Source of the DNA: Ignavibacteria bacterium
GTDB lineage: Bacteria > Bacteroidota > Ignavibacteria > UBA10030 > SZUA-254
Length of the DNA: 64,000 bases
Direction: 5' to 3'
Assembly (NCBI GenBank): GCA_016178595.1
Contig: JACOSY010000016.1
Coordinates: forward strand, 38,151 to 102,150
Below, piece by piece: positions 1-64,000 of this stretch (its first letter is position 1; each line of letters begins with the position of its first letter). Position numbers and translations under genes: made by a program. The notes beneath the pieces were generated by a model. That model saw nothing but the letters and a program-made list of their open reading frames with translations, was not told where the DNA came from and made no database searches.

Positions 1-534
1 TTGTTTGCGCCGGATGGTGCTGTGCCTGCAGTGCGAATGAGTGTTTCGAGCAATTCGCGCACGATCGGCCGGGAAGAATACTCACGCACGGTGCGGCGAC
101 GAGAACAAAGCTCATAGAATTCTCGCGCTCGCGCGGCCTGATCGCCGGCAGAGAATGCGAGCGGATGATATGGGATGAATTGAGGCATACACTTTACTCG
201 TGTGATGATGTTGCAGCTGGCAATATAGGGTTTTTGGGATGCGATTACAACATGCTTGAAACTGCTTGGAACTGCCAAAGCGGGAAGGTGCGTGGCAGTT
301 TGGAGGAATTTGACAATAAGGAACGGAGAATATATATTGCGTTCACTGTTTTGACCCGGGAGATGACTTGCTCGCGAGGATTGCTCATGCGGATCCGGAT
401 TTCCCGGTGTTTGAAAACGATCAACAGGCAAAAGAGATGACAACGTATATATGCCGACCACTGTGGGTGGGAATGACGAAGGCGTAATTACAGACGTTAA
501 GCGCCGTTTGCCAACAGAATGAATCTAATTAAGA

Positions 535-1380
535 ATGCAACCCAATTCATTTATTGAACAAATCCTGTTCTCAACTTTACGGATAGAACTGTACGACAAC
601 CACGAAAAATCCAAAGGGATTGGGACGGGTTTTCTTGTGACGACTGAAATACCAGACGATCCGAATACTTCCCTTGTCCTTATGATAACGAATAGGCACG
701 TTCTTCAGTCGAACTCACAGTTCGTCATTAATTTCCATAAGAGGCTTTCTGGTTTAAATCAACCAGACTTGGAACATACTTACACAGTAAATGCTGGCGA
801 CATTCGTGAAAGCTATTACTGCCATCCCAATCCCGATGTCGACCTTGCCTGTGTAAATCTCTCATCAGTCATAGACAATATCCGCGATCAGATTTACTTT
901 AGATACTTACCATCCAATTTGTTCGCTAGCTTCTTGGAACCAGAAATGGATGCTGGAACAAAAGTGATTTTCGTTGGGTACCCGGACAATCGATATGACG
1001 AGCGCCATAATCTGCCAATTGTCCGCAGTGGAATTGTTGCAAGTCATCCAAAGATCGACTTCAACGGATTGCCTCAGTTTATCATCGACGCTCAGGTCTT
1101 CCCTGGTTCAAGTGGCAGTCCAGTATTTCTCAATAACATCGATGCAATGTTGAACCGAGCAATTATGCCAATGCATCCTATTACTTCGTATATCTTTCTC
1201 GGGGTCGTCTCTGCTACGATGATCAGAAACAACAGAATCAATTTTATGCAAACCCAACTGAAGCCTTTCGCCGAAGAGATTATAGGTCTTGGAATCGTAT
1301 TCAAATCGACTGCCGTAAGGGAGCTCATGAGCGAGGCGGTGAAAGGGTACAAGAGTAAAAAGTTGGCAAACGGCACTTAA
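535..1380 (+). CDS. Trypsin-like (S1/chymotrypsin-fold) serine peptidase domain protein
   Basis: The N-terminal GTGFLV block is followed by TNRHV (catalytic His context) and later GSSGSPVF (the GDSGGP-like Ser motif). It lies in a lower-GC islet next to an R-M pair. Confidence 0.6.
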   Translation: MQPNSFIEQILFSTLRIELYDNHEKSKGIGTGFLVTTEIPDDPNTSLVLMITNRHVLQSNSQFVINFHKRLSGLNQPDLEHTYTVNAGDIRESYYCHPNPDVDLACVNLSSVIDNIRDQIYFRYLPSNLFASFLEPEMDAGTKVIFVGYPDNRYDERHNLPIVRSGIVASHPKIDFNGLPQFIIDAQVFPGSSGSPVFLNNIDAMLNRAIMPMHPITSYIFLGVVSATMIRNNRINFMQTQLKPFAEEIIGLGIVFKSTAVRELMSEAVKGYKSKKLANGT

Positions 1381-1490
1381 CACGCAAAACACCGACGCTG
1401 GAATGAGTAGCCACAGAAACTAAGAGCCTCAGGGCATTTCTTTGGCCCATATTATTTGCAATCGGACACAAACTCTGATTATATTGATCT

Positions 1491-2300
1491 ATGCAACGAA
1501 AAAATGATGAGAAATATCTTCAAATCTTATTGCGTGCAATTCGCGTCTGCGCAAAATACCAACCCAAACTTGGACACGGCAATAAGCAAGGTTACTCCCT
1601 TGACGATTTTCAGAAGATATACGGCCGCGATCCATTCTACAACTGGATGGGCTTGGATGATCCATTGATGTACGCAGCTCATAAGGCTGCGGGTGGAATG
1701 ACAAGTGTTTACCGGCAGATCGGAATTGGTTGTGAGGGCGTTTTCCGATCTGTCTTGCAGGATTCTCTGGGCCTTTCAGACGAAGATGTTAGCTGGTCCT
1801 ATAAGACTCGCAAAGTCGGCGGGAAGTCGGGCACTCTATATCTTGACGCTAGAATTCCGTTTTTTGCATTGGCTGATGCGAACGCAAAAAAGCGTATGGA
1901 AAAATGGTTGTCTGATGCAGCGTCCTTTCTCGACATCGATTCGAAAATCCATCGATCCCTGCAAGGGGTGGTATTCGAGGTTCGACAAGGTTATAAGAGC
2001 AAGGATTCTAAACGACAGAATGCTGACATAGCTAACGCCGCCACAGCATACACCAAGGGTTATCTTCCGTGCGTGGCAGTTCTCTCTACGCAAATAGATG
2101 AGGACATCTCCCTTCGCTATCGCTCTGAGAAATGGTTGATCCTAACAGGCATTACTCGACGCTCTTCTTCTATCGAGTCTGTATATTCTTTTATGCGTCA
2201 TGTGGTCGGTTACGACCTCGCCGACTTTTTCGAAAGGAACAAACAGCAGTTGAAGCAAGAAGTCCACAATGTACTGGTTTCACTCTTGTCTACGAAGTAG
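1491..2300 (+). CDS. Putative Type II restriction endonuclease (PD-(D/E)xK-like), partner of the downstream methyltransferase
   Basis: The gene ends 13 bp upstream of the MTase and runs in the same direction. LYLDARI...VVFEVRQGYK is compatible with a PD-(D/E)xK core. No other recognisable family was seen, so this is a context-based call. Confidence 0.35.
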   Translation: MQRKNDEKYLQILLRAIRVCAKYQPKLGHGNKQGYSLDDFQKIYGRDPFYNWMGLDDPLMYAAHKAAGGMTSVYRQIGIGCEGVFRSVLQDSLGLSDEDVSWSYKTRKVGGKSGTLYLDARIPFFALADANAKKRMEKWLSDAASFLDIDSKIHRSLQGVVFEVRQGYKSKDSKRQNADIANAATAYTKGYLPCVAVLSTQIDEDISLRYRSEKWLILTGITRRSSSIESVYSFMRHVVGYDLADFFERNKQQLKQEVHNVLVSLLSTK

Positions 2301-2312
2301 CTCTGAATCATT

Positions 2313-3548
2313 ATGCAAACCGCGATTCTCAAACAACGACCTGACTATACGTACAAGTTCAACGTAGAATCAGGAAGACACGGCTGGCTCCGTCTCACTC
2401 CTGCTTATTCTGTGAAGATCGTCGAGGAATTACTTGTTGAATCTTCCGCTCGGCAATCAGTCTTGGATCCATTCTCTGGCACGGGCACAACCGCTCTGTG
2501 TTCTACATATCATGGAAAGAACGTGGTATCTGTGGATATCAACTCATTTCTTGTATGGCTTGCGTCAACCAAATGCAGACATTATACAAGTGATACCATG
2601 GCATACACACGTGAACTCGGAAATTTAATAACAAGATCGATCCACAATGGGAATCTCGACCCGATCTCTGCCCCGCCTATCTTTGATATCCAACGTTGGT
2701 GGAACGAGGACGAGCTCCTGTTTCTTAGAACACTCAAGAGTGGTATTGACTCTTTTTGTGCTACAGAAAGTCCGGAAAGGGACATTCTCCTCATAACTTT
2801 CTGCCGCATTCTCATAAAACTCTCCAACGCGGCTTTCAATCATCAATCAATGTCTTTCAAAGATCAGCATACCAATCAATTACTGATTCTAGATCGTAGT
2901 TTGGATTTCGTGCGGCTCTTCGCAAACGAACTAGATGTCGTCCTTTCATCCGCACAACACAATCCAATCACCACCGCCAAGATTGTGCTTGGCGATGCAA
3001 GAGACCTCGAAAAGTGTACTCAAGATAAATTTGATCTTTTGATAACATCTCCGCCATACCCGAATCGAATGTCTTACATCCGCGAGTTGCGTCCTTACAT
3101 GTATTGGCTTGGCTATCTGAAGGAGGCCAGGGAAGCGGGCGACCTCGACTGGGAAACCATTGGAGGTACTTGGGGAATCGCAACTAGTAGGCTCATGCAA
3201 TGGAAACCGACCAGCGATAACTACCTCACGGATGAGCTGTCTCAATTTCTTTCCAAACTGTCTGAGTCAAATGAAAAGAACGGAGTTCTACTAGCAAACT
3301 ATGTATCGAAGTATTTTAGTGACATCTGGAACCATCTGAACAGCGTTCGACGAGTCCTCACAACGAACGCAAAGGTAAATTACATTGTCGGCAATTCCCT
3401 GTTTTATGGATTCGTACTCCCTGTAGAGATTATTTATCAGAACATGCTCAAGTCCGTGGGTTTCGACCACGTTAAGATTACTCCTATCAGGAAAAGGAAC
3501 TCGAAAAAAGCTCTGTTTGAATATAATGTTTCGGCAATAAGCCCTTAG
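2313..3548 (+). CDS. DNA methyltransferase (N6-adenine or N4-cytosine, alpha-class motif order)
   Basis: Motif I DPFSGTGTT (FxGxG AdoMet site) lies near the N-terminus. Motif IV SPPY lies about 190 aa downstream (LLITSPPYPNRMSY). The architecture is typical of amino-MTases. Confidence 0.8.
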   Translation: MQTAILKQRPDYTYKFNVESGRHGWLRLTPAYSVKIVEELLVESSARQSVLDPFSGTGTTALCSTYHGKNVVSVDINSFLVWLASTKCRHYTSDTMAYTRELGNLITRSIHNGNLDPISAPPIFDIQRWWNEDELLFLRTLKSGIDSFCATESPERDILLITFCRILIKLSNAAFNHQSMSFKDQHTNQLLILDRSLDFVRLFANELDVVLSSAQHNPITTAKIVLGDARDLEKCTQDKFDLLITSPPYPNRMSYIRELRPYMYWLGYLKEAREAGDLDWETIGGTWGIATSRLMQWKPTSDNYLTDELSQFLSKLSESNEKNGVLLANYVSKYFSDIWNHLNSVRRVLTTNAKVNYIVGNSLFYGFVLPVEIIYQNMLKSVGFDHVKITPIRKRNSKKALFEYNVSAISP

Positions 3549-3814
3549 TTAGCGAGCGTCGAAACGAATCCTCAAACCCCGACCTGGCACCTTCCTGATT
3601 CGTAGCAAGCCCACGAACGCATAACAAGCGTAACAACGTCGCCTTTATTGAAATGAATTATAGTGGCTCAATGCTTCTGCTCACAGAAAATTTGTCTCTT
3701 GATAGTTCGCTCCAGCATTGCGTTGTTACGCCGGACGTTATCCGCAAGCGTGCCCACGCCAAAAACATACGTGCCGGGATCATCTGGAATGACTCTTACA
3801 GATAAAAAGACAAT

Positions 3815-4270
3815 TTGAACGTGAACACCACACAAACAAATATGAAATTGATCACGGGTTGTCTTCTGAGCGTGATCTTGTCGCTACTTGTCGTTGGCGT
3901 CGTGAGTGCTACGCTTCTCCGCCACATTGTTCAAATCACTCCGGTCGCCTTAGCACTTATCGCGACTACACGCAGAGCTTCCTGGAGTCCGTATGCCGCT
4001 TTACCTCTCTTTGTTTTCTGGCTCGTCATCATGGCCTTTATCTGGCTTTTTCTGCTCGGTGTTGCAACTATCGTAAGCGGGCGCTTTACGCCCATTGAAA
4101 TTGCGATGACTATCATCGTTGGCATCTGCTCTTTAGTAGGAGCCAGAGCATCACCACGTATCACATCGGGCACGAAAATTTCCGTTAAAGTGTTGACGTT
4201 TCTGCTCTTCCTCGCTCTGCAGGTTTTTGCAATGTGGCTGAGCTTGAGAGAGTCTATCGCTCATGCCTAA
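3815..4270 (+). CDS. Hypothetical polytopic membrane protein
   Basis: 151 aa with at least four hydrophobic helices. The alternative start MKLITG is at 3842. Confidence 0.4.
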   Translation: MNVNTTQTNMKLITGCLLSVILSLLVVGVVSATLLRHIVQITPVALALIATTRRASWSPYAALPLFVFWLVIMAFIWLFLLGVATIVSGRFTPIEIAMTIIVGICSLVGARASPRITSGTKISVKVLTFLLFLALQVFAMWLSLRESIAHA

Positions 4271-4301
4271 GACTTCAGTGTTACGCTCAATATTTTCTCT
4301 C

Positions 4302-6362
4302 TCACCAATTCAACACGGGAAAGAGCGACGTGTAATCGTCCGTCCACACCGGCACGGTAATAGTCGTCTGCCGGTCGGGGAAAACTGCTTCTTGAACTGC
4401 TCGCTGCTGAAGCAATGTCGTGTTCAGCGTTAACACGATCCACTCGGACGGAAACCGGCGGATGTCGCGCTCCTGGTTGAAATCGGTCAATACAATCATT
4501 GGAAGCTTTAACTCCTTCGCGACCGCAGCAACCACGGCGTGAAGGTTCACCTGTTTGCTGGAGATGTTGACGAGGATTGCGCCGTCCGGCTTGATGTGCT
4601 TCAGGAAAATTTCGAACGCTTCCCTGGTCAACAAATGCACGGGAGGAGAATCGCTGTTGAATGCATCCAGCACGAGCACGTCGAAATTCTGCGGCGGCTC
4701 CTTCTCCATCGAGAGGCGCGCATCGCCGATGACGATGTCGTTCCGTGCCAGGCAATCGGCAAGATAGGTGAAATGCTTCTCCGCCAACTGCTGCACCTGC
4801 GGGTTGATTTCGTAGAAGCGAAAATAGTCTCCGGGCCTGCCATACGCTGCGAGCGTTCCCACTCCCAGCCCCACCACACCGACACGGTGCGCGCTATCTC
4901 CCGGTAAGCTTGTCAGAACTCGTCCGGCTCCGCCTTTCGCAGTGAAATACGACGTGGGCATACGATGGTACTGCGGGTTGATAAACTGATACCCATGCAG
5001 CGTTTTCCCGTGCCGCATGACAAGGAACTGTCGATCACGATCGTTCTCATTATACGACGTGATCGCGAGCGTACTGAAAAAATTTCGTGCCGTATCCACC
5101 GTGTTATGATAGATAATGCGTGTCTGCTGGTAGAAAAGAATTGCAAAGATTGCCACTCCGGCTGCAAGGCCTGCCCATGCCCAGCGAGGTTTTCCGCGAC
5201 GCAACGGACTCGTCTCATCGACAAAGAACATCAGCAGGACAACACCGCAGCATGCAAGGATCGCGCATTGAAACTCATAATATCCGCTGAACAACACCGG
5301 CGCAAGAAACGTTACGAACATTCCGCCCATAGCGCCGCCAGCTGCAATCGACAAGTAATAGGAGGTAAGATGCGATGGCGGCGGTTTCAGTCGCGCGACC
5401 TCGCCATGACAAATCATGCAGCCGATGAATACAAGGCATGAATAGATTGCAAGCTGCGGCAGAAATGTCAACGTTTCTTCATTGAACATCATCCAGCACA
5501 CGATTGAGATAGCGACAAGGTATGCAATCGCGTATGTCGGGCGCGAGTACCACCGCGGGTGATCGAATGTGAGGACGAATGTGAGAAGATAGATGGCCAG
5601 CGGCAGCACCCAGAGCAACGGCATCGGCACAACTTCCTGGCAGAGCTTATTCGTTGTTGAGAGCAGCAGCACCGATGCGATCGCCGGCAGCGTTATCCAC
5701 AACGCACGATCGAGCAACGGCACAGCGACGACTTCTTGTTTTTCATCGTCCGGCGTCCGGGGACCCGGAAGAACCGAAGCCTTGCGCCAAAGGTAGACAG
5801 CACTCGCGACACACACGACGACGAACACCATCATCCCCCACGACCATACTTCCGCTTGCGCCCGGCGCGCGATGTTCGGCTCGACCACAAAGGGATATGC
5901 GATCAGTGCAAGCAGAGAGCCGACGTTCGATAACGCATAGAGTCGGTACGGAACTGTCGCAGGGGAAAGCATACTCAGCCAGCGCTGAAGCAGCGGACCG
6001 GTGGTCGCAAGAACAAAGTACGGAATGCCGAGCGAAACAAAGAGCAGCGTCAGGATGCGAATCGTCGGGTCGACGTTCGATGTGGGTTTCCATTGATCTC
6101 CGGGAATGATCGGCAAGAGCACGAGTGCGAGAAGAAGAATCAGAACGTGCAGAATAATCTGCTGGCGTGGACGAAGATATCGTGTGATCAGATGACTGTA
6201 GGCATATCCGAACAGAAGAAACGTTTGGAAGAACACGATGCAGGTTGTCCACACCGCTGCACTGCCGCCGAACCACGGCAGGATGTATTTGCTGATGATC
6301 GGCTGAACAAGGAAGAGGAGAAACGCGCTGAGAACAATTGTTATGGAATAGAGGATACGCAT
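4302..6362 (-). CDS. Fused polytopic membrane domain / spermidine-synthase-like aminopropyltransferase
   Basis: The N-terminal half has about 10 TM helices. The C-terminus has a spermidine synthase fold with GVVGLGVGTLA and DVLVLDAFNSD...PDGILVNI motifs. The start was chosen at MRILY (6362) because the upstream ATG at 6383 lies inside a hairpin. Confidence 0.7.
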   Translation of the reverse strand: MRILYSITIVLSAFLLFLVQPIISKYILPWFGGSAAVWTTCIVFFQTFLLFGYAYSHLITRYLRPRQQIILHVLILLLALVLLPIIPGDQWKPTSNVDPTIRILTLLFVSLGIPYFVLATTGPLLQRWLSMLSPATVPYRLYALSNVGSLLALIAYPFVVEPNIARRAQAEVWSWGMMVFVVVCVASAVYLWRKASVLPGPRTPDDEKQEVVAVPLLDRALWITLPAIASVLLLSTTNKLCQEVVPMPLLWVLPLAIYLLTFVLTFDHPRWYSRPTYAIAYLVAISIVCWMMFNEETLTFLPQLAIYSCLVFIGCMICHGEVARLKPPPSHLTSYYLSIAAGGAMGGMFVTFLAPVLFSGYYEFQCAILACCGVVLLMFFVDETSPLRRGKPRWAWAGLAAGVAIFAILFYQQTRIIYHNTVDTARNFFSTLAITSYNENDRDRQFLVMRHGKTLHGYQFINPQYHRMPTSYFTAKGGAGRVLTSLPGDSAHRVGVVGLGVGTLAAYGRPGDYFRFYEINPQVQQLAEKHFTYLADCLARNDIVIGDARLSMEKEPPQNFDVLVLDAFNSDSPPVHLLTREAFEIFLKHIKPDGAILVNISSKQVNLHAVVAAVAKELKLPMIVLTDFNQERDIRRFPSEWIVLTLNTTLLQQRAVQEAVFPDRQTTITVPVWTDDYTSLFPVLNW

Positions 6363-6378
6363 ATGACAACCAAGATGT

Positions 6379-6407
6379 GCCACGCATTATGAAAGTGCGT
6401 GGCACGT
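6379..6407 (-). terminator. Hairpin immediately downstream of the MIPS stop (GTGCCACGCA-loop-TGCGTGGCAC)
   Basis: A perfect 10-bp stem is seen. No clear T-run follows on the minus strand, so terminator function is uncertain. Confidence 0.3.
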
Positions 6408-6412
6408 CAAGG

Positions 6413-7732
6413 CTAATCGTAATACTCAAGTCCCAGGTGCGTGATCAGCTCTTCGCCCTTCATGTGGCGCAACGTGTTCTTCAACTTCATGAGCTGGATG
6501 AAGAGATCGTGCTCGGGGTAGAGACCCGGCGCAAACATCGGGCTCTTGAAGTAAAACGAAAGCCATTCCTGAATTCCTTTCATGCCGGCACGTTGAGCGA
6601 GATCCATAAAGAGCACGAGATCGAGCACGATGGGTGCGGCGAGGATCGAGTCGCGGCAGAGGAAGTTGATCTTCACCTGCATCGGGTAACCCATCCATCC
6701 GAAGATATCGATATTATCCCAGCTTTCCTTGTTGTCGCCGCGCGGAGGATAATAATTGATGCGGACCTTGTGATAGTAATTCTTGTAGAGTTCGGGATAT
6801 AATTCCGGCTGGAGAATTCCTTCCAGCACGGAGAGCTTGCTTTCTTCTTTTGTTTTGAACGACTCCGGATCGTCCAGCACTTCGCCGTCGCGGTTGCCGA
6901 GAATGTTGCTCGAGAACCAGCCGCTCAGTCCGATGAGGCGCGCTTTCAGCATCGGCGCGATGACGGTCTTGACAAGCGTCTGCCCTGTCTTGAAATCTTT
7001 TCCGGCAATGGGCAAACCCGTTTGCTTTGCAAGCTCCATCAGCGCCGGCGTATCGACCGTGAGGTTCGGTGCTCCGTTGGCGAACGGCACGCCTTCTTTC
7101 AGCGCGGCGTAGGCATAGAGCATGCTCGGTGCAATATCGGGGTGATTCTTTTTCATTGCGTCTTCGAGCTTCTTGACATTCTTATGTACGTTATTCGGAC
7201 TGATGAACACTTCCGTGCTGCCGCACCAGATCAGCACACACCGATCGAGCTTGTTAGCGGTCTTAAATGTACGGATGTCTTCGCGCAACATTTCCATCAA
7301 TTCAAACTTGGTTTTCCCTTTCTTCACGTGCTTCCCGCTGAGGCGCTTCACATAGAACTGGTCGAAGACGGCTTTCATCGGATGAACGGCCTGCAACTCT
7401 TTCTTAATGCTGTCGAGGTGAGTTCTCTCGAGAACGCCGGCTTCGCAAGCAGACGCGTAGCAATCCTCGTTGCGAATATCCCATCCGCCGAACACGAGAT
7501 CATCGAGCTTTGCGAGTGGAATGAAATTTTTGATGAGGGGCGAGCGATGCTCGGTGCGTTTGCCGAGACGGATCGTTCCCATTTGTGTGAGTGACCCGAT
7601 CGGCATGGCAAGACCTTTGCGCACCGCCATAACGCCGGCAAGAAACGTCGTAGAGACGGCGCCGTTCAGTCCGACGATGAGCACTCCGAGTTTTCCTTTT
7701 GGCTTTGTAATGGTGTGAGTAGTCTTCTTCAT
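6413..7732 (-). CDS. ino1: myo-Inositol-1-phosphate synthase (MIPS)
   Basis: NAD-binding GLNGAVSTT is present. SSNILGNRDG matches the conserved SYNHLGNNDG block of MIPS. Length is about 440 aa, with the start taken at MKKTTH. Confidence 0.8.
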   Translation of the reverse strand: MKKTTHTITKPKGKLGVLIVGLNGAVSTTFLAGVMAVRKGLAMPIGSLTQMGTIRLGKRTEHRSPLIKNFIPLAKLDDLVFGGWDIRNEDCYASACEAGVLERTHLDSIKKELQAVHPMKAVFDQFYVKRLSGKHVKKGKTKFELMEMLREDIRTFKTANKLDRCVLIWCGSTEVFISPNNVHKNVKKLEDAMKKNHPDIAPSMLYAYAALKEGVPFANGAPNLTVDTPALMELAKQTGLPIAGKDFKTGQTLVKTVIAPMLKARLIGLSGWFSSNILGNRDGEVLDDPESFKTKEESKLSVLEGILQPELYPELYKNYYHKVRINYYPPRGDNKESWDNIDIFGWMGYPMQVKINFLCRDSILAAPIVLDLVLFMDLAQRAGMKGIQEWLSFYFKSPMFAPGLYPEHDLFIQLMKLKNTLRHMKGEELITHLGLEYYD

Positions 7733-7795
7733 GACAGTGTTCCTTTTGATTTTAAAACTCCTTAGTGAAGGCGACGTCACGTGACGTCGCCTGCG

Positions 7796-8476
7796 TTAGA
7801 ATAGAATTTTCCGAATCTCTTCAAAATGTTCAATGCTAAAATCCGTAGCCGGTGTTTCGGTCGGATGTGCAGTCCAGCTCTTCCCTTTCAGCCAGATCGT
7901 CGTGCAGCCGAGCTGTTTTCCCGGGACAATATCGCGCTCGTACGAATCGCCGACGACGTATGCTTCTTGTGCAGCGATAGCAAGCCGGTCAAGCGCCAAT
8001 TGGAAAATTGCCGGATCGGGCTTTCGGATGCCGACGACAACCGAATCGATCATCGTATCGAAGTATCGATCCAAACTAAACTCTTTGCAGACAATTTCCA
8101 AATTGCCATAGAAGTTCGAAACAAGTCCGAGCTTGTATGCGCCGTGAAGATCATTCAGGAGATTTCGTGCGCCGGCAATGGTCTTTCCCACGTCGGCATA
8201 GCACGCATTAATGATCCGCATGAGAACTTCATGTCGCTCACTGAACCCGAGTATTGCGAATTGCAGCGTGAACTGCTTCACGAGCGTTGCGTAGAATGTC
8301 GCACTCGAAAGCGATGAATCTTCTCCAAGCTCTTCTTCCGAGCGAACGAAGACGCGCGCGAAGTCTTTCTTTGCCACGGGAAGCTTGAAACGCTCGTAAT
8401 ATTCCCAGAATTTTTCGCTCCAATGCACGCCATCGGTGTCGATCGTTCCGCCGAAATCAAAGAGGACTGCGTTCAT
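7796..8476 (-). CDS. HAD-superfamily hydrolase (candidate inositol-phosphate / phosphatidylinositol-phosphate phosphatase)
   Basis: The N-terminal DFGGT motif (HAD motif I with the nucleophile Asp) and a C-terminal GDSxxD are present. It sits between MIPS and the dehydrogenase. Confidence 0.75.
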   Translation of the reverse strand: MNAVLFDFGGTIDTDGVHWSEKFWEYYERFKLPVAKKDFARVFVRSEEELGEDSSLSSATFYATLVKQFTLQFAILGFSERHEVLMRIINACYADVGKTIAGARNLLNDLHGAYKLGLVSNFYGNLEIVCKEFSLDRYFDTMIDSVVVGIRKPDPAIFQLALDRLAIAAQEAYVVGDSYERDIVPGKQLGCTTIWLKGKSWTAHPTETPATDFSIEHFEEIRKILF

Positions 8477-8510
8477 CGTATCATCAAGATCATGATTTGT
8501 TTCTTCGACT

Positions 8511-8646
8511 CACCTCTCCCTAACCCTCTTCCTTCGCTACGCTCAGGACAAGCTCTACGAGGAGAGGGGATGCAGGCTTTGCAATTGCCTGGCATCGCAG
8601 TCAAAACATCCTCTCCTAGTAGGAGAGGATTATAGGTGAGGTGGGT
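8511..8646. repeat. Diverged palindromic MITE-like element (CACCTCTCC ... CCTCTCCTAGTAGGAGAGG ... AGGTGAGGTGGG)
   Basis: It has terminal inverted segments and an internal perfect palindrome. It lies between HAD 5'-end copies 1 and 2. Confidence 0.45.
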
Positions 8647-8724
8647 TTGCGTCAGCATAATACTCCCGAAGTCGAATAAGACAGCTTTCATCGGTCATCG
8701 TCTGACATTGTCAGTTCTTTCCTC

Positions 8725-8794
8725 CGACCCTCTCCTCTGTCACTGCGTGACATCCCCTCTCCCAAATTGGGAGAGGGGAACGAGGGGTGAGGGT
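8725..8794. repeat. Palindromic element, family 1 (CCCTCTCC-TGTCAC-N3-GTGACA-TCCCCTCTCCC-AAAT-TGGGAGAGGGG ... GGGTGAGGGT)
   Basis: The same architecture recurs at 10820-10886 and 19092-19192. Confidence 0.6.
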
Positions 8795-8827
8795 CAACGC
8801 TACCGCCGAAGTCGAGGAGGATTGCGT

Positions 8828-9841
8828 TCATACAAGATCGAGAACTGCTTTCTCCTCCGATGACCGGTAACTCGCATCCAACAACTTCATCACCATGAAT
8901 GCTTCATCCAACAGGTCGGTGGCCATGTTCTTTTGTTCGATCCGGCAAATGAATTCCTGAAACAGCGCCGCATACCAGGCAACGTATTGACTCTTATCGG
9001 AAACATCCGGCATCGGGATTTCTCGCGTCTCCTCTCCATCAGTGTGGAGCAGGTGTACACCGTCGTAGGAAAGACTTCCTTTCTCTCCGGCAACGTACAC
9101 GCTGTTCGCGCGCTGGTTTGCCGCCCACGTGAGGTTGATCTGCATGAGTGTGTCCGGATATTCGAGCGTGACGATTGCCGTGTCTTCAACCCCATAGTCC
9201 GTATGCTTCAGCGTCCGAAGGATTGCAGAGATTTTCTGTGGGATTCCAAAGAAGTATTGCGCAAGATAGAAATAATGCGCGCCGGTATCGACAAGAATCC
9301 CGCCGCCGCTGTGACTCTTGCTCGTCCGCCACTGCGGATTCCAATTTGCCGTTCCGGTATCGGCATGAAGCCGGTACACGTTGAATTGCGCGAGCGCGAC
9401 CTTGCCGAGCTTCCCTGACGCGATAACATCCCGGATCGATTTCCAGAGCGGTGAGTACTTGTATTGATGGCACGGCACAAACACGATTCCTGCTTTCTTC
9501 ACGGCATCGGCAAGCTCTCTTGCAGTAGAATATTTTTCCACCAAGGGTTTCTCGCACACAACATGAATACCTTTCGCTGCACAGGCTTTGATGTATTCTG
9601 CATGGGTGTACGGCGGCGTGCAGATATCGACAAAATCGGGCTTCTCGTTTTCAAGGAGTGTATTGATCGACGTATAAAAAGTTGCTCCCGGAAACACTTC
9701 GTTCGCCTTCGTACGACTTTGCTCTACCACGTCCATGACGGCAACGATACGTGCTTTCGACTTCACGCCTTCGGACTGATATGCCGGAACATGACCGCGC
9801 AGCGCGATGTTGCCAAGACCGATTAACGCGCCACGCAGCAT
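8828..9841 (-). CDS. Gfo/Idh/MocA-family NAD(P) oxidoreductase (inositol 2-dehydrogenase-like)
   Basis: An N-terminal Rossmann GLGNIALRGHVPAY is followed by EKP (CEKPL) and a GGG...D C-terminal domain. The start overlaps the upstream stop (TAATG). Confidence 0.8.
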   Translation of the reverse strand: MLRGALIGLGNIALRGHVPAYQSEGVKSKARIVAVMDVVEQSRTKANEVFPGATFYTSINTLLENEKPDFVDICTPPYTHAEYIKACAAKGIHVVCEKPLVEKYSTARELADAVKKAGIVFVPCHQYKYSPLWKSIRDVIASGKLGKVALAQFNVYRLHADTGTANWNPQWRTSKSHSGGGILVDTGAHYFYLAQYFFGIPQKISAILRTLKHTDYGVEDTAIVTLEYPDTLMQINLTWAANQRANSVYVAGEKGSLSYDGVHLLHTDGEETREIPMPDVSDKSQYVAWYAALFQEFICRIEQKNMATDLLDEAFMVMKLLDASYRSSEEKAVLDLV

Positions 9842-10812
9842 TACGCAACCACCTTCTGCTCATCCACCATCTCGATCAGTCGAGCGCTCAACTGTTCCTG
9901 ATGCATCGTCACGAGAATCATGACAAGGTTAATGCCGACAATCTCCGTGACGAAATACACCGGCACGACATCCGCAAGCACGCAGATTGACATGACGATC
10001 ATTCGCGTGTTCGTTGTCAGCGCGGCATAATACTTCATGAGCGGCTTGTTCAAACGACGGTACTCGTCGGAGAACCACGAGGGAATATTTGTTCCGAACT
10101 CCTGCTCGACTCGTTTCCGCAGCGTCTGAAAAGTTTTTGAGAGCGCTTCTTGTTGAACCGTGTAGTTCAAGTAGACGCGGAGAAGAATCTTCTTCAAAGG
10201 ATTCCTCGCGAAGGATGTCGACCGGTATTCGGAGCGAACTTGATCGGATTGGTCAAGCTCGGACTTGGTCGGATCGACGACAAATTTCAAGTATGCATTC
10301 CTGTAGTAATCGGCGAGCGAGCTTTGGAGGGAATGGCTGATGCCTCCTGCAAGTGTGAGCACAAGCAGTAACGGCCAGGCTACGTTCGGATATGTTTCGA
10401 CCATGCGTGCAAAGAGGTGCAGATAGATGCTGAGGAACATGATGTTCCCGCCGAGACCGTCGAGAATGCGGCCAATCTTCGATCGGTGGTTCGTCATGCG
10501 GGCAAGCTGCCCATCGACACTGTCAAGCGTATCGGCGATGATCCAGAGTGCGATTCCCCAGACATTGGTAAGGAAGTCTCTATAATAGAGCAAATGCCCG
10601 CCGGCGACGCCGATGAAGATGCTAACGATGGTGACGACGTTCGGCGTAATGCCAAGCGACTGACACGCCCGTGCGATCCAGAACCCGAGCGGACGGTAGA
10701 AGTAGATATCGATCGTCTCTTCGACGTCGCGGGCTTTGTACGTGGATTCGATTGCGGGTGTGGTAAATGTGTTCATCTCAATGTATTTTTCTGTTGCCGT
10801 AAACTTAGCCAT
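9841..10812 (-). CDS. CDP-alcohol phosphatidyltransferase family protein (PIP synthase / DIPP synthase-like)
   Basis: DTLDSVDGQLARMTNHRSKIGRILDGLGGN matches the D-G-x2-A-R-x8-G-x3-D-x3-D signature. There are multiple TM helices. Confidence 0.75.
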   Translation of the reverse strand: MAKFTATEKYIEMNTFTTPAIESTYKARDVEETIDIYFYRPLGFWIARACQSLGITPNVVTIVSIFIGVAGGHLLYYRDFLTNVWGIALWIIADTLDSVDGQLARMTNHRSKIGRILDGLGGNIMFLSIYLHLFARMVETYPNVAWPLLLVLTLAGGISHSLQSSLADYYRNAYLKFVVDPTKSELDQSDQVRSEYRSTSFARNPLKKILLRVYLNYTVQQEALSKTFQTLRKRVEQEFGTNIPSWFSDEYRRLNKPLMKYYAALTTNTRMIVMSICVLADVVPVYFVTEIVGINLVMILVTMHQEQLSARLIEMVDEQKVVA

Positions 10813-10819
10813 TTCTCAG

Positions 10820-10886
10820 CTACCCTCTCCCTGTCACTTCGTGACATCCCTCTCCCAGATTGGGAGAGGGATCATAGGGTGAGGGT
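10820..10886. repeat. Palindromic element, family 1
   Basis: The sequence is CCCTCTCCCTGTCACTTCGTGACATCCCTCTCCCAGATTGGGAGAGGGATCATAGGGTGAGGGT. It lies between the aminotransferase stop and the transferase start. Confidence 0.6.
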
Positions 10887-12223
10887 TACATTTTCTGTGC
10901 TAATACTCCGAATGCCTGATCCATGATGTCAATCCCCTCTTCCGCAGTCGCTTCGTCGATGACGAGCGGGGGATTGATGCGGATGTCCGGACTGTAGCTC
11001 ATTGTGATGAGGCCTCGTTTCAGGCACTCGAAGAAAACCATCTTGCACGTTTCTTTGTCGAGTTTCTCCTTCGTGCCGGGCTTCACGAGCTCAACGCCGA
11101 TAAGGAGCCCTTTGCCCCGCACTTCACCGATGAACGGATATTTTTCTTTGAGCTTCATGAACTTACTCAACATGAACGCTCCAACCTTGCGAGAGTTTTC
11201 CACCAGTCCGTCTTCAACGATGGTCTTCACCGTAACGTAGGCTGCCGCTGAGGCGAGTGGATTCCCGCCGTAGCTCGAGGAGCTGCCGCTTGGGTTTGCG
11301 AACGGCTTCGAGAAAATAATTTCATCGCGCGACATGAGTCCGGTCATCGGATAACCGCCGCCAAAACTCTTACCGATCGTGATAATATCGGGAACGATAT
11401 TATCATGCTGGCAAGCGAAAAGTTTTCCGGTACGACCGAATCCTGTGATCATCTCGTCGCAGATCAAGAGCGCACCGATCTCTTTGGTCAGCTTACGAAG
11501 CTCAATCAAGTATCCTTCCGGCGGCACCACGTTGCCGTTGGTTCCCTGTATCGGCTCGACGATGATCGCCGCGAGGTTGCCGGTCGTCTCCGTCTTGATC
11601 TTTTCGCGAATGAAATCCACGCACGCCCAGTTGCACTCGGGGAAGGTGAGGTGCAGCGGACAGCGGCGGCAATTCGCGTACGGCGTATTGTAAATGCCGA
11701 ATGGCAACGGACCGAGCTGCTGCTTGAACGTATCGCCGATGAGTCCGACCACACCGAGCGTTTTTCCGTGGAAGCCGCCCCAGAAACCCATGACTTCGGT
11801 TTTCTTTGTGTAGGATTTTGCGAGCCGCAGTGCCGCTTCGACCGCTTCCGCGCCGCCACTATAATATTGCGTGCGATAAAGGTCGCCCACGGCGTTTTCG
11901 GCAAGCATCTTCGAAAGCTCGGCGCGTACTTTCGTGGTGAACGACCCGACGTGGATCTTCGCCACCTGTTCTTGCATCATCTTCACGTACTTCGGATGAT
12001 TGTAGCCGAGGCTCGAAACCGCAACGCCGGCAAAGAAGTCGATGTAACGGTTGCCATCGACATCCTCGATGATACAGCCCTCGCCTTTCTCGACAACGAT
12101 CTGCGACAGCGTGGCAATCGTCTGTGTGCCAGGAGAAATATATTTCTGTTCGAGGTCGAATATCTCCTTCGACTTCGGCCCGGGGATGGCGGTTTTGATG
12201 GAGGATTTTTTCTTGTGCGTCAT
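10886..12223 (-). CDS. Class-III (ornithine/GABA-type) PLP-dependent aminotransferase
   Basis: The DEMITGFGRTGK PLP-lysine region and a GG...HG glycine-rich block are present. The start was reassigned to MTHKKK (12223) because the upstream ORF extension overlaps the neighbouring gene. Confidence 0.8.
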   Translation of the reverse strand: MTHKKKSSIKTAIPGPKSKEIFDLEQKYISPGTQTIATLSQIVVEKGEGCIIEDVDGNRYIDFFAGVAVSSLGYNHPKYVKMMQEQVAKIHVGSFTTKVRAELSKMLAENAVGDLYRTQYYSGGAEAVEAALRLAKSYTKKTEVMGFWGGFHGKTLGVVGLIGDTFKQQLGPLPFGIYNTPYANCRRCPLHLTFPECNWACVDFIREKIKTETTGNLAAIIVEPIQGTNGNVVPPEGYLIELRKLTKEIGALLICDEMITGFGRTGKLFACQHDNIVPDIITIGKSFGGGYPMTGLMSRDEIIFSKPFANPSGSSSSYGGNPLASAAAYVTVKTIVEDGLVENSRKVGAFMLSKFMKLKEKYPFIGEVRGKGLLIGVELVKPGTKEKLDKETCKMVFFECLKRGLITMSYSPDIRINPPLVIDEATAEEGIDIMDQAFGVLAQKM

Positions 12224-12230
12224 AGTATCA

Positions 12231-13052
12231 CTAATCAACATGTGAATGTGCCTTTCTGTAAATAAGCTGTGCAATATGCTTACTTGCCTGCTCGCGCACG
12301 GGGGCAAAGCTCGGCCAGTCATTGATATCGATGATCGTGACGCTACCATCCCTTCCGATGATCGCGTCTCCACCGTACACATACAAGTTGAGCGCATCGG
12401 CGGAAGCCAGGGCAAGCTCGCGGAGCTTTTTCTCGTCGAATGGCGTGTGGTATACGCCGTTCAAGTAATACCAGTGGAAGAGATCGGTTTCACGCACTGC
12501 GTAAAATTTCACCGTGTCGCCGTCAAGATGTTCCTGCAAGATGGCTTGCTTGATGTCGCGCGCATGAAATTCCTTCAGGAGTGTCATCTCCTCATCGTCC
12601 GTGCTTGCGAGCGTTACATCTTCTTTATGAACGGCATGGACGTCTCCACGCTTGATCCAGATCTTCGATGTTGTGAAGCCGGCTTGCCGCGGGTTGATGT
12701 CGGAATCTGTCGCAACGATGACGCTTTTAGGGAACGGAATTCCTGCTTGCGGCAACATCTTTACCATGTTAATCCGGTAACAGTTCATTACCGCCCGCGG
12801 GGAGTTGATGATGGATGCGCCGCGCTGCTCGATCGTCAGAAGTGTGTTGGAACCGATCGGGCCTTGCGCCATGGAGAAAATCAGTTTCTCTTTAACATCG
12901 TCCGGCGTGACAACGCCTTCATCGTGCATCGTCACTTCAGCACCGAGCTTTTTCAATTCATCAGCCGTCTGGTTGATGATGAGAAGATCGTTCACGACAT
13001 GGTTCGGCGAAAATTCCGTCTTCCGCCGAATGCCTGCAAAATGGAGTTTCAT
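12231..13052 (-). CDS. ATP-grasp fold protein (possible ligase or inositol-phosphate-kinase-like enzyme)
   Basis: The C-terminal IIDINDWP looks like a DxN Mg-binding motif. The overall length and spacing fit an ATP-grasp fold. The family assignment is tentative. Confidence 0.4.
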   Translation of the reverse strand: MKLHFAGIRRKTEFSPNHVVNDLLIINQTADELKKLGAEVTMHDEGVVTPDDVKEKLIFSMAQGPIGSNTLLTIEQRGASIINSPRAVMNCYRINMVKMLPQAGIPFPKSVIVATDSDINPRQAGFTTSKIWIKRGDVHAVHKEDVTLASTDDEEMTLLKEFHARDIKQAILQEHLDGDTVKFYAVRETDLFHWYYLNGVYHTPFDEKKLRELALASADALNLYVYGGDAIIGRDGSVTIIDINDWPSFAPVREQASKHIAQLIYRKAHSHVD

Positions 13053-13690
13053 GAAAAGAGTTTCGACAAGAATGATGGTGGATCGTCGGGCGGCTGCGGC
13101 ATACCCAGAGCAATTTCCCGGTCACGGCGGATGATCGCCTGTGTATCGATTTCCCGTTGAAGACGGTAGTCGACAAGGATTGTTCCGACAACAAACCCGA
13201 TCAAGTTAGCAAAAAACACGACGTGCAGGGCAATGTGAAATCCCCGAACGCCGAAGAGCACCGTCGCAAGGTAGCCGAAGTAGATCATGAACCGTTTGAA
13301 GCCGGGATCGAACTTCGAGAGCGGCTCTATTATAGTCACGAGCAGAATAGCGACGAATGCCAGAACGGCCATGAAATACGTCACTTGCCCGATGTACGCA
13401 AGCGCGAGGAAGATCGCAAGCTCGCTCAGTCGGTCATAAATAACTTCGAGCATTTGCCCCTTCTCGGATTGCAAATTGTAGCGACGAGCGACACCGCCAT
13501 CGAGTCCGTCGATGACTTGCGCGATGGCAAGCAGGACCAATCCGTGAACGAGCGAGCCGGTTGCAACAACGGTGGCCGCCATCATTCCAACAATAAAGCC
13601 GATCGTTGAAATCGTATTCGGCATGAGACCGAGTGTCTCGTGCACGAAACGGATGGGAAAACTCAGTATGTTGTCACTGGTCGAAGGCAT
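13049..13690 (-). CDS. CDP-alcohol phosphatidyltransferase family protein (second copy)
   Basis: The DGLDGGVARR...G...D signature is present in a 213-aa membrane protein. It overlaps the downstream gene by ATGA. Confidence 0.7.
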   Translation of the reverse strand: MPSTSDNILSFPIRFVHETLGLMPNTISTIGFIVGMMAATVVATGSLVHGLVLLAIAQVIDGLDGGVARRYNLQSEKGQMLEVIYDRLSELAIFLALAYIGQVTYFMAVLAFVAILLVTIIEPLSKFDPGFKRFMIYFGYLATVLFGVRGFHIALHVVFFANLIGFVVGTILVDYRLQREIDTQAIIRRDREIALGMPQPPDDPPSFLSKLFS

Positions 13691-13704
13691 CTTCTTGAAA
13701 AATC

Positions 13705-13770
13705 CACGTCCCGCCTTTAGGCGGGATGGCGCTCCACGAGTCTGACGACTCTATAGAGTCGTAGACCAAA
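13705..13770. repeat. Palindrome cluster (CCCGCCTTTAGGCGGG; GTCTGACGACTCTATAGAGTCGTAGAC)
   Basis: A perfect hairpin and a 27-nt palindrome are seen. The second is related to GTCTACGACTCT...AGACTCGTAGA inside the 19092-19192 element. Confidence 0.5.
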
Positions 13771-13863
13771 GGCGCTCATACTAATTTCTTATTCCTCAAC
13801 AGGCGCTAAATTCTAAAACCCAATCGCGCTGAAGTGATTTAGATGTTAGAATTCGTTTAGAAT

Positions 13864-14325
13864 TTAGAGATGAAACTGTAACACTCGACCTTTCGCAACT
13901 GCGACCACGAGGATCAACACCACGCACACCACGCACGTCCAAATTTCTTTCGATGTATCGGAATATTTCCGTAACATTCCTTCCGTCGAGTATGTGCTGA
14001 AGGGATAGAACGGCCGCTTCTCGTAGCTCACCATGTAATCCAGCATGAAGTGAGAGATGAAAAAGAGCGCCGGCACGTACGTTCCCAGGTACACCGAGAG
14101 CGGAATAATCCACGCGAGTGCAATCGGCTCTTGCAGCGGTGTTCGCCAATGATAATGTGTCTCATTCTTTTTGCCATTCTTCTTCAAATACAATGGAAGC
14201 TTGATAGGATGATCGATAAGATCGATGCCGTAGCCGAATGCATAGGCAAGGACGATATCCTTTCCTTCAAGCCCGAGAACTTGAACTCCAAGCGTGGTCA
14301 CGAGAAGATGTGGTACGATGGTCAC
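13864..14325 (-). CDS. Hypothetical membrane protein
   Basis: 153 aa with 3-4 TM helices and conserved His residues. An alternative overlapping ORF is at 13796-14149. Confidence 0.35.
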   Translation of the reverse strand: MTIVPHLLVTTLGVQVLGLEGKDIVLAYAFGYGIDLIDHPIKLPLYLKKNGKKNETHYHWRTPLQEPIALAWIIPLSVYLGTYVPALFFISHFMLDYMVSYEKRPFYPFSTYSTEGMLRKYSDTSKEIWTCVVCVVLILVVAVAKGRVLQFHL

Positions 14326-14586
14326 AGAGAACTTCGCTCAATTGAACAGTGTGTGGTATTGCAGTTCCGGACAGATAAATGAAATGCGAGACGTGCGGAA
14401 AAGCCTCGCATTTGACAGGAAATGCCTCTCAATGTACGCAACTGTCAAGGATTTTCAAAATTGGGTGCTGTCCTTATTTATGTTAAGCGCAGAGAAGATA
14501 ATGTCTTTGCGATTCTCGGCGGCCTCTGCGACTCTGCGATAGAGAACCAAGATCAACTTAGGACAATACCCAAAATTGCGCTGAGG

Positions 14587-15603
14587 CTACAATGGAATTT
14601 GTTCTGCAGCTGTCTCCGGCTCAGGGCGTTTCCGCGTCGCGAGTGGAATAAAGAGAAGCCCGATCAGTATCCACACAAACTCCCGGATGCGCATCACCAC
14701 GCCGAGGTAAATTCCAAGGAGCGGCGTTATCGCCAGACTCCCCAATCCCAGGTAAAGCCCGCCTTCGCGCGCGCCGAGGTTCAATGGAATAAAGAACAGC
14801 AGGTTAATAACAATGGAATAGACTACGTAGAGAAATATGGCGGCAACAAGGCCGGTTTCCACTCCCACGCCGCGCAGGATCAAGTACACCTCGAATGCCA
14901 TGCACACACGGCTCATGTACTCAAGCAAAATGGCAGCAGAGAATTTTTTCCGATCCTTGTGGTAGACTTCGGTGAGGGCGGTATCCATCTCCACCAAACT
15001 CTCCGTGTATTTCCCGAGCAGGCGGGCAAGCGGCCGAAGAATCCGCAGTCTGTTGACAACGCGCTGCATCGGCGTGAAGACGCCTTGCCGGTGGCCGAGC
15101 AGCGTCAGCAGGACAACTGCACTGATAACAATTGCTGAGACGATCAACGCGCCGCTGACTGCGAGAGGAAGGGAAAGAACGAGAAGAGCGACGAGTAATC
15201 CGGTCAGAAGGAATAGCATGTGTCCCAGGAGGTGCACCATGCGATAGAGAACAACTGCCGAGAGCGAGCGCTGCGTGCCGAGTTCGCCCGAAAGCGCTTT
15301 CACTTTGTATGGCTCACCGCCGAGTGCAAGGAACGGCGTGATATAGTTGATGACAAATCCCGAGACCGTCACCATAAAGAGCTGCGCGAAGGTAATCCGC
15401 CTCCCCGATTCACCGAGGACGAGCTTCCAGGCAAGCGTATTCAAAAGATAGACGATGAGCCAGACGAGAACAATGTAGAGAAGACTCCATCCTGCCCGCT
15501 CGATGTTCTGAAGGATCCGATCGACTCCGAACCGGGACACCAGATAGGCAAATACTCCCGCTCCGAAGAGAAAAAAAGCGATGTTGAACCGGCGGCTTTT
15601 CAT
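14587..15603 (-). CDS. Lysylphosphatidylglycerol-synthase (MprF) TM-domain-like flippase family protein
   Basis: It has about 8 TM helices, and the topology and length match the UPF0104 flippase-like family. Confidence 0.6.
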   Translation of the reverse strand: MKSRRFNIAFFLFGAGVFAYLVSRFGVDRILQNIERAGWSLLYIVLVWLIVYLLNTLAWKLVLGESGRRITFAQLFMVTVSGFVINYITPFLALGGEPYKVKALSGELGTQRSLSAVVLYRMVHLLGHMLFLLTGLLVALLVLSLPLAVSGALIVSAIVISAVVLLTLLGHRQGVFTPMQRVVNRLRILRPLARLLGKYTESLVEMDTALTEVYHKDRKKFSAAILLEYMSRVCMAFEVYLILRGVGVETGLVAAIFLYVVYSIVINLLFFIPLNLGAREGGLYLGLGSLAITPLLGIYLGVVMRIREFVWILIGLLFIPLATRKRPEPETAAEQIPL

Positions 15604-15608
15604 GCTCG

Positions 15609-16571
15609 CTAAAATACCGATATCTTAACGTAGCGCTCGGGATGCTCGCGCAGATCGACGAGCAGGAGATTCAAATCCTTCATCATGCCAATGAGCTGGC
15701 GATAGAAATTGCCATCGCTGACGAGCTTCGAGACACTGCTCGTATCAGCCGACGCCTTCGCCATGAGAGAATCCGCCCGCGCAGAGAATGAGGAGAGACT
15801 CGTATAGAGCCGGTCATCCATGATCAGCTTGCCCATCGTTCCCTTGCCTTGCCGGATTTGGTCGGTGACATTCTTGAGATTGGAGGAAACATCGGAGATA
15901 TTGCGCCCGAACGATTCATCATAAATAAACTTTCCAAGAGCGCCGCGCTTCTCCTCGACGGCAGCCATGAGACCGTTCAGCGAGCGGAGGAAGCGTTCCA
16001 TCTCATTGGCAATAGTTGGCTGTTTGATTAAGCGCCCGATCGAGCCTTCTCCGCGATCCATCGTAGCTGCAATATGCTTGGCGCTCTTGAGAAGCTCGGT
16101 GAAATCCGCGAGCGCAGTTCTGAACTGCGGCCCTGCCATTTCGATATCGAACGATTCGATGATCGGGATATACGAATTCTCAACCAGCGGCGGCTCGTCC
16201 CGGCTGCCGATCGTCAAATCGATATACTTGTCGCCGAGGAGGCCGATGGTTTTGATTTGCGCAAAGGTGCTCGTCGTGATGGTCGATCTGTATTTGGTCA
16301 ATAAGTCTGCGGTAATGTCGACGCCGTTGACACTGTCGCGTGTCGCGAAGCGCATATCCCTGACGTATCCAACCTTCAACCCGCCAAGCGATATCATGGC
16401 GCCGTTCACGAGGCCATGGACGTTGGTAAGGAAGAACTTCAACTGGTACGTCGACGCGAACACATTCTGTTCGGTCCCGACAATACTCACGATGAACACG
16501 AAGACAACGAGACCGACCAGAACAACGAGACCGACTTTGAGGCTCGACCACTTCATTTGGGTTTGATTCAT
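15609..16571 (-). CDS. mlaD: MlaD/MCE-domain phospholipid ABC transporter substrate-binding protein
   Basis: An N-terminal TM anchor is followed by an MCE domain (LKVGYV...GLLGDKYIDL). Confidence 0.75.
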   Translation of the reverse strand: MNQTQMKWSSLKVGLVVLVGLVVFVFIVSIVGTEQNVFASTYQLKFFLTNVHGLVNGAMISLGGLKVGYVRDMRFATRDSVNGVDITADLLTKYRSTITTSTFAQIKTIGLLGDKYIDLTIGSRDEPPLVENSYIPIIESFDIEMAGPQFRTALADFTELLKSAKHIAATMDRGEGSIGRLIKQPTIANEMERFLRSLNGLMAAVEEKRGALGKFIYDESFGRNISDVSSNLKNVTDQIRQGKGTMGKLIMDDRLYTSLSSFSARADSLMAKASADTSSVSKLVSDGNFYRQLIGMMKDLNLLLVDLREHPERYVKISVF

Positions 16572-16583
16572 GGAGCTCCGCCG

Positions 16584-17339
16584 TTATTGGTTGGCAAAGA
16601 GTAAACTTGCTTCTTCACGAATTTCGGAGAGAAATTCTTGCACGAACGTGTCTTTCGACGCAAGGATATCGTGTGCATTCCCATCGAAAACGATGCGGCC
16701 ATCACTGACGACGGCGAGCGAGTCGCCGACGGCAAACGCATCGCGCAGAATATGTGTCACGACGATGGAAGTGACCCTGCGTTCATTCTTCAGTTTCAAC
16801 ATCAGCTCGGTCACCGTCTTGGCATTGATCGGATCGAGGCCCGTTGTCGGTTCATCGTAGAGAATGATTTCGGGATGGAAGGCGATCGCTCTCGCAATTG
16901 CGACACGTTTCTTCATCCCTCCGCTAATTTCCTCCGGCAACAGACTGCCGGCATCCGGAAGGTTGACGAACTCAAGACACTCTTGTACGCGCTTGTCGAT
17001 TTGCTCCGGCGTCATGGGGGAATGTTCTTCAAGAAAAAATCCGACGTTCTCCGCAACCGTCAATGAATCGAACAACGCGTTCCCCTGGAAGATCATCGAC
17101 ATGCGCCGGCGAACCGGCATTTGTTCGCGTTCACTCAAGCGGGTAATCTCAATATCGTCGACAAATACCTTGCCGACATCCGGCTTCCACAAACCCAGGA
17201 CAACTTTCAGGAGCGAACTCTTCCCTGCGCCGCTCGGGCCGAGCATGACCTTTGTTTCGCCATCATTCACACGGAAGGATACGTCGTCGAGGATCTTTCG
17301 TTCTTCAAATTCGACTGTTATATTTTCCAAACGAATCAT
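16584..17339 (-). CDS. mlaF: Phospholipid ABC transporter ATP-binding protein MlaF
   Basis: Walker A GPSGAGKSS, the ABC signature LSGGMKKRVAIARA and Walker B ILYDEPTTGLD are present. Confidence 0.85.
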   Translation of the reverse strand: MIRLENITVEFEERKILDDVSFRVNDGETKVMLGPSGAGKSSLLKVVLGLWKPDVGKVFVDDIEITRLSEREQMPVRRRMSMIFQGNALFDSLTVAENVGFFLEEHSPMTPEQIDKRVQECLEFVNLPDAGSLLPEEISGGMKKRVAIARAIAFHPEIILYDEPTTGLDPINAKTVTELMLKLKNERRVTSIVVTHILRDAFAVGDSLAVVSDGRIVFDGNAHDILASKDTFVQEFLSEIREEASLLFANQ

Positions 17340-17384
17340 GATGTTGACTCTTATAATCCTTGTCACGAGGCCGGTTTTTCATTG

Positions 17385-17523
17385 CCACGAGCTTCAGCTC
17401 GTGGATAGCATCTCCAAAAACCTCGAGGGGTTTCAACCTCTAATCAGCCAGCGTTTTTTTGATGGCTAAAGCCCCACTCGCCCTTGACTCTTCCGTCCAC
17501 GACCTAAAGGTCGTGGCAATCGG
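17385..17523. repeat. Family-2 multi-hairpin element (CCACGAGCTTCAGCTCGTGG ... GGGTTTCAACC ... GGCTAAAGCCCC ... CCACGACCTAAAGGTCGTGGCAATCGG)
   Basis: It is the reverse-complement copy of the element at 20903-21050. It is intercistronic between mlaF and mlaE. Confidence 0.6.
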
Positions 17524-17559
17524 ACTGTTCGCTCATCAGGGAATTCCTTCACATCCATT

Positions 17560-18345
17560 CTATAGTATCGACCAGATCACTTTCGTAAAAATGAAATCAT
17601 TGAAGAGCACAACCACCGATGAGACCACGACAGCGTTGACCGCCGCACGTCCTACGCCAATTGTCCCTCCTGTCGTCGCTAATCCGTAATAACAACTTAT
17701 GGTCGAGATGAAGAATGAGAAAACGACCGGCTTGGCAAATCCGACAATCAGGTCTTTTATCTTAAGATCGTAGATTGCCGAGTGCCAGAAAAAACCTTTG
17801 TCGACGTTCAGCCACCAATCGGAAACATACATCCCTCCGACGAGTCCAACGAGATCGGAAACCAGCGTGAGAGGCAGAAACATGACGAGCGCTGCGATAA
17901 GGCGCGGCACGGCGAGTTTCTCGATCGGATCCGTTCCGAATGCCCGCAGCGCGTCGATCTGTTCGCTTACTTGCATGGAGCCTAGCTCAGAGGCGTTCTT
18001 CGCACCGGTGCGCGCCGCAAGGAGCAAGCCGGTGATGACGGGACCGAGCTCGCGGAAGAGCGCAAGCGACGTCGTACGTCCGACAAGGAGCTTCGCGCCG
18101 AACGTCTCGAGTCTGTGCCCCGCCTCGATGGCCATGATGATTCCCATGAACAGACCCGAAAGCGACGCGATCATAAACGCCTGCGCGCCGATGATGTACA
18201 TTTGCTCGAGCGTATCGCGCCGGTAGCGCCACGCGGAGCGCAGCGATCGGACGTTCTCGTAGACGAAGATCGAGTACTCTTGCAGCCGCCAGAGCATGCG
18301 CTTGAACGTTCGGACGGGGGCGATATCGGCAGCGGGCCATGCCAT
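17560..18345 (-). CDS. mlaE: Phospholipid ABC transporter permease MlaE
   Basis: It has a MlaE-type polytopic permease topology and sits adjacent to mlaF and mlaD. Confidence 0.8.
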   Translation of the reverse strand: MAWPAADIAPVRTFKRMLWRLQEYSIFVYENVRSLRSAWRYRRDTLEQMYIIGAQAFMIASLSGLFMGIIMAIEAGHRLETFGAKLLVGRTTSLALFRELGPVITGLLLAARTGAKNASELGSMQVSEQIDALRAFGTDPIEKLAVPRLIAALVMFLPLTLVSDLVGLVGGMYVSDWWLNVDKGFFWHSAIYDLKIKDLIVGFAKPVVFSFFISTISCYYGLATTGGTIGVGRAAVNAVVVSSVVVLFNDFIFTKVIWSIL

Positions 18346-18348
18346 GCA

Positions 18349-19071
18349 CTATTTCGGATTCTCGTGAAGCCACTCTTCCGCCGTCCGGATATCCTGCACA
18401 TGATCGACATCCACGATTTTTGAGAATGGATATCCTTCCAGCGTGTAGCCGTTCTCCACGAGATGACTCAGGAAATTCCGCAGGCGCTCGATGTTACGAT
18501 TGAGGACGACATCGATTTCGTTAAAAATTCTTGGAGAGAAAACGTACATGCCGCCGGTGACCCACTCTTCCTTTTCCCCGCGCAGGGTGACATTTGTTTT
18601 TTTGGCAAAACGGAGAATCCGTTTCTGCGCGTCCATCTCTACATAGAGCGGGTTCTCATCATCGATAAAATTCGTGATTGCAAGAATTCCATCAAGCGAG
18701 GCTTTCCCTTGTGCGTACTGAAGATACCGGCAGAATTCTTCTTCATGAAATATCGAATCGACGGTTGAGAGAAGAAACTGTTCATCGCGCAGATGTGTAG
18801 CAAGAGCGAAGAGACTATGCATCGAGCTTGGCGTCGTCCTGACAACGAAGTCGATCGTGATCGGGAAATGTTTCTGTTCGATGAAGCGTTTCACCTCGAG
18901 AGAATATTCATTGACGATGCAGGCGATTTCGGTGATGCCGTTCCGGATGAACGTCGCGATCAATCGTTCGATGAGCGGAATGCCATTGACAGGGACGAGC
19001 GGCTTCGGCAGAGCGATGCCTTCCGATTTGAGCCGGCTTCCTTCCCCCGCTGCGATGATGGCTGCTTTCAT
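18349..19071 (-). CDS. Nucleotidyltransferase (NTP-transferase fold; inositol-phosphate cytidylyltransferase-like)
   Basis: The N-terminal AAGEGSRL...PKPLVPV motif is the sugar-phosphate nucleotidyltransferase G-x-G-x-R-L signature. Confidence 0.7.
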   Translation of the reverse strand: MKAAIIAAGEGSRLKSEGIALPKPLVPVNGIPLIERLIATFIRNGITEIACIVNEYSLEVKRFIEQKHFPITIDFVVRTTPSSMHSLFALATHLRDEQFLLSTVDSIFHEEEFCRYLQYAQGKASLDGILAITNFIDDENPLYVEMDAQKRILRFAKKTNVTLRGEKEEWVTGGMYVFSPRIFNEIDVVLNRNIERLRNFLSHLVENGYTLEGYPFSKIVDVDHVQDIRTAEEWLHENPK

Positions 19072-19091
19072 ATGTATTAATGTTGCGTAAG

Positions 19092-19192
19092 ACCCTCACC
19101 CCGTCCCGACTTCGTCGTGACGCCCCTCTCCCATTGGGAGAGGGGACGGTCTACGACTCTACCGAGTCGAAGACTCGTAGAAGGGTGAGGGT
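19092..19192. repeat. Palindromic element, family 1, with perfect 10-bp terminal inverted repeats (ACCCTCACCC ... GGGTGAGGGT)
   Basis: Its internal palindromes are CCCCTCTCCCATTGGGAGAGGGG and GTCTACGACTCT..AGACTCGTAGA. Confidence 0.65.
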
Positions 19193-19501
19193 CGAAAAAT
19201 GTGTGAAAAGATACCAAGAATTTGACAGATTTCCAAGAATACATACGGCAACGGTCTTGACAGACGAAAGAAATTTGAGTATGTTTCCATTGCCTCGGGG
19301 GAGTACGACGCTGAGGGCTACTGCATATCATGATCAACATGTCTTACTCCATATCTGCCGCGAGTGTTGTGTGGATTTGCAAAAGCTTTGAATTGATAGG
19401 AGGAGTTCGACGTAAAGAAATAAAGATGCAATGCGGATGTATATTGTTATACGCAACGCCGCCCGACGCATGATTGTCCTACATATTCATGACCATCGCT
19501 T

Positions 19502-20296
19502 ATGACAGAAGACGAAACGCCTGAACAGTTCTATGGTCTCAAGTACATAGAACTCAAGGATGAAGAGAGCCTTGAAAAGATTTTCTTCGTTGGAAATGTG
19601 TGGGAGGTTGAAGCTTTTTTCAAAACAGCTGACAATTCCATCGAAATCATCCGAAGCACCAATAGCGTTCGACTTGCGGTTTTAGAAACGTGGCTGCTTC
19701 TTGACTATTCTATTCGGGAAATTTTGCTCTCGGTTCTTGGTCTAAGTCGAGTTAACCATCCGGATTACGAGCTAAAGCAATTACTTCTGCCGTGGAGTTT
19801 GTGCGATTGTATTGACCTGATGGCAAAGATGCAAGAGGTGAACGCGAAATTGCCCGAGTATCCCGACACTCATTCTGTGAAATTGCCTGTTCAGTTCATC
19901 TTCTACTTGCGCAAAGAGAATCCTAACTTCTTAAATAAGTTTCTTGAAATCGAAAAGGAATATTATCTAAAATATCACCCGGCGCTTTCGAAGGAATCTG
20001 GCAATATTCTAACCGGTAGTGTGCATGCGAGAGCAAGTAAGAAGCATTTATATTCTCACGAGTACATGCGAATATTGCCTGACATGCTAGCTTTCATCTC
20101 ACGGATTGACGAGGCGTGGACAAGGAAAATAAGAAAACTCCATAGCGCTAGGAACGTCGCCGCACATTCCCATGACGAAAAATTGATCGCCGACAAAATG
20201 GGCTATTCTGGGGACAAGGTGATCAATCACATTAGGAATGAATGTCTTTCAAGCATCGAACAACTTTTAGGCATAAGATCGAAGAATACCTCCTGA
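19502..20296 (+). CDS. Hypothetical protein, possible HEPN-domain (Rx4HxH) protein
   Basis: The C-terminal RNVAAHSHD fits the Rx4-6H HEPN motif. It is encoded in a lower-GC islet. Confidence 0.35.
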   Translation: MTEDETPEQFYGLKYIELKDEESLEKIFFVGNVWEVEAFFKTADNSIEIIRSTNSVRLAVLETWLLLDYSIREILLSVLGLSRVNHPDYELKQLLLPWSLCDCIDLMAKMQEVNAKLPEYPDTHSVKLPVQFIFYLRKENPNFLNKFLEIEKEYYLKYHPALSKESGNILTGSVHARASKKHLYSHEYMRILPDMLAFISRIDEAWTRKIRKLHSARNVAAHSHDEKLIADKMGYSGDKVINHIRNECLSSIEQLLGIRSKNTS

Positions 20297-20369
20297 CGCA
20301 CCTTTGAATACAATTACATTTACCTTTTCGATTCTGTAAACTTTAATTTCCACTATTAACAAAAAGCGT

Positions 20370-20657
20370 ATGATAATTCTACAGATCGAACATAAAGTCC
20401 CAAACTTCGATGCCTGGAAAAAAGCGTTTGATAATGACCCTATCAACCGCAACAAATCCGGCGTTCGCCGTTACCGTATCTTCCGGCCAATAGATGATCC
20501 GAATTATGTTATTATCGATCTTGAATTTAATAACGTACATGATGCGGAGTCCATCCTCGCCGCGTTACGCAAGTTATGGGTTCACGTGGAGGGAAAAGTT
20601 ATAGTGAACCCGCAAAGCAGGATCCTGGAGACAGTGGAGACCATGGAATATAAATGA
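20370..20657 (+). CDS. Hypothetical small protein (95 aa)
   Basis: The ORF is in the low-GC islet, and no confident family was recognised. Confidence 0.35.
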   Translation: MIILQIEHKVPNFDAWKKAFDNDPINRNKSGVRRYRIFRPIDDPNYVIIDLEFNNVHDAESILAALRKLWVHVEGKVIVNPQSRILETVETMEYK

Positions 20658-20902
20658 AATTGAGAGTTCTGAAAAATGGTAGGACAGGCATTCTTGCCTG
20701 TCAGAAACATTATTATTCAACTTAATTTCGACAGACAGGAATGTCTGTCCCACCGAAATTGATAATAATTCAGAAGTCTCAAATTAGGAGTAAGCCTCGG
20801 CAACACGGTACATAGGTAGTGTCTCACTTTAAATCAGTGAATTCGAATTTTAGATAACTACTAAGCAGTATTCTAATAGGCTAGTGAATAACTCTCTGCG
20901 GT

Positions 20903-21050
20903 GCAAATTGCCACGACCTTCAGGTCGTGGTTATCGGTATCCCAAAAAATTCGACGGGCTTTAGCCCGCACAAACGAATCCCTTGGATGGAATGGGTTGA
21001 AACCCATCACGATTTTTCTAGGATTGTTCTCCACGAGCTGAAGCTCGTGG
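20903..21050. repeat. Family-2 multi-hairpin element (opposite orientation to the 17385-17523 copy)
   Basis: It contains CCACGACCTTCAGGTCGTGG, GGGCTTTAGCCC, GGGTTGAAACCC and CCACGAGCTGAAGCTCGTGG. Confidence 0.6.
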
Positions 21051-21096
21051 CTATGAGTTCTCTTTTTCAACAGCTTGATGGAGATAGCCAACCATC

Positions 21097-22275
21097 ATGA
21101 AAACACTTTTATTTGCCATCGGCATCATCTTCCTGTTCGCAGTCGAGGTTCTGAAGGTCTATCTTATCATGCCCTTTCCCGGCAGCCAGGAATCGAGTGC
21201 AGTGCAGCTTGCCTACTTCCTGCACACCAACGCATGGTGGCTGAGGATCGTCGGGCTGGCGCTCGTTCTTCCGTTCGTCCTGCACGTCTATCGCACGAAG
21301 CGTCTCTTCGGCAAAATAGCAATCACGCTCCCGCTGCTGCTCTATGCGCTGGTGTTCTACGCCGGCAACTTCCGGTTCCTCGCCGACAAGATTTTTATTA
21401 TACCCCGCACGAAACAAATGCTGCCCGCAGCCGCGAACAAAGTACCGCCGGAGAAACTCGTTATCGGCGTGGAGTACAAAGGCGAAGCCCGCGCGTATCC
21501 CATCGAAGTAATCGGGTATCATCACCAGGTCCTCGATACGATCGCCGGCGATCCGCTGCTCATCACCTACTGCACCGTCTGCCGGACGGGAAGAGTGTAC
21601 AGCCCCGTCGTGAACGGCACGGCAGAGCGCTTCCGGCTCGTGGGTATGGACCGGTTCAACGCGATGCTCGAAGATGCGACCACCGGAAGCTGGTGGCAGC
21701 AGGCGACCGGTGAAGCTGTCGCGGGAAAACTTGCCGGCCGGCAATTGACCGACGTTCCTTCCATGCAGATGACGCTCGGAACATGGACCGAGCATTATCC
21801 TGCAACACGCATCCTTCAGCCCGACCCGGAGTTTCGCAACCGGTACGAGCACCTGCAAGGTTTCGATGAGGGCACGATCGAAAGCAGTCTGGAGAAACGG
21901 GATTCCGCTTCGTGGCGGATGAAGTCGTGGGTCGTCGGCGTGGTGTCTCCGCAGCGAGCGGTGGCTTTCGATTGGAATATATTGGCGCAAAAAAAAATTC
22001 TCATCGATCGCGACATTATGGTAATGCTGGAAAAAGACGGCGCCTCGTTTCGCGCGTTCAGCACCGTCGTCGACGGTACACCGCAGGTCTTCGAGTGGAA
22101 CTCCGATCAATCTCTGCTCACCGAGACATCCACCGGATGTACGTGGAATGTCGCAGGAGTTTGTATCGAGGGCACGCACACCGGCAAATACTTGACGCAA
22201 CTGCAAGCCTCGCAGGAGTTCTGGCATTCCTGGCAAACGTTTCATTCCGGAACGTCGCTGTACCCGGCAGAGTAG
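21097..22275 (+). CDS. DUF3179-like membrane-anchored protein
   Basis: An N-terminal TM segment is followed by a conserved GEARAYP...YCTVC block typical of DUF3179. The full-length antisense ORF is judged spurious. Confidence 0.6.
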   Translation: MKTLLFAIGIIFLFAVEVLKVYLIMPFPGSQESSAVQLAYFLHTNAWWLRIVGLALVLPFVLHVYRTKRLFGKIAITLPLLLYALVFYAGNFRFLADKIFIIPRTKQMLPAAANKVPPEKLVIGVEYKGEARAYPIEVIGYHHQVLDTIAGDPLLITYCTVCRTGRVYSPVVNGTAERFRLVGMDRFNAMLEDATTGSWWQQATGEAVAGKLAGRQLTDVPSMQMTLGTWTEHYPATRILQPDPEFRNRYEHLQGFDEGTIESSLEKRDSASWRMKSWVVGVVSPQRAVAFDWNILAQKKILIDRDIMVMLEKDGASFRAFSTVVDGTPQVFEWNSDQSLLTETSTGCTWNVAGVCIEGTHTGKYLTQLQASQEFWHSWQTFHSGTSLYPAE

Positions 22276-22457
22276 TTGCGGGAAATGCACATAAAAAGCC
22301 GCTGCAGTTTATCGCCACAGCGGCTCTTGTCTCACCCTTCGCCTAATCCACCATCTCACTAACCATCCATAGAGGAGGATGAGTTTCAATATATCATACG
22401 CTCATACTCGCCGAAAAGTTCCATCGGCTGCATCAATCGCAAGTTGGGAACGAGGTG

Positions 22458-23615
22458 TCAGAACCAGCGCCAGAGCCAGTATTTTTCGAAGACCACTTTG
22501 CCCCAGTGATAGGTAACGCTCGGCTCGTGGAAGGTGACGGTCGGTGACGGCTTCGTATAGAAGTTACCGTTGATGTAGCCTGCGCGTCCATTCCCCGTCT
22601 CAAGGAAACAGAACCCATGCCCTTTGAACTCCTTCGATGCACCTCCGTTATGCAGCTCGCGCGCAATGTTCAGCGCGACAACTTCAGCCTGGCCCGCCGC
22701 GAACACGCCGGCTTTCGGAAGCGCGAATCCATTCGGAAGTGCGATCGTCGTCACGTCGCCAAGCGCATAGACATCCGGATAATGCGTGCGCAGCGTGTGT
22801 TCATCGACGGGGATCCAGCCGGATTCATCGACGAGGTGCGCGGCGCGTACAACTTCCGGCACGCGGTGCGGCGGGATCGCAATCAAAAGATCGAAGCGCG
22901 CGCTCGATCCATCTTCGAACATCAATTGCTTGTTCGATGCATCCACCGAGGCAATTTTCTTTTTTGTTTCCACAACAATCCCCCGCTGTTCGAGAATCTT
23001 CCGCAGCATCATTCCCGCATCCGGGCCTGCAACGGCAAGAGGAGATGGTTCGGGGGTGAAGAGTTGAATTTCCACTCCGTTCGTTCCCCTCCGCGAAAAG
23101 TACGACTCCAACAAGAGCGCGGCTTCGTACGGTGCAGGCGGACATTTGTACGGGGCGCCGGCAATGAGGATCGCTATTTTTCCTTCCGAAAACTGCGGGA
23201 TGAGGCGGCTTAACGTTTCCGCCTGTTCGAGCGTGTAGAATGAATGGCTGGTTTCCGCCAACCCCGGAACCGCCTTCGCGGTCAGCTCAGCACCGAGCGT
23301 GACGACGAGATAGTCGTAATTGAGTATTGTCCGATCTGTACGGACGACCTTGCGCTCAGGATCGATTTCGTGAACGGCTGCATGGTGGAACTCGATGCCA
23401 TGCTTTTCCAGCAGCGAGAGCGGTTTTTGAATGGCGGAAGGTTTTCGCCAGCCGAGCATCACCCAGAGGTACGATGGCGGAAAAGAGTGGATTGCCGATT
23501 TATCGACGATGATGATGCGATGTTGAGCGCCGAGGTGCCGTCGCAGCTCTCGCGCCGTTACAATCCCCCCGATACCGCCGCCGAGAATAAGTATCGTCTT
23601 GTTGGTCATCGTCAT
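22458..23615 (-). CDS. FAD-dependent pyridine-nucleotide-disulfide oxidoreductase (sulfide:quinone oxidoreductase / NDH-2-like)
   Basis: An N-terminal ILILGGGIGG FAD motif and a second dinucleotide motif are present. The start is set at MTMTNK (23615). Confidence 0.7.
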   Translation of the reverse strand: MTMTNKTILILGGGIGGIVTARELRRHLGAQHRIIIVDKSAIHSFPPSYLWVMLGWRKPSAIQKPLSLLEKHGIEFHHAAVHEIDPERKVVRTDRTILNYDYLVVTLGAELTAKAVPGLAETSHSFYTLEQAETLSRLIPQFSEGKIAILIAGAPYKCPPAPYEAALLLESYFSRRGTNGVEIQLFTPEPSPLAVAGPDAGMMLRKILEQRGIVVETKKKIASVDASNKQLMFEDGSSARFDLLIAIPPHRVPEVVRAAHLVDESGWIPVDEHTLRTHYPDVYALGDVTTIALPNGFALPKAGVFAAGQAEVVALNIARELHNGGASKEFKGHGFCFLETGNGRAGYINGNFYTKPSPTVTFHEPSVTYHWGKVVFEKYWLWRWF

Positions 23616-23724
23616 GATAGTTAGCGAAAGCCAATCTACAAAAATATTTCTCAAAAATCGACCGCGTTGCTTCTCTCCCACGCTCACAGTATATTGGATG
23701 AACTTTTCAAAGCGAACACGACAG

Positions 23725-24894
23725 ATGAGCACAACATTTTTCACGCACCTCCGGTGCAGCAGCTGCAACCGATCCTACTCTCCGCACGTGATTCAGGCCT
23801 TCTGCCCGGCGTGCAACAAGACGCTGCTTGCCGAATACGATCTCGACGCGGCACGACGCTTCCTCACGCGCGACATGATTCAGAAGCGTGAAGGAACACT
23901 ATGGCGATATCGCGAGCTTCTGCCGGTGTTCGATGACTCCAATATCGTTTCGCTCGGTGAAGGCTGGACGCCCATCATTCACACAGAAAAATTGGGACGC
24001 GAACTCGGACTTCCATTCCTCTCTATAAAAGAGGAGGCGTACAATCCTTCCGGCTCATTCAAAGCTCGTGGACTCTGTCTGGCAGTCTCAAAAGCAAAAG
24101 AATTAGGAATCGCAGAAGTCGCCATGCCGTCGGCGGGAAATGCCGGAGGTGCGCTCGCTGCGTACGCAGCGAAGGCAGAGATGAAAGCCCACATCTTTAT
24201 GCCGAACGATACGCCGGCTGTGAACATCAAGGAAGCGTCGCTCTACGGCGCGAGCGTGTATTTGGTCGACGGCAACATCAGCGATGCTGCGAAAAAGATG
24301 AACGAGAGACGATCCGCAACGTCCTGGTTCGATATGTCGACGATGAAAGAACCCTACCGCCTCGAAGGCAAGAAAACGATGGGTTACGAGCTTGCCGAGC
24401 AGTTCGCTTGGAAGCTTCCCGACGTCATCCTCTACCCGACCGGCGGCGGAACGGGACTTATCGGAATGTGGAAAGCGTTCCGTGAAATGGAAACACTCGG
24501 ATGGATTTCGGGAAAGAAGCCGAGAATGGTGTCGGTGCAAACCACCGGCTGCGCACCGATCGTCAAAGCCTTTCGTGAACGAAGGAGAGAATCGGAGTTT
24601 TGGCAGAATGCAAAGACGAGCGCATCGGGTCTTCGCGTGCCAAAAGCCTTTGCCGACACACTTATTCTTGATGCGCTCTACGAAAGTGGCGGAACAGCAA
24701 TCGATGTTTCCGACAGCGAGCTCATAAGGGAAATGCGACATGTTGCTGCGCTCGAAGGCATTTTTCTGTGTCCGGAAGGAGCAGCGGCCGTTGGCGCATT
24801 GCGGCAATTGGTGATGCAAGGGGACGTGAAGCCGGCCGATACCGTCGTCGTGTTCAATACCGGCTCCGGGTATAAGTACGTCGAGCTCTATTAG
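23725..24894 (+). CDS. thrC: Threonine synthase-like PLP-dependent enzyme (Trp-synthase beta superfamily)
   Basis: An N-terminal Cys4 ribbon (CSSCN...CPACN) is present. The PLP lysine lies in the NPSGSFKARG motif. The start is taken at the internal MSTTFF. Confidence 0.7.
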   Translation: MSTTFFTHLRCSSCNRSYSPHVIQAFCPACNKTLLAEYDLDAARRFLTRDMIQKREGTLWRYRELLPVFDDSNIVSLGEGWTPIIHTEKLGRELGLPFLSIKEEAYNPSGSFKARGLCLAVSKAKELGIAEVAMPSAGNAGGALAAYAAKAEMKAHIFMPNDTPAVNIKEASLYGASVYLVDGNISDAAKKMNERRSATSWFDMSTMKEPYRLEGKKTMGYELAEQFAWKLPDVILYPTGGGTGLIGMWKAFREMETLGWISGKKPRMVSVQTTGCAPIVKAFRERRRESEFWQNAKTSASGLRVPKAFADTLILDALYESGGTAIDVSDSELIREMRHVAALEGIFLCPEGAAAVGALRQLVMQGDVKPADTVVVFNTGSGYKYVELY

Positions 24895-24989
24895 GGGAAT
24901 TGCTCAGTTGACTTTCTCGCCGGACTTTCGTATGATAAAACGTTGTTTCCGAAGCCGTTCATTCCATTCAACATTCATCAGGACGATCT

Positions 24990-25337
24990 ATGCAGATCAA
25001 AGAGAAAATCGAAGAGTCCGTTGCCATCCTCACCTTTAAAGGTGATCTTCTCGGAGAACCGGACACGACAAAGATTCGCGAGAAGGTCCACAGCCTCGTC
25101 AGCGACAATATCAAAAAAATTGTCATTGACCTGAGTGGCGTAAACTACATGAACAGCTCGGGACTTGGAACGCTTATTTCCGTTCTGACGACTGTAAAGA
25201 ACGGCGGCGGCCAACTCGTTCTTGCGAATGTCGGTGGGAAGGTGCAGAACCTCTTCCTTATTACCCAGCTTGTGAAAGTTTTCGACACGTACGAAACTGT
25301 TGACCGCGCTCTCGCACACTTCAAGGGAGCGAAGTAA
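24990..25337 (+). CDS. STAS-domain anti-sigma-factor antagonist (SpoIIAA-like)
   Basis: 115 aa. DLSGVNYMNSSGLGTL carries the conserved phosphorylatable-Ser region. Confidence 0.75.
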   Translation: MQIKEKIEESVAILTFKGDLLGEPDTTKIREKVHSLVSDNIKKIVIDLSGVNYMNSSGLGTLISVLTTVKNGGGQLVLANVGGKVQNLFLITQLVKVFDTYETVDRALAHFKGAK

Positions 25338-25351
25338 GTTTCGCAAGCTCG

Positions 25352-25837
25352 TTGGAGGATTCTACGGTGTTCATTTATTCACCAGCATTTCAGGATCGAA
25401 AGTCGATCCCTACACGCTATGCGTACAAAGGCGTTACGGGCGGACAAAATATTTCGATTCCACTCACGTGGAACGATCCACCTCCTGACACACATTCCTT
25501 TGCACTTTCTATCGTTGATCCCCATCCGGTTGCAAGGAACTGGGTTCATTGGCTTATGATCGACATCCCGAAGAATATCATGCGGCTTCCGGAAGGCGCT
25601 TCCGGAATACCGATGGCCGCAGGCGTCAAGGAACTCTATAACTCTTACGGCGAGCCTGGATATGGAGGACCTCAACCGCCAAAGGGATCCGGCCCTCATC
25701 CATACGAGGTGACGATCTATGCGCTGAATGTCGACCACCTTGACCTTCCTCAGAACACGACACTTCTCGCTTTCCAACAATCACTCGAAGGAAGAATCAT
25801 CGCTTCGGCGAAAACCACCGGCATGTACGAACGATAA
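25352..25837 (+). CDS. YbhB/YbcL family (PEBP/Raf-kinase-inhibitor-like) protein
   Basis: The DPDxP-like DPHP, the HW and the GP...PPKGSGPHPY PEBP signature are present. Confidence 0.75.
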   Translation: MEDSTVFIYSPAFQDRKSIPTRYAYKGVTGGQNISIPLTWNDPPPDTHSFALSIVDPHPVARNWVHWLMIDIPKNIMRLPEGASGIPMAAGVKELYNSYGEPGYGGPQPPKGSGPHPYEVTIYALNVDHLDLPQNTTLLAFQQSLEGRIIASAKTTGMYER

Positions 25838-26144
25838 CTTCCGCGAAAAAAGGAAGCTCTTACTGTTCACCGATCCTTCAACAAACCTTCCCTAAGCTCT
25901 CAATCCTCACCTGCGAGAAATCTGCGTGAGAACGTATTCCGATAGTATCTTCGAAACACTGTCTTGCTCAGTTTCTCCGATAACCACGATTTAAAGTTCA
26001 CCTCGTTTTACCTGAATAATCCCGACACGAGTCTCTCTCATGCTTTGCATCACAGATCACCGGTTTACCATTTCCTACATTACACTCGAATCATGTAGTT
26101 TCTCTCCTCCCACAAGCTGCACACATAAGCACTGTAGCACGACG

Positions 26145-26606
26145 ATGGACCTCACGATCAGACAATCAGCAGAACATTACCTGAAGCTTGCACGGCAATC
26201 CGCAAAGGCAAACAACTCCCTCGGCGCCCGCATGGCATACTTTATGAGCATTCAAGCATGGAAGAAAGCAATCGAAGAGCATCCTTCCCTCTCGACCAAC
26301 CTTGCCGCTGTCCAAAGAGAATATCTCCACTTCATCCGCTCAGATGCACGGTACAGAGAAGTCCTGTCACAGATTCGGGAGATCATCGCCCGGAAGCCTG
26401 GCATTCAGGAAGCAGAGTTGTTTGCGAAGTTGTCCAAACATCCTGAAACCGATCTGAAGTATACGCTTTACTTCGCCGTCAGGGACGGTCAAATTTGGAG
26501 TGTGAAGAAAGAGGGAGGATGTGAACTGCACCTTCCATCGGGCCAGCAGAAATTTACTTTCAAATCCCTGATCAAGCTTCTCCGCGGAAAGATCAGCACG
26601 AACTGA
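26145..26606 (+). CDS. Hypothetical protein
   Basis: The ORF starts at MDLTIRQ, and no family was recognised. Confidence 0.3.
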   Translation: MDLTIRQSAEHYLKLARQSAKANNSLGARMAYFMSIQAWKKAIEEHPSLSTNLAAVQREYLHFIRSDARYREVLSQIREIIARKPGIQEAELFAKLSKHPETDLKYTLYFAVRDGQIWSVKKEGGCELHLPSGQQKFTFKSLIKLLRGKISTN

Positions 26607-26635
26607 GCGTTACGCCTTTCCCCTTCGTTGACACA

Positions 26636-29398
26636 TCAGGGATGCCACCAATACGCCAGTTTGATAAGAAAAACGTCATCGTGATCTGGTGCGGTGAGCA
26701 TGTCACGAAAATCCCGACTGAAGCTAAAATCACCCGGATGATCACCGCTTGTGCTACCCCGTGTCCACACAAAGTAGGCTGTCGAGCCGGGTAAATATTC
26801 CCACCGTACGACGGCGTTCACACGGAGAGATTTGAAGTTGAAATCGGGATTGGAAATCTTAAACGGAACTGCCGATCCTTCTGTATTTCCATCGGGATCG
26901 ACAACGTAATCGCCCTGATAGACCTGAGTAGTATCAGTCGGATAATTCGGGTCGAAGACGACTTGAAAATCGTGATCTGCTCGATCGATTGTCGAACCAT
27001 TGTCCTTGCCGTAACGATTAAAACTGTACATCCCGGGCTGTTTCAGCTCCTTGAATTCATTATATCGCCCTACTGAAATCAGCGGCTGGAGAAACAACTG
27101 GAGCGTCAGCTTCGGAGTGAATGTCCAATCGAGACGGATACTTGCAGATACTTCCTGCAAATCAAGCTTGCCGAAGACATAGCGCGCGCCATATGTTCGG
27201 GTCGCCGCAGGGTCATCCTGATTCATCACCCACTGCGCAATCGTCACGTCGTGGTTGATTTCCGGAAAGAGACTGAGGCTCACACCGGACGCCGGTTTCC
27301 ACCCGATGCCGGGATCGAGCGTAACACGATAGCCGCCCGACTCGCTCCGCGCAGCGGAAATTCCCAAATTATAGATCAGGGAATTGCGCGAATCGGTCGA
27401 CCCGTAGATTCCGCTGTTGTAAAGATTCGTCGTCTTCATGATAGGACCGCCGCGCGTATTACGAGGATCAAGGATGGCAGGACTGAAATTGAAGTTCCCA
27501 TTCACATTCCAATAGTTCATAAATTGTGCGTTGTAAAAAAGGAAATATCCTTCACCGGTCTTCTCGCCGGCGTAATCGAAATTCCGAAACGTCGCAAGAT
27601 TGAATCCCTTCCTGCGGAAGATGCCATCCGGATCGTACCATGAGTATCCGAGAACGAGATGCGCATTGATAACGTTTGTGCGGAACAAATAGCCGAGGTC
27701 GTTTGAATCAAATCCGGGCGAGATGGTTCCCACTGCCGCATTCAAGTACGTATTCCCTTTCTGCTTGTTGAGAGCGACGCGGCCGGCATACCCTGAGAGC
27801 GATGTTGCGCTGGAATCCAGGTGGACTTCCGTTGCATCCGGGCGTTGAAAGTAATGAAGAGGATTCTCTTGCAGGGCAAGAATGCGATCGGACGTCCCCT
27901 GTACTCGCGATGTTGAAAACCAACTGGTAACCACAAACTCACCCTTACTATCGAGGTTCGTCCACCCGTCCATGCCCAGCGCAAACGACTGGTGGTTGAA
28001 GTTATCGACAAGATAGGGTTGATCGAAATCTCTGAGCGTTGCCGTGCCGATGAAGCCGATGGCCTGCTTTCCTTCATTAAACTCACGCAGACTGCGAATA
28101 ACATTGTAGGAAGCGAGCGGCTCGACAATATCGGAATAGCGATGACCCGCGGTATCCTCTACGGTAGCGTGTTCACGGACGGTAACAGCGTGCATACTGC
28201 CGAGCGACCACCCCTCGGCAATTTTTCCAGTGATCTTTGCTGCGCCCAGGATTCGCGTTGCATCAGGGTAATCAACGAATCCATCATGCTGGACATCACC
28301 GCGGGGTGGCCTACCTATGCGTCGGCTATAAAAATACTCGGGATTCCCGAAGTTGAAACCCCAATTGTTGTTCGCTCCGCCGTAACCAAAATCGAAAAAG
28401 TTCGAGCCTTCGATAAAGAATGGCCGCTTCTCCTGAAAGAACGTCTCGAACTGTGTAAGATTCACGACGGCGGGATCGACCTCGACCTGACCGAAGTCCG
28501 GATTGATCGTCGCATTGAGTGTGAGATTGCTTCCAAGACCATACTTGATGTCGACACCTGTATTGCTTGAAAGGATACTGCCATCATTGAAGGGATTGCC
28601 ATCGGTGAATTGATTGGTGAAGTGTTGTTTCGCGACGACGTACGGCAAGACTTCGAGCTTCGTCGGTGGATTGATGTTCTTCAGTCCTACAAGATCGGCA
28701 AACCGTGAAACCCAGCCGCTTTCTTTCTTCGGCACCATCACAAAGTCGTCCCGCTCCTTGTTGCGTTCAATGCTGCGAATAAAGTTGACTCCCCACACAT
28801 ATTCGTCTTGTTTGGGAAACCGAAGCTGTGAGTAAGGAATCTTCATTTCCACGGTCCAGCCTTTGTCGTCAATCTTCGATGCGGCATCCCACACTCCATC
28901 CCACGTGTTATCATCCCACGAGTCGTTGAAGAGAATGCCATCGGAGATAGCGCCGCCTGCATACACACCAAAGTAGAAACCCGTTCGGCGATCATGGTAG
29001 GAATCGATGCCCACGTAGAACCAATCCGAGCTGAGGTCGGCATCACGCCGGCCGATCCGCGTGACGATGGAATCAGGGTGGGTATCGTACATCCGTGCGG
29101 CAACGTAGATCGCTTCGTCATCGTATGCTATCCACACCTCGGTCTTCTGACTCGGCTGCGACCCTTCGATCGGATCGCGCTGAGTAAAATTGGCAGCACC
29201 GGGCCGCTGCCACTCACCCTCCGAAAGAACTCCATCAACCTTGATTGGATTCGTGACACGTACGGCCTCGATAATTGGACGTGCCTTGGCAGTATCGGCA
29301 ACACCGTCGGCACTTTCGGTCCGGCTATATCCGTATCTATTGAAGGAGATGCCTATGCTCAGGAATATAACGAAGGGTAGGAGAACGTTATGTTTCAT
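26636..29398 (-). CDS. DUF5916 / CBM9-like domain outer-membrane-associated protein
   Basis: A signal peptide from MKHNVLLPF is present. The N-terminal VDG...EW...D..A carbohydrate-binding-like domain is followed by a large beta-rich region, and the protein is 920 aa. Confidence 0.5.
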   Translation of the reverse strand: MKHNVLLPFVIFLSIGISFNRYGYSRTESADGVADTAKARPIIEAVRVTNPIKVDGVLSEGEWQRPGAANFTQRDPIEGSQPSQKTEVWIAYDDEAIYVAARMYDTHPDSIVTRIGRRDADLSSDWFYVGIDSYHDRRTGFYFGVYAGGAISDGILFNDSWDDNTWDGVWDAASKIDDKGWTVEMKIPYSQLRFPKQDEYVWGVNFIRSIERNKERDDFVMVPKKESGWVSRFADLVGLKNINPPTKLEVLPYVVAKQHFTNQFTDGNPFNDGSILSSNTGVDIKYGLGSNLTLNATINPDFGQVEVDPAVVNLTQFETFFQEKRPFFIEGSNFFDFGYGGANNNWGFNFGNPEYFYSRRIGRPPRGDVQHDGFVDYPDATRILGAAKITGKIAEGWSLGSMHAVTVREHATVEDTAGHRYSDIVEPLASYNVIRSLREFNEGKQAIGFIGTATLRDFDQPYLVDNFNHQSFALGMDGWTNLDSKGEFVVTSWFSTSRVQGTSDRILALQENPLHYFQRPDATEVHLDSSATSLSGYAGRVALNKQKGNTYLNAAVGTISPGFDSNDLGYLFRTNVINAHLVLGYSWYDPDGIFRRKGFNLATFRNFDYAGEKTGEGYFLFYNAQFMNYWNVNGNFNFSPAILDPRNTRGGPIMKTTNLYNSGIYGSTDSRNSLIYNLGISAARSESGGYRVTLDPGIGWKPASGVSLSLFPEINHDVTIAQWVMNQDDPAATRTYGARYVFGKLDLQEVSASIRLDWTFTPKLTLQLFLQPLISVGRYNEFKELKQPGMYSFNRYGKDNGSTIDRADHDFQVVFDPNYPTDTTQVYQGDYVVDPDGNTEGSAVPFKISNPDFNFKSLRVNAVVRWEYLPGSTAYFVWTRGSTSGDHPGDFSFSRDFRDMLTAPDHDDVFLIKLAYWWHP

Positions 29399-29598
29399 AT
29401 GAAGCAGCTCGTTACTTAGTGGCGGTTGGAAACATTGTATTAGACGGCAAGCGATGGAAAAGGTTGCTCTGTTGCTTCGTCTACAATCGGTAGGACATGC
29501 GAGTCGAACGTTCGGTTGACGTACTTGCATCTTTCTGAAAAAATCCTCATATTTTGCCTTCAAATGCAATAATCTTGTTTATTTTTTACTGTTAAACA

Positions 29599-30552
29599 AT
29601 GTCCGTTCTCGTCAGCAACCTTTCCAAGTACTACGGTGACGCCAAAGCAGTCGATGATATTTCTTTTGAGGTTCATTCGGGAGAGATTCTCGGCTTCTTA
29701 GGTCCAAACGGTGCCGGTAAGACCACGACGATGCGAATCATCACCAGTTATCATTCTCCGAGTTCTGGGACGATCAAAGTGGAGGGGCGCGATGTCCTTA
29801 CGGAGTCTCTCGAAGTTCGCAAACTGGTTGGTTACCTGCCCGAACAGAATCCGCTGTACCTCGACATGAATGTACTGGAGTACCTCGAGTATGCTGCACA
29901 ACTCCAGGGCGTCACCAAGACAATGATTCCCCAACGCATGAGGGAGATGGTCGGTGTCTGCGGACTTGGCGACATGAAACACAAGGACATCGGGCAGCTC
30001 TCGAAGGGTTACCGGCAACGCGTCGGGCTTGCTGCAGCGATGATCCATGATCCGAGAGTGCTCATCCTTGATGAGCCAACGAGCGGTCTCGATCCGAATC
30101 AAATTGTCGAGATTCGAAGTTTAATTCAGGATCTCGGCAAGCAGAAAACTGTCGTTCTCTCGACGCACATTTTGCCGGAAGTTCAGGCAACGTGCGATCG
30201 CGTCGTCATCATCAACCGCGGTAAGATTGTTGCCGATGGTCCCATTGCCGACTTGCAGCGAAATCTCCATGGTGGTGAAAAGATTGTGCTCGAAATTGAA
30301 GTCCCGGACGGCCAGTCCTTTGATATGGTCTCCGTCCAGGTGAAAAACATTCCTGCTATTGCCACTGTTTCCCTTATCGACGAGCGAAACGGCGTGAAGA
30401 GATTCAGTGTCGAGACCACCCAAGCCATCGATATCCGCCGCGATCTCTTCCAGCTCTGCGTGCAGAAAGGATGGGGCTTACTGGAGCTCCATCGCGAGCA
30501 GACGAGCTTGGAAGACATCTTCCGTCAACTTACATCCAATTCAGCACGATGA
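29599..30552 (+). CDS. gldA: ABC transporter ATP-binding protein (GldA-like)
   Basis: Walker A GPNGAGKTT, signature LSKGYRQRVGLA and Walker B LILDEPTSGLD are present. It is followed by GldF- and GldG-like genes. Confidence 0.75.
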   Translation: MSVLVSNLSKYYGDAKAVDDISFEVHSGEILGFLGPNGAGKTTTMRIITSYHSPSSGTIKVEGRDVLTESLEVRKLVGYLPEQNPLYLDMNVLEYLEYAAQLQGVTKTMIPQRMREMVGVCGLGDMKHKDIGQLSKGYRQRVGLAAAMIHDPRVLILDEPTSGLDPNQIVEIRSLIQDLGKQKTVVLSTHILPEVQATCDRVVIINRGKIVADGPIADLQRNLHGGEKIVLEIEVPDGQSFDMVSVQVKNIPAIATVSLIDERNGVKRFSVETTQAIDIRRDLFQLCVQKGWGLLELHREQTSLEDIFRQLTSNSAR

Positions 30553-31265
30553 ATCTTAACAACATCAAGTCGATCCTCCGGAAGGAATTGAGATCGTTCT
30601 TCAATTCCCCGGTCGCATACATTGTCATCATTGTCTATCTCATTCTCCTGGGGTGGTTTTTTACGAGCAATCTCTTCGTCTACAACCTTGCGACGCTGCG
30701 CACGGTGTTCGAAATGACGCCGTTTCTCCTTCTCTTTTTCGCGCCGGCAATGACGATGCGCTTGATTTCCGAGGAGAAGAAGTCCGGAACCCTTGAGCTT
30801 CTCATAACAAAGCCGATCACAGAATCGGAAATCATCACGGGAAAATTCCTTGCGGCCTGGACGCTGTACTTCTTTACCCTCCTGCCGACACTGAGTTATT
30901 ATATAACCCTGACAATTCTCGGGAGTCTGGATACCGGTTCAGTCATCGGCGGATACCTCGGGCTCCTCCTTGTCGGTGCGGTATTTCTCGCGGTCAGTGT
31001 TTTCGGCTCCTCGGTCACCGAAAACCAGGTGGTTGCCTTCATCATCAGTCTCTTCATTGTGTTTATCTTGTTCATGCTGGACAAAGTTCTTTTCTATCTT
31101 CCGACATCGGTTGCGACAATTCTCGAGTACATCAGTATCGATTATCACTTCTCGAACATCGCGCGCGGCGTTATCGATTCGCGCGACATTATTTACTACG
31201 CCTCTGCTGTTGGACTGTCGCTCTATTTTGCGACGGCCGTCCTACAGAAACGACGGTGGGCGTGA
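30549..31265 (+). CDS. gldF: ABC-2 type permease (GldF-like)
   Basis: The start at MNLNNIKS overlaps the ATPase stop (ATGA). It has six TM helices. Confidence 0.7.
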   Translation: MNLNNIKSILRKELRSFFNSPVAYIVIIVYLILLGWFFTSNLFVYNLATLRTVFEMTPFLLLFFAPAMTMRLISEEKKSGTLELLITKPITESEIITGKFLAAWTLYFFTLLPTLSYYITLTILGSLDTGSVIGGYLGLLLVGAVFLAVSVFGSSVTENQVVAFIISLFIVFILFMLDKVLFYLPTSVATILEYISIDYHFSNIARGVIDSRDIIYYASAVGLSLYFATAVLQKRRWA

Positions 31266-31273
31266 AGGAGAGC

Positions 31274-32857
31274 ATGATGAAGAAACAACAGCTCGTTCTC
31301 CGCACACTTCTGATTATCGGCGTCATCGTTTTGGTGAACGTACTTGCACTTCGGTTTTTCACGCGCCTCGACCTCACGCAGGATAAGATTTTCACTCTTT
31401 CGGATGCCAGCAAGAACCTCGTCAAGTCGCTCGATGACAAGTTTCTTGTCAAAGCGTACTTCACATCTGATCTCCCGCCGGAGTACGCAAATAACCGCCG
31501 CTACTTGAAAGATCAACTGGACGAATACCGCGCCTACGGCGGCGGTAATTTTCAGTACGAGTTCATCGATCCGTCGAAGAAAGAAGAGCTGGAGCAGGAA
31601 GCACAGCGCTATGGTGTTCCCCCTGTCCAAGTACAAGTCTTAAAGCAGGATAAGCTGCAGGTAGAAAAAGCGTACATGGGCCTCGTCTTTCTCTACGGCG
31701 ACAAGCAAGAGCGGTTGCCGGTCATCCAATCGACCGCGAACCTGGAGTACGAGATCAGTTCTGCAGCCAAGAAACTTACTTCGAAGGAGCTGAAGAAGAT
31801 TGGATTCCTCACCGGCCATGGCGAACCGGGTCTCCAGCAGATGAGCCACTTCCAGGAAATGCTTTCCAAACAGTACATGGTGACGACAGTCGATCTATCG
31901 AGCGGCAAACCAATTCCTGACGATATAGCTGCGCTGCTCATCATCGCTCCGGACAAACCATTGAAGAGTTGGGAGAAATTTTTGATCGATCAGTACATCA
32001 TGAAAGGCGGCAAGGCAGGCTTTTGGCTCAACAAAGTAAGCGCGACATTACAGATGCAGATGGGACGCGCTCTCGATCTGCAACTCGACGATTTGCTGGA
32101 GAGTTACGGTGTTCGCATCAACACCGATCTGATACGAGATGTAAGCTGTGCGTACGTCAATGTGCAACAGCAAGCAGGTTTCATGGTTATCCAAAACCAA
32201 GTGCCCTTCTATTATCTCCCACAGGCAAGCGACTTCGATCAATCGAGTCCTATTGTCAAGGATCTTCGTTCCATCGTACTATACTTTGCAAGCTCTATCG
32301 ATACGAGCTTGGCACGATCCAAAGGTCTGAGTACCCATGTGCTTGTCAAGTCTTCGAAGCGAAGTGGACGACAAGAGAATGTCTTTCTCATCAGTGCGGG
32401 CATGCAGCCGGCTGCCGACCAGTTCAAGGAATCCGGCATTCCGCTGTGCGTCACTGTTGAAGGCGCTTTCCCGAGTGCGTTCGGCAATAAGCCTGTCGGC
32501 GCCGATTCTTCCGTTCGGGCTTCAATCGACACGACGAATAAACTGCCGACCGGGAAACTCTCCAAGATTGTTGTCATCGGGGATGGCGATTTCATTCAGG
32601 ATCAGCTCGCGGGAAACAAAGACAACTTCCTCCTCGCGAGTAATCTTGTCGACTGGCTCGCCGATGATATTGGCCTTGCCTCGATCCGGGCTCGCGATTC
32701 AGGCAGCAAGCCTCTTGATGAAATCTCCGAGGGCGCGAAAAATTGGGTCAAGGGAATTAATCTTGCTGTTCCACCACTTCTCGTTGTCCTTGTCGGCATG
32801 GTGCGCTGGCGATGGCGGATCGCAATGCGGAAGCGACTCGAAACGAAGGGATTGTAG
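31274..32857 (+). CDS. gldG: GldG-like ABC-transporter-associated protein
   Basis: N- and C-terminal TM anchors flank a large periplasmic domain. The start is taken at MMKKQQ, after a GGAGA Shine-Dalgarno-like sequence. Confidence 0.65.
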   Translation: MMKKQQLVLRTLLIIGVIVLVNVLALRFFTRLDLTQDKIFTLSDASKNLVKSLDDKFLVKAYFTSDLPPEYANNRRYLKDQLDEYRAYGGGNFQYEFIDPSKKEELEQEAQRYGVPPVQVQVLKQDKLQVEKAYMGLVFLYGDKQERLPVIQSTANLEYEISSAAKKLTSKELKKIGFLTGHGEPGLQQMSHFQEMLSKQYMVTTVDLSSGKPIPDDIAALLIIAPDKPLKSWEKFLIDQYIMKGGKAGFWLNKVSATLQMQMGRALDLQLDDLLESYGVRINTDLIRDVSCAYVNVQQQAGFMVIQNQVPFYYLPQASDFDQSSPIVKDLRSIVLYFASSIDTSLARSKGLSTHVLVKSSKRSGRQENVFLISAGMQPAADQFKESGIPLCVTVEGAFPSAFGNKPVGADSSVRASIDTTNKLPTGKLSKIVVIGDGDFIQDQLAGNKDNFLLASNLVDWLADDIGLASIRARDSGSKPLDEISEGAKNWVKGINLAVPPLLVVLVGMVRWRWRIAMRKRLETKGL

Positions 32858-32874
32858 ATTTTCGAAAGAGGCGT

Positions 32875-34290
32875 ATGATGAATCGATCAACGGTGTTCCT
32901 TGTCGGCTTACTGCTCGTCCTTGGCGTCATTGTTTTCTTCCTTCTTCCCGGAGAAGGAGAGCGAGAATCAAGCTACAAGCCGGGAGAAATTCACTTCACG
33001 GTCGATTCCTCGTCCACTCTCAAGATCGAGATCCAGCGACCTGGGAAATCGGTAACGCTGGAAAATGTTGGCGGCAAGTGGACGATCACGTCGCCCATTC
33101 TCTATGCTGCAGATCAGAATACCGTGCACCAACTTCTTAGTGGATTATCCAAGTTCAAGGCAGGCAGCCTCATCTCCTCCAACCCCGAAAAGCAGAGTCT
33201 CTTCCAAGTCGACAGCAGCGGCACGAAACTGACCGTCACCGATCGATCCGGTACGATCACGAGCTTTATTATCGGCAAGATGGGCCCGTCCTTCTCCGAA
33301 GTTTACTTCCGTCTACCAAACTCGAAAGATGTCTATCTCGGTCAAGGCGCCGATACGTGGACATTCAGCAAGGAGGTGAAGGACTGGCGCGACAAGTCGA
33401 TCGTCTCCACGCCATCGGAGGTAATTCAAGGTTTGACGTATACCGTTGGTTCGAAGCAGTACGCATTCCACAAAGACAGCATGGGGTGGAAGTCGGGCGA
33501 AAAGACGCTTGATGCGAACACCATGAATCCGGTGCTCAATACTCTTGCCAGCCTTCGCGCTGATGACTTTGTGGACACGGCGATGAGAATCGACTCTCAC
33601 CCAATTTCACTCCGCATTAACGGCAGTGAGGATGTCACGTTAAACTTTTATCCTTCGCTCCCCGACTCGGCGCGCTACTACGTTCAGCGTGGAAAAGCAA
33701 ACCAATTCTTTGTTATCAACAAATTTACCGCTCAGCAGCTTCTCAAGCCGATCGAACAGCCTAGCGTTGCGTCGCACATCGCCGCAACAAGTCCGGCAAA
33801 GGAACCACCATCATCCAAACCGATTCCAATGCCTGCTCCGCCTCCGATCGTACAAAAGAAGGAGACTCCGAAACAGGCTCCTCCGGCAACAACGACCACC
33901 ATTGCAAAAAAGGAACCGCCGAAGAAAGAGACACCGAAAATAGTTTCCGAAGCCGTGCAGAAGAACCAGGAATCGCCCGCAGCGAATACATCGAGAACGC
34001 CGCCAAAGAAACAGCCTGCACGAGTAAAGCCGGACGAGAGAACCCAACCGACGGCGACGAACACAGCATCTCCAAAGCAAGAACAGCCCAAGCGAACTCC
34101 CACAGGCAAAGCGTCGCCGGGCACAGAGGATGAAGGCGATCTCACCGTCTATTCAGTCAAGAGCGGTGAGACGATGACGACGATTGCAAGGAAGTTTAAC
34201 GTCTCCGTTGAACAGATTCTCAAATGGAATCTTCTGAAATCGATTGCCGTTAAACCGGGACAGGAACTCTACATTTACGTGAAAAAGTAG
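32875..34290 (+). CDS. DUF4340-like protein with Pro/Lys-rich linker and C-terminal LysM domain
   Basis: An N-terminal TM segment is followed by a DUF4340-like region and about 110 aa of low-complexity P/K/T-rich sequence. The last 45 aa form a LysM domain (YSVKSGETMTTIARKFNVSVEQILKWN). Confidence 0.6.
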   Translation: MMNRSTVFLVGLLLVLGVIVFFLLPGEGERESSYKPGEIHFTVDSSSTLKIEIQRPGKSVTLENVGGKWTITSPILYAADQNTVHQLLSGLSKFKAGSLISSNPEKQSLFQVDSSGTKLTVTDRSGTITSFIIGKMGPSFSEVYFRLPNSKDVYLGQGADTWTFSKEVKDWRDKSIVSTPSEVIQGLTYTVGSKQYAFHKDSMGWKSGEKTLDANTMNPVLNTLASLRADDFVDTAMRIDSHPISLRINGSEDVTLNFYPSLPDSARYYVQRGKANQFFVINKFTAQQLLKPIEQPSVASHIAATSPAKEPPSSKPIPMPAPPPIVQKKETPKQAPPATTTTIAKKEPPKKETPKIVSEAVQKNQESPAANTSRTPPKKQPARVKPDERTQPTATNTASPKQEQPKRTPTGKASPGTEDEGDLTVYSVKSGETMTTIARKFNVSVEQILKWNLLKSIAVKPGQELYIYVKK

Positions 34291-34381
34291 CAACATCCAC
34301 TCGACCAGTTTTCTCGTATACGTTCTGAGGTCGGTTGGTCTCTCGAATTACCAAACAATAATTATAGGAAGGAGTATCTCC

Positions 34382-34798
34382 ATGCGAAATATCATTGGTG
34401 TTCTTGTCGCACTCTTGGTCGTTTCTTATACGACGATCGCCCTCGCAGCCGACAAAAAGGGTGAGAAAAAGGAAAAGGAAACAACAGTTCGGGGTGAAGT
34501 TGTTGACGTTTCCTGTTATCTCGCCCACGGGAAGAATGGCATGGGCGATGAACACAAGTCGTGCGCTGAAGCATGTGCAAAAGCCGGCGGCCCGCTTGGC
34601 ATTCTTACGAAGGATGGAAAACTGTATGTCTCCGTCATGCCAGACGATCACCAGGCCGGACCGAATGCAAAGCTCGTCGATCATATTGCGCATGAGGTTG
34701 AAGCGACCGGCAAAGTTCGCTCCAAGAACGGCGTCAACGGCATGATGATTATGGATGTGAAGATGGTTGAAGGAGAAAGCAAAGACGCGCACAAGTAG
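34382..34798 (+). CDS. Hypothetical secreted Cys/His-rich small protein
   Basis: A signal peptide is followed by a C-x9-H-x2-C-x3-C-like CYLAHG...HKSCAEAC motif. Confidence 0.4.
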   Translation: MRNIIGVLVALLVVSYTTIALAADKKGEKKEKETTVRGEVVDVSCYLAHGKNGMGDEHKSCAEACAKAGGPLGILTKDGKLYVSVMPDDHQAGPNAKLVDHIAHEVEATGKVRSKNGVNGMMIMDVKMVEGESKDAHK

Positions 34799-34824
34799 TT
34801 GCCGAATGCTCTTCGGCGAAATGC

Positions 34825-34857
34825 AAAACCCCGCTCGTTATGAAGCGGGGGTTTTTG
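34825..34857. terminator. Bidirectional rho-independent terminator (CCCCGCT-loop-AGCGGGG flanked by A-run and T-run)
   Basis: The stem-loop is followed by GTTTTT and lies between convergent genes. Confidence 0.6.
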
Positions 34858-34879
34858 TGCCAGTCTCGGGTTGCGGTCG

Positions 34880-35770
34880 TCAATCGGTGACGATCACAAG
34901 GTACGAATCCTGCCAAAAGTTTTTGGGCTCTACAATTTTCAGGATCGACTGACTTCCATCGTACTTCGTCGCCGTATAGAACCGTTCATTTCTTTGGGGA
35001 ATGATCTCGCTGATCGGCGCATTCACTTCGATCGTCGCACTTTCGGTCTTGTTGATCGGCTTGAAGGACGAAGCATCGAAACCGTTCTTCAGCACCGTTG
35101 TTGATCCGAGCCAGCCCCAGAGGAACCCGCCCTCTCTCGCGATAATCCCCTTCTGCTCAAGTTCATCCCGCCTGCCGATGATGTAGTAGGCGGTGATGAG
35201 GTGGTAATGCTGGTTGTCGATGAGATTGTTTTGATTCCCGATGACCGAGTCACGCTGCGCGACCAGTTTGGTCTTCTCGGTGAGCTGTGTTTCGAGACCG
35301 CGCACTTTTGTTTCAAGCTCTGCAATCGCCTGTTCACGCTCTTCGACGGCTTGCTTGAGGTTTGCGACCATGCGTTGCAGACCGGCAAAACGTGAGCGAT
35401 AGGAACTGACTTTCTTTTCCAATCCGGCGATTTGTTCCTCGTTACTCTTGAGGGTCGAATCAATGAGCGATATCTCTTTCAGGAGACGCTCCCGCACATC
35501 CCGACTGGTAAGTTTCTTTGCACCCTCCAGACCGGTCGTCTCGCGGAGGATTTTCTTCTCCTTGGAGTGAACCCCTTCGATAGTGTTATACACATCATTA
35601 ATCGCCGTCATTACGCTTTCAACATATGCATCCCGCGACACCATTTCTTGATTGAGCTCATCGGCTTTCTTTTGCAATTCGGCGTTTCGCTTTTCGAGTT
35701 CCTCCGATTGGTAATTACAGCCTCCGACGATCAAAGACAGAACAACGGCAAAACCGCATACGACTCTCAT
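34880..35770 (-). CDS. Coiled-coil lipoprotein
   Basis: A lipobox LIVGGC follows MRVV. It has a long heptad-rich region and a C-terminal globular domain. Confidence 0.45.
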   Translation of the reverse strand: MRVVCGFAVVLSLIVGGCNYQSEELEKRNAELQKKADELNQEMVSRDAYVESVMTAINDVYNTIEGVHSKEKKILRETTGLEGAKKLTSRDVRERLLKEISLIDSTLKSNEEQIAGLEKKVSSYRSRFAGLQRMVANLKQAVEEREQAIAELETKVRGLETQLTEKTKLVAQRDSVIGNQNNLIDNQHYHLITAYYIIGRRDELEQKGIIAREGGFLWGWLGSTTVLKNGFDASSFKPINKTESATIEVNAPISEIIPQRNERFYTATKYDGSQSILKIVEPKNFWQDSYLVIVTD

Positions 35771-36115
35771 TGATACGCTCCAGAAAAAATGATACATACT
35801 CACGAGTAATTGTAGCGCTACGATGCTTCATCACTGCCATTCCTGCGAGAAGACCTTCAACGCCACCTAAATTACACTGCCAATATACAAGAATTTTTGG
35901 CAGATGTGGAGGTCTGCGACAACCGACACCTCGACATAGAAAGTAACACATCTCGTCTCTCTCCTGCAATTCTCTCTTGCTATAGAACACACAATAAGAT
36001 CCAATCTCGTCAGAAATTAGCGAGAACCATGGATTTTCCCTCATTGCTTCTCAGGCATTTTTCACGTATATTTAATACAGTTTATACCACCATTTTACAA
36101 AAGGTTACCGTCACC

Positions 36116-38224
36116 ATGCCACTCATGACCAAAATCCGCGAGAGCCTTTCCACGTTTTTTTCTATTTTTGCCGGGGTTTTCGTGGTGTATATCGTTCTCG
36201 ACTGGGGAATGGACATTACCGGTCGTAAGCATCGTTCACTCACGTCGGAATCCCAACAAATCGGAAAAATCAATGGCGAAGTGGTAAACTACCGGGAGTT
36301 CGAAGACCTCGTTCGCCAAGCCGTCGAGAATCAGAAGAATCAAACCGGAACGGATCCCGATGAAAACCAGTTGAGCATCATCCGGGATCAAGTCTGGAAC
36401 CAATATGTCCAGGAGAAACTCTACGCGGAGGAAGCTAAGAAGCTGAATGTAAGCGTTACCGATCAGGAGATTGTCGACTGGGTGCGTGGTGATGCGCCGC
36501 CAGATTTTCTGCGTCAACAGTTTATCGATTCGACCGGCACATTTAACCGAGCTCGTTACGAAGCAACAATTCTTGATCCTCGAAACAAAAAAATCATGGT
36601 AACGGTGGAAGATTTCCTTCGCAAGCAGCGTCTACAGGAAAAACTGCAGAGTATTATCTACGCGAGCGTTCGGGTATCGGAAGAAGAAATGCTCCTACGT
36701 TTCAAGGACCAGAATATCAACTACGAAGCAGACTATATCCTCATCGATCCCAACATCCTTGTGCCCGATACTCTTATCAAGGTAGCTGATGACGATTTAC
36801 GGCGATACTATAACGACCATGCAGAGGAATTCAAGGTTGAAGCAACGCGAAAGCTGAAATATGTTCTCTTCAAAGAAGAGCCCTCGAAAAGCGATACAGA
36901 CGACGTAGCAAAAGAATTCCAGGATATCAAGAGCCGTGCACAGGCTGGCGCCGATTTTAGAGATCTCGCCAAGACATACAGCGAAGTACCGCCCGATACC
37001 ACTGGCAGATATTACAAACACGGCGAGTTGAGTCCCGCCAGGGAGAAGGCCGTCTTCAACGCATCAGCCGGTGAGATGCTTGGGCCGATTCTTGAATCCG
37101 ATGGCTATCACTTGACGAAAGTCGAAGACTTCCGACCAGGAACAGACGAATACCTCCACGCCAGCCATATCCTTATCCGCATCGATAACAATGACAGCGT
37201 CGCTGCGCTCCGGAAGGCGAAAGACGTTACCGCACGTGCACGGGGCGGTGAAGACTTTGCATCGCTCGCACGTCAGTTCTCAACCGACGGCAGCGCATCG
37301 AACGGTGGCGACCTCGGGTGGTTTGGAAAAGGAAAAATGGTAAAGCCATTTGAGGAGGCAGCGTTCAAGGCGAAGCCGGGTCAGATTGTCGGTCCGGTGC
37401 ACACGCAGTTCGGATATCATGTTATTAAGGTTCTCGCAAAAGATAACCGCGAGGTAAAAGCAACCGATATCAAGATGTCTATCCGCATTGGGCCGCAGAC
37501 AAAGAGCGACATTTCCCAGCGTGCAAAAGATTTCGCTTACCTGGCAAAGGAAGATGACTTCGCACGTGAAGCCGAACAGAGCAAGTACAATGTGCAGGAA
37601 ACACAGCCGTTCCAGAAGAATGTACTTATCCCCGGAATTGGGATGAACAATGCCGTCAACAAATTTGCCTTCAACAACAAGGTCGGAACCGTCGGTGATG
37701 CAATTTCGTTGCAGAACGGGTACGGCGTCTTTATCGTCTCGGAAAGGAAGGATGCAGGGATCCGGCCCTTTGATGAGCTGAAAGCGTCGATTGAAACCCG
37801 TGTAAAGCATGATGTGAAAATGGAAAAAGCAAAGGTTATAGCTGCCGAGCTTCGACAATCACTTTCCCCAACCGACTCGCTGCAGAAAATCTCAGCCCAG
37901 CGTCAGAATCTTCCGGTTCAGCATCTTGCACCCTTCACACTGTCTCGATTCATTCCTGGTATCGGGCAAGATCTCAGCTTTATCGGTGCAATTTCCTCTT
38001 TGAAAGTAGGCGAAATATCGAAACCGATCGAGGGACAACGCGGCGTGTACCTGGTAAAGCTTACAAGCAAGGCACCCTTCGATTCAACAGGCTATGCCGC
38101 GCAGAAGGATGTGCTGCGAGGACAACTCTTAAGTGAGAAGCGCAGCAAGTATTTCAGTGAATGGTCGGATCAGTTGAAGAAGGCGGCTGAGATTGTCGAC
38201 AACCGCGATTTATTCTACCGATAA
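36116..38224 (+). CDS. ppiD: Periplasmic chaperone / peptidyl-prolyl isomerase PpiD-like (two parvulin domains)
   Basis: An N-terminal TM anchor is present. There are two PpiC-type rotamase blocks (HILI..., GDLGWFGKG...FGYHVIKV). The start is taken at MPLMTK. Confidence 0.7.
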   Translation: MPLMTKIRESLSTFFSIFAGVFVVYIVLDWGMDITGRKHRSLTSESQQIGKINGEVVNYREFEDLVRQAVENQKNQTGTDPDENQLSIIRDQVWNQYVQEKLYAEEAKKLNVSVTDQEIVDWVRGDAPPDFLRQQFIDSTGTFNRARYEATILDPRNKKIMVTVEDFLRKQRLQEKLQSIIYASVRVSEEEMLLRFKDQNINYEADYILIDPNILVPDTLIKVADDDLRRYYNDHAEEFKVEATRKLKYVLFKEEPSKSDTDDVAKEFQDIKSRAQAGADFRDLAKTYSEVPPDTTGRYYKHGELSPAREKAVFNASAGEMLGPILESDGYHLTKVEDFRPGTDEYLHASHILIRIDNNDSVAALRKAKDVTARARGGEDFASLARQFSTDGSASNGGDLGWFGKGKMVKPFEEAAFKAKPGQIVGPVHTQFGYHVIKVLAKDNREVKATDIKMSIRIGPQTKSDISQRAKDFAYLAKEDDFAREAEQSKYNVQETQPFQKNVLIPGIGMNNAVNKFAFNNKVGTVGDAISLQNGYGVFIVSERKDAGIRPFDELKASIETRVKHDVKMEKAKVIAAELRQSLSPTDSLQKISAQRQNLPVQHLAPFTLSRFIPGIGQDLSFIGAISSLKVGEISKPIEGQRGVYLVKLTSKAPFDSTGYAAQKDVLRGQLLSEKRSKYFSEWSDQLKKAAEIVDNRDLFYR

Positions 38225-38263
38225 AATTCTCGTTCCGAGGACATCGAATCGAGGCGTTTTTTT

Positions 38264-38971
38264 GTGTTGCGGTTCTGGTGCTATATATGGATACTCTGTA
38301 TCATTAGTTCAAAAGAACTTCGGGCACAAGATCGTCCCTACGCGGTCGCCTTTTTCGGATCGATCAACACCTCCTCGAAGCTCTTTTATAATCCAAACGA
38401 TCAAGACGAGTTCATCCGCAATCAATTCCTCCCGCTCGATAATGCCTTCAGCGAAGGTGTTGACGTGCGTCGCACGATTGAGCCGCTGCGCATTTCTGTC
38501 GGTTTCAGTATAGAATACCTTTCGAAGACTCAATCATTCATTCATCCACTCTCCCAGTCGACGCTCGTCCCTGTGAAGGATGGCTTCGTTGTTTATCCGA
38601 TCGAGTTCTCGGCATATTTCCCCATTCCTATTGGCGGCGACCTCTTCCAGCTATACATGGGCGGTGGCGCGGGTGCATATCTCGGTGCACGACGATACGA
38701 GTATGCGGGCATTCAAGCATCGGCAGTCGACCGCAAGACCGGCTACGGCATTCATATCGTAAGCGGTCTGCAGTACTTCCTGCGCCCATCATTCTCGCTC
38801 CGGAGTGAGCTGAAGTTCAGGAACGTTCAGTTTGAGACCATCAATCAGTTTTCACAATCCACTGCCGTTTCCTCTTCCGGCACTATCATCCCTCTCGATC
38901 AAGAGCCGTTCGCATCGCGAGTGAACATCGATGGGATGACCGTCTCGCTTCAGCTCGTTTATCATTTTTAG
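38264..38971 (+). CDS. Putative outer-membrane beta-barrel protein
   Basis: A signal peptide is present. The sequence has alternating hydrophobic residues and a C-terminal aromatic (…VYHF). Confidence 0.4.
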   Translation: MLRFWCYIWILCIISSKELRAQDRPYAVAFFGSINTSSKLFYNPNDQDEFIRNQFLPLDNAFSEGVDVRRTIEPLRISVGFSIEYLSKTQSFIHPLSQSTLVPVKDGFVVYPIEFSAYFPIPIGGDLFQLYMGGGAGAYLGARRYEYAGIQASAVDRKTGYGIHIVSGLQYFLRPSFSLRSELKFRNVQFETINQFSQSTAVSSSGTIIPLDQEPFASRVNIDGMTVSLQLVYHF

Positions 38972-38975
38972 CCGA

Positions 38976-39533
38976 ATGGCTGCGCACAACAAGAAACTCA
39001 TTTACCTCACGGGCTTCATGGGGAGCGGCAAGAGTACGATCGCTCCGATACTCGCCAACACTCTCGGGTACTTTTTTGTAGATATTGACGACGAGATCCA
39101 GAAAGCCACGGGAAAAAGAATCACCGACCTCTTCTCAGAGCTTGGTGAAAGCCGCTTTCGAGAAATCGAGCACCAGTTGCTGAGCAAAGCAAGTCAATCG
39201 GATGCATGCGTCGTCTCGCTTGGCGGAGGAACAATCGCGGATCAATCGAATCTCTTACTCGTGAAATCATCCGGCATCCTTGTTTATCTCAAGACAGGCG
39301 TCGATCATATCCTGCATCGATTGCGAAATAAGACGGACCGTCCCCTTCTGAAATCACTCAATGGGGAAAAGATGAATGAAGATGAATTACGCCGCCGCAT
39401 TGTCGCCCTCCTTGCCATCCGCGAGCCATATTACAACCAGGCAGATATTACAATCCCAACGGATGAACGCACCATCGGTCGTACGGTTGACGAGATCGTT
39501 CGCTTGATTCGATCTGTTTCGAATGCGAAGTGA
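38976..39533 (+). CDS. aroK: Shikimate kinase
   Basis: Walker A GFMGSGKST is present, and the 185-aa length matches AroK. Confidence 0.85.
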   Translation: MAAHNKKLIYLTGFMGSGKSTIAPILANTLGYFFVDIDDEIQKATGKRITDLFSELGESRFREIEHQLLSKASQSDACVVSLGGGTIADQSNLLLVKSSGILVYLKTGVDHILHRLRNKTDRPLLKSLNGEKMNEDELRRRIVALLAIREPYYNQADITIPTDERTIGRTVDEIVRLIRSVSNAK

Positions 39534-40624
39534 CTCCACCAACGATGCGCACTTTTTCCGTTGAGCTTGACGAACGACGTTACCCTATTTACCTTGGGCA
39601 TGGCATTCTCTCCATGTTCGCGGATGTGTACCGATCGCACGGGCTTTCGGACACAGTCGCAATCGTCTCAGACCAATCTGTTGCAAAACTCTATCTCCGG
39701 CACTTCTCAAATCTTCTCACACATCACGGACTCTCAGTTCACCATGTTTTGATGCCCCCTGGTGAGCGACAGAAATCGATTGTGCGAACGAATGCAATCA
39801 TCACAAAATTTATTGAAGAGGGGCTTACGCGCTCGTCAACTGTCATCGCACTCGGAGGCGGTGTCGTCGGAGATGTTGCAGGGTTCGCAGCAGCGATTTA
39901 CCGTCGAGGCATCCCGATCGTTCACGTACCAACGACACTCCTCGCACAAGTGGAAAGTGCAATTGGCGGAAAAGTGGGAGTCAATCATCCGGAAAGCAAA
40001 AATGCTTTTGGCGTTTTTCATCAGCCCGCTTTCGTTTTCTCAGACGTTGAACTCTTGAGAACACTTCCAGATCGGGAAATCACGTGCGGCCTGGGTGAGA
40101 TGCTGAAGTATGCCTTGTTCGACGAGCAGCTGTTTTCATTCTTCGAGACTCATCTTGATGCTGTCCAATCGCGAGACATCGATATGATCGAAGAAAGCAT
40201 CTATCACTGCAATGCCGTGAAGGTCCAATTAGTCGCAGAGGACGAGCGCGAGCTGAAACCTGATGGCGGGCGGGTGATCTTGAATCTTGGGCATACGATC
40301 GGGCATGCATTGGAAACATGCTCACACTATGAGCTTCACCATGGTGAGGCGGTGCTTGTCGGTCTCCGATGGGAACTTGCACTTGCATTGAAAATAGGTC
40401 TCCTCGGTCGCGAGGACTTTCAACGGATCAATGAGTTGTTCGATCGTGTAAACTATCGGCCTTCCCTCGAGACTATCACGGTCGAATCGATCATGCATGC
40501 AATGTACCATCGTAGCACGCGAGTACGTTTCATACTTCCAAAAACAATCGGTGATATTATTGCCGTTCATACCATACTCCCTGAAGAGGTACGTGCCGTT
40601 CTCGGGGATCAAAAATCGCGATGA
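39530..40624 (+). CDS. aroB: 3-Dehydroquinate synthase
   Basis: GGGVVGDVAGFAAA and the HG/H metal-site motifs are present. The GTG start overlaps the aroK stop, and the first ATG is at 39545. Confidence 0.85.
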   Translation: MTPPTMRTFSVELDERRYPIYLGHGILSMFADVYRSHGLSDTVAIVSDQSVAKLYLRHFSNLLTHHGLSVHHVLMPPGERQKSIVRTNAIITKFIEEGLTRSSTVIALGGGVVGDVAGFAAAIYRRGIPIVHVPTTLLAQVESAIGGKVGVNHPESKNAFGVFHQPAFVFSDVELLRTLPDREITCGLGEMLKYALFDEQLFSFFETHLDAVQSRDIDMIEESIYHCNAVKVQLVAEDERELKPDGGRVILNLGHTIGHALETCSHYELHHGEAVLVGLRWELALALKIGLLGREDFQRINELFDRVNYRPSLETITVESIMHAMYHRSTRVRFILPKTIGDIIAVHTILPEEVRAVLGDQKSR

Positions 40625-40777
40625 GCGGATAATCTGTCCACCGTGTACCGAGGAATGTTACTGAGTCCGTTGGTGAACTCGCAGTCGAAGCGGATCTGAT
40701 AAAGAAGAGAGAAAATAGGCGGTTTTGCCGGGCGCCATCGATCTGCGCTCAAATTTTTTCGCCGTGCACGCGATGAG

Positions 40778-41377
40778 TTAAACGATCCCGCGCAGGCGCT
40801 CGATCTCCTGAGCAAGCGCTGTTTGTCCGGCAACAGTTCCGACATCGGTATTGAACACGCTGTTGAGCTTCTGTACTTCAGTCAAACTCGCCGCATAGTC
40901 CGCAATTGCAAAATAATTCTCTGCGAGAAGAAGATGAAGATCCGAAGCACTGACTGTTAGATCACGGCTGAATGACCAGCTTGGACGTGATGCAACAACC
41001 TGGCTCGCGTATGATATCGACTGCGCGTAATTCCTCTGGGCGTTGTACACGATTGAAAGCCCCGCTTTGATTTCGAGATTCGCCGTGTCCTTCCCAAGTC
41101 CCGTAGTGAACTTGCTCACCGCATTCGCAAGCTGATTCAGTTTAGCGGATGCCCATCCGGCGCCATTGTACGCATCGACAAGATTGCCATCCATGCTGAG
41201 AGCCTGATTAAATTTGTCAATCGCTCCTTGATAATTCCCGGTGGTATAGTCCTGCCATCCTTTTGCAATGAGATCTTGTGGGTTTGGCGGGGCTTCATCA
41301 TTCTTGCACGAGAAGAAGACAAGAGTAGACAAAAGCATCAGAAACAATATCACTGTCCGGGTCATAGGCATTTTCAT
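40778..41377 (-). CDS. TPR-repeat lipoprotein
   Basis: A signal/lipobox (FFSC) and TPR helices are present. The start overlaps the stop of the upstream giant gene (ATGA). Confidence 0.55.
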   Translation of the reverse strand: MKMPMTRTVILFLMLLSTLVFFSCKNDEAPPNPQDLIAKGWQDYTTGNYQGAIDKFNQALSMDGNLVDAYNGAGWASAKLNQLANAVSKFTTGLGKDTANLEIKAGLSIVYNAQRNYAQSISYASQVVASRPSWSFSRDLTVSASDLHLLLAENYFAIADYAASLTEVQKLNSVFNTDVGTVAGQTALAQEIERLRGIV

Positions 41378-44300
41378 CTCACAATAAGCATTTTTTTCGC
41401 TGCAATGTATTGTACTCCAGGTTCTCCCTTCGCAATCAATCGGTAGAAGTATACGCCGCTGGCAACCGCAGCACCGTTTTGATCTTTACTATCCCACGAG
41501 ACGCTGTGCTCTCCAATATCCTGTATTTCATCCACGAGCGTTTTAACAAGCTGACCGGTGATACTGTAGATCGCCAGCATGATTCGGCCCTGGTCGCGCA
41601 CATCGTACCTGATCGAGGTCGATGGATTGAAAGGATTCGGATAATTTTGTCCCAGTGTGAACGATGCCGGAGCGAGCTGTGAATGGATATCCTCACGATA
41701 GGCAAGGGCGAACGTTCCGAGTGACGGTGTTCGTGTTGTGACGGTCTGGCTGATATTATCGATGCGGCTCTTAACCACTTCCCACGATGATCCATTCCAT
41801 CGAACGATCGACAAATGTTCCTCGCTTCCAGGCTCTACATCCGAACTCTTAAAGTGGAATGCGATCGTCAGCTCTCGTGCAAATTCCCGTTCCGGACCGA
41901 AGGTATAGGCCTGACTGATGAGCCTGAGGTTTCCATCATTCTTACCATCCGGGATAATCGTAACATAAAGGTCTTCCGAAACAGCTTCTGCGTCGAGATC
42001 GACCGATGTAATACCATCGTTACTTCTCACTGTTTGCGGGATTCCTTGTTTCAGGAATTGTACCTGGAAGGAACGCTGGGTGAACATTGGACTTCCACCA
42101 ACATCGTCGACCGTGAAGGTGAGAGTGGCTGAACCGCTTGCCGTAAACTCATAACTTCCTTTATAAACTTGCGGGGATGACAACACCATCGGGAGAGAAT
42201 CGTTGACACTATTGCCAATCCGGATTCGGGCGGACGGCAGGGTTGACGAGATGGCCGTATCGGAAATCAGATATACATCGACGTAGCGCGTGAGGACTGG
42301 ATTCTGATGGATTGAAACCTGCAGGTGCGACGAGAGCGCGCTGCTGATGGGTGCCGTTGTCTTGAACATCCCGCGTCCGTGCGTCGAGGCAAAAAGGTAC
42401 CCATCGGCGCGGAGGTCGAGATCGATGACACAGACATTGGCAAGGCCGCCATTTTGCTGCGCCCAGCTTGTACCTCCATCAAACGATTCAAAAATACCGA
42501 TGTCGGTTCCGATGATCAAATGGCTCGTGTTGAGTGGATCGATCACCATCGTATTGACGGGAATATCAGGCAAATTCGAACTGACATCTGCCCACGACCC
42601 GCCGCGGTTTGTTGTGCGGAAGACATGCCCGGTTGCGTAACCGGAGTAACAGACGAACGCACGACTCGGGTTTGCCGGATCGACTGCTGTTGCTCGTACG
42701 TACCGATTGGGAAGCGTCCCGCTCGTAATGTTCGTCCACGATCCGCCGGTATTTGTTGTCACCCACACTCTCGATGAAGTTGGTCCGAATGCGCTCCCGA
42801 AAGCGCTGTTAGCATATCCTGTTCCAACGTAGATTGTTGATGACGCTGATTTGGCAATGGACATGGAGGTCACAACTGAGCCATCGGAACCCTGGCTTCC
42901 GGATCCATCTCCCGTCAGATCACTGCTGATCGCTGTCCACGAAGCTCCACCGTTGGTAGTACGATAGACTCGATACGTTCCAGCAAGAAGCACCTGTGAA
43001 TTGGATGGATCCATCGCAAGAGGTGCGATGAAATCACACCGATCTGATGTACCGTCCGAGGTCCCTGTGCCCAGTTGTGGAATTCCATTCATCACTTTTA
43101 TCCACGAGCCTTGCGCACCTGCATTCGTCGATTTAAGGATCGTCAGGAAGACGTACTCCGAGTACACGGTTGACGGCGTCGTGAAGTCGACAAGAGTCAC
43201 CCCTCCATCGCCGGTAAATGGCACAGTCCACGCAGGTACAGTTGTGCTCTTCATGATGCCGATATCTTGCGATCCACCGTAGTATACTTCATCGGTTGGG
43301 TGAACGGCGCCGCTATAGAATTGCGTGATAGCCAGATTGTTGTTGATGTTAGTAACCGTATTCCCACCGTCAGTCGTCGTGTACATCCCGCCATCATTTC
43401 CGAAGTACATGATGGATGGATTGGTTGGGTGAAATGCCATTGCGTGCTGATCCACGTGCATGAAGGGTCGGGACGAGCCCGTGTAGCCAAAAGTCATCAT
43501 CGACCATGACGCGCCGCCATCAGTCGACCTGAAGGTGTTGATGCCTCCTGCGTACAGGAGATTGGGGTCCGTTGGATGAACCGCGATGACGTTGTTGTAC
43601 CATCCCTGTATTCCGAGATGCGTGGCGTGAAGCAGCGAATCGTACGGGGCGCGGCTTGCAACAGTGAACCACGATGTACCGCCATTGGTCGTCTTCTGGA
43701 TACTGTGCGTTCCATCGTTTGAATCCGATACCGCGGCATAGAGAATCGACGAATTGCTTCGAGAGATCGTAAGACTGATGCGATGGTATTTTTCAGTCGC
43801 GGAAGGGAACCCATTCGTGAGTTTCGTCCAATTTGTTCCGCTGTTGGTCGTCTTGTACACACCATCAGTCAGCCGGAGACCGAACGAAGCGTAGAGAATG
43901 TTGGAATTCGAAGGATCCATGACCAGGTCGGTACAGCCGATCGACGTGGTCGCGATGGCGAGTTTCGTCCAACTGGTTCCGCTGTTGGTCGTTTTCCAGA
44001 TTCCTCCAATCATGCTTGCGAAGAGCGTTGAAGGATTATCCGGACGAATGGCAAGCTTTGTAATATACAAACCATTTGCCGGTGGAGTTGAAAAATTGTT
44101 CTGGACAGTCCAGGTCACGCCACCATCGGTTGTCTTGAGCACACCGACTCCCCGCAACGCATCAATGTTTTGATATCCCTCACCCGTACCGGCGTAGATC
44201 GTGTTGGTGTCGGTCGGATCCATCACCATACATCCGATGACAAGGCTTGGTGCTATATCCGAGATTGGAAACCAGACAGCGCCGGCATTGGTGCTTTTCC

Positions 44301-44688
44301 ATACTCCGCCACTGACGGATCCACAGTAGACCGTATTGGGATTGCTCGGATTGATGAGAATGGATCGGACGCGACCGCCGAGATTGTTCGGACCGACGGA
44401 GACCCATCCGAGTGCATTTACCGCAGATGATTTCTGAAAGTTATTTCGCTCAACATGCCGAAGCGCCTTTTCTCTCCAATCCTGTGGAATAATGCCGGTC
44501 GGGTAGGCACGCTGGTTATTAAACCAGCGCATCGCGTCCTGGGCATGGGTTGCTTCTGCATCATCCCGTCGAATGGAAACATTGTTACTCGATTCACAAA
44601 GTATTTTTCCGCTCTGCTCATGCAATGCAAAATACCATGAGGTTATAAAGGCCGCAAGGCAGAGAGCTATCCCAAGTGTATTTCTCAT
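41374..44688 (-). CDS. BNR/Asp-box (sortilin/Ycf48-like) repeat protein with T9SS C-terminal sorting domain
   Basis: It has many T(D/N)GG(x)(S/T)W repeats. The C-terminus [16 protein letters not shown]...GVYFYRLIA matches the Por-secretion-tail consensus. Confidence 0.65.
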   Translation of the reverse strand: MRNTLGIALCLAAFITSWYFALHEQSGKILCESSNNVSIRRDDAEATHAQDAMRWFNNQRAYPTGIIPQDWREKALRHVERNNFQKSSAVNALGWVSVGPNNLGGRVRSILINPSNPNTVYCGSVSGGVWKSTNAGAVWFPISDIAPSLVIGCMVMDPTDTNTIYAGTGEGYQNIDALRGVGVLKTTDGGVTWTVQNNFSTPPANGLYITKLAIRPDNPSTLFASMIGGIWKTTNSGTSWTKLAIATTSIGCTDLVMDPSNSNILYASFGLRLTDGVYKTTNSGTNWTKLTNGFPSATEKYHRISLTISRSNSSILYAAVSDSNDGTHSIQKTTNGGTSWFTVASRAPYDSLLHATHLGIQGWYNNVIAVHPTDPNLLYAGGINTFRSTDGGASWSMMTFGYTGSSRPFMHVDQHAMAFHPTNPSIMYFGNDGGMYTTTDGGNTVTNINNNLAITQFYSGAVHPTDEVYYGGSQDIGIMKSTTVPAWTVPFTGDGGVTLVDFTTPSTVYSEYVFLTILKSTNAGAQGSWIKVMNGIPQLGTGTSDGTSDRCDFIAPLAMDPSNSQVLLAGTYRVYRTTNGGASWTAISSDLTGDGSGSQGSDGSVVTSMSIAKSASSTIYVGTGYANSAFGSAFGPTSSRVWVTTNTGGSWTNITSGTLPNRYVRATAVDPANPSRAFVCYSGYATGHVFRTTNRGGSWADVSSNLPDIPVNTMVIDPLNTSHLIIGTDIGIFESFDGGTSWAQQNGGLANVCVIDLDLRADGYLFASTHGRGMFKTTAPISSALSSHLQVSIHQNPVLTRYVDVYLISDTAISSTLPSARIRIGNSVNDSLPMVLSSPQVYKGSYEFTASGSATLTFTVDDVGGSPMFTQRSFQVQFLKQGIPQTVRSNDGITSVDLDAEAVSEDLYVTIIPDGKNDGNLRLISQAYTFGPEREFARELTIAFHFKSSDVEPGSEEHLSIVRWNGSSWEVVKSRIDNISQTVTTRTPSLGTFALAYREDIHSQLAPASFTLGQNYPNPFNPSTSIRYDVRDQGRIMLAIYSITGQLVKTLVDEIQDIGEHSVSWDSKDQNGAAVASGVYFYRLIAKGEPGVQYIAAKKMLIVR

Positions 44689-44719
44689 AATTCTTCCATA
44701 ACGTTGATCAATTCTACTG

Positions 44720-45175
44720 TCAATCCACTTCGATCAAGAGCCACTGCCTTTGTGGATTCAACGCAATCGTTCCAGAGAAAGTATCACCCGGCTGTGCGCG
44801 GCGAAGCGAGAGGAGTCTCTTGTTCCGTGCGTGTGTTGCATCAATGGAGGAGTCGGCAGCACGAATAAACTGGGGCGTGAGCTCAAGCCGTTGATCTGAC
44901 GCGGGAGCTTCCATCCCTTCATTGGATGTTGCGGACTTAAGGTGTACAATGAGACGGTAGCGTACGCTGTCAATAACAACGACGGATTCAACCGATGCAG
45001 TGATGGCAATGAAGTTTGGCTTCATCACGGTGAGTCGGTCGCCTTCCTCCTTCGCCGAGGAGAGCGTTTGTGATCTATCGGTTGAAGTCCCTTTTTGCAC
45101 ATGGTCGGTTGAATAACAACCAATAAAACGCACGGTTAAGAGAAACAGAAAGAGAACCATTGCCGGTAGTTTCAT
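44720..45175 (-). CDS. Hypothetical lipoprotein
   Basis: A signal peptide with GC lipobox is present, and no family was recognised. Confidence 0.3.
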   Translation of the reverse strand: MKLPAMVLFLFLLTVRFIGCYSTDHVQKGTSTDRSQTLSSAKEEGDRLTVMKPNFIAITASVESVVVIDSVRYRLIVHLKSATSNEGMEAPASDQRLELTPQFIRAADSSIDATHARNKRLLSLRRAQPGDTFSGTIALNPQRQWLLIEVD

Positions 45176-45894
45176 ACGATTTGAACCAATATGCGGAGTA
45201 TTCAGGTGAGAATCAAGGAAAATTCGAGTGGAAGAATCACCACGACTATTATTCTCTTTTCAACAAAAAGAGAAGTAGGGACATACGCGGTTGCACCATC
45301 CACAGCAGTGATTGTACCAAATTGTTCGCCGTAAGAATTGTCGTTTTTTCAAAGAAGTTCTTGACACTGATAGCGAGCTTTAGTACATTGTCACGTGTAG
45401 TCGGAGGAGAGGCCGCGGACGATACCGTGCCCGTCGATGCTGAATCAATGTTCTTAATCGACAAGGGGAGTTGGTATGAAATCGGTAAACAGTACGCTCA
45501 GTCTTTTCGGTGAGACAGGCTATCCAAGACCTTTCCCTCGCTTATCATTGCCTATCTGCTTTCGCTTACCAAAGATGTACCCCGGGTTATTTTTTGACTA
45601 CAGAGAAGAATATTTTTCTGTATCGTCTTGTCCGGGCCGGAACAAAGATTCCATCATCATCGTTATAGAATACACTGGAGGTGGAAGGAGGAAAAAAACG
45701 GCACAACCTGACAATTGATCAGCGCAGGAAAACACGACAAGTTGTTGAAGTAAAAAACGTGAGAGGCGGTGAGCTACCACCGCCCCTCGGTGCAAGGGAA
45801 ATGGATATGTCCGTCGCCGACCGGTTCAGAGTAGACGCCATGGCATGTCCGTCCCTGCACCTTTATTGTAGCAATAATCCGAAGCAATTTCAAT

Positions 45895-48800
45895 ATGCTG
45901 CTATATGAAAGGAATTACAAAATGAAAACTCTGCTAATTTTCGCAGTGTGCCTGCTCATGCTGATGCCGAGCATTATGAGCGGGCAGACGTGGACATTCC
46001 AAAAGGGTCCGTACTATGCAAACGACCCGAGGGACATTTCCATTGTTCATGATACAATCTACACAATCGGTGGTTCGAACCGTGAGGTTCTCCGATCGGT
46101 AGATCATGGCGCTACGTGGACAGCGCTCGGGGTCACCAGCGTTTATTGTGTCGGTGCAAAACCCGACAACGCAACCATTCTGCTTGTCGGCTTCGATGAT
46201 GCAGGAGGGAAAGGAATCAAGCGAAGTACGAATGCAGGCAGTTCCTGGACGACGATCTTCAGTTCTGGCCTCGCGAATCGACCAAACCGCATCACGTGGT
46301 CTCCTGTTCATACGAGTACCGTCTATGTTGGAACAACGGAGGCTTCCACTGGTGAACATCTTGCCCGGAGCGACAACTCGGGGGCAGGCTTCAACCTTAT
46401 GACAAACTTCAACTTCCAGACCACGATCACCGACATCGTGTTCGATTTTCAGAACGATGATACCATGTATATCACAGGAATAAAGCTGACAACGGCTACA
46501 GGGATTGACAGCGGGATGTGGCGGACGACTACTGGTATCAGCAATAGCAATCCCTCGTGGTCGACTCGGTCATTCGGCACAGGCAATAACAAAGCAATCG
46601 GGGCAGTTGTAGTTGATCCTTCAAACCATCTGATACTCTATGCTGCTACGTACAAGAACATGCTGATGTTTTACAAGTCCACCAATGCCGGCGGAACATG
46701 GACCAACACATCTCCGGTTGGGGGCGGCACACTGGGCATACGCGACATGAAGATCTTTAGTACGACGATCCTTGTTGCGACGGATTCCGGGATCTGGTAT
46801 TCCAATAACGCCGGCGGACAGTACCAGGCCCTCGTGACCACCGGCTTGTACGACAAGTACTGCCAATCGCTCGCGCTGTCGTCCGCGGGTGGCGTCGATT
46901 ATGTTTTTTGCGGATCATACGCGTCATTCTACCGAAGCACCAACGTCGGTACCGATTGGGTAGAAAGAGATTCGGGGATGGCGAAAGCTGGAATTTCCGC
47001 GTTGAGTCGCTCGGGGAGTTATATTTACACCGTATCAAGCCCTGGATCCGGTATCAACGCCTCACTCGCGAACCGGAGTACGGACGGAGGACTGACCTGG
47101 CAGGTTCTCTTCTCGACCAGCATTGCTGAGGCCTTAGGCGGTGGTTATCAGGTATCGAACGATGTTGCCGTCGATCCAGATGCAACTAATCACGCAGGCA
47201 GAGTACTCATTGCCGGCAAGATTTTGGGATCAGGCATCGGATACGTGATCTTGCGTAGTACCGATTATGGCGTCACGTGGAGACGAACGCTCTCACCTGC
47301 AGGTACGTCCGGAAGCGCTAACCAAATAGCATATAACATTTCGCCCCGCTCCGATACAGTCTACGTTGGCGGAGCTACGAATTCAGCCCCCGTCGGCAGG
47401 ATCTTCTTCTCGACGGACAATGGATCCACATGGTCACTAAAGAGCACCAGCACAGTCGAGGTGCTTTGTGTTGCTGTAGATCCCGTGGCCACCAAGACCC
47501 TGTATGTGGGCACTGCTGGAGATGGTGTGAAGAAAAGTACCGACGCGGCTAGCTCGTTCTCTACGACAGGACTGACCACTGGAACTGTCAACCGGCTTCT
47601 TATCAATCCCAGTAGCACATCCACCGTCATTGCAGCAAAGGCAGATGGTCTCACAAAGACCGTCAACGGCGGTACTAACTGGACAAACATGACGAACCCG
47701 CCGGCAACCAATATCAAGCGTATTATCACTGACAGGCGGTTTCCACCGACTGCAACTGCGATTGATACGCTTCTCGTGGTTGCCTCTGGTACAGCCGATA
47801 CGGTCTATCGCACGGAGACTGGCGGCACATCCTGGACGAATGTCAAGGGTAACCTTGGCTCCCCAATTAACGATCTGCGCAACGACCCAACCGATGTCAA
47901 TCTCCTCTGGACAGGCATGCCCGACGGCGCCTGGGGCATTTCGACGGTGAATGAGCCGGCGCTGAATTCTCCAACCGACGGTCAGGGGGGGTATACGTGG
48001 TGTCCGCTAAGCGCAACATTTTCTTGGTACGCCCCCACGAAGGGAACGGCAACAGGTTACCGGATGCAACTCTCAGATAATTCTTCTTTCTCGTCGCTTG
48101 TGCTGGATATCAACGTAACCGGAACATCTGTCACGGTGAATCAAAACATCACTGTTACCTGCAACTCCCGCTACTGGAGAGTGTATGCAAAGGATGCATT
48201 TGGCGCAGGTCCCTGGTCTGCTGTACGCACGATTAAAACAGATCAAATATCAGTCCCGTCGCTCCTCGGGCCGTCGAACAATTCGACAAACGTCAACAAC
48301 TGTGGGCTTGGCTTCTGGTGGTGGAGCGTCTGCAATGCAACTACTTACACAATGCAACTCTCGACTAATTCAGGCTTCCCGGCAGATGCACGCACGAAAA
48401 CATATACAAACATTGCCAATTCTTACCCCGCTCTGACTGGGTTTACACCACCACAAGCGGATGTGAAGTGCGATAGCGTTTATTACTGGCGCGTACAATC
48501 GGTCAATTGTGCGGGTTCTGGTTCCTACGCAGGACCTTGGACATTCTCGACGGTTTCCTGTGCCACACCGTCTGCCCCTGTGCTCACCCATCCTGCTGAC
48601 AATGCGAATGCCGTGACAAGTTGTGCACCAATAACTTTTAACTGGAATAGCGTCCTGAACGCATCCTCGTATCGCCTGCAGGTTGCCAGCGATAACCAAT
48701 TCAATAATCTTCTGAAGGATACGACAGGAACGTTTGTTGGAGCACCATTCTTCACACCTTTGTGTATTCTGAGCCTCTCGCCCAATCCAAACACAAGCTA

Positions 48801-49518
48801 TTATTGGCGTGTGAAGGATTCTAGCTGCAATGGTGCGAGTGCTTTCTCGTCCCCCTTCACCATTACCACCATCATCGCAAGTCCGCCCACCATGGCAGGG
48901 CCGCCAGCAACACTACACTCACCGATCCACGGCGCCGTGGACATCCCCTATTGCTTGACCACGTATAGCTTCAGTCCTATTACGTATGCAACCCAATACA
49001 TGATCGAGCTAAGTAAGACGAGAACCTTCAGCGCCATTGATCATACTGTTTACCTCGGCAATTACACCAATGACACTCTCGTCACCGATGGAGGTTGTAT
49101 CACTAGCAATACTTTCTACTATTGGAGGGTCCATGCGATCAGTTGTAAACCGGAGACTACGATTGCCTCAGCAATTGATTCGTTCAAAACAATGCTTCCG
49201 ACGGCAACTTTGAGATCGTCAGATCCGATCGAGAAGGTAAACATCCAACCACCCGGAAGCTTCATACTCTACCAGAACTACCCGAATCCGTTCAACCCGA
49301 CCACGCGGTTTGACTATGCCTTGCCCACGGACGAGCATGTGACACTCAAGGTGTACAATGTGCTCGGACAGGAAGTTGCCACACTGGTTGACGATTTCCA
49401 GACAACGGGTTACAAGACCGTGGAGTTTGACGCGAGCTCGCTTCCCAGCGGTCTCTACTTCTACCGCTTGCAAGCAGGTAAGTTCTCCGACATCAAGAAG
49501 ATGATGCTCGTGAAGTAA
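45895..49518 (+). CDS. BNR-repeat / Fn3-like repeat giant protein with T9SS C-terminal sorting domain
   Basis: The N-terminal half has S(T)DGG.TW repeats. The C-terminal half has about four 100-aa repeats each containing YYWRV. The terminal [14 protein letters not shown]...[12 protein letters not shown] matches the T9SS tail. Confidence 0.65.
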
Positions 49519-49536
49519 TTCCTCCTTCCTTTTCTT

Positions 49537-49578
49537 CGGCGGCGGTCATCGTTCCCAGCGGCGACCGCCGCTTTTTTT
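49537..49578 (+). terminator. Rho-independent terminator (CGGCGGCGGTC...GACCGCCGC + T7)
   Basis: A GC-rich hairpin followed by TTTTTTT lies 20 bp after the stop of the giant gene. Confidence 0.7.
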
Positions 49579-49673
49579 ACGGTGTTTGCACAACTCGCCG
49601 ATAAATCCTATCTTTGAAGTGACTTGCAAGCCTGATAGCAGGATTTCAAACCATATTATTCTAACCGAATCTC

Positions 49674-52600
49674 TTGAACGCTTTGCGCCTCCACAGAAGC
49701 TTCGCTCTCTTTTTCTTCCTTCTTTCGCTGCTCTATGCTTCCGGCTCAATGCTGCTCTTTTCGCAGGAGAACAAAGAGAATGCCGACTTCAAGCTTGCCG
49801 TCGGGTTGTACAACGACAATATGTACGATCTCGCCATCGAACAACTGAAGAATTTCATCAACACCTACCCGGGCACAGCACAAGGTGTTGAGGCTCGCTA
49901 CTATCTCGGGCTTTCGCAGCTCAAGCTGAAGCGCTTCGATGACGCTCGCAGCACGTTCCAGAACTTCGCGCTGAGTTACTCCGATCATCCGAAAGCTCCG
50001 GAAGCGTGGATGAATGTCGGCGAAGCATTTCTCGCCTTGAAGAATGAACGGGAAGCTGCATCGGCATTCGAACGCATCCGGGTGTTCCATCCTAAAAGCC
50101 CGCTCGTACCGGAAGGATTGTTGCGCGCAGGCACGGTCTATCGCCGGCTCGGTGATCGGGAAGCGGCAAAGCGAATGTTCCGTGCAATCATACAGGAGTA
50201 TCCGTCAAGCAAGCAGCTCATCGAGGCAAGACTCGCGATGGGAGAACTCTACGCAGAGGAAGGTCAGACGACTCTTGCCGAACAGGAAATCCGCCGTGTC
50301 CGCGAGAGCGAGGCACCTCCTGCAATAAAAAACAACGCTCTCCTCGTTCTCGGGAAGATACAAGTTGAGGAATGCCTGTTCGATCAGGCTGAATCCACCT
50401 TCACGCGTCTCGTCCAAGCACATCCGAAATCTTCAAGCACTCCTCTTGCTGCCTTTGAGCTTGGAAAGATTGCGCTGAGCGCGCAGGATTACGGTGCAGC
50501 GATCAACTACTTTACAAGCGTTGCGTCGGACACTGAAGCCGCCGACAGCCTTCGCGCCGAGGCGAGCTATCAAAGCGGATTATCCCGAATGCGATATCTC
50601 TATTCGGGTCGTGGATCGCACGACCAGAATCTTCAGCTTGGCGTCAAAGCACTAAAGTCGTTTGAGGAATTCCTCAGCCGGTTCCCCAACAATCGTCTTG
50701 CACATGAGGCACACCTCATGGCACTGCGCGCAGCACGTTTTACAAGCTCGACAGATGCCGCGATACAACACGCCAATACCCTTCTTGCTTCTGCAACTTT
50801 ACCGCTGATCCGGGAGAAGGCGCTCTTCCTTGGAGCCTTGGCGTCAGAGGAAGGAAAGAAATTCGATCAAGCAATACGATATTATACTGCTTTCATAACC
50901 GAATATCCGGACGACCCCACCACGCCTTTCGTCTATAAACGTCTCGGGGAATTGTATTACTACCAGCTTAAAAACCCACGGCGCGCACTCGTCTACTTTG
51001 AAGACTACGGGCTGCAGTTTCCCAATGCACTGAAGGTTTCGCCGGTGTTCCTAATAATGGCAGAGTGCTATTCGGCCCTCGGCGAAGGCGCGGCGGCGGC
51101 GGATGCATACGAGAAGGTCCTTCAGTCTGAAGTAAATGCGTCGATACGCGCATCGTTGAGACAGGGATTGGAAAACTTGCTGGATTCTCATCGAGATCTC
51201 GCACTGGTTTTAGACAAACTTGCTCAATTGCTGCAGGGATCTGTCCTGCAACCGCACCCGTCCAAACCAGCGTTCCTGTACCGGCTTGGTAAACTTTATT
51301 TCGACGATCTCAGGGATTTCGAGGAGGCAGCCAAGGATTTCGACAGCTGCATTACCGCAGGAATCGGAGGAGACAGTCTGATCTATGCAAAGTGGTACCT
51401 TGCCCGCTCATACGACCGTCTCAGTTATAGAGATTCTACACTGACGCGTCGGGCGCTCGCGCTTTATGATGAATTGATAAATTCAGACATACACAATGGC
51501 CTCGAGTCTGCCATTATCTATGACAGCTATAAGTTACACACCCGGACAGGTGAGGCACGCATTCGTGCGTCACTTGGCAAAGAGTATCTCACCAAATATC
51601 CTCTGATGGGATATCAGGACGAAGTACTGTCCGATATTGCGAGATTTTCTTTGGAAGCAGGAGATAGTGTCAGTGCATCTGTTGCTCTCGATAAACTGAT
51701 CGCCCGATTTCCCCATACCCCGGGATGGTACGATGCAATTCGGCTGCGTGGTGAGATGCTGTTGAAAAGCTCTTCTTCCGACTCCGCAATCGTTTGCTGG
51801 AAACGCGCTTTATCCACTCAAACTCCATCCTCGCTCTTACCGACGTTATGGATGCACATTGCCGACACGTACCATGAGAGGAAGGAGTTTTCAAAAGCGG
51901 CGGAGTTTTTCGAGATGCTCACCGACACGTTTCCCGATTTTCCCCTCGCTTCACTCGCCAGGATGAAGCTCGCAGAAGACTACATGCAGATCGGAAAATA
52001 TCGCCGAGCCATCGCACTCTACGAGGACGACATTGACCGACCGCGAGTGAATGCCGAGGAGTTGGAACCAAGCACGTCCCTTTATGCGAAATTAGGAACC
52101 GCATACGAAAAAATGGGCAACTACCCGGAGGCGGTACGCCATTATTGCGAGTATCTTGCCCTTGAGCGAACCGGTCCGCTTGCCAGCAGCATCTTCTACG
52201 CGCTTGGCGGAATAGCGCGGATGCAGGGCAACACTTCCCTTGCTGCATCCTATCTTCGCCAGGCTGCGGCAGTGGGTGAACGATCGACGGTTTCCCGAGA
52301 CATCGCAGACCTTCTCTTTCAGAGCGAACAATACACCGGAGCATTGAATCAGTACGAGCAACTCTCACACCTCTCAAGCAATCCCGATAGTATGCGATAT
52401 TTTCAGGCGCGCGCAATCGTTGCGACACTCCGGATGGATAAACTTCCCGAAGCACAGAAGCGTATCGGCGAGTTCGAGGCGTCATTCAAGGACGCAAAAC
52501 CGGAACGCGCTGAGATTGAATACGAAAAGGGATTATATTACTACCGCATGCAGGAGTACGCGAGCGCCAAGAAAACATTCGAAAAAATCTCGAACGATTA

Positions 52601-53357
52601 CTCCGATACACGTTTTGCCCCGTGGAGTCGATACTATAATGGGAAGATCGCGGAGGTGACGAACAAGCTCGACGACGCGGCAAAAATTTATGAAGAGATA
52701 ATCTCGAAGTCACCGGAATCGGATGTTCTGCCGCATGTTTTCCTCTCGCTCGGCAACATGCACTTCAACGCCGAGCGCTTCGAGCAAGCCATCAAGTATT
52801 ATCAAGAGATTACAAAAGATCCGGAGCGTGCCGGCGACATTCTTCCCTATGCAATGAATAATCTCATCGAAGCATTCGAATCACTGAAGCTCTACGATGC
52901 GGCATTGAAGACCACGTGCGATTTCATCGAACATTATCCGAATGATGAGAGCATCATCGACAAAAAAATCAAGATCGGCGCACTGTATACGCATATCGGC
53001 TACTATGACCAGGCAGTGCAGCAATTCCAGATAGTGTTGAACGATGTGGGAAGCTCGATGGAAGCGGAACTCCGATATAATATCGGCGAAGCGTACTATT
53101 ATAAAGGTGATTATCAGCAGGCAATTCTGGAATTCCTGAAAGTGCCGTACCTTGTCGCACAGCAAGGCAAAGTGAATTGGACCGCCACATCGCTCTACAT
53201 GGCAGGCCAGGCGTACGAGAAGATGTCGAAGTTCGACGAAGCTATCGGGATGTACCGGCAGATCATCGAGCGATCGGAGATCGATGCAACATTCAAATCC
53301 GCAGCACGGAAAGAAATCGATCGCGTGAAGGGGCTGACGAAGAAAGGTTCGAAGTAA
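49674..53357 (+). CDS. Tetratricopeptide-repeat (TPR) protein, 1227 aa
   Basis: A signal peptide is present. There are dozens of A-x-Y..G-like TPR helices throughout. Confidence 0.7.
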   Translation: MNALRLHRSFALFFFLLSLLYASGSMLLFSQENKENADFKLAVGLYNDNMYDLAIEQLKNFINTYPGTAQGVEARYYLGLSQLKLKRFDDARSTFQNFALSYSDHPKAPEAWMNVGEAFLALKNEREAASAFERIRVFHPKSPLVPEGLLRAGTVYRRLGDREAAKRMFRAIIQEYPSSKQLIEARLAMGELYAEEGQTTLAEQEIRRVRESEAPPAIKNNALLVLGKIQVEECLFDQAESTFTRLVQAHPKSSSTPLAAFELGKIALSAQDYGAAINYFTSVASDTEAADSLRAEASYQSGLSRMRYLYSGRGSHDQNLQLGVKALKSFEEFLSRFPNNRLAHEAHLMALRAARFTSSTDAAIQHANTLLASATLPLIREKALFLGALASEEGKKFDQAIRYYTAFITEYPDDPTTPFVYKRLGELYYYQLKNPRRALVYFEDYGLQFPNALKVSPVFLIMAECYSALGEGAAAADAYEKVLQSEVNASIRASLRQGLENLLDSHRDLALVLDKLAQLLQGSVLQPHPSKPAFLYRLGKLYFDDLRDFEEAAKDFDSCITAGIGGDSLIYAKWYLARSYDRLSYRDSTLTRRALALYDELINSDIHNGLESAIIYDSYKLHTRTGEARIRASLGKEYLTKYPLMGYQDEVLSDIARFSLEAGDSVSASVALDKLIARFPHTPGWYDAIRLRGEMLLKSSSSDSAIVCWKRALSTQTPSSLLPTLWMHIADTYHERKEFSKAAEFFEMLTDTFPDFPLASLARMKLAEDYMQIGKYRRAIALYEDDIDRPRVNAEELEPSTSLYAKLGTAYEKMGNYPEAVRHYCEYLALERTGPLASSIFYALGGIARMQGNTSLAASYLRQAAAVGERSTVSRDIADLLFQSEQYTGALNQYEQLSHLSSNPDSMRYFQARAIVATLRMDKLPEAQKRIGEFEASFKDAKPERAEIEYEKGLYYYRMQEYASAKKTFEKISNDYSDTRFAPWSRYYNGKIAEVTNKLDDAAKIYEEIISKSPESDVLPHVFLSLGNMHFNAERFEQAIKYYQEITKDPERAGDILPYAMNNLIEAFESLKLYDAALKTTCDFIEHYPNDESIIDKKIKIGALYTHIGYYDQAVQQFQIVLNDVGSSMEAELRYNIGEAYYYKGDYQQAILEFLKVPYLVAQQGKVNWTATSLYMAGQAYEKMSKFDEAIGMYRQIIERSEIDATFKSAARKEIDRVKGLTKKGSK

Positions 53358-53359
53358 AC

Positions 53360-54511
53360 ATGTTCGAACAAGAAACCGAACATATCCTTGAGATCGCCCG
53401 CCAGCGGACGATCGGCAATGCAGAAGCAATTACGGTGAAAGACATCCTCGCAGCAGATGTGCCTTCGCCGGTCAAAACTTTTTTCCGGGCCGATATCGAA
53501 GCATTGCTGCTCGATGAATTTCAGCAGCACAGGAAGAAAAGCCGGTTCAATTTCCGGCATCCTGAGGTACAAAGCCTTCAAAACCAAATCAATTCCATCC
53601 TCGTTCTTAACTTTACATTCGAGCGGGTGGAATTCCTCAACCGCCTGAACGACACGGTGCACCTCGTGATCAATTACCTTGTGCGTCCGCAGTGGACATT
53701 AACGAGCGTTCTCTTCGAACACGAGCCTTCGACTTCTCCTCTCTCGCTCCTGAGACTGCTGCGCTATTTCGGGCCGTACGAGTATGTGAAGGATCTTCTC
53801 GTGCGCTACGTCCAAGAAAAAACGGCGGCTGAGTTTACGAAAGAGGAGTTCGCTTTCCTCCTGTGGCGCCTGGATGCTGAATACCTCCGCCGCAAATCGG
53901 GCGACGAGCTGGCCCGTATTCTCTTTCCTCTCTATGAGTTCTTTGACTATCCGAAGAGGAGTGGAAACAAGAGTCTTCCTATCAAGGCATTGGTACGATA
54001 CTTTGAGGATAAAGGGCTGGCGTCTGTTCTCTCCATGCTCGAAGGAGCAACCGTGCAAGGGAAGGAAGAAATTTCTCACCGTGAGTTAGGGGAATTGTTG
54101 GAAAATGTTCGCCGGACGAATGGCGCCTTTGAAGCCGTGAAGCTTGATGTTGTGCCTCAACCTGACAACGCGGTGGAGGCTGTCGCATCGACGGTAAACC
54201 CCAATCCTCTTCCACCATCACCAGCGGAGTTTGCGCAACAGGTCCCGCGAGCGCCGGTCGCAGTGCAGGTACCTTCCACACGTGTCCTTGAAATCAACGA
54301 CGGCGATCGGAAGCGATTCACTCGAAGAATCTTCAGGCAGGATGAAGCCGCATTCGCTTCCGCTATTGGTGCACTTGAACATACGCCATCATGGAAAGAA
54401 GCCTCGAAGGTCATCGATGAAATCTTCATCCAGAACGTCATTGATCCATATTCGTCTGATGCGCTGCGCTTTATCGAAACTCTCTTCAAACAATTTCAGA
54501 AAACACGGTGA
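53360..54511 (+). CDS. Hypothetical protein (coupled to the TPR gene)
   Basis: It starts 3 nt after the TPR stop at MFEQETE. No family was recognised. Confidence 0.4.
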   Translation: MFEQETEHILEIARQRTIGNAEAITVKDILAADVPSPVKTFFRADIEALLLDEFQQHRKKSRFNFRHPEVQSLQNQINSILVLNFTFERVEFLNRLNDTVHLVINYLVRPQWTLTSVLFEHEPSTSPLSLLRLLRYFGPYEYVKDLLVRYVQEKTAAEFTKEEFAFLLWRLDAEYLRRKSGDELARILFPLYEFFDYPKRSGNKSLPIKALVRYFEDKGLASVLSMLEGATVQGKEEISHRELGELLENVRRTNGAFEAVKLDVVPQPDNAVEAVASTVNPNPLPPSPAEFAQQVPRAPVAVQVPSTRVLEINDGDRKRFTRRIFRQDEAAFASAIGALEHTPSWKEASKVIDEIFIQNVIDPYSSDALRFIETLFKQFQKTR

Positions 54512-54569
54512 CTGATGATCGACAATGAATCGCAGGTGCTTTTCAGCATGAGAAATCCGGTGTAATGAC

Positions 54570-55577
54570 ATGTTCATCGATCAAGCGGCAATCTATGTGA
54601 AGGCCGGTAAGGGAGGCGACGGGGTTGTCAGTTTCCGCCGGGAGAAGTTCATTCCGAAAGGCGGCCCCGACGGCGGGAATGGCGGGAACGGCGGCAGCGT
54701 CATCATCCATGCCGACCGGCAGCTCGCGACGCTGCTCGACTTCCGATACAAGCGCAACTACATTGCTCCGAACGGCCAGCACGGAATGGGAGCCAGGAAG
54801 ACCGGCAAATCGGGAGACGACCTTGTCATCCGCGTGCCAGCAGGCACAGTCATCAAGGATGCAGAATCAGGCAACGTGATTGCAGACCTGGTGGAACATA
54901 CTGACGAGATTGTCATTACTCGCGGTGGTCGTGGCGGCAAAGGCAATTCCATGTTCGCTACGTCGACAAATCAGGCCCCGCGCAAGGCAACAAAAGGAAA
55001 GCTTGGCAAAGGGAAGACCATTCAACTCGAGCTGAAGCTTCTCGCCGATGTCGGGCTTGTCGGATTTCCGAACGCCGGCAAATCCACGCTGATCTCACGC
55101 ATCTCGGCGGCAAAACCGAAGATCGCCGATTATCCGTTCACGACGCTTATCCCAAATCTCGGCATCGTACAGTATGGAGATTATCAGAGCTTTGTCGTTG
55201 CCGATATGCCGGGACTCATCGAAGGTGCGCACACAGGAAAAGGACTCGGCATCCAATTCCTCCGGCACATCGAGCGAACCAGCGTTCTTGTCTTCATGAT
55301 CGAATCGACCGGCGGCAATTTGAAAGAACAATACGAGACACTTGCAGACGAGTTAGCGTCGTTCAATGAAACAATGTTGAAGAAGCCGCAGATCATCACC
55401 ATCACGAAGATGGATCTTGCGGATGAAAAGCGCCGGAAGGAATTAGACAAATTAAAGTTCAAGCGAGGCATGACGGTCATCCGCATCTCTTCAGCGACTG
55501 GAGAGGGGTTGAAGGAGCTATTGGATGTGGTGTGGAAGAAACTTCGGTTCAAGAAACCACACAAAGCAAACAATTAA
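54570..55577 (+). CDS. obg: GTPase Obg/CgtA
   Basis: An N-terminal Gly-rich Obg fold (GGDGGNGGNGG) is followed by G1 GFPNAGKST and G3 DMPG. Confidence 0.9.
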   Translation: MFIDQAAIYVKAGKGGDGVVSFRREKFIPKGGPDGGNGGNGGSVIIHADRQLATLLDFRYKRNYIAPNGQHGMGARKTGKSGDDLVIRVPAGTVIKDAESGNVIADLVEHTDEIVITRGGRGGKGNSMFATSTNQAPRKATKGKLGKGKTIQLELKLLADVGLVGFPNAGKSTLISRISAAKPKIADYPFTTLIPNLGIVQYGDYQSFVVADMPGLIEGAHTGKGLGIQFLRHIERTSVLVFMIESTGGNLKEQYETLADELASFNETMLKKPQIITITKMDLADEKRRKELDKLKFKRGMTVIRISSATGEGLKELLDVVWKKLRFKKPHKANN

Positions 55578-55605
55578 CAAATAACCAATAACCATTAACG
55601 TTCTC

Positions 55606-56310
55606 ATGGGCAGAGCATTTGAATTCAGACGTGCGCGGAAGGAAAAGCGATGGGGCAAGATGGCCGTTGCGTTCACGAAACTCAGCAAGGAAATCACTCT
55701 TGCCGTGAAGAAAGGCGGACCGGAACCGGATACGAATCTCCGACTTCGCGTGGCAATTGAAGCCTCAAGGGCCGTGAACATGCCGAAAGACAAGATCGAA
55801 GCCGCCATCAAGCGTGCGACGTCGAAGGAAGCGCAGCTCGAGGAAGTTGTGTACGAAGGCTACGGTCCTCACGGCATTGCCATCGTCGTCGAAACCGCGA
55901 CCGACAATCCAACCCGAACGGTCGGCAATATCCGGAGTTGCTTCACACATGCGGGCGGGTCGCTTGGCACCAGCGGATCGCTCGATTTCCTCTTCGAGCG
56001 CAAAGGGGTGTTCCAATTCCCAGCATCGAACCGAAACCTCGAAGAACTCGAGCTGGAATTGATCGACTACGGCGCCGAGGAATTCGTTGTCGATGACGGT
56101 GAAGTGTTCGTCTACACTGGCTTCGGCGATTTCGTCACAATGCAGAAAGCATTTGAACAGAAGGGAATCCAGCCCACCAGTGCTGAGATTCAGCGCATCC
56201 CTACTTCCGTCGCCGAGCTTCCGGAAAACAAAGCTCAGGAAGTCAATGCACTGATCGAGAGACTTGAAGAGGATGAAGACGTGCAGACGGTGTATCACAC
56301 CATGAAGTGA
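55606..56310 (+). CDS. yebC: YebC/PmpR family DNA-binding transcriptional regulator
   Basis: The N-terminal AHSKW-like GRAFEFRRARKEKRWGK and the overall length are diagnostic. Confidence 0.9.
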   Translation: MGRAFEFRRARKEKRWGKMAVAFTKLSKEITLAVKKGGPEPDTNLRLRVAIEASRAVNMPKDKIEAAIKRATSKEAQLEEVVYEGYGPHGIAIVVETATDNPTRTVGNIRSCFTHAGGSLGTSGSLDFLFERKGVFQFPASNRNLEELELELIDYGAEEFVVDDGEVFVYTGFGDFVTMQKAFEQKGIQPTSAEIQRIPTSVAELPENKAQEVNALIERLEEDEDVQTVYHTMK

Positions 56311-56445
56311 TCGAAGTGATCTATTGAAGAAGCTTGATGATGTTTTCGGTAGGAGAGATTCCTTCCTTGCCTTCCAATCAGCTTTTGCGTACATTTCAAG
56401 TGTTTTTGTCCACGGCATCCACTACAGACTTCACCGTCGAGAATC

Positions 56446-57564
56446 ATGGATATCTTCAAGGAAATAGAACGGCGAGAGCACGAACAGGTCGTGTTCTGTT
56501 CCGATAAGCAATCGAAATTCCGTGCAATCATTGCGATTCACAACACGACTCTTGGCCCCGCGCTCGGCGGCGCTCGCATGTGGATGTATGCTTCCGACCA
56601 GGATGCCTTGACCGATGCGCTCCGACTTTCGCGCGGCATGACCTACAAAGCTGCCGTTGCCGGATTAAATCTTGGCGGCGGAAAAGCAGTCATCATCGGC
56701 GATCCGAATAACGATAAGAACGAAGCGCTCTTCCGCACGTACGGACGTTTCGTTGAAGGGCTCGCCGGACGCTACATCACCGCTGAGGACGTCGGGACGA
56801 GCGTGCAGGACATGGAATGGGTCCGCATGGAGACGAAGTACGTCACGGGCATCGATCGTGCACTCGGGGGAAGCGGCGATCCTTCTCCCGTTACGGCATT
56901 CGGCGTCTACCAGGGAATGAAGGCATGTATGAAAGAGCTTACAGGGAGCGAATCGTTGAAAGCCAAGAAGATCGCAGTCCAGGGAGCCGGACATGTTGCC
57001 AGTTACCTCTGTGAACATCTTGCAAAAGAGGGAGCAAAACTTTTCATCACCGATATTTACGAAGAGAAGGCAAGCGCACTCGCCGCCCGGACGAAAGCCA
57101 AGTATATTCATCCCGATAAAATTTACGACGTCGATGCGGATGTTTTTTGTCCCTGCGCGCTCGGAGCCATCGTGAATGATGATACGCTCCCACGACTGAA
57201 AGCGCAGATCATCGCCGGCGGGGCAAACAACCAGCTCAAAGATGAAAAGAAGCATGGCCAGATGTTGATGAAGAAAAAAATCCTCTACGCGCCTGACTAT
57301 GCCATCAATGCCGGCGGACTGATCAGCGTTGCGAATGAGCTCGAGGGGTATCCTCACGAGCGCGCACTCAAACAGGCCGAAGGCATCTACGATACAATCC
57401 GGAGGATCTTCGCAACAGCAAAGCAGGAGAACATTCCGACCTACGAAGCGTCAGACCGATTGGCAGAGCAGCGCATCGAAAGCATCGGCCACATCCGAAA
57501 CCTCTACGCTGGAAAATCAGAGTTTGTAGGACGGCTCGGCGAACTCGACCATATGAAAGGATAA
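56446..57564 (+). CDS. Leucine/valine (Glu/Leu/Phe/Val family) dehydrogenase
   Basis: The catalytic-Lys region GGGKAVI and the NAD-binding GAGHVA motif are present. Confidence 0.85.
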   Translation: MDIFKEIERREHEQVVFCSDKQSKFRAIIAIHNTTLGPALGGARMWMYASDQDALTDALRLSRGMTYKAAVAGLNLGGGKAVIIGDPNNDKNEALFRTYGRFVEGLAGRYITAEDVGTSVQDMEWVRMETKYVTGIDRALGGSGDPSPVTAFGVYQGMKACMKELTGSESLKAKKIAVQGAGHVASYLCEHLAKEGAKLFITDIYEEKASALAARTKAKYIHPDKIYDVDADVFCPCALGAIVNDDTLPRLKAQIIAGGANNQLKDEKKHGQMLMKKKILYAPDYAINAGGLISVANELEGYPHERALKQAEGIYDTIRRIFATAKQENIPTYEASDRLAEQRIESIGHIRNLYAGKSEFVGRLGELDHMKG

Positions 57565-57608
57565 GGACATTGGTGAACGATCCAATAAGCGTATTGTTGT
57601 AGGAAAAT

Positions 57609-58118
57609 ATGGCCACCTATAAACGACGACTGGCACGGGAGAAAGTATTGCAAACGCTTTACGCTTATGAGATTTCGCGCGAGCCAATCATCGGCGTCAT
57701 GGATCAGCTCCTCGCTGAATTGAAAGATGATAAAGAGAGCTTCGACTTTGCGAAGAAACTTATCCATGAAGTCATCCAACATCAAGACGAGATCGAGGGG
57801 CGTATTCGGCAGCGCGTCTCCCATTGGGAATTCGATCGCATTGCCGTTATCGACAGAATCCTGCTGCGCATGGGCATTTGCGAGCTGGAGTACTTTCCCG
57901 ATATTCCACCCAAAGTGACGATCAACGAATTGATCGAAGTCGCGAAAACGTTCAGCACGGAAAACAGCGGCCGCTTCGTCAATGGCGTGCTTGATGCCAT
58001 CCTGGAAGACTTGCGGAAGAGCAACACACTGAAGAAAACCGGTCGTGGTCTTATCGATCAAAATTTGACCACGGAAGAAAAGCGAACAGGCCGAGTAAAG
58101 CCCCCGAAAACTACTTGA
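57609..58118 (+). CDS. nusB: Transcription antitermination factor NusB
   Basis: REKVLQTLYAYE...EWEFDRIAVIDRILLRMGICEL is a NusB signature. Confidence 0.85.
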   Translation: MATYKRRLAREKVLQTLYAYEISREPIIGVMDQLLAELKDDKESFDFAKKLIHEVIQHQDEIEGRIRQRVSHWEFDRIAVIDRILLRMGICELEYFPDIPPKVTINELIEVAKTFSTENSGRFVNGVLDAILEDLRKSNTLKKTGRGLIDQNLTTEEKRTGRVKPPKTT

Positions 58119-59392
58119 TGGTACAATCGTTACCCCTCGCACAGCGATCCCGGATTTTCGCCTGGACGCTTTTCGATTTTGCAAACACTGCATTCTCCGT
58201 TATCATTGTCACCGTCATTTACTCACGGTACTTTACCAACCATGTTGCCGGAGGACAACGCTGGTTGTGGGGCCTTGCGGTGAGTCTCTCGATGATTTGC
58301 GCTGCTCTCCTTTCGCCGCCGCTTGGCGCGGCTGCGGATTTCTCCAATCATAAAAAACTTTTTCTTTTCCTCTTCACCATCGTTTCGGTGATCTGCACGG
58401 GACTTCTGTTCTTCGTGCAGCAAGGAATGATCGCAGCAGGCATGTTCATATTTATCCTGGCAAACATCGGCTTTGAAGGCGGTCTCGTATTCTACGACGC
58501 ATTTTTGCCGAGCCTTACCTCGGCACGCTCGTACGGACGTGTATCGGGATACGGATTCGCAATGGGCTATCTTGGCGCACTCGTGGTGTTGCTCATCGTC
58601 AACGTTCTTCTGCCGGAATCAACAAACCCCGATTACTTCTTCTTCATCCGACTGTCGTTCGTTGTTGCGGCAGGATTCTTTCTGGTCTTTTCCATTCCGA
58701 TGTTCATTGCAGTACCTGAACCAATTTCCACTCCCGTTTCGGGACGCATCCCGTATGTTCGTGAAGGGATAAAACGGGCGAGAGCGACATTCCGCGCTTT
58801 GTTTATCAAGAAGGAATATCCGAACATCGCTCGTTTTCTCATTGCCTTCTTCATCTACAATGATGGTATTCTCACGGTCATTGCCTTCGCTGCAATTTTT
58901 GCCGATAACATTCTCCATATGAACGACAAGGATATTATTATTTTCTTTGCCATTGTCCAGACCAGCGCGGTTCTGGGATCCATCGTTTTTGGCATCATCA
59001 CGGATAAAATCGGTCCGAAGAAAACGATTACAATCACGCTCGTCCTCTGGATATGTATTGCCATAGCAGCGTATTTCGTAACGACCGTAACTATCTTCTA
59101 CGTTGTTGCCTGTGCAGCCGGCGCTGCTATCGGCTCGTCACAGTCGGCAAGCCGAAGCATGATGGCGCTGCTGACGCCTCGCGATCGTGAAGCGGAATTC
59201 TTCGGCTTCTACGACGGTCTGTGCGGAAAGGCATCTGCCGTGATCGGACCACTTATCTACGGTCTTACGGCGGATCTTACGAACGAGCGTGTTGCAGCAC
59301 TCACAATCACGGTTTTTTTTGCCGTGGGACTTTTTGTTTTGCAAGGAATCCCGGAACCCGATCGAAAACTTACCGTCTCACCGTCCGGATAA
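58115..59392 (+). CDS. MFS transporter
   Basis: It has 12 predicted TM helices and overlaps the nusB stop. Confidence 0.7.
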   Translation: MMVQSLPLAQRSRIFAWTLFDFANTAFSVIIVTVIYSRYFTNHVAGGQRWLWGLAVSLSMICAALLSPPLGAAADFSNHKKLFLFLFTIVSVICTGLLFFVQQGMIAAGMFIFILANIGFEGGLVFYDAFLPSLTSARSYGRVSGYGFAMGYLGALVVLLIVNVLLPESTNPDYFFFIRLSFVVAAGFFLVFSIPMFIAVPEPISTPVSGRIPYVREGIKRARATFRALFIKKEYPNIARFLIAFFIYNDGILTVIAFAAIFADNILHMNDKDIIIFFAIVQTSAVLGSIVFGIITDKIGPKKTITITLVLWICIAIAAYFVTTVTIFYVVACAAGAAIGSSQSASRSMMALLTPRDREAEFFGFYDGLCGKASAVIGPLIYGLTADLTNERVAALTITVFFAVGLFVLQGIPEPDRKLTVSPSG

Positions 59393-59404
59393 ACCACGGT
59401 CTCG

Positions 59405-59917
59405 ATGAATTATTTCATCCTTTTCACTATATTGAAGAGAGGTTACTGTATGATCTCCGTCGTTCGTTCTGTGGTTCTTTCGCTCCTCGTGCTTCGCTTG
59501 GCGGTGTTCGCAAGTGGGAACGGGTCATCACTTCCGGCAGCCAACAAATACGTACAGTATAGCGCGAAGGTTCAACAGACTCCATGGAAGCCGGGAACCA
59601 CCGGCACTCTTCTCCTCAAACTCACGCCGCAACAAGGCATTCACATCAACACTCAGCCGCCAATTGTAGTTATACTCGATGACTCTTCAAGCATTACGCT
59701 CGTTGGAAAACCCAAGTTTGGAACTGTGAAAGCCGATACAAGTGTCTACCTTGACGCGTCTAAGGCAATCAGGCAATCCTTTACGGTGGCACGATCGGCG
59801 GCACCGGGACCATTACTTCTCAAGGGCACGCTGACGTATTTTTACTGCTCGGATGCCGAAGGATGGTGCAGCAGATTCAAGCAGCCGATCTCGGTAACGG
59901 TTACTGTGGTGAAGTAA
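59405..59917 (+). CDS. Secreted protein, DsbD-N-terminal-domain-like
   Basis: A signal peptide is present (the likely start is at MISVVRS, 59450). C-terminal Cys pairs (FYCSDAEGWC) are seen. Confidence 0.35.
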   Translation: MNYFILFTILKRGYCMISVVRSVVLSLLVLRLAVFASGNGSSLPAANKYVQYSAKVQQTPWKPGTTGTLLLKLTPQQGIHINTQPPIVVILDDSSSITLVGKPKFGTVKADTSVYLDASKAIRQSFTVARSAAPGPLLLKGTLTYFYCSDAEGWCSRFKQPISVTVTVVK

Positions 59918-59926
59918 ACCTCGCCG

Positions 59927-60652
59927 ATGGCGAAAACGTATTTCATATCGGATGCTCACCTTGGGCTGGGAACAAAAGAGGAAGAGCGCGCGAAAGAGCG
60001 GCGGCTGATCGGATTTCTCGACCACATCTGTCTGGATGCCGAACAGCTCTTCATCGTCGGCGATCTGTTCGATGCGTGGTTCGAATACCGAACCGTTATA
60101 CCAAAGGGTTTCCACCGTTTCTTCGCGAAGGTAAGTGATCTCACTGATCGTGGCATGACCATTCATTATCTCGCCGGTAATCATGATTATTGGATGCGGG
60201 ACTTCTTTCGCGATGAGTTAGGAATGAAGACACACTACGAACCGTTCGAGGTACAGATCGATGGAAAGAAGGTTTATATTCACCATGGCGATGGATTGGC
60301 GGCAAACGACACGGGCTACAGAATTCTCAAAAAAGTGTTGCGGGGCAGGCTGAACGTCTGGCTCTATTCATGGCTTCATCCTGATATCGGTCTAACCCTC
60401 GCCAAATCGACATCGAAGCGTAGCCGACGTCACACCGGCGGCAAGAATTATGGCGAGAGTGATACCATGCAGGAATTTGCACGACAAAAGATGAACGAAG
60501 GGTACGATGTCATCGTGATGGGACACCGGCATAAACCGGTATTCCAACAGATTGGCCAGGGCATTTATATTAACCTCGGCGATTGGATCGAGCATAACAC
60601 GTTCGCCGAAATGGACCGCGGCCGCATAGCACTGAAAACGTGGACACCGTAA
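59927..60652 (+). CDS. lpxH: UDP-2,3-diacylglucosamine diphosphatase LpxH-family metallophosphoesterase
   Basis: DAHLG, GDLFD, GNHD and GHRH metallophosphatase motifs are present in LpxH order. Confidence 0.8.
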   Translation: MAKTYFISDAHLGLGTKEEERAKERRLIGFLDHICLDAEQLFIVGDLFDAWFEYRTVIPKGFHRFFAKVSDLTDRGMTIHYLAGNHDYWMRDFFRDELGMKTHYEPFEVQIDGKKVYIHHGDGLAANDTGYRILKKVLRGRLNVWLYSWLHPDIGLTLAKSTSKRSRRHTGGKNYGESDTMQEFARQKMNEGYDVIVMGHRHKPVFQQIGQGIYINLGDWIEHNTFAEMDRGRIALKTWTP

Positions 60653-60667
60653 CACAATACATGACGT

Positions 60668-62887
60668 ATGCCGAAGAATTTTTTGAAGGATAAAAAGAAC
60701 CGTCGATTGCTTGGCTGGAGTGTATTCGCCAGCGTGATGTTCGTCTACATCTGGTATCTGATGTCGGGTCTGCCATCCCTCGAGCAGCTTGAAAATCCGA
60801 AACCGGAATTGGCAACGAAAGTCTATTCGATCGACGGTGAAGTACTCGACCAGTTCTATATCAAGAACCGAACGCGCGTTGGTTTGAACCAACTTCCGAA
60901 AGAGCTTGTCGATGCACTGATTGCAACTGAGGACAAGAATTTTTACGAGCACTGGGGAGTCGACATGCCTCGGTTCATTCGTGCCATGACAAAAAATATC
61001 CTGACGTTCCGGCTGCGAGAAGGCGCATCGACCATCACCCAGCAACTTGCGCGCAATTTATACGATCTCAAAGGAGCGAACGAGAATATCTTCGGAAAAA
61101 TGACGCGCAAGATCCGGGAGTTCATCACGGCAGTGCAGATCGAGCGAAATTACACGAAGAAGGAAATTCTTGAAATGTACTTGAGTATTGCTTACTTCGG
61201 TCGGAGCGCGTACGGCATTGCATCAGCCTCACAAATTTACTTTGGCAAGAACCCATCGGATCTTACGCTCTCCGAAAGCGCATTGTTAATCGGGCTTTTG
61301 AAAGGACCTGGAACATACGATCCATTCCGGCATGCCCAGCGCTCTATCAATCGTCGCAACACCGTTCTCGACCAGATGGTAAAGTACGACTATATTTCGG
61401 AGGCGGTGAGCAAAGAAACGAAAGAAGACCAGCTGAAATTCCGTCCGGCCGATGAATCAACCACAGGAATTGCTCCACACTTCGTTGAGTGGATCCGGCA
61501 GCAACTAATCGCGAAGGCAGAAAAATACGGTTTTGATATTTACCGCGACGGGCTTTCAGTCTACACTTCACTTGACAGCCGGATGCAGCGGTATGCCAAC
61601 CGCGCCGTTGAAGAACATCTCGCCGAAATACAGCCGGTTTTCAACAAACAATGGAACTGGAAGAATCAGAGTGATGAGTTGAGGCAAATGTTGATGGCAG
61701 CAATCCGCAACACGGATTCCTACCGTGAAGCAACGACCTCGCATCAGCGCGACAGCGTCACTCGTGCGTTCAAGAAAAATCATTTCTTTGTCGATTCGGT
61801 GAAGAAAGACGCGCAGCGGATCGAGGTGGGGTTCATTGCAATCGATCATCATAACGGCAATATCCTTGCAATGGTGGGAGGATCAAACTACAAGAGTTTC
61901 AAGTATGGACTCAATCACGTCACACAAATCAAACGCCAGCCGGGTTCAGCCTTCAAGCCATTCGTCTATACGGTTGCGATTGACAATGGATATCCGCCGT
62001 GCTTCGAGCTTCTCAACCAGCCAATCACACTTGTGATGGGAGACGGGAAGCGTTGGGCGCCCGAGAACTTCGATCACGAATTTGGCGGTAAGAAGACGCT
62101 TCGTGAAGGGATCAAGTGGTCAATCAACCTGGTGGCAATCCGCGCTATCATGGAGATTGCACCGGTGAAGCAGGTCATCACTTATGCACATAAGATGGGC
62201 ATCAAATCAGATCTGCCTCCTTACGAGTCGCTCGCTATTGGAACCGGTGAAGTACAACCGTTGGAGATCACCGCCGCATACGGTATTTTCCCGAATGAAG
62301 GTGTGTATGTCGAGCCTATTTCCATTCTAAAAATCGAAGACAAAGACGGAAATGTCATTGAAGATAATCAACCAACGCGACGCGAAGTCTTGAGTCCGGA
62401 AACCGCATACATCATGACAGATATGTTGGAGGGCAACGTCAACGGTGGTACCGGTGGACGCGTACGGAGCTACTTCTGGGGACCTGCTGCCGGCAAGACG
62501 GGAACAACGCAGGATTACGGTGATGCGTGGTTCATCGGCTATACGCCCCATATTACTGCAGGTGTCTGGGTTGGGTTCGACAGCAAATTAATCCACTTTA
62601 CTACCGCAGACGGCCAAGGAGGAAGAGCGGCTGCACCGATCTGGGGCCGCTTCATGAAATACGTTTACGATGACAAGAGCATCGGTTTGCCGCCCGGATA
62701 CTTCGTGCAACCGGGTGGTGTAGAACGTGATACTATTTGCAATGAGACCAAAAAGATTGCCACTCAGTACTGCCCTGACCGAGTTGAGGAAGTCTTCAAC
62801 AAGAAATATCTGCCGGGCACATGCCAGAAGCATACGAGCTGGCACTGGAAAGAAGCAGATGACCCGAAGAATACGATTAACTTCTAG
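60668..62887 (+). CDS. mrcA: Penicillin-binding protein 1A (bifunctional transglycosylase/transpeptidase)
   Basis: GT51 motifs EDKNFYEHWGVD and RQ...TITQQLA are present. The transpeptidase has SAFKP, SxN and KTGT motifs. Confidence 0.9.
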   Translation: MPKNFLKDKKNRRLLGWSVFASVMFVYIWYLMSGLPSLEQLENPKPELATKVYSIDGEVLDQFYIKNRTRVGLNQLPKELVDALIATEDKNFYEHWGVDMPRFIRAMTKNILTFRLREGASTITQQLARNLYDLKGANENIFGKMTRKIREFITAVQIERNYTKKEILEMYLSIAYFGRSAYGIASASQIYFGKNPSDLTLSESALLIGLLKGPGTYDPFRHAQRSINRRNTVLDQMVKYDYISEAVSKETKEDQLKFRPADESTTGIAPHFVEWIRQQLIAKAEKYGFDIYRDGLSVYTSLDSRMQRYANRAVEEHLAEIQPVFNKQWNWKNQSDELRQMLMAAIRNTDSYREATTSHQRDSVTRAFKKNHFFVDSVKKDAQRIEVGFIAIDHHNGNILAMVGGSNYKSFKYGLNHVTQIKRQPGSAFKPFVYTVAIDNGYPPCFELLNQPITLVMGDGKRWAPENFDHEFGGKKTLREGIKWSINLVAIRAIMEIAPVKQVITYAHKMGIKSDLPPYESLAIGTGEVQPLEITAAYGIFPNEGVYVEPISILKIEDKDGNVIEDNQPTRREVLSPETAYIMTDMLEGNVNGGTGGRVRSYFWGPAAGKTGTTQDYGDAWFIGYTPHITAGVWVGFDSKLIHFTTADGQGGRAAAPIWGRFMKYVYDDKSIGLPPGYFVQPGGVERDTICNETKKIATQYCPDRVEEVFNKKYLPGTCQKHTSWHWKEADDPKNTINF

Positions 62888-62932
62888 GAGGAATCAATAG
62901 CAGCGTTGAACCGGGAATAGACGTGTAGTTTA

Positions 62933-63094
62933 CTCTTCTAATTCTGATGCAAAGATGTTTGAGTCTTCGTCAGGAAAAGAGTTACTTGAGGTTTCAGGCT
63001 TGCGCTTTTTGAAGAAGATTGCGAGGGGAAGTGCGACGAGCGCAACAATTCCCACCCATTTGAGAAATTTGAGTACCCCCTTATTCTTGTCCAT
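62933..63094 (-). CDS. Possible small membrane protein (53 aa)
   Basis: The sequence is MDKNKGVLKFLKWVGIVALVALPLAIFFKKRKPE..., with a single TM helix. It is below the ORF-track length cut-off and is my own translation. Confidence 0.25.
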
Positions 63095-63242
63095 AAAGCC
63101 ATTTTTCCCCTATGAGAGACATAATTGATTTCTGCAAAGAAAAGATAAGAGAATGTTTGGGTGTGTTGGTGACGAATATCACTCAACCCGCGTATCGTTG
63201 GCATGGGTAGAACTCAGAGACTTCCCAGGCAAATGCTCTACA

Positions 63243-63653
63243 TTACGGAACAATCAAGCTGCGGACTCTTGCAATCAAGTACTCAAAGTCGAAGGGCTTC
63301 GTAATGTATTCTTTAACCCCCAACTTCTTCGCGTGCATCATCGCCTGTACGTTGTTGAAGGCGGTTAAAAATATCACCGGGATATCCTTCCATTCGTTTT
63401 TTGCCAGCACTTGAGTGAAAAAATCGAATCCATCGATGCCGGGAAGTTTGATGTCGGCGAGAATCAAGTCGGGGTGGTGGTCGATCATTTGATTAAGCGC
63501 ATCTTCGGCACGGGGAACACTGATGACATGATAACCCTGGTCTCGAAATAGTTGAGAGATGGAATGGAGGAGCTCCTCTTCGTCTTCGATGAAAAGTATC
63601 GTCTTACTCTGCGTCACCGCTAAAGTCACCTGGAAAGGTTCGCTATCAGCCAC
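63243..63653 (-). CDS. Response-regulator receiver (CheY-like) domain protein
   Basis: The acidic pocket FIEDEEE, the phospho-acceptor LILADIKLPGIDG and the conserved K (ITKPF) are present. Confidence 0.7.
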   Translation of the reverse strand: MADSEPFQVTLAVTQSKTILFIEDEEELLHSISQLFRDQGYHVISVPRAEDALNQMIDHHPDLILADIKLPGIDGFDFFTQVLAKNEWKDIPVIFLTAFNNVQAMMHAKKLGVKEYITKPFDFEYLIARVRSLIVP

Positions 63654-63755
63654 ATGAATTCAGTGGCTCTAATATAGTTTTTCATCAAGCGAAAGTCAAT
63701 AATTGAAACTGCGTGCGGAATTTCGTATATTGATTTACTTTTCCGATAGTTCATT

Positions 63756-63839
63756 GCCCGGATGGCGGAATTGGCAGACGCGCTAGCTTCAGGAGCTAGT
63801 GGCCGCAAGGTCGTACAGGTTCAAGTCCTGCTCCGGGCA
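63756..63839 (+). tRNA. tRNA-Leu (anticodon CAG)
   Basis: The acceptor stem GCCCGGA pairs with TCCGGGC. The anticodon stem CTAGC/GCTAG carries the loop TTCAGGA. A long variable arm and a TTCAAGT T-loop are present. CCA is not encoded. Confidence 0.75.
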
Positions 63840-64000
63840 CTTTCGTATTGCTAAATACTCTTCCTCTTGACTTACCGGTTTCTTCAAATTGATTATAATA
63901 TCGTTCGATCTGGCTGTTTATGACCGGGAGCTTTCGCACATAAACTTGCACTTTCCTCGTTTCGGGATCAACTTCAATCTGACTGATACATCGTTGAACA

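Follow-up and report, generated by a model that had tools for sequence, protein, structure and literature searches.

Classical bacterial MITEs originate from DDE transposons and duplicate their target sites. In IS200/IS605 elements of the IS608 type, both hairpins and the guide sequences lie on one (top) strand, and the two ends are dissimilar. REP, BIME, and REPIN sequences, with their RAYT (TnpA-REP) transposases, are known from Proteobacteria (Nunvar 2010; Bertels and Rainey 2011; Ton-Hoang 2012; Messing 2012).

The elements described here resemble the REP/REPIN sequences in several respects. They are short palindromic units in extragenic DNA and occur as inverted doublets as well as half-elements, a conserved short motif stands immediately 5' of the hairpin, the hairpins covary while the spacers are free, and the same units stand, inverted, on either side of a small HUH/Y1 transposase gene, as in REPIN-RAYT systems. 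Five features set them apart. The hosts are FCB-group bacteria rather than Proteobacteria; each arm carries two different hairpins, giving four per doublet; the hairpin is nearly identical in several phyla, whereas REP and REPIN sequences are species or genus specific; the 5' motif is AAT(T/A)G, not GTAG, at the same position, where it may play the same role; and the enzyme is of the IS200 class (class 1, subclass 1.2, by its motifs), not a class 2 TnpA-REP.

Likeness to other systems is partial as well. As in IS608 and ISDra2 of the IS200/IS605 family, the transposase is homologous and subterminal hairpins would serve as recognition elements; gene-less palindromic derivatives of that family are known (the PATEs of haloarchaea and cyanobacteria), and no target duplication is expected. 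Unlike those of IS608, the ends here are inverted copies of one unit, with AATWG 5' of the hairpin on opposite strands. With classical MITEs (Correia/NEMIS, ERIC, RUP, and BOX), the elements share small size, terminal inverted repeats, intergenic or intraoperon location, and a strong predicted fold.

Two four-hairpin doublets in the window

The window (the whole 64-kb stretch of DNA analyzed) holds two complete four-hairpin doublets, both intergenic and neither assigned a strand. Copy A (17380..17521; cATTG-H1-h2-h3-H4-CAATc) contains no gene. Its first terminal hairpin, CCACGAGC-TTCA-GCTCGTGG (17385..17404), has the conserved ATTG directly before it; the inner hairpins are GGT-TTCA-ACC (17429..17438), in register with the inner hairpin column of 25 aligned doublets, and GGC-TAAA-GCC (17464..17473); and the second terminal hairpin, CCACGACC-TAAA-GGTCGTGG (17497..17516), is followed by CAAT. 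Copy B (20906..21055; AATTG-H1-h2-h3-H4-CTATg) comprises CCACGACC-TTCA-GGTCGTGG (20911..20930), CGGGC-TTTA-GCCCG (20955..20968), ATGGGT-TGAA-ACCCAT (20992..21007), and CCACGAGC-TGAA-GCTCGTGG (21031..21050), the last followed by CTAT. An earlier, sequence-only reading had located two four-hairpin copies at these places, and both are present; its positions were right, but each element reaches 5 nt further out than it had drawn them. The pattern CCACGA-N8-TCGTGG occurs four times in the window (17385, 17497, 20911, and 21031), compared to a mean of 0.19 in shuffled sequence, and none of 100 shuffles reached four. Covariance-model scores were approximately equal on the two strands, both for copy A (101.8 bits on plus, 94.1 bits on minus) and copy B (101.8 and 97.4 bits) and for other loci. 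A search of the window with filters off gave no further copy above 10.2 bits, leaving the number at two.

Between copies A and B, the hairpins are identical at 61 of 67 positions (∼91%) and the spacers at 29 of 73 (∼40%). The copies had been read as reverse complements of each other, and that is the better orientation (113/157 identical positions, ∼72%, versus 102/161 in direct alignment); its advantage is only modest, however, because each element is itself quasi-palindromic. At this level of identity, and with two copies in 64 kb, nothing points to recent amplification in this genome. The changes first taken as compensatory (CTTCAG versus CTAAAG, and GCTGAAGC versus GCTTCAGC) turned out to be differences within loops or a single loop read on its two strands; the stems of A and B are identical. 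Genuine compensation is seen when the terminal hairpins within one element are compared (GAGC/GCTC versus GACC/GGTC), and many more stem variants occur in other genomes.

Pfam supported the gene assignments that had been made around both copies. Copy A lies in a minus-strand operon, between mlaE upstream (17560..18345, minus strand; Pfam MlaE, E = 3.6e-71) and the ABC ATPase gene mlaF downstream (16584..17339, minus strand; Pfam ABC_tran). The ABC_tran ORF as called begins with a GTG at 17366; the alignment with relatives and a 251-aa gene call in L001 instead place the start at the ATG at 17339-17337. Copy B is 41 nt upstream of a DUF3179 gene (21097..22275, plus strand; Pfam DUF3179, E = 1.2e-50). 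In four relatives (L214 to L217; MlaE 81 to 91% identical), gene tables give an mlaE-mlaF gap of 0 to 3 nt, versus 220 nt here (17340..17559, minus strand). In the junction alignment the mlaE TAG adjoins the mlaF ATG in all four, and the 220-nt insert is absent. The site is empty in these relatives, and the insertion is polymorphic.

From the mlaE stop to the mlaF start, the insert consists of 39 nt, copy A, and 41 nt. It is thus 220 nt rather than the 142 nt of copy A, so that the sole empty/filled pair carries 80 nt extra at the junctions, and no match was found for the additional 39 and 41 nt, not even in the sequence flanking copy B. Hence, either the canonical unit did not transpose cleanly into this site or the insertion took more than one step.

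Covarying hairpins in a dispersed repeat family

The hairpin pattern matches at least 120 genome stretches, and by their record descriptions approximately 80 of those listed come from FCB-group bacteria. The architecture is found mostly in Ignavibacteria and Bacteroidota, with some occurrences in Calditrichia, Zixibacteria, and Chlorobi. The family consensus has the order AATWG, CCACGASC-TTYA-GSTCGTGG, GGC-TTYA-GCC, GGC-TRAA-GCC, CCACGASC-TRAA-GSTCGTGG, CWATT. Each half-unit therein consists of 5'-AATWG, the 8-bp hairpin CCACGASC-TTYA-GSTCGTGG, approximately 20 to 25 nt, and the short hairpin (G)GGC-TTYA-GCC(C). Among 93 loci, the covariance model recovered ∼45 full doublets, and half-elements also occur; several MAGs yielded two to four separate loci each. 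In 35 complete gene-less doublets, the terminal hairpins lie 90 to 120 nt apart, and nearly all have both inner hairpins.

Conservation is concentrated in the hairpins and their outer flanks. The hairpin sequence is nearly unchanged between phyla, while the spacers vary freely in sequence and length and the doublets lie in unrelated genomic contexts. The outer flanks (AATWG...CWATT) are conserved and the inner flanks are not; over 144 left hairpins, T stands at −3 in 138 and G at −1 in 134. Two identical copies in one genome (L079) share only the stretch from TTTCATWG to CTATGAA, which places the ends of the mobile unit no more than 8 nt outside the hairpins.

In an alignment of 25 doublets, 94.6% of the cells were paired, a value inflated because the terminal hairpins had been picked for intact stems; the inner hairpins and the free-position test below are without that bias. 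Changes on both sides were found in 16 of 26 pairs. The stem covariation score was 0.308, versus 0.094 in shuffles (reached in none of 500), and sliding the partners gave 0.05 or less. At the stem G/C position that the search pattern left free, 235 hairpins were complementary and 14 were not, and both inner pairs were Watson-Crick in 249 of 270 hairpins, compared to 136 expected. Variable stem positions have their partners inside their own hairpin rather than in remote segments of the element: covariation follows four local hairpins and not a single long one. Stem covariation among relatives, which the sequence-only reading had named as a test, was thus found, and its proposal of a repeat family under selection on secondary structure is borne out. 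In the 35 doublets the loops are TTYA on the left half and TRAA on the right half, indicating that the hairpins are inverted copies of one DNA unit rather than several RNA hairpins encoded on a single strand.

Association of the hairpins with a Y1 transposase gene

Genes for a Y1 transposase (Pfam Y1_Tnp, E = 1e-23 to 1e-27) sit between half-units in three loci (L089, L045, and L005), and tblastn detected further copies in L096 and L046. The window itself contains no Y1 gene. In a sample of 80 metagenome loci found using the Y1 protein, a hairpin was present within 200 nt upstream of the Y1 gene in 63 of 75 cases (84%), downstream in 65 of 77 (84%), and on both sides in 53 of 72, while only 1 of 89 control windows had one. 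Unlike IS200/IS605 elements, the three loci read (L089, L045, and L005) have no TnpB gene beside the Y1 gene. Y1 genes that are 92 to 94% identical in DNA lie between unrelated flanks, which points to recent movement of the gene-bearing element.

The product, of approximately 148 aa, scored 58 to 67 bits with the NCBIfam IS200/IS605 transposase model transpos_IS200 (cut-off, 55) and 23 to 26 bits with the REP-associated transposase model NF047646, which represents the class 2 TnpA-REP/RAYT clade (cut-off, 80). Its best solved relatives are the TnpA proteins of ISDra2 (4e-11) and IS608 (3e-8), whose HUH and Tyr motifs align with its own, and the PDB sequence matches are to the IS200 class only. 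The protein has DH(I/V)H as its HUH motif and YIxNQEEHH as its tyrosine motif. Invariant in the alignment are D52, H53, H55, W93, Q94, Y113, Q117, E118, E119, and H121, as well as K124, F126, E129, Y130, F133, and K135.

Judged by a comparison of motifs with Table 1 of the 2018 survey by Quentin (PMC6006769), this protein matches TnpA-Y1 subclass 1.2, with which it shares its length (∼148 aa), DH[IV]H, the WQ motif, Y---Q--HH, a conserved C-terminal tail, Bacteroidetes hosts, and low copy number. The Tyr motif of most class 2 subclasses is of the YxxxNP type (PMC6006769), unlike the YIxNQEEHH found here. The family may in addition correspond to "IS200 Group 3, RAYT-like" as defined by Bertels et al. 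(2017, PMC5581495), a group noted there for abundant flanking 16-mers in the absence of gene duplicates.

Probable origin and movement of the doublets

Taken with the doublet architecture and the association of the hairpins with the Y1 gene, these data make it quite likely that each copy is a non-autonomous REPIN- or MITE-like mobile element, in which two inverted half-units stand head to head, equivalent to a Y1 element minus its gene. The Y1 transposase probably mobilizes it in trans, with hairpins in single-stranded DNA as the substrate. By homology with the TnpA proteins of IS608 and ISDra2 and with TnpA-REP, the transposase would come from elsewhere in the genome and would bind the hairpins in single-stranded DNA, for example, on the lagging-strand template. 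The AATWG 5' of each terminal hairpin may be the counterpart of the guide sequence or of the GTAG tetranucleotide. The enzyme would then cut and rejoin single strands, and the unit would move without target duplication. Recognition would require only the hairpins and AATWG, which would explain why these are nearly invariant while the spacers drift. Copy A would have arrived in this way between mlaE and mlaF, which adjoin each other in relatives, and copy B in the 5' region of the DUF3179 gene.

The sequence-only reading had offered a MITE as one possibility. That holds insofar as the copies are gene-less, have inverted-repeat ends, face an empty site in four relatives, and have a cognate transposase gene elsewhere. 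The partner is a Y1 HUH enzyme and not a DDE enzyme, however, and the better analogy is therefore with REP/REPIN sequences or with a derivative of an IS200-family element. A classical DDE-derived MITE was rejected on the basis of this partner gene and of the flanks of copies A and B, where inspection by eye revealed no direct repeats or target duplication.

It is conceivable, but rather unlikely, that the doublets are ordinary deletion derivatives (MITE or PATE like) of an active multicopy IS200-family IS, persisting while the IS invades, and do not belong to a domesticated single-copy partnership of the RAYT/REPIN kind. Agreement of the protein with the IS200/IS605 model and not the REP-associated one, its solved relatives IS608 and ISDra2 TnpA, and the IS-like look of closely similar Y1 genes in unrelated contexts would fit such an origin. 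It is opposed by the hairpins that flank the gene, which are inverted (TTYA left and TRAA right, with AATWG on opposite strands), unlike IS200/IS605 ends, and by the near constancy of the hairpin sequence across phyla. Moreover, none of 72,556 plasmids and 50,697 phages carries a relative with at least 60% identity, and subclass 1.2 has a low copy number (mean, 1.7) and a low intragenomic identity (36%) (PMC6006769).

We regard as improbable the view that host use, as described for E. coli REP/BIME sequences, mainly keeps the hairpins, with mobility being historical. Conceivable uses would be as barriers to 3'-5' decay at the RNA level, as weak terminators that adjust expression inside operons (for example, mlaE relative to mlaF), or as sites for a nucleoid or topoisomerase protein. 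Copy A is within an operon and copy B occupies a 5' leader, these two old copies, which share a genome, have kept their hairpins while their spacers were randomized, and hairpins equally stable from both strands would make either orientation workable in RNA. Selection at the level of the element, through copying of intact copies only, accounts for the same pattern, however, and in neither window copy are the terminal hairpins immediately followed by a T run. A strict orientation of the loops and an AATWG conserved beyond the stem are marks of protein-DNA recognition rather than RNA stability, and the empty site in four relatives indicates that there is no conserved host function at the mlaE-mlaF junction.

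A structured noncoding RNA with four stem-loops, whether a small RNA (as had also been suggested) or a cis-regulatory leader, is highly improbable: the predicted folds are strong (z, −4.2 to −7.5), the stems covary, and the two window copies are oriented alike with respect to transcription of the flanking gene (a 50% coincidence with two copies), but Rfam had no family matching at gathering score in the vicinity and, even with E relaxed to 10, none that overlapped the element, the scores are strand symmetric, the loops of the two halves (TTYA and TRAA) are complementary and not identical, pairing stays within single hairpins, spacer sequence and length are unconstrained, the copies sit in unrelated genomic contexts, a transposase gene is bordered by the same hairpins, and the mlaE-mlaF site is polymorphic for presence of the element.

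As the gene-less Y1 derivative favored here, the element can be explained without an RNA role, and any effects of the copies on mlaE/mlaF or DUF3179 transcripts (for example, as hairpin barriers to RNA decay) would be secondary. Subclass 1.2, listed without associated repeats in the 2018 survey (PMC6006769), is, on this motif match, tied to hairpins, by their presence at 84% of the genes per side and by dispersed gene-less doublets.

The four-hairpin copies and their conserved structure

The two four-hairpin copies of about 145 nt described in the sequence-only reading were present in the window, copy A at 17380-17521 and copy B at 20906-21055. Each carries two terminal 8-bp hairpins (H1 and H4) and two short inner hairpins (h2 and h3) in the order H1-h2-h3-H4. 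Copy A lies within a minus-strand operon, in the order NTP-transferase, mlaE, copy A, mlaF, mlaD, and an LPG-synthase-like gene, and copy B precedes a DUF3179 gene by 41 nt. The terminal motif CCACGA-N8-TCGTGG occurred four times in the window, compared with 0.19 occurrences expected from shuffles, and a covariance model scan of the 64 kb found no element copies besides A and B. The copies were identical at 61 of 67 hairpin positions but at just 29 of 73 spacer positions. That they are reverse complements of each other, as previously proposed, held to the extent that the reverse complement alignment was the better one (113/157); the margin over the direct alignment (102/161) was slight. The compensatory changes cited in the same reading proved to be loop or strand differences that compensate nothing. 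Within the window, true compensation was found in both copies, where one terminal hairpin has GAGC/GCTC and the other GACC/GGTC. Fetched loci L001 to L003 were identical to the window (for L001, a single mismatch over 20,786 nt), leaving no within-species variation to read, and no closer relatives of the window spacers were present among the 217 fetched loci.

Two candidate structures were counted on an alignment of 25 doublets (A3). With four local hairpins, pairing extended to 94.6% of cells, and 16 of 26 pairs showed changes on both sides. Stem covariation, consistent with the selection on secondary structure suggested earlier, reached a score of 0.308, compared with 0.094 in shuffled alignments (0 of 500 reached 0.308), and dropped to 0.05 or less when the partners were slid. 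The minimum-free-energy fold in ViennaRNA instead preferred one long hairpin, with H1 paired to H4 and h2 to h3. As the conserved structure this fold was rejected: its covariation was just 0.114 versus 0.094 shuffled, and pairing was lost in 13 of the 25 sequences at the very columns that vary. Because the terminal hairpins in A3 had been selected for intact stems, the G/C stem position left free by the search pattern was also examined. It was complementary in 235 hairpins and not in 14, and both inner pairs were Watson-Crick in 249 of 270 hairpins, versus 136 expected under independence. Fully compensated stems also occurred in more distant members (CCCCGACC/GGTCGGGG, CCACGGCC/GGCCGTGG, CCACGCCC/GGGCGTGG, CCACGACG/CGTCGTGG, and CCCCGGTC/GACCGGGG).

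Copy B is preceded, at a distance of 120 nt, by a palindromic doublet of another kind (20660-20785; about 125 nt). Its outer inverted repeat is ttgagagttctgaa...ttcagaagtctcaa, and the stems of its two 8-bp hairpins, GACAGGCA-TTCT-TGCCTGTC and GACAGACA-GGAA-TGTCTGTC, are distinguished by a G:C to A:T change that is compensated; its DNA fold was −31.2 kcal/mol (z = −8.1). This doublet shares the design of the CCACGA element but not its sequence, and it may be the first repeat family of the sequence-only reading or a second REPIN-like family. The suggested comparison with Rfam returned nothing overlapping the element, whether over the whole window at gathering score or over 17000-21400 at E values up to 10; the sole match at gathering score in the window was a tRNA gene at 63756-63839 on the plus strand. 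A subthreshold match to the eukaryotic antizyme frameshift element at 19118-19159 on the plus strand (28.7 bits versus a gathering score of 40; E = 0.003), inside or beside an 87-aa ORF, is most likely due to chance.

Distribution and architecture of the hairpin family

A family scan with the pattern CCACGASCTNNAGSTCGTGG, covering one genome per species, gave at least 120 matching stretches, with about 35 chance matches expected in the whole collection by our own estimate. In Actinobacteria and similar genomes, matches whose loops are G+C-rich look like chance. Among the matches listed, 97 stretches had A/T-type loops, and their hosts, with taxa as named in the records, included about 35 Ignavibacteria, about 34 Bacteroidota, 5 Acidobacteriota, 4 Calditrichia, 2 Zixibacteria, 2 Chlorobi, 1 each of Kapaibacteria, Marinimicrobia, and Cloacimonadota, and a few others. 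Metagenome-assembled genomes (MAGs) labelled Ignavibacterium album and Melioribacter roseus contained the hairpin (L060 and L102).

The element is a conserved four-hairpin, two-fold symmetric DNA unit. The left half-unit, one terminal plus one inner hairpin, consists of AATWG, CCACGASC-TTYA-GSTCGTGG, approximately 20 to 25 nt, and (G)GGC-TTYA-GCC(C); the right half-unit consists of (G)GGC-TRAA-GCC(C), approximately 20 to 25 nt, CCACGASC-TRAA-GSTCGTGG, and CWATT. A spacer of approximately 15 to 50 nt separates the two inner hairpins. The loops are invariably TTYA on the left and TRAA on the right, so the element amounts to one half-unit present in two inverted copies. Outside the terminal hairpins the flank was conserved, position −3 being T in 138/144 and position −1 being G in 134/144; the inner flanks were without conservation. 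Both the local hairpins and the 5' AATWG are under selection. A search of 93 loci with covariance model R1 recovered about 45 full doublets, with near-equal scores on both strands, in addition to many half-elements.

Tandem partial duplications, in which half of a terminal hairpin is repeated together with its flank (for example, GGTCGTGGcaattaagtcgtggcaattaagtcg), were seen beside intact hairpins at L010 72-120, at about L051 4350-4370, at L096 3880-3935 and 4060-4120, and possibly at 17345-17365 in the window, where CCTCGTGACAAGG, 22 nt past copy A in the operon sense, resembles GCTCGTGGCAATG. Abortive cleavage and rejoining, or slippage at the hairpin, may have left these duplications as footprints. 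The exact hairpin CCACGACCTTTAGGTCGTGG was also found in two DPANN archaeal MAG contigs, from Nanoarchaeota and Woesearchaeota (L042 1098-1117 and L077 3476-3495), in a different setting (gtgcttgctaaaa-hairpin-agcacgttgag) in which the flanks lengthen the stem. Those occurrences could reflect bin contamination, transfer, or an unrelated structure.

A literature search for the hairpin sequence returned just chance primer matches. The 18-nt palindrome of Caldithrix abyssi, AACCGTTnnAACGGTT, is a different motif, and the hairpin is absent from the CGTC- and GTAG-tagged repeats of Di Nocera 2013.

The partner Y1 transposase gene

In other genomes, the two half-units flank a gene. An ORF of 147 to 152 aa separated them in L089, L045, and L005, and tblastn located the same gene in L096 and L046. 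Its product matched Pfam Y1_Tnp (E = 1e-23 to 1e-27), scored above the NCBIfam cut-off for IS200/IS605 transposases, and reached 23 to 26 bits with the REP-associated tyrosine transposase model, below the cut-off of 80. Among solved structures its relatives were ISDra2 TnpA (4e-11) and IS608 TnpA (3e-8), whose HUH and Tyr motifs aligned with its own. Its DH(I/V)H, WQ, and YIxNQEEHH motifs and its conserved tail are those of subclass 1.2, which was listed without associated repeats (Quentin et al. 2018, PMC6006769); the text of the supplement to that study, as far as it was accessible, does not name the relevant species. At 90% identity the family is very large, comprising at least 7,887 protein clusters. 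No Y1 gene was found in the window, and none from the MAG to which the window belongs was located among the best 120 of these clusters listed by the protein search. At L089 1400-1430 and L045 5877-5900, the 3' end of the Y1 ORF overlaps the inner hairpin GGCTAAAGCC, which encodes the C-terminal ...SLAKA..., and the gene thus fits precisely between one inner hairpin and the other.

A metagenome scan driven by the Y1 protein, independent of the hairpin, yielded 80 loci. The hairpin lay within 200 nt upstream of the gene in 63/75 loci, within 200 nt downstream in 65/77, and on both sides in 53/72, versus 1 of 89 control windows approximately 1 kb away. The Y1 HUH transposase gene is flanked by the same half-units that form the gene-less doublets. 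[quoted passage not shown] 2017 (PMC5581495), which has abundant flanking 16-mers and no duplicates, may be this hairpin-flanked family.

Mobility and interpretation of the element

The mlaE-mlaF junction is polymorphic for presence of the element. In four relatives with MlaE 81 to 91% identical, the mlaE stop adjoins the mlaF ATG with a gap of 0 to 3 nt, and in the window a 220-nt insert containing copy A occupies the junction. In L079, two 100% identical copies lie between unrelated flanks, with identity spanning TTTCATWG to CTATGAA; the mobile unit thus ends at most 8 nt outside the terminal hairpins, which places the extra 41 and 39 nt of the insert (17340-17379 and 17522-17559, respectively) outside the canonical unit. 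These stretches had no counterpart in the relatives, the copy B flanks, or the other fetched data. A mobile unit extended by approximately 40 nt on each side, which would account for the 220-nt insert, was rejected: the A and B flanks were unrelated (shuffles matched equally well in 26 to 86% of trials, in direct and reverse complement comparisons), and the L079 ends contradict it as well. Phage origin was likewise rejected, with just 10 hairpin matches in 2.9 million viral contigs and no Y1 relatives at 60% identity or above on phages or plasmids in the collections searched. Y1 genes with 92 to 94% DNA identity were found between completely unrelated flanks (L142/L151 and L154/L155/L161/L183), which suggests that the gene-bearing element moved or was transferred fairly recently; pairs at 98% identity or above represented one locus sampled repeatedly.

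The element is largely explained as a mobile hairpin doublet belonging to a family of Y1 HUH transposases widespread among FCB-group bacteria. IS608 and ISDra2 TnpA and E. coli TnpA-REP have an established mechanism. By analogy, the Y1 enzyme would recognize the hairpins in single-stranded DNA, with the 5' motif serving as a guide-like element, and gene-less doublets would be mobilized in trans. The family element behaves like REP/REPIN sequences but lacks their GTAG motif, its Y1 partner is not a class 2 RAYT enzyme, and the same-strand end architecture of IS200/IS605 is absent. A bolder and more tentative reading is a REPIN-RAYT-type partnership of the FCB group (here Ignavibacteria, Bacteroidota, Calditrichia, Zixibacteria, Chlorobi, and neighbors) between an IS200-class, subclass-1.2 HUH transposase and a four-hairpin unit whose recognition hairpins are near-invariant across phyla. 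Under this reading, an IS200-like element would have been domesticated a second time, independently, or the partnership would be the missing step that links IS200 insertion sequences to the RAYTs of Proteobacteria. An active insertion sequence with MITE/PATE-type derivatives would replace the stable partnership with continuing transposition and is a less likely alternative. Use of the hairpins by the host, in mRNA stability or protein binding, is improbable as the main explanation, though possible as a secondary layer. The structured RNA also suggested earlier is very unlikely given the strand symmetry, complementary loops, freely varying spacers, lack of any Rfam match, and link to a transposase.

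In MAGs of Ignavibacteria and Bacteroidota, intergenic features with strong folds can now be annotated as mobile DNA and not mistaken for riboswitches or small RNAs. An orphan Y1 HUH subclass gains a proposed substrate, AATWG plus the CCACGASC hairpin. The main points of interest are that a subclass of transposases described as having no repeats can be assigned a repeat partner, and that the recognition hairpin is conserved across phyla. The insertion at the mlaE-mlaF junction, which is normally contiguous, is a natural experiment on the effect that hairpin clusters have on expression inside an operon, and work in culture would be feasible if cultured Ignavibacterium album or Melioribacter roseus strains also have the hairpin. 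If the FCB-group partnership is stable and vertically inherited, REP/REPIN biology would reach beyond Proteobacteria, with a bearing on how RAYTs arose from IS200 elements.
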